Positions 1 through 5,521 of a stretch of 5,521 nucleotides of DNA are shown here, one piece after another. Every line of letters begins with the position of its first letter. Positions within the stretch are counted from its first letter, which is position 1. The position numbers were made by a program, and so were the translations under genes. The stretch lies in the UHGV virus genome UHGV-0380108. One strand, 5' to 3'. Source of the DNA: a virus. Below the pieces are notes generated by a model that did no database searches, was not told the DNA's origin, and worked only from the letters and a program-made list of their open reading frames with translations.

Positions 1-2
1 AA

Positions 3-374
3 AAACTATCGGCAGAAATCAGGAAGATAAACGCAGACGCATGCAGCGGAATGGCCCAAGCGGCATATTATTACGCAGCGGGCGAAGCCCAAAAAGCGGA
101 AGCAAAAATGCTTGAAGCGAAAAAGAGAACCGAGGAGGCAACCGCAGATCTGCGAGAACTTCAATATTGGACCGAAATAGCGAATACGATTATCAGACTG
201 GCACAAATAGTGGGGAACCTGGCAATCGGAGGGAAAACAGGAAAACTAATCAGAGAATACACGGAAAAAAGGATGAATGAAACACCCCCCAAAAATTCAT
301 CAACGGTAACGCAGCACTATGATCCAGAAATGAAATTTAAGGGAGTAGACAAAACTGTGACAACAAAATGGTAG
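3..374 (+). CDS. 3' portion of an ORF already open at the window start (frame 3, no stop from base 3 to TGG-TAG at 372..374). Most likely the C-terminal ~124 aa of the VP2-like pilot/minor capsid protein continuing from 4687..5521 across a circular junction. Otherwise an independent 107-aa ORF starting at ATG 51.
   Basis: Translating frame 3 from base 3 gives KLSAEIRKINADACSG-MAQAAYYY... with no stop upstream of the track's ATG at 51. The ORF at the 3' end of the window (4687..5521, frame 1) ends on codon position 1 (g). Joining g + aa (bases 1-2) gives GAA, and the next codon starts at base 3, so the two ORFs are in the same frame across a 5,521-nt circle. Composition is A/K/E-rich and helical, as expected for the distal part of a pilot protein. 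Confidence 0.5.
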   Translation, partial: KLSAEIRKINADACSGMAQAAYYYAAGEAQKAEAKMLEAKKRTEEATADLRELQYWTEIANTIIRLAQIVGNLAIGGKTGKLIREYTEKRMNETPPKNSSTVTQHYDPEMKFKGVDKTVTTKW

Positions 375-413
375 AAAAAACGATTTTAAAGGGGGAAAAT
401 TCAATTAAAAGCA

Positions 414-1682
414 GTGTGTCTATATCCAAGTATCATAGAGAACCCAAAGTACGCCAAATCGAATAAAAACGGCAAAAGGGCAAGGGATCGCCGTCTAAGG
501 TGGATCCAAATTCCATGTGGATATTGCGAAGAGTGCAGACGCGCAAAAGCAAATGAATGGAGAGTAAGATTGATGGAAGAAGTAAAAAATAATCCTAAAA
601 ACTCTATATTTGCAACGCTGACATTCTCCGAGGAAAGCCTAAAAAAACTAGAATATGACGAAAAAGAACCGAACAAAGCACCTCAGAAGGCAATCAGCCT
701 ATTCAGAAAACGATGGTGGAAAAAGTATAAAACACCACTCAAACACTGGCTAATCACAGAAATGGGGCATGACAACACCAAGAGGATACATCTGCACGGC
801 ATCATATGGACAGAACTAACAGAGGAACAGTTCGAAAAGGAATGGGGGTACGGCTGGATATTCTTTGGGTATGAAGTAAACGAGAAAACAATAAACTACA
901 TCGTAAAATATGTGACAAAGAGAGACGAAGATAATCCTGAATTCAACGGGAAGATATTCACTTCAAAAGGGATTGGAGCAAGCTATATAAACAAGTACTC
1001 GCTTAACAGGCATAGATATCAGGATAAATTTACAGAGGAAACATACAAGGCAGCTTCAGGAACAAGAATAGCGCTGCCGACATACTACAGGCAGAAAATA
1101 TGGACAGATCAAGAACGAGAGAACCTCCGAATCATAAAGGAGGAACAACAGGTGAGGTATTATAACAAAACCCCTATCAAAGTAGAAACACTAGAACAGT
1201 ATAAAGAGTATGTACACGCAGTAATATATTGGCAGTCAATTAAAAAGTATGACAGAAAGAGAAAAAAAAGAGATATGCAAAGGATATGCAGATCTAATCA
1301 TAAAGAAAGAAAAGTTAATCCGAGAAATATGGGAAGTAGAGTTTGCAATCAGAAAAATGGAAGATGTGCTGACGCGGAACAAGGTTATAAAGCCTTCGAA
1401 GGAAACATAGGGGACAGATCCAGTAATCTTGTAAAGCTGATCGGCGCAAACAGAGTGTCCCAACGGAACTTCAAATATGAGGGAACATACTACGTAACAG
1501 AGGATGGAGAGACGTACGACAAAGAATACGTAGACACTCATAAACCACTGAGAACCGGCATCGACTTCTACGAGGTGAGCAATTGGATATACAACGAAAG
1601 AAAACAATTGTACGAACCTATCGTCAGAAGGATAGTAATGATCAAAAACACCAACACTCAATTATCACTAAACTATGAATGA
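414..1682 (+). CDS. Rolling-circle replication initiation protein (Microviridae VP4 / phiX174 gpA-like HUH endonuclease), 422 aa, GTG start, with ~190-aa C-terminal extension
   Basis: N-terminus MCLYP... resembles the conserved M-x-C-x-x-P start of gokushovirus VP4, which supports GTG 414 as the start. A CxxC zinc-finger-like CGYCEECRRAK lies at aa 35-42. HUH motif I is FATLTF (nt 609..626), motif II is the H-x-H element HLHGIIW (nt 789..809), and motif III carries the catalytic tyrosines YIVKYVTK (nt 897..920). Downstream are SKGIG and LPTYYRQKIW elements typical of VP4. It is the only long + ORF in the region. The stop TGA at 1680..1682 overlaps the next ORF's start. Confidence 0.88.
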   Translation: MCLYPSIIENPKYAKSNKNGKRARDRRLRWIQIPCGYCEECRRAKANEWRVRLMEEVKNNPKNSIFATLTFSEESLKKLEYDEKEPNKAPQKAISLFRKRWWKKYKTPLKHWLITEMGHDNTKRIHLHGIIWTELTEEQFEKEWGYGWIFFGYEVNEKTINYIVKYVTKRDEDNPEFNGKIFTSKGIGASYINKYSLNRHRYQDKFTEETYKAASGTRIALPTYYRQKIWTDQERENLRIIKEEQQVRYYNKTPIKVETLEQYKEYVHAVIYWQSIKKYDRKRKKRDMQRICRSNHKERKVNPRNMGSRVCNQKNGRCADAEQGYKAFEGNIGDRSSNLVKLIGANRVSQRNFKYEGTYYVTEDGETYDKEYVDTHKPLRTGIDFYEVSNWIYNERKQLYEPIVRRIVMIKNTNTQLSLNYE

Positions 1683-1845
1683 AAAAGTAAAGAAGATCGT
1701 AAAATGGATCGCGGTAATCGCAGCTGCCATCGGCGCAGCAGCTGCCGTGATCATAGAACAGGGATGCACTCACAAGCACCACCTCAAGGCAAGCGGCATC
1801 AAAGTCGACACAATCGAAGTAACAACAACAACAAAAATTAAATAA
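1675..1845 (+). CDS. Small 56-aa protein with one predicted transmembrane helix (MNEKVKKIVKWIAVIAAAIGAAAAVIIEQGCTHKHHLKASGIKVDTIEVTTTTKIK); candidate membrane/lysis-associated protein
   Basis: ATG at 1675 lies in the overlap ATGAATGA with the Rep stop (1680..1682). The ORF is open in frame 1 to TAA at 1843..1845. A 20-residue uncharged hydrophobic stretch (nt ~1696..1755) is flanked by K-rich N-terminal and charged C-terminal segments. It is tightly packed against the next ORF (taa c ATG). It falls below the length threshold of the supplied ORF track. Confidence 0.45.
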   Translation: MNEKVKKIVKWIAVIAAAIGAAAAVIIEQGCTHKHHLKASGIKVDTIEVTTTTKIK

Positions 1846-1846
1846 C

Positions 1847-2152
1847 ATGAACAAAAAATTCAGAAATCAGCTACTCGCTGAAAGCGGAAAAAAAGAGGCA
1901 GAAATCAAAAGTGTAAACCTCGAAATCGAAGAAAGAGTAGAGTCGAAAAACGGCATATTCGTACTGGTCCGCAACAAGAAAAACAAATGGGTGATCACAA
2001 TGTGCGGCGCGATCATAAACGGAAAAGAATTCAACACTAAAGAGGAAGCTGAAGAACACATAGCTAAAAAAGAGTGGGAAGACATCCTGACCGCAACATT
2101 CGTATTCATCCTGCACGTAAACGGAGAAATGAAAAACACTGAAAAAGAATAA
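1847..2152 (+). CDS. Hypothetical protein, 101 aa (MNKKFRNQLLAESGKKEAEIKSV...), no recognisable family
   Basis: ATG lies 1 nt after the previous stop and ends 3 nt before the capsid gene start. Orientation and codon usage match the flanking phage genes. The N-terminus is K/E-rich and the C-terminal half is hydrophobic (ILTATFVFILHV). Its position between Rep and the major capsid gene is where small accessory/DNA-binding ORFs sit in gokushovirus-like genomes. Confidence 0.5.
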   Translation: MNKKFRNQLLAESGKKEAEIKSVNLEIEERVESKNGIFVLVRNKKNKWVITMCGAIINGKEFNTKEEAEEHIAKKEWEDILTATFVFILHVNGEMKNTEKE

Positions 2153-2155
2153 GCC

Positions 2156-4204
2156 ATGAAAAAAACACTAGGAGGAGACAGAATTCGAAGCGAAAGCAAA
2201 ATGGAAGTATATCTGCCTAATTTCGGCAGATCGTCTCACAACGTAGGAAAGATAATCCGAACATCACAGGCATGCGGCACGATCGTTCCCTATTGGTGTC
2301 AAATAGGTATGGATGGAACGACGTTCTACATCGATATCACAACGAAGGTGAAAACGCTGCCAACAACCGGGCCTGTATTCGGAAGCTTCAAACACCAGAT
2401 CGATGTATTCGTAATTCCGATCAGGCTCTACATAGCAGCGCTGCACAATAATGCTCTAGGAGTAGGGTTGAATATGGATAAAGTATTACTACCACAATTT
2501 CAAGTGTATACAGCTAATACGTCAATTTACGAAAACGACTTCAACAGAGGGCAAGTCAATCCAAGCTCGCTGCTCTCATACCTGGGGATAAAAGGGTTCG
2601 GATACTCCGAAGTCAATCAATACCTCCGAAGATTTCCTGCAATATTCAATCTGGCGTATTGGGATATATTCAAAAACTACTATGCAAATAAACAAGAAGA
2701 ATATGCATATGTAATCACTGGAATAAACCATATCTGGAAGTCGATCTTCATAGGAGATGGATACGTTTGGGATAAAGAATGGTACGAAAACTCAGACTTA
2801 CCATACGAGGTTACTCCGACAGAACAGAAACCAAAGTACATCAGACTGGAATTCGAGGAAAAGATCTCTCCCGAAGAAGTCGGTGAGATACAGTTCCTGA
2901 CAAATAATCCAAACACGCCAACAGTAGCAAGCAACAGGATAACAAAGCTTGGAGACTCCTTTGTGTTTGAACGAACAGATCCGGAGGCACCGGGACTTAG
3001 AGAACCGAGCAATCCGAGAAAGGCAACCAACGTTTACATGTACAAAATCAAGAAGCCCATTAAATTTGCATACAGAATAACCACAAGCAGCGGGGAGCAG
3101 ATGATAACAATGCCGGACAACAAGAAGATCCAGCTAACGCCATTTCCATTAAAAAACATCGACGATATGCGAACTTCAATACTGGCAGCTCCCAGTTCTT
3201 CGGCGTTTGTGATGGATAACAGCAAAATGCCGTACGCAGCAGCAACGAAAACTCTAGATCTGCCAAATCATGACTACTCAAAAACATATCACAGCTCAAA
3301 TGCATGGTATTCACAAGCAGGGCTGGCAGTGAAAACATATCTGAGCGACAGGTTCAACAATTGGCTGAACACAGAATGGATCGACGGAACAACAGGAGGA
3401 ATCAATGCGATTACGGCAGTAGATGTAAGCGACGGAAAACTCACTATGGACGCTCTAATTCTCCAGAAAAAAATATTCAATATGCTGAACCGCGTGGCTA
3501 TTACAGACGGCACCTACCAAGCATGGAGAGAGGCGACATACGGAATCAGAAGCGCAACACTACCCGAATCTCCTGTGTTCTGCGGCGGAATGCAAAGCGA
3601 AATCGCATTCGACGAAATTGTATCGAATTCGGCAACAGACGAAGAACCGCTGGGAACACTTGCCGGCCGAGGAGTTGCGACCATGTACAAATCCGGAAGA
3701 GGGTTAAAAATCAAATGTACAGAACCCAGTATAATCATGGCTCTAGGATCAATTACACCTCGAGTTGATTACAGCCAAGGCAACAAATGGTGGACAAGAC
3801 TGCAAAGCATGGATGACTTCCACAAACCAACATTAGACGCAATTGGGTTCCAAGAACTGATAGCAGAAGAAGCAGCTGCATGGAGTACGGAAACGACTGA
3901 GGACTACACACACACGTATCAATCACTAGGAAAACAGCCGTCATGGATCGAATACACAACGGATGTGAATGAAACATACGGCGACTTTGCCGCAGGAATG
4001 CCATTAGCATTTATGTGCTTGAACAGAGTGTACGAACAAGACGTGGACGGTACAATCGGCAATACCTCAACGTATATTGACCCTACGATATACAACAACA
4101 TATTTGCAGAGTCGAGAATGAGTTCGCAGAACTTCTGGGTACAAGTAGCATTCGATGTAACAGCACGCCGGGTAATGTCAGCAAAACAAATTCCAAATTT
4201 ATAA
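2156..4204 (+). CDS. Major capsid protein (Microviridae VP1 / phiX174 F-like single jelly-roll capsid protein), 682 aa
   Basis: It is the longest ORF in the window. The N-terminal region FGRSSHNVGKI...FVIPIRLY recalls the conserved N-terminal block of gokushovirus VP1 (RSxHSF...FFVPLRLIW), from memory. Size (600-780 aa) and position fit a microvirus VP1 carrying a large inserted surface loop. An alternative start at ATG 2201 (MEVYLPNF...) is possible, but the AGGAGG at 2169..2174 is 26 nt upstream of it and too far to act as an SD. Confidence 0.88.
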   Translation: MKKTLGGDRIRSESKMEVYLPNFGRSSHNVGKIIRTSQACGTIVPYWCQIGMDGTTFYIDITTKVKTLPTTGPVFGSFKHQIDVFVIPIRLYIAALHNNALGVGLNMDKVLLPQFQVYTANTSIYENDFNRGQVNPSSLLSYLGIKGFGYSEVNQYLRRFPAIFNLAYWDIFKNYYANKQEEYAYVITGINHIWKSIFIGDGYVWDKEWYENSDLPYEVTPTEQKPKYIRLEFEEKISPEEVGEIQFLTNNPNTPTVASNRITKLGDSFVFERTDPEAPGLREPSNPRKATNVYMYKIKKPIKFAYRITTSSGEQMITMPDNKKIQLTPFPLKNIDDMRTSILAAPSSSAFVMDNSKMPYAAATKTLDLPNHDYSKTYHSSNAWYSQAGLAVKTYLSDRFNNWLNTEWIDGTTGGINAITAVDVSDGKLTMDALILQKKIFNMLNRVAITDGTYQAWREATYGIRSATLPESPVFCGGMQSEIAFDEIVSNSATDEEPLGTLAGRGVATMYKSGRGLKIKCTEPSIIMALGSITPRVDYSQGNKWWTRLQSMDDFHKPTLDAIGFQELIAEEAAAWSTETTEDYTHTYQSLGKQPSWIEYTTDVNETYGDFAAGMPLAFMCLNRVYEQDVDGTIGNTSTYIDPTIYNNIFAESRMSSQNFWVQVAFDVTARRVMSAKQIPNL

Positions 4205-4208
4205 CACC

Positions 4209-4532
4209 ATGAAAACAGCAATAAATAGAAAAGGATGCATCAACAATCCAAAACTCACATACCAAGCAGAACCAAGGGAGGTAAAACTGAGAAAAATAAT
4301 CAGCGGAGAATCCAACAATATGGATGACGGGGTATTCCCAACAATTTACACAGAAAAGAAAGACGGAGTACTGCCCGAGTATGACATAAGAACAGATCGA
4401 TTTGAGATAGCAATAGACGCGATGGATAAAATCAACCAGAGCACAGCGAACCAGATCGCGAAGAACAAGGGCGAAACTGAAAGCGTGAAAACTTTCGGGA
4501 CAGAAGTAAAAACCGATCCCGAAAAGAGCTAA
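4209..4532 (+). CDS. Hypothetical 107-aa acidic protein; possibly an internal scaffolding protein (VP3-like)
   Basis: ATG lies 4 nt after the capsid stop. Same strand and codon bias as the neighbours. The segment VLPEYDIRTDRFEIAIDAMDKI loosely resembles the P-x-Y-G/D-D...Y-x-E-A-x-N core I recall from gokushovirus VP3 scaffold proteins. That recollection is weak, so the product call is tentative. Confidence 0.45.
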   Translation: MKTAINRKGCINNPKLTYQAEPREVKLRKIISGESNNMDDGVFPTIYTEKKDGVLPEYDIRTDRFEIAIDAMDKINQSTANQIAKNKGETESVKTFGTEVKTDPEKS

Positions 4533-4561
4533 AGCAGTCGTATAAAGATCTACCAAAAACC

Positions 4562-4593
4562 AAAGAGGGGGGATATTTCCGCCCCCCTCTTTT
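4562..4593 (+). terminator. Perfect 11-bp G/C-rich hairpin (AAAGAGGGGGG / CCCCCCTCTTT, 9-nt loop ATATTTCCG) followed by T; candidate intrinsic terminator and/or structural origin or packaging element
   Basis: Bases 4562..4572 are the exact reverse complement of 4582..4592, with six consecutive G:C pairs. An A-tract lies upstream and TCTTTT downstream. The hairpin sits in the only substantial non-coding region of the genome (4533..4686), 30 nt after the stop of the 107-aa ORF. Confidence 0.5.
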
Positions 4594-4597
4594 AACC

Positions 4598-4611
4598 CTC
4601 GTAAATACGAG
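4598..4611. promoter_or_regulatory. 14-bp perfect palindrome CTCGTAAATACGAG, a candidate dyad-symmetric protein-binding site
   Basis: CTCGTA (4598..4603) is the reverse complement of TACGAG (4606..4611), with a 2-nt centre. It lies immediately 3' of the GC hairpin and upstream of the VP2 gene start. Confidence 0.25.
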
Positions 4612-4680
4612 TGACACAGTGCGGTAGACGTTTATACATATATAACGAGAACATAAGGTATAAATTCTTTTTAGAAAAGA
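4611..4680 (+). promoter_or_regulatory. Candidate promoter region for the VP2-Rep-capsid transcription unit
   Basis: GTGACA (4611..4616), a 5/6 match to the sigma-70 -35 TTGACA, is followed after 16 nt by TATACA (4633..4638) inside an AT-rich run TTTATACATATATAAC. A second TATAAAT lies at 4659..4665, about 22 nt upstream of ATG 4687. No Shine-Dalgarno sequence precedes this start or most other starts in the window. Confidence 0.2.
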
Positions 4681-4686
4681 ACGAAA

Positions 4687-5521
4687 ATGGACTTCAAAAA
4701 ACTACTAGAACTACTCGAGAAAGGAAGCAGCATGATGAACCCTATCTCAGGTATCATTGGCAACGCATCGGGAATTCTCAATATGCTAGGCATAGGCAGG
4801 AAAAAACAGATACAGCAGCAGAAAGAAATGGTGGAGAACGCAGCTCAAATAAACTACAAATACGGAGAAATGGCGGCGGAGAACGCGTTCGAAAGGCAGC
4901 AGGTGTTATATAACAGAACCTACCAAGACCAAAGCTACGCCAACCAAGTTGCACAAATGGATGCGGCAGGATTATCTCCCGGCCTAATGTACGGCAAAGG
5001 AGGTGCCGGAGGCGGAGGCGCCGGTTCAACAACAGGTGCTCCAATAGGAGCAACAGGAGCTGCCGGTGCAGGAGCAGCGGCCGATCCAAACATGCAGCTG
5101 CAGGCACTGATGTCCCTGCGACAAATACGAATGAATGAACGGAAGAATGAAGCGGAAATCAATCTGCTCAATACGCAGGCAGAGGCACTCAAGGCGGAGG
5201 CAGGCAAGAACCAGGAGGAAACCCAGTCAATAATTGAAAAGAGACTATGGGAAGTAAAGCAAGAGATGTTTAAAGGATGGAAAGGCTTCATCGATACAGC
5301 GAACCAACTGTGGGATCAGATGGTAAAATGGCAGCCCACAGAAAAGGTAACAATCGACGGCAAGGAGGTAGAAGTACCGAAATACTTCGAAATAGAAGAT
5401 GATAAATTCGGGAAGATCATATTTGGAGAGGAATCATTTCAAGGCGGCATGATGAAGGCCGAAAAGCAAATCCTCGAGGGAACAGCAGCAATTAAAACTC
5501 TAGAAAGCATATACGCAGACG
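4687..5521 (+). CDS. DNA pilot / minor capsid protein (Microviridae VP2, phiX174 H-like), 5' portion (278 codons), running off the 3' end of the window
   Basis: No stop occurs in frame 1 from ATG 4687 to the window end. The translation MDFKKLLELLEKGSSMMNPISGIIGN...QIQQQKEMVENAAQINYKYGEMAAENAFERQQVLYNRTYQDQSYANQVAQMDAAGLSPGLMYGKGGAGGGGAGSTTGAPIGATGAAGAGAAADPNMQ... carries the gokushovirus-VP2 hallmarks I recall: a Q-rich segment, AGL(N/S)PxLMYG and a Gly/Ala-rich linker, followed by a coiled-coil-like E/K/Q-rich region. The ORF is missing from the supplied track only because it lacks a stop inside the window. Confidence 0.8.
   Translation, partial: MDFKKLLELLEKGSSMMNPISGIIGNASGILNMLGIGRKKQIQQQKEMVENAAQINYKYGEMAAENAFERQQVLYNRTYQDQSYANQVAQMDAAGLSPGLMYGKGGAGGGGAGSTTGAPIGATGAAGAGAAADPNMQLQALMSLRQIRMNERKNEAEINLLNTQAEALKAEAGKNQEETQSIIEKRLWEVKQEMFKGWKGFIDTANQLWDQMVKWQPTEKVTIDGKEVEVPKYFEIEDDKFGKIIFGEESFQGGMMKAEKQILEGTAAIKTLESIYAD

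Follow-up and report, generated by a model that had tools for sequence, protein, structure and literature searches.

UHGV-0380108 probably represents a complete, circular microvirus genome from a common gut lineage

We analyzed the whole 5,521-nt stretch of viral DNA designated UHGV-0380108 (the window) and conclude, with a probability of roughly 0.85, that it is the complete circle of an uncultivated member of the Microviridae outside the Bullavirinae, from a Bacteroidales-associated lineage common in human and animal guts. It is a small single-stranded DNA (ssDNA) phage, single-strandedness itself being a property that an assembly cannot reveal. Though genuine and complete, it is an ordinary microvirus, very common in human gut metagenomes.

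Circle, gene order, and selection

The source contig (L007) is the window with 55 nt repeated at its ends, and an independent contig (L006; 100% identical, 109-nt overlap) circularizes at the same 5,521 nt; of the two options in a preliminary description, "near-complete or complete," the latter therefore holds. Relatives include 21 circles of 5,522 to 5,535 nt. Every open reading frame (ORF) named in that description, with VP1, VP2, and VP4 among them, was found on the + strand at the size given there (Table 1). The order is VP4/Rep, four small ORFs, VP1, a 107-aa ORF, the 154-nt noncoding region, and VP2, which runs across the window ends; the five small genes encode 53 (overprinted), 117, 56, 101, and 107 aa. 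All genes are codirectional and under purifying selection, with own-frame pN/pS values of 0.13 to 0.41 (0.13 for both Rep and VP2; others in Table 1).

Packing is as tight as described earlier (small ORFs 1 to 4 nt apart): gaps measure 1, 3, and 4 nt, and the Rep ORF overlaps the 56-aa ORF by 8 nt. The 154-nt region is the only sizeable noncoding one but not, as claimed, the single one, because 39 nt (375 to 413) separate VP2 from Rep. The reported A-richness of the coding strand is evident (39% A, 18% T on the + strand), as is the near absence of Shine-Dalgarno sequences: of eight start codons, none is preceded within 20 nt by even a 4-nt core.

VP1, Rep, and VP2 all match Microviridae-type Pfam/PHROG families in profile searches, as the preliminary assignment would predict. 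VP1 matches PF02305 (Phage_F) at 38.4 bits (8.5e-10; cutoff, 25) and phrog_514 at 6e-39; Rep matches PF23343 at 43.2 bits (5e-11; cutoff, 27.8) and phrog_942 at 1e-32. VP2, whose frame totals 402 aa across the 5521/1 junction, is an unbroken 402-aa protein in relatives. It matches seven PHROG "pilot protein for DNA ejection" families (1.3e-6 to 1.2e-3) and is 33 to 40% identical to genes annotated "DNA pilot protein" in relatives; with its Gly/Ala tract located, the earlier label of a Gly-rich VP2-type pilot protein is apt.

Table 1. Features of the UHGV-0380108 window (5,521 nt)
Feature	Coordinates (nt)	Strand	Basis	pN/pS
VP2/DNA pilot protein, C-terminal 124 codons plus stop	1..374	+	Frame continuous once circle closed	
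422-aa Rep ORF	414..1682	+	ORF call; Rep plus linker plus downstream gene	
VP4/rolling-circle replication initiator proper, aa 1-285, start GTG	414..1268	+	PF23343, phrog_942	
Rep Cys cluster, aa 35-41		+	Motif	
Rep motif I, FATLTF, aa 66-71	609..626	+	Motif	
Rep HUH as HLH, aa 126-128	789..797	+	Motif	
Rep two-Tyr motif, YIVKYVTK, aa 162-169	897..920	+	Motif	
Overprinted 53-aa gene, +1 frame relative to Rep	1249..1410	+	Conserved ATG, open frame, pN/pS	See text
Read-through linker of 422-aa ORF	1269..1328	+	Alignment to relatives, codon check	See text
117-aa gene, fused in frame to Rep in the window	1329..1682	+	Conserved ATG, pN/pS, separate in relatives examined	0.41 (over 1411-1679)
56-aa basic protein, hydrophobic segment aa 9-27	1675..1845	+	Hydropathy, pI, pN/pS	0.14 (own frame)
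101-aa conserved gene, directly upstream of VP1	1847..2152	+	Homologues in same position, pN/pS	0.31
VP1 major capsid protein, 682 aa	2156..4204	+	PF02305, phrog_514	0.19
107-aa conserved gene, immediately 3' of VP1	4209..4532	+	Alignment of relatives, pN/pS	0.15
Noncoding region, 154 nt	4533..4686	+	Fold, conservation	
GC-rich hairpin AAAGAGGGGGG / CCCCCCTCTTT, then T residues	4562..4592	+	Fold, comparison	
Near-invariant block CGGTAGACGTTTATACATATATAACGAGAA	4622..4651	+	Conservation 0.991 across 22 genomes	
VP2/DNA pilot protein, N-terminal 278 codons	4687..5521	+	Wrapped ORF, PHROG pilot families	
VP2 hydrophobic N-terminal segment, aa 20-37	4744..4797	+	Composition	
VP2 Gly/Ala-rich tract, aa 103-132	4993..5082	+	Composition	

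The Rep reading frame and its overlapping genes

The 422-aa ORF is a Rep of about 285 aa (285 to 303) fused in frame to the next gene by a lost stop, TGA to AGA at codon 304. The HUH motif noted earlier (as HLH), FATLTF, and YIVKYVTK were all located and are invariant in the Rep alignment. Among 22 genomes, 11 begin Rep with GTG and 11 with ATG. Codons 286 (1269 to 1271) and 304 (1323 to 1325), both AGA in the window, are TGA stops in relatives, and further relatives stop at codon 289 or 298; Rep ends at aa 285 to 303 in 41 of 41 relatives examined. The linker is not under purifying selection in the Rep frame: its pN/pS is 1.07 there, versus 0.16 in the +1 frame.

The +1 frame is that of the overprinted gene, which sits between the two fused parts, Rep and the 117-aa gene. 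Its product is helical and basic (53 aa in the window, 70 to 73 codons in relatives). The gene's ATG is present in all 22 genomes, its frame is free of stops in all 41 relatives, and pN/pS is 0.16 to 0.34 in that frame, against 1.07 to 1.18 when read as Rep. The 117-aa gene is called as a separate gene in relatives (118 to 120 aa), and its ATG at 1329 persists in all 22 genomes, including those in which the +1-frame codon overlapping it differs. Family searches returned no matches for either gene.

The preliminary description took Rep to be larger than in classical gokushoviruses, in which case the C-terminal 120 aa would be a working Rep domain. The ORF is indeed unbroken in at least three independent assemblies of the strain, and fused forms occur in two other protein clusters, P0121 (423 aa, 53 members) and P0122 (370 aa, 18 members). 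A truly enlarged Rep nevertheless seems unlikely, because the unfused Rep clusters count thousands of members, the domain ends near aa 285 with stops following in all 41 relatives, and the linker, unselected as Rep but selected as part of the +1-frame gene, is almost wholly different among the fused variants. The downstream gene also retains its own conserved ATG, and the Rep profile score gains nothing from the C-terminal part (115.1 bits against phrog_942 both for aa 1 to 285 and for the whole ORF). The functional Rep is therefore shorter, not longer, than Chp2 VP4 (336 aa).

Lineage, host, and lifestyle

Sequence comparisons place UHGV-0380108 in a well-sampled gut lineage, neither strictly gokushoviral nor, as judged against one proxy reference, alpaviral. 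Its VP1 is 55 to 57% identical to those of bajarodmic virus 724 and MG945452, and 41 to 57% identical to those of GenBank gut microviruses of the same gene order. Public assemblies hold >120 VP1 clusters at 86 to 100% identity, as well as Rep clusters with thousands of members, so the phrase "divergent lineage" was an overstatement. The suggested gut association agrees with record names (HMP samples, "human.gut.metagenome").

"Gokushovirus-like" is accurate in the broadest sense only, that of the suborder Gokushovirineae (Kirchberger 2022). A divergent member of the subfamily Gokushovirinae would share the core order VP1-VP2-VP4 of Chp2 and phiMH2K, and UHGV-0380108 does; its Rep is 23 to 28% identical to their VP4, and spike (G) and external scaffold (D) genes were absent in profile searches. 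Moreover, among solved structures the VP1 profile matches only the gokushovirus EC6098 capsid (8DES; 1e-14); it has no match to phiX F. Such strict membership is very unlikely, however: tblastn of VP1 against Chp2 and phiMH2K gave no matches at E ≤ 1e-3, the VP1 profile covers Chp2 VP1 over only 184 of 674 columns (23% identity), homologues of VP3 and VP5 were not found, and the genome has about 1 kb of extra length. In addition, several separate Bacteroidetes-linked families exist beside Family 3, the gokushoviruses (Kirchberger 2022).

Assignment to the alpaviruses (Alpavirinae; Kirchberger Family 5), the classical microviruses of Bacteroides and Prevotella, would accord with the same presumptive host phylum, and Alpavirinae have been drawn broadly, with human-gut subgroups (Roux 2012). 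In Alpavirinae, only VP1, VP2, and VP4 are recognizable and a conserved ORF lies 3' of VP1 (PMC3394797, PMC3091885), a pattern also seen here, and our VP1 profile aligns full length with VP1 of the Bacteroides fragilis phage phiHBP1. We consider this placement improbable because VP1 is only ∼20% identical to that of phiHBP1 (chosen by layout as the one proxy for Alpavirinae), short of the 30% that Kirchberger 2022 sets for a family. Rep is 285 to 303 aa versus 539 aa in phiHBP1, the M15 peptidase and dif-like site are both absent, and the ORF that phiHBP1 carries at the position of the 107-aa gene is unrelated to the 107-aa family.

The host is probably a member of the Bacteroidales, although the nearest host-linked relatives share only 38 to 45% VP1 identity: these are prophages, bounded by dif-like repeats 6.0 to 6.3 kb apart, in large contigs of Dysgonomonas, Paludibacteraceae, and Phocaeicola. 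Together with the lack of Shine-Dalgarno sequences, they make the Bacteroidetes-type host proposed earlier plausible. Relatives also turn up as lone contigs in the assembly of an Acinetobacter isolate and in a Faecalimonas metagenome-assembled genome; we regard these as contamination or mis-binning.

Unlike these distant, dif-flanked prophages, all close relatives of UHGV-0380108 are free 5.5-kb circles, and the phage appears to be nonintegrating: a profile search found no integrase gene in the genome, a dif-like site is absent from the window, and every form seen was a free circle. Of the two arrangements raised in the preliminary description, a free circle or a host-flanked contig, the evidence fits the former, and it is extremely unlikely that the window is a prophage or a piece of a larger element. 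Beyond the true integration of distant relatives, two contigs point toward integration: in one of 11.6 kb (L009), a near-identical relative adjoins Bacteroidetes-type integrase genes, and another of 14.25 kb (L065) links a relative to other phage genes. Both are assembly chimeras, however; each holds one full microvirus unit and breaks inside VP2, L009 at poly-G tracts, and L065 has 3.9x coverage and a 42-nt overlap of the unit. The remaining long contigs are head-to-tail concatemers, and the window and 21 relatives self-close.

Virion proteins, noncoding region, and proposed infection cycle

VP1 is least conserved over roughly aa 190 to 330, presumed to be a surface insertion. By analogy with phiX174 and the gokushoviruses, 60 copies of VP1 would form a T=1 capsid with this insertion exposed on the outside, and VP2 would pilot the DNA into the cell. 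The 107-aa gene, present in 11 of 11 aligned relatives including prophages (motif P.IYT.K.DGV.P.YDIRTDRFEIA.EAMDKV), is by position a candidate for the internal scaffolding protein that these systems would lead us to expect; the same positional argument has been made for the post-VP1 ORF elsewhere (PMC3091885, PMC3394797). Its product has no detectable similarity to VP3 of Chp2 or phiMH2K or to the equivalently placed phiHBP1 ORF, in keeping with the earlier remark that a separate VP3 is lacking, and comparisons likewise revealed no homology to characterized VP3, E, or ori sequences.

Homologues of the 101-aa gene occupy the same position in bajarodmic 724, MG945452, MG945511, bajarodmic 18, Dulem 222, OP549871, and the Paludibacteraceae prophage; comparison of the gene with gokushovirus VP5 showed no similarity. 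The 56-aa protein (maximum 19-residue Kyte-Doolittle hydropathy, 2.33; pI 9.7) is, from its composition and conservation, a candidate membrane or lysis protein. It would lyse the host cell, a role proposed because the genome encodes no lytic enzyme: Pfam and PHROG profile searches found no peptidase or amidase genes.

The noncoding region is the top conserved feature among 22 genomes (0.934). As ssDNA it folds (z-score, −4.7) into a closing stem, 4540 to 4554 paired with 4623 to 4637, with the GC-rich hairpin inside, and five distant relatives have the same fold architecture. Within the species group the hairpin keeps its stem and varies in its loop; in the distant relatives a hairpin lies at the same place, its sequence unrelated in each. 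The window's hairpin resembles an intrinsic terminator located behind VP1 and the 107-aa gene, where it would end the capsid transcript.

About 27 nt of the CGGTAGACGTTTATACATATATAACGAGAA block are near-invariant; in the fold, the 5' half of the block pairs into the closing stem, and the AT-rich 3' half remains single stranded. The motif occurs once in the window and is retained in relatives whose VP1 is only 46 to 57% identical; its IMG/VR matches (35 of 35) lie in microvirus-size contigs, bar the chimeric 11.6-kb contig, at one copy per genome. From position, composition, and conservation, we infer that the block may serve as the (+)-strand origin, or Rep nick site; alternatively, it could be a promoter or operator. 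As an origin, the AT-rich single-stranded block would be presented beside the stem, and Rep would nick the + strand there, leading to rolling-circle replication as in phiX174 and the gokushoviruses. The noncoding hairpins may also prime the complementary strand, a role for which we liken them to the F-G intergenic region of phiX174 and G4.

Gene content and the 3′ end of the Rep gene

We compiled the gene set from a six-frame ORF list and a circular ORF scan of the window. Every selected frame is on the + strand (A, 39%; T, 18%), coding density is 96%, and the arrangement is that of Microviridae, a 4- to 7-kb circle with a single coding strand. VP1 matches Pfam Phage_F (PF02305; 38.4 bits, cut-off 25) and phrog_514 (6e-39), as does an F/VP1-type major capsid protein of this family, and its profile matched one solved structure, the EC6098 gokushovirus capsid 8DES (1e-14). 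Rep matches PF23343 (43.2 bits, cut-off 27.8) and phrog_942 (1e-32) and, like a Microviridae rolling-circle Rep, carries FATLTF, HLH (the HUH motif), and YIVKYVTK (with two tyrosines), all invariant among the sequences aligned. VP2 has no Pfam match, but it matches seven PHROG families of pilot proteins for DNA ejection (1e-6 to 1e-3), is homologous to pilot proteins annotated in relatives, and carries an N-terminal hydrophobic segment and a Gly-rich tract. The ORF set, these profile matches, and the Rep motifs therefore confirm every ORF coordinate of the preliminary description, as well as its hallmark Rep, capsid, and pilot genes on one strand. Pfam and PHROG searches found no integrase, G spike, or D external scaffold among the window ORFs. 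Minus-strand ORFs (≤157 aa; for example, 4083-4556 and 1236-1661) and a 154-aa + strand ORF within VP1 (3304-3768) matched no family; with a + strand rich in A and poor in T, the minus strand has few stops, and such ORFs would arise by chance.

Features of the window, pN/pS for segments of the Rep ORF (pooled over 36 sequences), and direct repeats flanking prophage relatives
Sequence	Feature	Coordinates	Strand	Size	pN/pS, Rep frame	pN/pS, +1 frame
Window	Rep ORF, GTG start	414-1682	+	422 aa		
Window	Rep ORF segment	1101-1247			0.13	2.00
Window	Rep ORF segment	1249-1328			1.07	0.16
Window	Rep ORF segment	1329-1400			1.18	0.34
Window	Rep ORF segment	1411-1679			0.41	0.88
Window	Small ORF	1675-1845	+	56 aa		
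Window	Small ORF	1847-2152	+	101 aa		
Window	VP1	2156-4204	+	682 aa		
Window	Small ORF	4209-4532	+	107 aa		
Window	Non-coding region	4533-4686	+	154 nt		
Window	VP2, wraps window ends	4687-5521 + 1-374	+	402 aa		
L026 (Dysgonomonas)	Prophage direct repeat	8664-8694/14721-14751				
L024 (Dysgonomonas)	Prophage direct repeat	2660-2687/8662-8689				
L022 (Paludibacteraceae)	Prophage direct repeat	8518-8541/14812-14835				

The 422-aa Rep ORF is a fusion. In 41 of 41 relatives, a stop ends the Rep frame after 285, 288, 297, or 303 codons, and the frame then reopens for 119 to 121 codons (three genomes reach up to 134), with a +1-frame ORF of ~70 codons (69 to 73 in most genomes) bridging the gap; gene calls in relatives split the ORF into 303 + 118 aa or 285 + 80 + 118 aa. 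The window has AGA at codon 304 (1323-1325), where its nearest type has TGA, the sole stop, and AGA at codon 286, where most relatives have TGA. The lower pN/pS is that of the +1 frame in the segments 1249-1328 and 1329-1400 and that of the Rep frame in the segments on either side. Against the PHROG Rep family, aa 1 to 285 and the full 422 aa both score 115.1 bits, and ATGs at 1249 and 1329 are conserved in 22/22 genomes, with the Rep start varying between GTG and ATG. Fused forms occur in two other protein clusters (P0121, 53 members; P0122, 18 members), the linker being almost wholly different between fused forms; the largest unfused cluster has 4,338 members. Stops, pN/pS, Rep score, conserved ATGs, and cluster sizes therefore define three genes: a Rep of ~285 to 303 aa, an overprinted 53-aa gene in the +1 frame, and a separate 117-aa gene. 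A viable stop-loss mutation joins Rep and the 117-aa gene in the window strain, which also differs from its human-gut relatives by a 6-nt deletion shortening the overprinted gene. The preliminary description had taken Rep to be larger than in classical gokushoviruses; that length is the length of the fusion, and Rep itself is shorter than Chp2 VP4 (336 aa). This corrected model gives a very common human-gut microvirus eight genes, one of them overprinted, and the polymorphic Rep fusion is a modest point of interest.

Two further features of this region are recorded here. Several relatives (L013, L056, L035, and L045) have tandem duplications or insertions of 100 to 310 nt where Rep ends and in the overprinted gene (the region homologous to window 1200-1420). 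The window has an A8 run at 1262-1269, where Rep ends in relatives and the +1-frame gene begins; in relatives, A7 precedes a G or T at this place.

The small genes are under purifying selection, with own-frame pN/pS of 0.14 for the 56-aa gene, 0.31 for the 101-aa gene, and 0.15 for the 107-aa gene. The 107-aa gene has a strong central motif and is kept in 11/11 relatives aligned, prophages included. It occupies the position after VP1, the proposed site of a VP3-like scaffold in Bacteroidales microviruses (PMC3091885, PMC3394797), and by that position it is a candidate scaffold gene. Its identification as VP3 itself was rejected: it had no match to VP3 in Pfam or PHROG and an hhalign probability of 0.4% against VP3, and neither Chp2 VP3 nor phiMH2K VP3 showed detectable similarity to it. 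Nor did its family show detectable similarity to the ORF at the same position in phiHBP1 (profile-profile probability below 1%). Homologues of the 101-aa gene lie directly upstream of VP1 in seven relatives; its identification as VP5 was likewise rejected (no match in Pfam or PHROG; hhalign probability, 0.3%). Thus, as had been noted from the sequence, the window has no separate VP3 recognizable by Pfam, PHROG, or profile-profile searches. The 56-aa protein is basic with a single strongly hydrophobic segment, and the window encodes no peptidase or amidase, unlike the Dysgonomonas prophages, which have a peptidase/amidase-like ORF upstream of VP1; together, these features suggest the 56-aa protein as a candidate lysis protein.

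Circular state, longer contigs, and host

Source contigs were traced via the exact VP1 protein. The source contig (L007; ENA ERZ1755515, 5,576 nt) is the window plus a copy of its first 55 nt, and a second contig (L006), from another sample and another assembler, is 100% identical with a 109-nt terminal overlap and a 5,521-nt unit. The preliminary description had left open whether the genome was complete; closure of the circle in two independent assemblies shows that it is. The window strain is present in three or more samples, 21 IMG/VR relatives are self-closing (units of 5,522 to 5,535 nt), and public assemblies hold >120 VP1 clusters at 86 to 100% identity, nearly all on 5.5- to 5.7-kb contigs. 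Record names indicate human gut samples (HMP; "human.gut.metagenome"), bearing out the suspected gut association. The window is therefore not a rarity, as the term "divergent lineage" might imply: it is an ordinary microvirus of the human gut that has been sampled heavily, and its species group is already in IMG/VR and NCBI TPA. Gut microviruses of its type are abundant in public data, and it thus matters little as a discovery.

We followed up each longer contig bearing close relatives. Two (L012, 11.2 kb; L014, 8.1 kb) are head-to-tail concatemers. An 11.6-kb JGI contig (L009, identical to L074) resembles a prophage in having one full microvirus unit joined to Bacteroidetes-type integrase genes; its joins (1-60 and 5500-5560; approximately window 5018-5047) are poly-G tracts within the Gly-rich coding part of VP2. 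A 14.25-kb contig with 3.9x coverage (L065) has one unit with a 42-nt self-overlap joined to dsDNA-phage genes (DNA polymerase A and sigma-70); its break, at 8600-8800 (approximately window 4869), is also inside VP2. Both are assembly chimeras that break in VP2, and users should be warned that long contigs which appear to place this phage next to integrases or genes of other phages are of this kind.

Whether the window is a free circle or flanked by host DNA can thus be settled in favor of a free circle. We rejected a prophage reading: the longer contigs are all concatemers or chimeras, and the window has neither an integrase nor a dif-like site, the best matches to Dysgonomonas prophage att cores and E. 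coli dif having ≥10 mismatches in 28 positions. Close relatives are known as free circles only, so that the dif-associated prophage state of Alpavirinae is not found here.

More distant relatives do integrate. A VP1-profile scan of one genome per prokaryotic species found VP1 relatives (38 to 45% identity) in large contigs of Dysgonomonas macrotermitis DSM 27370 (265 kb), Dysgonomonas sp. 521 (73 kb), a Paludibacteraceae MAG (104 kb), and a Phocaeicola MAG (44 kb). These prophages run host, small ORFs, VP1, 107-aa-family gene, VP2, VP4, host, sharing the order from VP1 to VP4 with the window, and their Rep is ~310 to 340 aa. Direct repeats 6.0 to 6.3 kb apart (for example, AATTAAACATAATAGTAATTATGTAACA) flank three of the four (two Dysgonomonas and the Paludibacteraceae); no flanking repeat was found on the Phocaeicola contig. 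The repeats are located between VP4 and the small ORFs; those of Dysgonomonas have palindromic arms typical of dif, and that of Paludibacteraceae is less clearly dif-like. They fit the XerC/D-mediated route that has been proposed for microvirus prophages of Bacteroidales (PMC3091885) and extend XerC/D-type integration beyond the alpaviruses of Bacteroides and Prevotella. Because these att sites occupy the same genome position as the duplications and insertions described above, the Rep 3′-end region seems to be a plasticity zone. In the Dysgonomonas prophages, the peptidase/amidase-like ORFs (L026 9573-9989 and L024 3511-3936; judged by eye) replace the 101-aa family gene that the window and most relatives have there.

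The prophage relatives in Bacteroidales, together with the finding of Shine-Dalgarno cores at 0/8 window starts, point to Bacteroidales as the likely host of the window phage, in line with the Bacteroidetes-type host first proposed. A relative with 83% VP1 identity (L020; NZ_JACWEU010000076.1) is a lone, circularly overlapping 5.67-kb contig in the assembly of Acinetobacter lwoffii isolate SU1904, and a small contig with a relative also occurs in a Faecalimonas MAG. Lone contigs such as these are a known source of error (PMC9239249). The Acinetobacter contig is probably contamination or index bleed rather than host evidence, and we treated both contigs as contamination or mis-binning.

The non-coding region as a candidate origin

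The non-coding region is the most conserved feature of the genome (0.934 over 22 genomes), and positions 4622-4651 reach 0.991. As single-stranded DNA it folds more stably than shuffled sequence (z-score, −4.7): a closing stem (4540-4554/4623-4637) surrounds a GC-rich hairpin, AAAGAGGGGGG / CCCCCCTCTTT (4562-4592), with T residues after it. Members of the species group have the same stem and differ in the loop. Five relatives whose VP1 is 46 to 57% identical have the same fold architecture (z-scores, −3.4 to −7.7), in which the closing stem is built from the sequence that directly follows the 107-aa gene's stop codon and the GC hairpin sequence is wholly different in each lineage. PQ006946, MG945452, MG945511, bajarodmic virus 18, and Dulem virus 222 share both this architecture and a block, GGTAGACG..TATAACAAGAA, of which MH572526 and OP549871 have a related AT-rich core only and the prophage members a reduced version. 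The AT-rich half of the block, ATATATAACAAGAA, remains single-stranded in the fold; in the relatives from Ciona and Dysgonomonas, a hairpin loop holds the corresponding AT-rich core. The motif occurs once in the window, and a degenerate version had 35 exact matches in 2.9 million IMG/VR contigs, all on microvirus-size contigs or the chimeric 11.6-kb contig; they number one per genome and include Dulem-222-like genomes with VP1 46% identical. A T run followed by an A run (TTTTT..AAAAA) directly precedes the VP2 start (4652-4686), as it does in most of the relatives compared, distant ones included.

This ~27-nt block is near-invariant while VP1 diverges to 46%, and it lies single-stranded beside a conserved closing stem. 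We suggest that it may be the (+)-strand origin, at which Rep would bind and nick, with ATATATAACGAGAA (within 4622-4651) as the candidate cleavage sequence. The GC hairpin is a putative terminator of the capsid transcript, and the non-coding hairpins might also serve in complementary-strand priming, which in phiX174 and G4 is linked to the F-G intergenic region. The main alternative is that the block is a promoter or operator. A sigma-70 promoter scan found fewer sites than in shuffled sequence, and no Bacteroides-type −7/−33 promoter was seen by eye in the non-coding region. Rfam has no matching family, and a literature search on gokushovirus origins returned nothing relevant. We put at roughly one in three the chance that the block is the Rep nick site for the whole Bacteroidales-associated lineage and that the Rep fusion captures a nesting like that of A/A*/B/K. 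To our knowledge, no origin has been mapped in the window's lineage, for which the non-coding region supplies a concrete candidate origin and terminator; the strongly conserved intergenic element is itself a modest point of interest.

Placement among microviruses

We sought the best VP1 matches in GenBank phage records. These were bajarodmic virus 724 (PQ006946, rodent feces; 57% identity) and Microviridae sp. 7879-1612 (MG945452, civet feces; 55%), followed by other rodent, lemur, bird, human, and Ciona gut microviruses (41 to 49%), and all share with the window the circular order VP1, ~105- to 130-aa gene, non-coding region, VP2, VP4, small ORFs. Seven of them (bajarodmic 724, MG945452, MG945511, bajarodmic virus 18, Dulem virus 222, OP549871, and MH572526) have genomes of 5.5 to 6.0 kb, with full-length VP1 41 to 57% and Rep 40 to 50% identical to those of the window; all have 107-aa gene homologues, and all but MH572526 have 101-aa gene homologues. 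Their nucleotide identity to the window (≤68% over a third of the genome) marks them as different species or genera. Their Rep (303 to 354 aa) ends at a stop codon, and only the window's close clade has the 53-aa and 117-aa genes that follow Rep. The human-gut relatives (IMG/VR, ENA, Logan, and NCBI TPA; for example, IMGVR_UViG_3300029621_000112) belong to the same species group as the window, an example nr record being "MAG TPA: Replication associated protein [Microviridae sp.]"; they are circles of 5,522 to 5,535 nt with the same genes and non-coding region, VP1 86 to 92% identical, and Rep 85 to 92% identical. The window thus belongs with bajarodmic 724, MG945452, Dulem 222, and the Dysgonomonas prophages in an unnamed gut lineage, with VP1 38 to 57% identical over aa 1 to 682 and the same core order; alignments and motif comparisons show the features specific to this lineage, namely a 107-aa gene following VP1, a 101-aa gene preceding it, and the conserved non-coding block.

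Similarity to reference microviruses is far lower. Window VP1 had no tblastn match to Chp2 or phiMH2K at E ≤ 1e-3, its profile aligned with Chp2 VP1 over 184 columns (23% identity; hhalign), and Rep is 23 to 28% identical to those of Chp2 and phiMH2K; it falls short of the ≥30% VP1 identity over most of the length that would be expected within Gokushovirinae, and it has no recognizable homologue of their VP3 or VP5; like them, it has no recognizable G or D. With phiHBP1 (PV598014), a phage of a B. fragilis isolate with an alpavirus-like layout (PMC13064476), VP1 is 22% identical over the C-terminal 280 aa (20% in an end-to-end profile alignment) and Rep 31% over 75 aa only, so that VP1 and VP4 do not cluster with Alpavirinae as represented by this single proxy, chosen by its layout. 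The VP1 profile gave no alignment with phiX174 F, and no similarity of Rep to phiX174 was detected. These VP1 and Rep comparisons place the window phage in the broad assemblage of non-Bullavirinae, for which Kirchberger 2022 uses the suborder name "Gokushovirineae"; it lies outside Gokushovirinae proper and, judged against phiHBP1 as the one proxy reference, outside Alpavirinae. The label "gokushovirus-like" therefore does not hold in the strict sense. Table S4 of Kirchberger 2022 separates Bacteroidetes-linked families 4, 5, 6, 8, 10, 12, 15, and 18, and Families 4, 5, and 6 of that numbering dominate human guts. The lemur and phiHBP1 papers offer no family assignment that can be used; MG945452 and its relatives are absent from the Table S1 entries for Families 1, 10 to 19, 2, and part of 3, which would fit a place in Families 3 (remainder) to 9.

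Alpavirinae, described from BMV prophages (Krupovic & Forterre 2011; Roux 2012), resemble the window in their Bacteroidales association, in having VP1, VP2, and VP4 alone recognizable, in a conserved ORF after VP1 proposed as scaffold, and in a genome longer than those of gokushoviruses. The window differs from phiHBP1 in its VP1 (~20% identical), a Rep about half as long, and an unrelated post-VP1 ORF, and from Alpavirinae in having neither an M15 peptidase nor a dif site. With Gokushovirinae (Chp2, phiMH2K, and EC6098) and Bullavirinae (phiX174), it shares an HUH/two-Tyr Rep, an F/VP1 capsid, an H/VP2 pilot, a one-strand layout, overprinted genes near or inside Rep, and intergenic hairpins after the capsid gene; unlike them, it has no VP3, VP5, VP8, G, or D homologues, and its VP1 matches those of gokushoviruses in the C-terminal third only. 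If our reading is correct, the origin of this lineage would be intergenic, next to a terminator/priming hairpin, whereas that of phiX174 lies inside the Rep gene (gene A). Likewise, the Rep fusion, with its internal in-frame start and overprinted +1-frame gene, is superficially like phiX174 A/A* with the nested B and K genes, and would be a natural snapshot of such nesting as it arises.

Follow-up and report, generated by a model that had tools for sequence, protein, structure and literature searches.

Protein E of phiX174 is overprinted in the scaffold gene D, inhibits MraY, and has a helix that needs Pro21 and the host protein SlyD. Gene K of the same phage begins within the 3' end of the replication gene A, overlaps A and C out of frame and encodes a non-essential hydrophobic protein of 56 aa. 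The colicin lysis or bacteriocin release proteins, which are plasmid-borne in Enterobacteriaceae, are made as precursors of 45–52 aa with a lipoprotein signal and give a mature lipopeptide of ~28 aa. They permeabilise the envelope via the outer-membrane phospholipase A, and the resulting quasi-lysis, without breach or breakdown of peptidoglycan, would not free virions of 25–30 nm; for pCloDF13, the cleaved and stable signal peptide has itself been reported toxic. The o-spanins (Rz1-type) are small, Pro-rich outer-membrane lipoproteins of the last lysis step, and they depend on an i-spanin in the inner membrane, the gene of which usually overlaps their own. For the small periplasmic lipoproteins of virulent phages, the well-documented role is superinfection exclusion, which guards against adsorption both to infected cells and to the fragments left after lysis, and one of them, Rtp45, acts partly via beta-strand pairing (PMC9586334; PMC12685063).

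In the human gut, few phages are as abundant as microviruses of the type studied here, and their genes besides those for the capsid, the pilot protein and Rep are unnamed, with no known exit mechanism (PMC3394797; PMC9239249). Lysis-associated accessory genes have been listed only for other microvirus families (PMC9239249), and for Alpavirinae-type microviruses a full-text literature search yielded neither a lipoprotein nor a defined lysis gene. phiHBP1, the one Bacteroides microvirus in culture, was rejected as a model because its MCP is only 22% identical and the gene described below is absent from it.

The window, i.e. the whole stretch of DNA analysed, is a circular microvirus genome of 5,521 nt with an ORF of 56 codons at the end of Rep. 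Like phiX174 E, its product is a small microvirus protein with one N-terminal TM helix of apparently sequence-specific function and a laxer C-terminus, and it comes from a genome without endolysin. It differs from E in being free-standing, in its Ala/Gly-rich helix without Pro, in having lipoprotein homologs and in giving no match to the E family at E ≤ 10. The gene is a positional and size analogue of phiX174 K, which has no lipobox or Cys motif and no known similarity to it. Colicin lysis proteins parallel the family to which the window protein is assigned below, since in both the signal as well as the peptide can be under selection, but the window protein has no profile match to Lysis_col and fails the lipobox rule. 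Also the o-spanins are, like the window family, small lipoproteins of phages; the window genome has no partner ORF and only a weak spanin match (E 0.11), confined to the signal region. T5 Llp, T1/phi80 Cor and Rtp Rtp45 share with the relatives of the window protein a small size, an N-terminal signal, a lipobox Cys, a periplasm-facing position and a short strand-forming effector, encoded by a conserved gene of virulent phages (PMC9586334, PMC12685063). Their mature parts are roughly double the length (6–7 kDa vs 3–4 kDa), and unlike the window family they occur in tailed dsDNA phages, beside the receptor-binding protein gene. No sequence similarity between the window family and an annotated exclusion family was detected in PHROGs, and the window clade differs from them further by a Glu at position −3 of the lipobox and by a hyper-conserved helix.

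Coding status of the ORF downstream of Rep

The ORF lies on the + strand at positions 1675–1845, stop included (ATG at 1675, TAA at 1843–1845), and its product is 56 aa long (MNEKVKKIVKWIAVIAAAIGAAAAVIIEQGCTHKHHLKASGIKVDTIEVTTTTKIK). The initial annotation had placed its start on the Rep stop and its end within 1 nt of the next gene, and both statements hold. The ATG lies in ATGAATGA (positions 1675–1682, + strand), which also contains the Rep stop TGA (1680–1682); this overlap, conserved in 35 of the 36 relatives compared, suggests termination-reinitiation coupling, by which translation of the ORF would probably depend on termination of Rep. The overlap covers only 8 nt, and the ORF is otherwise free-standing. 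The next gene (1847–2152, + strand, 101 aa) is outside the element and defines its tight packing, as its ATG at 1847 follows 1 nt past the ORF stop. This stop-N-ATG arrangement is found in 36/36 usable relatives, and homologs of the 101-aa gene sit before the capsid gene in all relatives.

The window contains 58 ORFs of at least 30 aa. Short ORFs are common in it, and the size of this ORF alone is no proof against chance. An antisense ORF of 70 aa (1642–1854) is likewise open in the window. A non-coding reading, by which the ORF would be such a chance frame, or would overlap a DNA or RNA element (origin, promoter or structure) or the coding antisense ORF, is nevertheless very improbable. The comparison set consisted of 36 usable IMG/VR relatives, with Rep ~78% identical to that of the window, and the exact length of 56 codons, the start and the stop were kept in all of them. 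The presence of a short TM ORF at the Rep 3' end of related genomes, which had been proposed as a check, was thereby borne out (36/36, dN/dS 0.09). Pairwise dN/dS was 0.090 in the frame of the ORF, and the other five frames had either stops or dN/dS above 1. Only in the frame of the ORF did pS reach 0.33–0.36 with pN of 0.014–0.038, and residues were invariant while their codons varied, e.g. all four Ala codons occur at A21. Since the synonymous sites vary freely (pS ~0.36), the constraint acts on the protein and not on DNA or RNA, and a nucleotide-level element (origin or structure) behind the conservation was ruled out. The antisense ORF was ruled out by 1–3 stops in the antisense frames of most relatives. 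As far as such comparison reaches, length, dN/dS and codon variation together refute the non-coding reading, and the ORF is almost certainly a real protein-coding gene.

When the window was compared with the relatives, dN/dS was 0.115 for the ORF, 0.114 for the MCP, 0.094 for the Rep core and 0.065 for the pilot protein, and the 56-aa product had the highest identity of all products of the genome (90%). Public gene catalogues include 184 protein clusters of it, with 80–96% identity. The initial annotation called the protein unannotated, which is correct for the annotation track supplied with the window, but in nr one cluster is present as 'MAG TPA: hypothetical protein [Microviridae sp.]'. Members of the family described below are unannotated in several GenBank records. 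A tblastn search of the 56-aa protein against deposited phages gave no match, and Pfam had no family at E ≤ 10 for the window protein or six relatives. The profiles of Pfam, PHROGs, NCBIfam and PDB, searched with the window protein, the relatives and the family alignment, gave only weak matches to hydrophobic N-termini.

Helix, pre-Cys motif and tail

The protein begins with a basic n-region, M1–K10 (MNEKVKKIVK, net +3; positions 1675–1704, + strand), predicted to be cytoplasmic by the positive-inside rule, and alignment A1 shows no variation at residues M1, N2, E3, K4, V5, K6 and K10. It is followed by an Ala/Gly-rich hydrophobic helix, W11–I27 (WIAVIAAAIGAAAAVII; 1705–1755, + strand), with two invariant small-xxx-small ladders, A13/A17/A21 and A16/G20/A24. 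The single hydrophobic helix named in the initial annotation was recovered, with a Kyte-Doolittle (KD) mean of 2.33 over 19 residues (I8–I27) and of 2.59 over W11–I27. AlphaFold2, run with the family alignment, predicted a helix over residues 3–32 and gave the tail pLDDT below 50. No Pro is present in residues 1–31. On the + strand of the genome, this is the only frame with a hydrophobic 17-mer of KD at least 1.8; the product is a genuine, conserved small membrane-targeted protein, and the only one of its kind on the coding strand.

Directly after the helix, and missed in the initial annotation, comes the invariant E28-Q29-G30-C31 (1756–1767, + strand), a fixed pre-Cys motif, acidic at −3, where the relatives have a lipobox. 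The form that has become fixed in the window clade is [I/M/L]-E-Q-G-C. The form [E/D][Q/H]GC is present in 119 of the 120 clusters of the clade, E or D at −3 likewise in 119/120, and C31 was found in all 37 genomes and all 120 clusters, with synonymous variation at all four codons E28 to C31. A canonical lipobox has the form [LVI][ASTVI][GAS]C, and the PROSITE-type rule is {DERK}(6)-[LIVMFWSTAG](2)-[LIVMFYSTAGCQ]-[AGS]-C, with the Cys at about residues 15–35. The lipobox calls in the relatives were made with a regular expression of this rule. Almost every full-length family member outside the window clade passes it. The window protein has the required n- and h-regions (K4, K6, K7 and K10, then the uncharged W11–I27 with KD 2.59) and the invariant +1 Cys, C31, but fails the rule, reading I-E-Q-G-C31 with Glu at −3.

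The 25-aa tail, T32–K56 (THKHHLKASGIKVDTIEVTTTTKIK; 1768–1842, + strand), is predicted to be periplasmic and has a dN/dS of 0.19. With C31 included, it corresponds to the mature lipopeptide of subfamily (c) described below. It had been described as charged, and with 5 K, 1 D and 1 E, plus 3 His, it is indeed basic, though no more than mildly so. The run of four Thr, taken as part of the signature of the ORF, varies among the relatives (TTTT, STST, SKSI) and is therefore no conserved feature. A metal site formed by Cys and His (C-T-H-K-H-H) was considered less likely, as the His positions vary (THKHY, TNKYH, etc.).

The strongest constraint in the window-clade gene falls on the helix and not on the tail, dN/dS being 0.029 over codons 4–31 and 0.186 in the tail. 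Such constraint is consistent with a functional TM segment. The 56-aa protein is very probably exported and membrane-tethered, and on balance the helix appears to be retained in the window clade as a membrane anchor; E-Q-G-C may block Lgt and LspA in Bacteroidales. Cleavage by signal peptidase I before Q29, according to the Q-rule of Bacteroidetes (PMC5837995), was rejected, since the −1/−3 residues are Glu and Ile and not A-x-A.

A family of small lipoproteins in microviruses

The family was defined as proteins of 50–100 aa with an n-region, an h-region of ~17–24 residues, a Cys and a tail of 25–35 aa, the tail consisting of a D[ST]-hydrophobic-x-hydrophobic strand and then a Lys-rich end, encoded on the coding strand in the gap between Rep and capsid. 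The window protein has this architecture and position. At MCP identity of at least 46%, every relative except the closest deposited one (L038) carries in the Rep-to-capsid gap one ORF of 63–71 aa with a canonical lipobox, for example LSSC, LTSC or FTSC. These ORFs have the same build as the window protein and a conserved mature peptide of 26–35 aa. Across the upper MCP clade the gene is retained apart from a single loss; in the NJ tree, (c) and (d) are not sister groups, and horizontal exchange may have occurred. Lipobox ORFs also occur in relatives at a greater distance, for instance in a prophage on a 104-kb contig of Paludibacteraceae, and the integrated relatives lie in Bacteroidales genomes. 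A search with the family profile found 59 representatives, essentially all short.

In a joint alignment of all subfamilies, only the Cys and Met1 columns are invariant. Full-length hhalign comparison of the window subfamily with the family gave a probability of 81% (E 1.3e-5), with Cys placed on Cys. When only the mature regions were compared, subfamily (c), L046–L049, was matched with a probability of 80% (E 1.4e-5) and a score of 22.2 vs 6.8 ± 2.5 for shuffled sequences, 0/30 shuffles reaching the score. The corresponding mature-only comparisons with subfamilies (a) and (b) were not significant, as 6/30 and 17/30 shuffles reached the score, and the link of the window to these two comes from bridging sequences, the full-length profile and synteny. 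The bridging members are P0284 and P0289 (GVHxDTVxYEQ), P0287 and P0250 (near-identical signal peptides) and P0281 (LTQGC); two of them were checked, and both are in microvirus contexts. The initial annotation presented an orphan single-TM ORF; from these profile and synteny comparisons, the protein is instead quite probably a divergent branch of a lipoprotein-derived family whose other members carry canonical lipoprotein signals. The family is apparently previously undescribed.

The mature peptides of the family are strand-prone, with a shared D[ST]-hydrophobic-x-hydrophobic motif and Lys-rich ends. In type (a) genomes, identity is 72% for the mature peptide, vs 57% for the MCP and 38% for the signal peptide. 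Identities before and after the Cys are 0.44 vs 0.81 in (a) and 0.72 vs 0.95 in (b), and the order is reversed in the window clade (0.90 vs 0.70). Since the other members have canonical lipoprotein signals, the hydrophobic segment would have been ancestrally cleavable, and the ancestral effector would have been a lipopeptide of 26–35 aa.

Neither a TM ORF nor a lipoprotein ORF is present in L038, the closest relative deposited, and IMG/VR contained no close relatives of L038. Among the 41 relatives lacking the lipoprotein, about 25 have no TM ORF besides a segment within the pilot or capsid protein. A few of the lipoprotein-less genomes carry another small TM family, most of them none.

Proposed mechanism and candidate functions

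After translation, the N-terminal helix would take the protein through the Sec pathway into the inner membrane, with the N-terminus inside and the C-terminus outside, leaving Cys31 and the basic, strand-prone tail of 25 residues at the periplasmic face. The relatives with a canonical lipoprotein signal would be made as lipopeptides of 26–35 residues. In the window clade, the lipobox would have become [I/M/L]-E-Q-G-C while purifying selection moved from the tail to the helix, which may no longer be removed, or may be functional after removal, and would now be part of the effector. The tethered peptide and the helix may together bind a conserved component of the host envelope reachable from the inner membrane, candidates being an export or polymerisation step of cell-wall precursors or a regulator of autolysins.

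That the protein is the lysis (envelope-breaching) factor of the phage is a tentative reading. It agrees with the Pfam and PHROG scans of the six main products, in which only Rep and capsid were recognised and no endolysin, peptidase or holin was found. The initial annotation named the protein a candidate for lysis, but to argue for this by elimination is weak: L038 and the ~25/41 lipoprotein-less relatives without such a protein apparently still exit their hosts, and the family may be an add-on. If the lipopeptide was the ancestral effector, an action based on the helix would also demand a change of mechanism. The helix has no counterpart of Pro21 of phiX174 E, comparison of the mature region alone does not link the window significantly to subfamilies (a) and (b), and we know of no characterised single-gene lysis protein that is a lipoprotein. 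In favour of the lysis reading, the literature knows a lysis mechanism among microviruses only for phiX174 (PMC3394797). The lysis reading was ranked just above superinfection exclusion.

Superinfection exclusion, or 'lytic conversion', is itself possible though rather doubtful. The exported peptide would here bind the periplasmic side of the phage's own receptor or DNA-entry route and prevent adsorption or injection by further virions at infected cells, debris and vesicles, in the manner of T5 Llp, Cor and Rtp45, being lipid-anchored in the relatives and possibly also in the window clade if E-Q-G-C is processed. The signal peptide, lipobox and 3–4 kDa mature peptide of the relatives resemble the small periplasm-facing outer-membrane lipoproteins of virulent phages, and the strand-prone mature peptides share the D[ST]-hydrophobic-x-hydrophobic motif. 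As the Cys is not followed by an acidic signal for lipoprotein export, the family peptides would face the periplasm (rule in PMC13056109). The mature peptide is better conserved than the capsid, in line with a host protein whose periplasmic face is conserved, and the gene's loss in L038 and its scattered presence in the more distant clade agree with a dispensable function. Within the window clade, the tail is less constrained than the helix, the reverse of what an outer-membrane lipoprotein effector predicts. The Glu at −3 may keep the protein in the inner membrane, from which a tail of 25 residues cannot reach the outer membrane, so that it would be forced to act at the inner membrane. The accessory gene repertoires of microviruses are also reported to be very limited (PMC9239249), and PHROGs gave no match annotated as exclusion, the best matches (E > 0.002) being to families of unknown function and to the hydrophobic N-terminus.

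A third reading, less likely still, is an accessory factor of the envelope, distinct both from the primary lysis trigger and from an exclusion protein, such as a spanin- or disruptin-like destabiliser of the outer membrane after cell-wall failure, or a tuner of burst size or membrane anchor for replication and assembly resembling phiX174 K. The 56-aa length and the position at the 3' end of the replication gene recall gene K, the lipoprotein ancestry is reminiscent of o-spanins, the mature peptides have Lys-rich ends, and the gene is dispensable in L038. Against this, there is neither an i-spanin partner nor a second TM ORF on the coding strand, nor a C-terminal TM segment as in unimolecular spanins, and the matches to spanin or holin PHROGs were weak, sub-threshold and confined to the hydrophobic N-terminus. 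Also the constraint, equal to that on capsid and Rep, and the retention in the deep clade argue for more than a marginal role.

Extended to the whole group, the lysis reading would mean that gut Bacteroidales microviruses lyse their hosts by a lipoprotein-derived single-gene system that acts on a conserved step in the biogenesis of the Bacteroidota envelope, either blocking or deregulating it, a proposal that we regard as speculative. Its agent would be a periplasmic peptide of 26–35 residues, in most members lipid-tethered and in the window clade with a retained, sequence-specific Ala/Gly helix.

Implications

An unnamed ORF becomes a member of a defined family with a signal peptide, an invariant Cys and a mini-effector more conserved than the capsid. 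Annotation pipelines currently miss this family, which has no family match in Pfam, PHROGs, NCBIfam or PDB. The window clade is a natural variant within it, with the lipobox replaced and the helix under selection. With either function, lysis or masking of the receptor, the peptide should lead to an envelope protein that is conserved in Bacteroidales and exploited by phages. If the lysis reading is true, this would be the first lipoprotein-type amurin, Alpavirinae-like microviruses would have their first defined lysis gene, and a new vulnerable target would be indicated in a phylum abundant in the gut.

Genome organization and host group

The window of 5521 nt comprised a complete circular microvirus genome. 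A pilot-like ORF of 402 aa (4687..5521 + 1..374, + strand) spans both window ends, so the window is the full circle cut inside the pilot-like gene. The genes following it are Rep (414..1682, + strand; matches to Pfam REP_ORF2-G2P and PHROG 942), ORF56, an ORF of 101 aa, the capsid protein MCP (682 aa, 2156..4204; matches to Phage_F and PHROG 514) and an ORF of 107 aa. No close deposited phage was found, the top capsid identity being 57%. Large contigs of Paludibacteraceae, of Phocaeicola and of two Dysgonomonas genomes harboured integrated relatives. As these contigs are from Bacteroidales, the group infects Bacteroidales and represents the Alpavirinae-like microviruses.

One complete window-clade member (L089, NZ_JACWEU010000076.1, 5673 nt; capsid 83% identical, ORF56 with EQGC) was a stand-alone scaffold within an Acinetobacter lwoffii assembly. 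Contamination is here more likely than a host signal, because the integrated relatives are all in Bacteroidales. Two contigs far exceeded the ~5.6 kb of a window-clade genome, IMGVR_UViG_3300007105_000184 (L001/L044; 11646 nt) and L018 (8554 nt), and these may be concatemeric assemblies.

Reality and conservation of ORF56

ORF56 (1675..1845, + strand) was recovered exactly as the initial annotation had described it, with 56 aa and the stop codon at 1843-1845. The overlap with the Rep stop also held, the ATG at 1675 lying within ATGAATGA, the same string that includes the Rep stop codon, as did the tight packing to the next gene (ATG at 1847) and the single hydrophobic stretch (W11-I27, Kyte-Doolittle mean 2.59). 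This stretch was the sole segment exceeding 1.8 among the open + strand frames of the whole genome. Length alone does not make ORF56 remarkable, as 58 ORFs of 30 aa or more occur in the window.

The comparison set included 37 IMG/VR genomes with Rep ~78% identical, of which 36 were usable. The ORF proved to be conserved in these relatives: all 36 had the 56-codon ORF and the 3' junction of stop, one nucleotide and ATG, and 35 kept the ATGAATGA overlap. Residues 1-31 were nearly invariant while their codons varied synonymously (A21 being GCA, GCT, GCG or GCC). Over the whole ORF the Nei-Gojobori dN/dS was 0.090; codons 4-31 had 0.029 and the tail (T32-K56) 0.186. The five other frames either were interrupted by stops in the majority of relatives or gave dN/dS values exceeding 1. 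When the window was compared with the relatives, dN/dS of ORF56 was 0.115, with 0.114 for the capsid, 0.094 for the Rep core and 0.106 for the 107-aa ORF. The ORF56 product was 90% identical, the highest conservation of any product of the genome. Public catalogues included 184 ORF56 protein clusters at 80-96% identity, one of which carries only the name 'hypothetical protein [Microviridae sp.]'. At the level of sequence comparison, these data settle ORF56 as a real gene.

An antisense ORF of 70 aa (1642..1854, - strand) covering all of ORF56 was rejected as a gene; one to three stops interrupted it in most relatives, although the window and a few others had it open.

A family of small microvirus lipoproteins

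The gene order was shared by six GenBank relatives with capsids 46-57% identical, in which one to four small ORFs separated Rep from the capsid gene. Five of these relatives had among them an ORF of 63-71 aa encoding a charged N-terminus, a hydrophobic helix and a canonical lipobox (TTSC, LSSC, MQSC, LTSC or ASSC), followed by a conserved tail. The GenBank annotation lacked three of the five: 1088..1300 in L040 (MG945511.1; LSSC), 4801..5007 in L043 (OM869549.1; ASSC) and 4925..5116 in L041 (PQ007273.1; MQSC). When every fetched genome was scanned by rule for lipoproteins, each relative whose capsid was at least 46% identical had exactly one lipoprotein ORF, L038 excepted, and more distant relatives had versions with the lipoboxes LTSC, VQSC, GVSC, LLAC, IGGC and TIGC. 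In the Paludibacteraceae prophage one version was located immediately upstream of the capsid gene. The mature peptides of the three subfamilies with canonical lipoboxes were C-TVTHKVVQSAYNT.TGDSIVIRYEQTGKG in (a), C-NAKQFVSQSASTFKNGDTVVTKITYEQVGTIKK in (b) and C-SASYMLHKKGVHTDSVEVWIKTKT in (c); the window clade forms subfamily (d).

The joint MAFFT alignment placed the Cys of every subfamily in a single invariant column, and in the hhalign comparison of the window family with subfamily (a) the two Cys residues were matched to each other (probability 81%, E 1.3e-5). Because hydrophobic composition can inflate such scores, hhalign was redone on the post-Cys regions alone. The window tail then aligned with the mature peptide of (c) over 24 ungapped columns with a score of 22.2 (30 column shuffles: 6.8 +/- 2.5, maximum 15.1), while the matches to (a) and (b) were not significant. 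A family profile search against 1.84 billion cluster representatives produced altogether 59 proteins, essentially all of 52-132 aa. Two of them, P0284 and P0289 (C..SGVH.DTV[RK]YEQ), form a bridge by joining the (c)/(d) motif to the YEQ motif of (a)/(b); P0287 (c/d-like) and P0250 (a/b-like) have near-identical signal peptides, and the pre-Cys motif of P0281, LTQGC, is a single substitution away from the window EQGC. Both bridging members examined (n=2) adjoin Rep homologs. From these links we conclude that the window protein very probably belongs, with all these subfamilies, to one family of small lipoproteins in microviruses. The family had no matching entries in Pfam, PHROG, NCBIfam or PDB, and no description of it was found in the literature.

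In the capsid NJ tree the gene was present throughout the clade holding (a)-(d), with one loss, and its presence was patchy in more distant clades. The loss concerns L038 (PQ006946.1), the closest deposited relative (capsid 57%), the whole genome of which had no lipoprotein or TM ORF; no close relatives of L038 were found in IMG/VR. Subfamilies (c) and (d) were not sisters despite their similar tails, which may reflect some exchange between lineages or an error of the tree.

Peculiarities of the window clade

The pre-Cys motif of subfamily (d) was [I/M/L]-E-Q-G-C. Of 120 clusters, 119 had an acidic residue at -3, and each of the four E-Q-G-C codons varied synonymously. The motif is under selection rather than decayed. 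No lipobox rule is known to allow a charged residue at -3.

Identity of the 22 residues before the Cys and of those after it was 44 and 81% in (a) and 72 and 95% in (b), whereas it was 90 and 70% in the window clade, so that the constraint pattern is inverted. Secreted lipoproteins normally have the post-Cys part more conserved, as in (a) and (b). Ala and Gly made up an unusually large share of the window helix (10 of 17 residues), whose small-xxx-small ladders were invariant. The simplest reading, and a reasonably probable one, is that the helix, instead of being discarded, stays as a membrane anchor and is now part of the functional molecule. Lipidation continuing through the atypical lipobox is a possible alternative. 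Signal peptidase I is unlikely to cleave before Q29 under the Bacteroidetes Q-rule (PMC5837995), as A-x-A is missing from the site.

Overprinting and fusion in the Rep region

A 53-aa ORF (MTEREKKEICKGYADLIIKKEKLIREIWEVEF...; 1249..1410, + strand) was located out of frame within the Rep C-terminal extension and was open in 37 of 37 relatives. Its product matched the HMM of a free-standing coiled-coil-like ORF following Rep in L038-L043 (E 2.4e-8, single target). Within the overlap dN/dS was 0.22 in this frame and 1.10 in the Rep frame, and purifying selection is thus carried by the 53-aa ORF, which is likely an overprinted gene of a kind that would escape standard annotation.

Rep itself was 422 aa in the window against 303-354 aa in distant relatives, being ~70-120 aa longer because of the C-terminal region (residues ~300-422; 1314..1682, + strand). 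Residues ~280-332 were unconstrained. The last ~90 residues had dN/dS of 0.35 and weakly resembled a second free-standing small ORF family of the relatives ('..vyvdedGviytkk..', conditional E 0.005), which suggests a gene fusion onto Rep in the window clade.

Possible roles of the window protein

The initial annotation proposed a candidate lysis or membrane protein. The membrane part stands, but lysis is only marginally the likeliest role, ahead of exclusion, and the assignment is tentative. In favour of lysis, the phage has no other membrane protein, and no lysis gene was recognisable by Pfam or PHROG matches in these genomes. Among microviruses the lysis mechanism is known for phiX174 only (PMC3394797), and accessory genes tied to lysis have been reported solely for other families (PMC9239249). 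Helix-based single-gene lysis proteins have a sequence-constrained helix, as does the window clade. If the protein is retained in the inner membrane and has the same function as its lipidated relatives, it must be able to contact its target from there; this would favour the machinery for cell-wall precursors or cell-wall synthesis over a receptor in the outer membrane.

Superinfection exclusion, by analogy with Llp, Cor and Rtp45 of virulent phages, is a reading only slightly less likely than lysis. These proteins provide the best-documented precedent for a small periplasm-facing lipoprotein architecture, and they bind the receptor from inside, partly via strand pairing (PMC9586334, PMC12685063). 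The loss of the gene in L038 is in line with exclusion, as is the lack of a TM ORF, barring a segment inside the pilot or capsid protein, in ~25 of 41 lipoprotein-less relatives, by which cell exit in the group generally needs no such protein. In the window clade, however, constraint is weaker on the tail than on the helix, and a tail anchored in the inner membrane could not extend to the outer membrane. Most of the remaining probability falls to an accessory role, spanin-like, disruptin-like or phiX174-K-like.

Some lipoprotein-less, more distant microviruses had a different family of small single-TM ORFs with the motif ..[YW]EVV[AI]R.IPT...W.. (L055 2213..2365, L072 1908..2156, L097 697..879, L110 2888..3070), possibly another membrane or lysis protein.

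By its features the window protein does not belong with phiX174 E, the colicin lysis proteins, the spanins or the holin-endolysin systems, and strictly it also falls outside the canonical lipoproteins; its way of working would be closest to that of a mini-effector tethered to the membrane. Among type (a) genomes, identity was 72% for the mature peptide, compared with 57% for the capsids and 38% for the signal peptides, which suggests that the host target is conserved. Although small lipoproteins and single-TM effectors are known from phages, none had previously been described in this virus family.

Follow-up and report, generated by a model that had tools for sequence, protein, structure and literature searches.

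The 422-aa open reading frame that encodes the replication protein Rep in this genome is very probably a stop-loss fusion. Rep appears to have been joined to a downstream gene of the same frame, called Y here, across an overlapping gene X that is read in the +1 frame, and no insertion or deletion is involved. The window, i.e., the whole stretch of 5521 nt that was analysed, is a complete circular human-gut microvirus genome of about 5.5 kb. A T to A exchange at position 1323 (TGA to AGA) would have removed the last Rep-frame stop codon in the window; the Rep frame would then pass through X off-frame and continue in frame into Y. The long reading frame noted in the first-pass annotation was confirmed; it is open over 422 aa from the GTG at position 414. 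That annotation had offered three explanations for the C-terminal part: an overprinted gene, an indel or slippage at a homopolymer, or a basic DNA-binding linker followed by a novel domain. None of the three holds as stated, and the loss of a same-frame stop codon had not been considered.

For comparison 48 related loci were used, which are microvirus contigs of about 5.5 kb and, where the sample source is given, come from human-gut metagenomes. The part 414..1850 of the window was aligned with 39 loci using MAFFT. In the full-length relatives the gene callers report a Rep of 285–303 aa followed by a separate gene of 117–119 aa in the same frame; the start of this gene corresponds to position 1329 of the window, and its end to the end of the Rep reading frame of the window. 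With the entire window as query, megablast against GenBank phages gave two short matches in the capsid gene and nothing else, and X and Y had no tblastn match in GenBank phages; consequently, this collection contains no annotated close relative. The features of the window are compiled in Table 1.

Table 1. Features of the window discussed in the text; counts refer to the aligned relatives.
Feature	Position	Strand	Remarks
Rep (VP4-type) gene, GTG start, as read in the window	414..1682	+	ORF of 422 aa; Rep core, off-frame X and gene Y with no stop between
Rep (VP4) conserved core, GTG start	414..1247	+	PF23343, phrog_942; dN/dS 0.10; pLDDT 85–98
Rep natural tail, unconstrained	1248..1328	+	dN/dS 1.09; the Rep stops of relatives fall here
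Gene X (predicted start)	1249..1410	+	+1 frame; 53 aa here, 55–65 aa in relatives; overlaps Rep tail and Y head
A8 run	1262..1269	+	X codons (GA)A AAA AAA (GAG), E-K-K-E; not conserved as a run
CAA (Gln)	1278..1280	+	TAA or TAG in 12/39 relatives
AGA (Arg)	1323..1325	+	TGA in 35/39 relatives; single T to A exchange opens the frame
Gene Y (predicted start)	1329..1682	+	Rep frame; normally separate, 117–120 aa
Y head, overprinted on X	1329..1400	+	dN/dS 1.23 in its own frame vs 0.21 in the X frame; predicted disordered
Y conserved core (IGDRS...FKYEGTYYVTEDGE...RRIVMIK...QLSL)	1401..1679	+	dN/dS 0.38, 0.35; invariant alignment columns
TAG stop of X	1408..1410	+	8–10 codons before the stop of most relatives
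56-aa hydrophobic ORF	1675..1845	+	+1 frame; 8-nt overlap with the stop of Y; own-frame dN/dS 0.10
101-aa ORF	1847..2152		
Major capsid protein	2156..4204		682 aa
107-aa ORF	4209..4532		
Pilot-like gene	4687..5521, then in frame 1..374		402 aa as in relatives

The assignment of the gene as the Microviridae replication initiator (VP4) is solid at the level of sequence similarity. Rep residues 65–170 matched PF23343 (REP_ORF2-G2P) with 43.2 bits against a curated cut-off of 27.8, and phrog_942 was matched with E=1e-32. H126, H128, and G129 of the HUH motif RIHLHG and Y162, K165, Y166, and K169 of the Tyr motif YIVKYVTK do not vary among 18 or among 40 homologues. The conserved core had been thought to end near residue 235. 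This is too early because Q274, K278, and Y279 are conserved even in homologues of 51–58% identity, Q274 and K278 being invariant in 18 homologues with identities down to 51%; the limit of conservation lies at about residue 278–281. The low dN/dS of the core likewise extends to nt 1247. AlphaFold modeled residues 1–278 of the 422-aa ORF with a pLDDT of 85–98 and residues 279–356 with values below 50; in the Y core the pLDDT was 61–68 at residues 357–409 and again below 50 at the end. Instead of the extension of about 190 aa described before, the unconstrained run-on comprises about 140 aa.

A search of 5.8 billion proteins returned 1456 Rep homologues. The homologues align with the window co-linearly, without a change of frame, and end after ...KRKK, ...(G/R)(N/D)M or ...KINP/S, with C-termini at 285–310 aa. 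The close homologues (84–90% identity) have lengths of 285, 288, 296 or 303 aa, and some of 235/250 aa where the gene caller began at Met54. Only two of the close homologues are open as in the window, namely P0001 with 423 aa and P0002 with 370 aa; the long single-frame Rep is thus shared by these two, and the C-termini of the other close relatives align at 285–303 aa. When the profile of Y was run against 120 Rep homologues it matched only the two fused relatives, and the distant Reps had no Y-like tail. That residues 279–422 are part of the Rep family was therefore rejected, as the homologues end earlier and the Rep frame has a dN/dS of about 1.1–1.2 over 1249–1400.

The coding frames hand over from Rep to X and from X to Y (Table 2). 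Frame-specific codon constraint, which had been proposed as a check, moves from the Rep frame to the +1 frame and back, with breaks at about 1247 and 1400. The share of variation at third codon positions (sliding window, entropy) switches frame at about 1255 and 1415. The overlaps are short and constrained on one side; they concern the Rep tail and the head of X, the head of Y and the body of X, and the tail of X and the start of the Y core.

Table 2. dN/dS in the two frames (pooled Nei-Gojobori, 37 unique sequences; the segments are short, 36–240 nt, and the sequence pairs non-independent).
Segment	Rep frame	+1 frame
414–1247	0.10	1.34
1249–1328	1.09	0.12
1329–1400	1.23	0.21
1401–1436	0.38	1.20
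1437–1675	0.35	0.91

Judged by its codon constraint, X is a real conserved gene with a predicted start at ATG 1249, because the dN/dS in its own frame is 0.12–0.21 and both the reading frame and the ATG are kept in all 39 aligned relatives. The replacements of amino acids among the relatives are conservative, and the databases contain 528 unnamed homologues of 62–65 aa. The suspicion of an overprinted gene was hence justified as far as X itself is concerned, and its +1 frame does run from ATG 1249 to the TAG at 1408..1410, but it encodes 53 and not 54 aa. As in overprinting, purifying selection in the X frame coincides with relaxed selection in the Rep frame (1.09, 1.23). A functional Rep extension beneath X, on the other hand, is not supported because 42 of 44 relatives have stops in the Rep frame, whose dN/dS here is 1.1–1.2. 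The basic low-complexity string that had been read as a DNA-binding linker is X read off-frame; its composition results from the A/G-rich mRNA of X. A basic J/VP8-like DNA-binding peptide was rejected on the same grounds, as this stretch is under no purifying selection and is interrupted by these stops.

The ATG of X is situated within the conserved K-Y-D codons of Rep. A Shine-Dalgarno motif is absent before the ATGs of both X and Y, where the upstream sequence is A-rich, as it is for the other genes here. On full-length contigs X was called by the gene callers in none of L001–L004 and L043–L048. Searches with X in Pfam, PHROG, and PDB (sequence, and for Pfam and PHROGs also the alignment) gave no match. 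In the window, X has lost 6 nt in frame near 1400, and its early TAG at 1408 results from an ATC to ATA exchange that is synonymous in the Y frame. This stop falls into the unconstrained tail of X (X-frame dN/dS 1.20 for 1401–1436).

Gene Y is predicted to start at ATG 1329, as its ATG at 1329..1331 is invariant (47/47 loci) and Y is called as a gene of its own in L001–L003 and L043–L048. The Y family comprises 3443 matches, most of which are proteins of their own with 118 aa, as are almost all of the best 120; among the members is a separate UniProt entry for a protein of Microviridae sp. ctX1a4. The last approximately 90 aa of the Rep frame had been described as protein-like, and with a dN/dS of 0.35–0.38 from 1401 on this was confirmed. 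Superficially they also look like a novel C-terminal Rep domain, but they are the conserved core of the separate gene Y. Codons 1–24 of Y are unconstrained when read in the Y frame. Neither Y nor its alignment matched Pfam or PHROGs, the Y profile had only chance-level hits among PDB sequences (E ≥0.1), and Foldseek of Y against BFVD found only its own family. When 1.84 billion representatives were searched exhaustively with HMMER, the profile of Y had 24 matches, all from this one clade and many only fragmentary. As far as these searches reach, Y is restricted to the microvirus clade of the window. AlphaFold of Y alone gave a pLDDT of 54 overall and of about 30 for residues 1–31; as this is too low, we dropped any inference on its fold.

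Stops in the Rep frame are present in 38 of the 39 aligned relatives; among all loci covering the region only L004 and L005 are open. The relatives with stops carry one to three of them between 1269 and 1325. Apart from the two sites listed in Table 1, there is a TGA at 1269 (15/39 relatives; AGA in the window), a TAA at 1302 or 1305 (4/39), and a TAG at 1320 (2/39). The commonest is the TGA at 1323, three nucleotides before the ATG of Y. Stop-codon reassignment (TAG for Gln or TGA for Trp) was considered since the stops align with Gln and Arg codons of the window. It was rejected because all three kinds of stop occur, the dN/dS of the frame is about 1, and the stops arise from synonymous choices in the X frame. 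The TAA at 1278 arises from the Cys codon TGT of X where the window has TGC, and the TGA at 1323 from the Arg codon CGT instead of CGA; the TGA at 1269 arises from AAT (Asn) or AGT (Ser) in X.

The codon usage of X at the junction is biased. CGT makes up 26 of 727 Arg codons (3.6%) in the Rep core and yet occupies the codon 1321–1323 in 29 of 37 unique sequences. T at 1323 is found in 38 of 44 unique sequences and is retained when the X residue becomes His (CAT) or Ser (AGT). The codon 1327–1329 of X is ATA, CTA or GTA in 44/44 unique sequences, the final A preserving the ATG of Y. The junction TGA-N3-ATG, comprising the stop of Rep and the start of Y, therefore looks selected in its own right, as T at 1323 and A at 1329 are kept despite the codon bias or a change of the residue. 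In a simulation in which the synonymous codons of X were resampled, the Rep frame was free of stops in about 16% of cases, as compared to 2 of 37 unique sequences observed. This shortage has the direction expected for selected stops but is weak evidence, and the bias toward CGT is stronger.

Open variants are not confined to the window. Among the members of the P0002 cluster, at least 10 distinct variants of 370/423 aa come from full-length contigs of about 5.55 kb. P0001 and P0366 have 423 aa, and the other listed members of the cluster to which these two belong mostly have 285 aa and one has 232 aa. The three open lineages are 90–92% identical to stop-bearing genomes and 84–89% to one another. 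From these identities the stop-free state has arisen at least three times independently, and it is viable.

We propose the following course of expression. Translation of X would begin at ATG 1249, that of Y at ATG 1329. In typical genomes the start of Y three nucleotides past the Rep TGA may permit coupling of termination and reinitiation. In the window, a Rep–linker–Y protein of about 50 kDa would be made besides or instead of free Y. That the fusion is tolerated is probably due to the disordered stretch of about 80 residues between the folded parts, which would allow both to work.

The A at 1323 could also be a base error of sequencing or assembly, or a minority allele, in which case the real virus would have TGA, a Rep of about 303 aa, and a separate Y. 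We consider this unlikely, although several observations are in its favor. The five most similar relatives (by Rep core identity L006 and L003 with 91.5% and L048 with 87.7%, also L032 and L011) all have TGA at 1323, an exact look-up among 15 billion proteins did not return the 422-aa protein of the window, and the T at this position looks selected. However, the change is a substitution and not a homopolymer indel, consensus substitution errors are rare, and stop-free variants are present on many independent full-length contigs of two other lineages.

According to another explanation the fusion is an adaptive two-domain Rep, or all relatives read through a leaky TGA and the window has made this read-through constitutive. 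In favor of this, Y lies in the frame of Rep in all relatives, TGA as the most frequent stop is also the leakiest stop codon, and at least three lineages have retained fused variants. A shared frame has a one-in-three chance anyway, though, and 27 of 39 relatives have an extra upstream stop (TGA at 1269 or TAA/TAG at 1278), several relatives even having three stops. In addition, the Rep frame is unconstrained from the stops up to the Y core (dN/dS 1.1–1.2), and distant Rep homologues are without a Y-like tail. We thus regard this explanation as highly improbable. An extension of Rep by stop-codon read-through as such was rejected, as each genome carries one to three stops including TAA/TAG and the dN/dS is about 1.2 until 1400. 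In the A1 read-through of Qbeta, an in-frame coding segment likewise lies downstream of a UGA; unlike there, most relatives here have multiple stops including UAA, and the sequence after the stop is not under purifying selection.

The A8 run at 1262..1269, from which the extension had been thought to start, is present, but it merely encodes E-K-K-E of X. Programmed slippage at this run, either ribosomal (+1) or transcriptional, could join Rep to X and make X an alternative C-terminus of Rep. The A8 of the window would let tRNA-Lys re-pair after a +1 shift, and since the ATG of X lies in conserved Rep codons, conservation of this ATG alone is no proof of initiation. Still, such slippage is very improbable. 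Many relatives have an interrupted run (GAAAAGAAAGAAA, AAAGAAAGGAAAG, and others) and yet an equally conserved X, and there is no heterogeneity of its length between genomes. In the distant MG945511, an X-like ORF lies wholly downstream of the Rep stop, with weak scores. A conserved slippery run was sought among the relatives and not found, the run being interrupted by G in many of them (A4GAA, AAAGAAAGG, and others). Likewise, −1 frameshifting from X to Y near 1400 was rejected, as the conserved junction ACATCGGAGACAGATCC contains no slippery heptamer.

That a homopolymer indel or a compensating pair of frameshifts corrupted a longer true Rep has nothing in its favor beyond the existence of the A8 run and is practically excluded, because the alignment with the 39 loci shows no gap between 1225 and about 1395, and the A-run keeps its length and differs by substitution only (A8 at identical aligned length in four relatives; A7G, A6TG, A6GT, A4GAA, and similar in others).

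The gene layout at the proposed stop-loss fusion has its closest counterpart in phiX174 (Bullavirinae), where the ATG of gene C overlaps the TGA of gene A, the region upstream of C overlaps K, and removal of the overlaps lowered the levels of protein C (bioRxiv 10.1101/2020.06.10.143693). In both cases a small off-frame gene (K; X here) spans the junction between Rep and the next gene (C; Y here), and the stop of Rep and the next start are juxtaposed, as ATGA in phiX174 and as TGA-N3-ATG here. Unlike in phiX174, Rep and Y share the frame, and therefore a stop loss fuses them; moreover, Rep in most relatives ends further upstream at extra stops. Neither for X and K nor for Y and C was homology in sequence or fold found with Pfam, PHROG, PDB, HMMER, or Foldseek/BFVD. 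By this comparison the likeness is one of position and not of family membership, and the function of C in the switch to ssDNA synthesis provides only a positional analogy for Y. X and Y could nevertheless be functional counterparts of K and C, with Y coupled to the termination of Rep, which would mean that a module of the Rep–K–C type arose or persisted outside the Bullavirinae. We regard this as doubtful. If it were true, the recurrent Rep–Y fusions would show that Y acts physically with Rep, e.g., when replication gives way to packaging.

In gokushoviruses, with the gene order VP4-VP5-..., a small accessory protein also has its slot right after the Rep gene (PMC3394797); X and Y, by contrast, have no Pfam or PHROG match to VP5 or another family. 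Also different from the gokushoviruses, the capsid protein of the window has about 680 aa, and VP1, VP2, and VP4 alone are recognizable, as has been described for Alpavirinae-like genomes (PMC3394797). As in other same-frame stop-loss fusions, one substitution (TGA to AGA) has led to two genes being annotated as one, and the event is recurrent. The difference is that the intervening sequence is not a noncoding spacer but gene X read off-frame, which dictates the K/R-rich composition of the linker.

As an event, a stop-loss fusion is nothing unusual, and it matters mainly for annotation. The 422-aa "long Rep" of this and of similar genomes should not be taken as a new Rep architecture, and X should be included among the conserved genes of an abundant human-gut microvirus clade. 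As to method, codon bias off-frame can expose selection on the stop and start of another frame, as exemplified by the rare CGT and the invariant A-ending codon in X, which preserve the stop of Rep and the start of Y. Through the natural Rep–Y fusions, the function of Y also becomes accessible to experiment.

In the distant annotated relatives (bajarodmic virus 724, MG945511) a Rep of 303–308 aa is followed by small ORFs that do not overlap it and are unannotated or annotated as "hypothetical". Two ORFs of distant relatives (L049, L050) weakly resemble X and Y, with 6–11 bits. This arrangement hints that the overlap of the genes in the clade of the window may be a secondary compaction.

The pilot-like (VP2-type) ORF extends past the last nucleotide of the window, resumes in frame at the first and, joined across the ends, encodes 402 aa, which is likewise the length of this gene in the relatives. 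Therefore, the window is a complete circular genome that was opened within the pilot-like gene. The only sizeable noncoding stretch of this genome (4533-4686) separates the 107-aa ORF from the pilot-like gene, and it holds a perfect G6/C6 hairpin. By pattern search, GAGGGGG-N7-13-CCCCCTC was found as a single copy on the + strand in 44 of the 50 fetched loci. The hairpin could act either as a terminator or as an origin/packaging element.

Gene X, the +1-frame gene overlapping the tail of the replication protein gene rep, was absent from the gene-caller output on all full-length contigs examined (L001-L004 and L043-L048) despite its conservation, and the protein-database entries for it are mostly derived from short contigs. 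In the two more distant annotated relatives, L049 and L050, the seemingly empty gap directly 3' of rep contains unannotated helical ORFs of 59-79 aa, of which the one in L050 is weakly matched by the X profile (11 bits). Farther downstream in the distant relatives, 68-aa ORFs show a weak match to the YV(T/D)(E/Q)DGE motif of Y, the gene that is fused to rep in the window.

Features located in the window and in related loci
Feature	Sequence	Coordinates	Remarks
Gene X, uncalled (example)	L001	3874-4059	
Helical ORF after rep, unannotated	L049 (PQ006946.1)	4866-5105	
Helical ORF after rep, unannotated	L050 (MG945511.1)	934-1113	
56-aa ORF	window	1675-1845	hydrophobic core IAVIAAAIGAAAAVII
G6/C6 hairpin	window	4562-4592	AAAGAGGGGGG-N9-CCCCCCTCTTT; 11-bp stem
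Pilot-like ORF	window	4687-5521, then 1-374	in frame; 402 aa in total

The start of the 56-aa ORF overlaps the stop of Y by 8 nt. In its own frame this ORF has a dN/dS of 0.10, indicating strong purifying selection, and it possibly encodes a membrane or lysis protein.

At the other end of rep, the start codon in the window is GTG (414-416), as in 18 of the 41 compared sequence variants, the remainder having ATG. The GTG start probably accounts for the truncated gene-caller predictions of Rep, which begin at the internal Met54 and are 235/250 aa long.

In the related contig L038 (IMGVR_UViG_3300008060_000033) a part of the rep region is duplicated beyond the X/Y junction (~3987-4105), with window positions 767-885 being matched twice, and only 47 aa of Y are left. 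The contig was probably assembled as a chimera or a concatemer.

Follow-up and report, generated by a model that had tools for sequence, protein, structure and literature searches.

Microviridae genomes are circular and measure ~4.4–6.5 kb. Members of the family are circular single-stranded DNA (ssDNA) phages with the core genes VP1, VP2 and VP4, and of the three corresponding protein families, that of VP2 is highly divergent and the most so (PMC3394797). The closest annotated Microviridae genome in GenBank to the one analyzed here is bajarodmic virus 724 (PQ006946.1), which was obtained from rodent faeces. It is a circular record of 5,528 nt that encodes, on one strand, a major capsid protein, a small hypothetical protein, a DNA pilot protein, a replication initiator and two further small hypothetical proteins.

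The same order is found in the window, by which we mean the whole 5,521-nt stretch of virus genome UHGV-0380108 that was analyzed. All long open reading frames (ORFs) lie on the plus strand and follow one another as VP1, a 107-aa ORF, VP2, Rep and small ORFs. VP1 has 57% amino acid identity over 100% length to the major capsid protein of bajarodmic virus 724. For VP2, identity drops to 35% in a BLASTP alignment limited to residues 1–228, and the Rep of bajarodmic virus 724 has 303 aa compared to the 422-aa predicted fusion in the window. At the nucleotide level, a megablast search of GenBank phage records with the whole window as query returned two matches only (48–67 nt, both within VP1) and no close annotated relative. 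In its size and its circularity, the latter established at the level of assemblies, the 5,521-nt unit falls within the range of the Microviridae. Taken with the evidence below, the window almost certainly represents a circular Microviridae genome from the human gut, complete in one 5,521-nt unit without redundancy and opened at codon 279 of VP2.

Gene content and the pilot protein

The features of the window are collected in Table 1. Base usage shows a strong skew (A 39%, T 18%), and this skew, together with the location of the genes on one strand, gives indirect hints of single-stranded virion DNA.

Table 1 Features of the 5,521-nt window (positions are those of the window)
Feature	Position	Strand	Remarks
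VP2, 3′ part	1..374	+	AA of codon 279, codons 280–402 and TAG (372–374); wobble at position mod 3 = 2, in phase with the 5′ part
VP4/Rep, predicted fusion (422-aa ORF)	414..1682	+	VP4/Rep (~414–1325, GTG start) plus in-frame downstream 119-aa ORF (ATG, 1329–1682); stop codon lost
53-aa ORF (MTEREKKEICKGYADLIIKKEKLIREIWEVEF...)	1249..1410	+	Conserved; out of frame with the Rep tail, which it overlaps; conserved ATG, open in 9/9 genotypes
56-aa hydrophobic small ORF	1675..1845	+	Also gene-called in relatives; no Pfam or PHROG match
101-aa small ORF	1847..2152	+	Also gene-called in relatives; no Pfam or PHROG match
VP1, major capsid protein, F-protein type (682 aa)	2156..4204	+	Pfam PF02305, 8.5e-10 (above cut-off); PHROG 514, 6e-39
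107-aa ORF between VP1 and VP2	4209..4532	+	No Pfam or PHROG match
11-bp G/C hairpin followed by TTTT (AAGAGGGGGG...CCCCCCTCTT)	4562..4592	+	−19.9 kcal/mol; stem bases identical in 6/6 aligned genomes
VP2, 5′ part (DNA pilot protein)	4687..5521	+	Codons 1–278 and first base (G) of codon 279; wobble at position mod 3 = 0

The first-pass annotation had labeled the ORF joined across the window ends as VP2, the pilot protein, and this label is upheld by PHROG families, annotated pilot genes and gene order alike. The joined protein matches seven PHROG families, every one described as 'pilot protein for DNA ejection' (best E value 1.3e-6, residues 53–345). Searched with tblastn against GenBank Microviridae genes labeled 'DNA pilot protein' or 'similar to VP2', it gave E values of up to 2e-15 over residues ~14–242. 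In the circularized window, in the contigs of relatives and in PQ006946.1, VP2 is located between the capsid and Rep genes. By this position and by its membership in the PHROG pilot families it resembles the Microviridae VP2 proteins and protein H of phiX174. It shares with full-length homologues a conserved N-proximal block (NYxYGE..AAxNAxxRQ..Y..SYQDQS..AGLSxGLMYGGGG) that is followed by Gly/Ala-rich and long charged, helical-looking segments. As judged by these sequence comparisons, the joined protein is a member of the microvirus pilot-protein family.

No Pfam model matched VP2, and searching the PDB by sequence gave chance-level matches only, phiX174 H not being among them. VP2 of the window differs from phiX174 H, and from any solved structure, in having no detectable sequence match to it. 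The best PDB hit (E value 0.036, residues 15–135 of a 587-aa parvovirus capsid chain) was taken as a low-complexity match of the Gly/Ala-rich stretch of the query and was discarded. With regard to the membrane-active N-terminal segment and oligomeric coiled-coil tube of pilot proteins, VP2 was covered by a hydropathy scan, which located moderately hydrophobic Gly-rich segments at residues ~17–38 and ~336–356.

The centre of VP1 (window 2700–3250, residues ~180–365) is the most variable part of the relatives, with a pairwise difference of 0.23–0.32 compared to ~0.1 elsewhere. This part has a weak wobble bias and contains two in-frame 3-nt indels, and it is in keeping with an insertion loop on the capsid surface that is under relaxed or diversifying selection. 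At the position of the 107-aa ORF, the closest annotated record carries a hypothetical protein of similar size; we infer a possible scaffolding (VP3-like) role for this ORF.

Among the non-coding parts of the genome, 4533–4686, upstream of VP2, is the most conserved. This stretch contains the G/C hairpin of Table 1 and, between the hairpin and VP2, a conserved GTAGACGTTTATACATATATAAC block. The hairpin looks like a terminator, and it may also have a role in replication or packaging.

The VP2 reading frame across the window ends

The 3′-terminal ORF extends from ATG 4687, the earliest possible start of VP2 because an in-frame stop codon (4672–4674) precedes it, to position 5521. With a length of 835 nt, its last base is the first position of a codon. 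The first-pass annotation had noted that bases 1–2 of the window complete this codon as GAA and that the frame then runs to 374, and recomputation gave the same result: the split codon 279 reads G/AA (Glu279), bases 1–2 supplying AA, and the joined ORF (4687..5521 plus 1..374) comprises 1,209 nt, that is, 402 aa and the stop codon TAG. Across the 5521/1 join, the VP2 frame is open for 1,218 nt from stop to stop, while the other five frames are open for just 24–147 nt, making the VP2 frame the sole one of six that is open from end to start. The window ends had also been described as free of terminal redundancy, which was borne out, as no exact suffix/prefix match of ≥5 nt was detected and the best overlap was 18 nt at 61% identity. 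By itself, the phase match is weak evidence, because with an open ORF at each end it arises by chance in about one-third of cases. The join is nevertheless well beyond chance because of three further observations, detailed below: identical contigs that contain it, a junction probe that aligns without gaps and a wobble phase that is continuous across it with a synonymous bias.

A protein of ~402 aa had been predicted from the joined frame, and its exact 402-aa sequence (P0121) is present in public assemblies as a single called gene on seven ENA contigs. Five of the seven (L014–L018) were compared to the window in full. They derive from five samples (ENA accessions ERZ19693014, ERZ28635940, ERZ1755716, ERZ1755646 and ERZ914245) and include MEGAHIT contigs built at k109 and k127, two SPAdes-style NODE contigs and one scaffold; samples whose names give a source are from the human gut. 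When aligned to a doubled window (window + window), each was 100.000% identical over 5,471–5,630 nt, with 0 mismatches and 0 gaps, and the 5521/1 join was internal in every one. The contigs have the same VP2, VP1 (P0135) and fused Rep as the window and differ from it only in the point of linearization, some of them retaining k-mer end overlaps. A single mis-assembly behind all five contigs is not plausible given the five samples and several assemblers.

The same contigs define the cut point and the length of the unit. Their first bases correspond to window positions 304, 2872, 3564, 3464 and 3493 (L014–L018); as they open at different positions, the cut point is arbitrary, in line with the earlier suggestion of an arbitrary cut inside VP2. 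The further suggestion that the window is one exact genome unit of 5,521 nt was confirmed with two contigs that have end overlaps: L014 (5,630 nt, MEGAHIT k109, flag_3) minus its 109-nt exact end overlap and L015 (5,576 nt) minus its 55-nt end overlap both reduce to 5,521 nt.

Coding signal continues across the join. In six genomes, substitutions peak at third codon positions on both sides, at position mod 3 = 0 before 5521 and at position mod 3 = 2 after 1. Within ±50 codons of the join, 21–30 synonymous codon differences were counted compared to 7–12 nonsynonymous ones, a ratio as in the rest of VP2. One conserved protein is encoded by the joined ORF, and purifying selection acts on it across the join.

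Homology is likewise continuous. In a collection of 5.8 billion proteins, more than 100 full-length VP2 relatives were found with 89–93% identity and 100% coverage, nearly all of 402 aa, and almost all of the contigs carrying them are ~5.5 kb long. For more distant relatives, 1.84 billion representatives were searched exhaustively with HMMER, a 93%-identical protein (P0001) serving as the seed. Homologues at 28–43% identity aligned in one stretch over residue 279 (for example, over residues 14–398, 19–375, 6–376, 13–363 and 52–400). An end of VP2 homology near residue 278, which the first-pass annotation had regarded as a sign against the join, was looked for in these distant homologues, and they cross residue 279 unbroken. 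In the multiple alignment, features encoded by 3..374, namely a hydrophobic Gly-containing segment at ~350 and a T-x-x-Y-D...G tail, match the C termini of contiguous homologues. Alignments to annotated pilot proteins end earlier, at ~242 in tblastn and at 228 in BLASTP to the closest one; tblastn alone leaves the junction undecided because its alignment covers residues ~14–242 only.

Circular unit and competing explanations

Relatives with 82–87% nucleotide identity (L001–L013 and L020) are colinear with the window. Their end overlaps of 30, 54, 78, 98, 99 or 127 nt leave units of 5,522–5,530 nt. Six IMG/VR contigs from more distant relatives also contain, in their interior, the exact 38-nt string that spans the join. 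The evidence for circularity comes from assemblies, not reads. Three other explanations of the window were weighed.

One is that a circle was mis-trimmed, a few bases having been lost or duplicated at the join, so that the continuity of the frame would be partly an artefact. Heuristic overlap removal is common for circular contigs, and the unit lengths of the relatives do differ by 1–9 nt. However, besides the five identical contigs without a gap or mismatch over the join, a 300-nt junction probe (the last 150 plus the first 150 bases) aligned gap-free inside seven contigs of relatives. Whole-genome alignments place every length difference at an internal indel (375, 1399, 1595, 1669, ~2911–2932, ~3082–3091, 4554, 4581, 4656 and 4671), never at the window ends; the six aligned genomes all give 835 + 374 nt, a 402-aa product and Glu at the split codon. 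We regard mis-trimming as barely credible. Somewhat less remote, although still extremely improbable, is that the window is a linear fragment of a larger entity such as an integrated prophage or a longer virus, with ends that are in phase by coincidence. Such a coincidence would be the one-in-three event noted above, microvirus-related proviruses reportedly exist in Bacteroidetes genomes, and one relative (L011, IMGVR_UViG_3300007801_000137, 8,554 nt) does carry foreign DNA beside microvirus DNA. Against a linear fragment stand the five 100% identical contigs that read through the join, and the relatives, which are stand-alone contigs of ~5.5 kb whose ends overlap as in a circle. No integrated copy was detected among 185,579 species genomes, the sole match being an unintegrated, stand-alone scaffold of 5,673 nt (L020). 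L011 itself consists of ~3.9 kb of related microvirus followed by foreign DNA; the break at ~3934 falls inside VP2 (~window 5356), away from the window ends, and the foreign part has 50–55% GC and encodes a minor tail protein Z domain, a PAPS reductase and a C5 DNA methylase fragment. From the site of the break, the GC content and the gene content, L011 was rejected as a sign of a larger genome and interpreted as a chimera with tailed-phage DNA.

The third explanation leaves the window as one repeat unit but takes the sampled molecule to be a head-to-tail concatemer, either a rolling-circle intermediate or a product of multiple-displacement amplification. A circle and a tandem array look alike in assemblies, one relative (L002) is a 10,104-nt scaffold in which 1.83 units lie in tandem, repeating perfectly every 5,522 nt, and small circles are preferentially amplified in whole-genome amplification (PMC3394797). 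Microvirus concatemers, however, themselves arise on circular templates, the Microviridae package their genomes as monomeric circles (PMC3394797), and most of the assemblies consist of one unit plus a k-mer-sized overlap, which is what a circle normally leaves in de Bruijn graph assembly. A concatemer is thus very improbable, if the least so of the three.

In the circular reading, which we prefer, assembly opened the circle arbitrarily between the first and second bases of VP2 codon 279. By analogy with other Microviridae, the circular ssDNA would be nicked and religated in rolling-circle replication by Rep, with its HUH and YxxKYxxK motifs, and would be packaged together with VP2 in a T=1 capsid of VP1. 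VP2 would then travel with the DNA and conduct it across the envelope of the next host at infection.

The circular join is an ordinary assembly effect and not new biology. Microviruses are known to be circular and assemblies of this exact genome are numerous, so no biological question is opened or settled by it. The consequences concern annotation: the UHGV-0380108 record should be treated as a complete genome and not as a fragment. Either it should be rotated, or VP2 should be entered as a single 402-aa gene that runs across its origin; gene callers in linear mode would miss or truncate VP2.

L020 (NZ_JACWEU010000076.1), a stand-alone scaffold with redundant ends, occurs in an assembly labeled Acinetobacter lwoffii SU1904. 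It is 82% identical to the window at the nucleotide level and 83% identical in VP1 at the amino acid level. This scaffold is probably a contaminant or carried-over phage, and hence gives no evidence on the host.

The Rep region

The Rep part of the 422-aa ORF was identified by family matches (Pfam PF23343, 5e-11; PHROG 942, 1e-32) and by two motifs, HUH (HLHG, nt 789–800) and YIVKYVTK (YxxKYxxK, nt 897–920), which we presume to be comparable to those of phiX174 A. In all eight other genotypes, one or two in-frame stop codons are present at ~1270–1325; in these genotypes Rep has ~290–303 aa, and the 119-aa ORF, although in frame with it, is separate. Codon 1323–1325 is TGA in six of the eight, compared to AGA in the window. 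None of the stop codons that end Rep remains in the lineage of the window, and Rep is therefore predicted to be a fusion protein. The genotype with the fused Rep is 100% identical in five samples. Stop-codon readthrough or recoding was considered for the TGA/AGA difference at 1323–1325 and rejected, because several relatives carry extra stop codons elsewhere in the frame and the T/A change is synonymous in the overlapping frame.

This overlapping frame belongs to the conserved 53-aa ORF (Table 1). Over 1201–1350, the wobble phase of substitutions shifts to the frame of this ORF, which is absent from the genes called on the contigs of relatives. We tentatively suggest, at somewhat less than even confidence, that the 422-aa Rep might be a natural, circulating gene fusion created by stop codon loss, found in only one of nine genotypes and involved in a three-way overlap that includes the conserved small protein encoded at 1249–1410.

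The putative start codon of Rep, GTG at 414, is covered by six relatives, of which five (L008, L009 and L011–L013) keep GTG and one (L010) has ATG. Gene callers on related contigs start Rep at ATG 573, with the loss of 53 N-terminal residues that include a CGYCEEC motif (nt 516–536).
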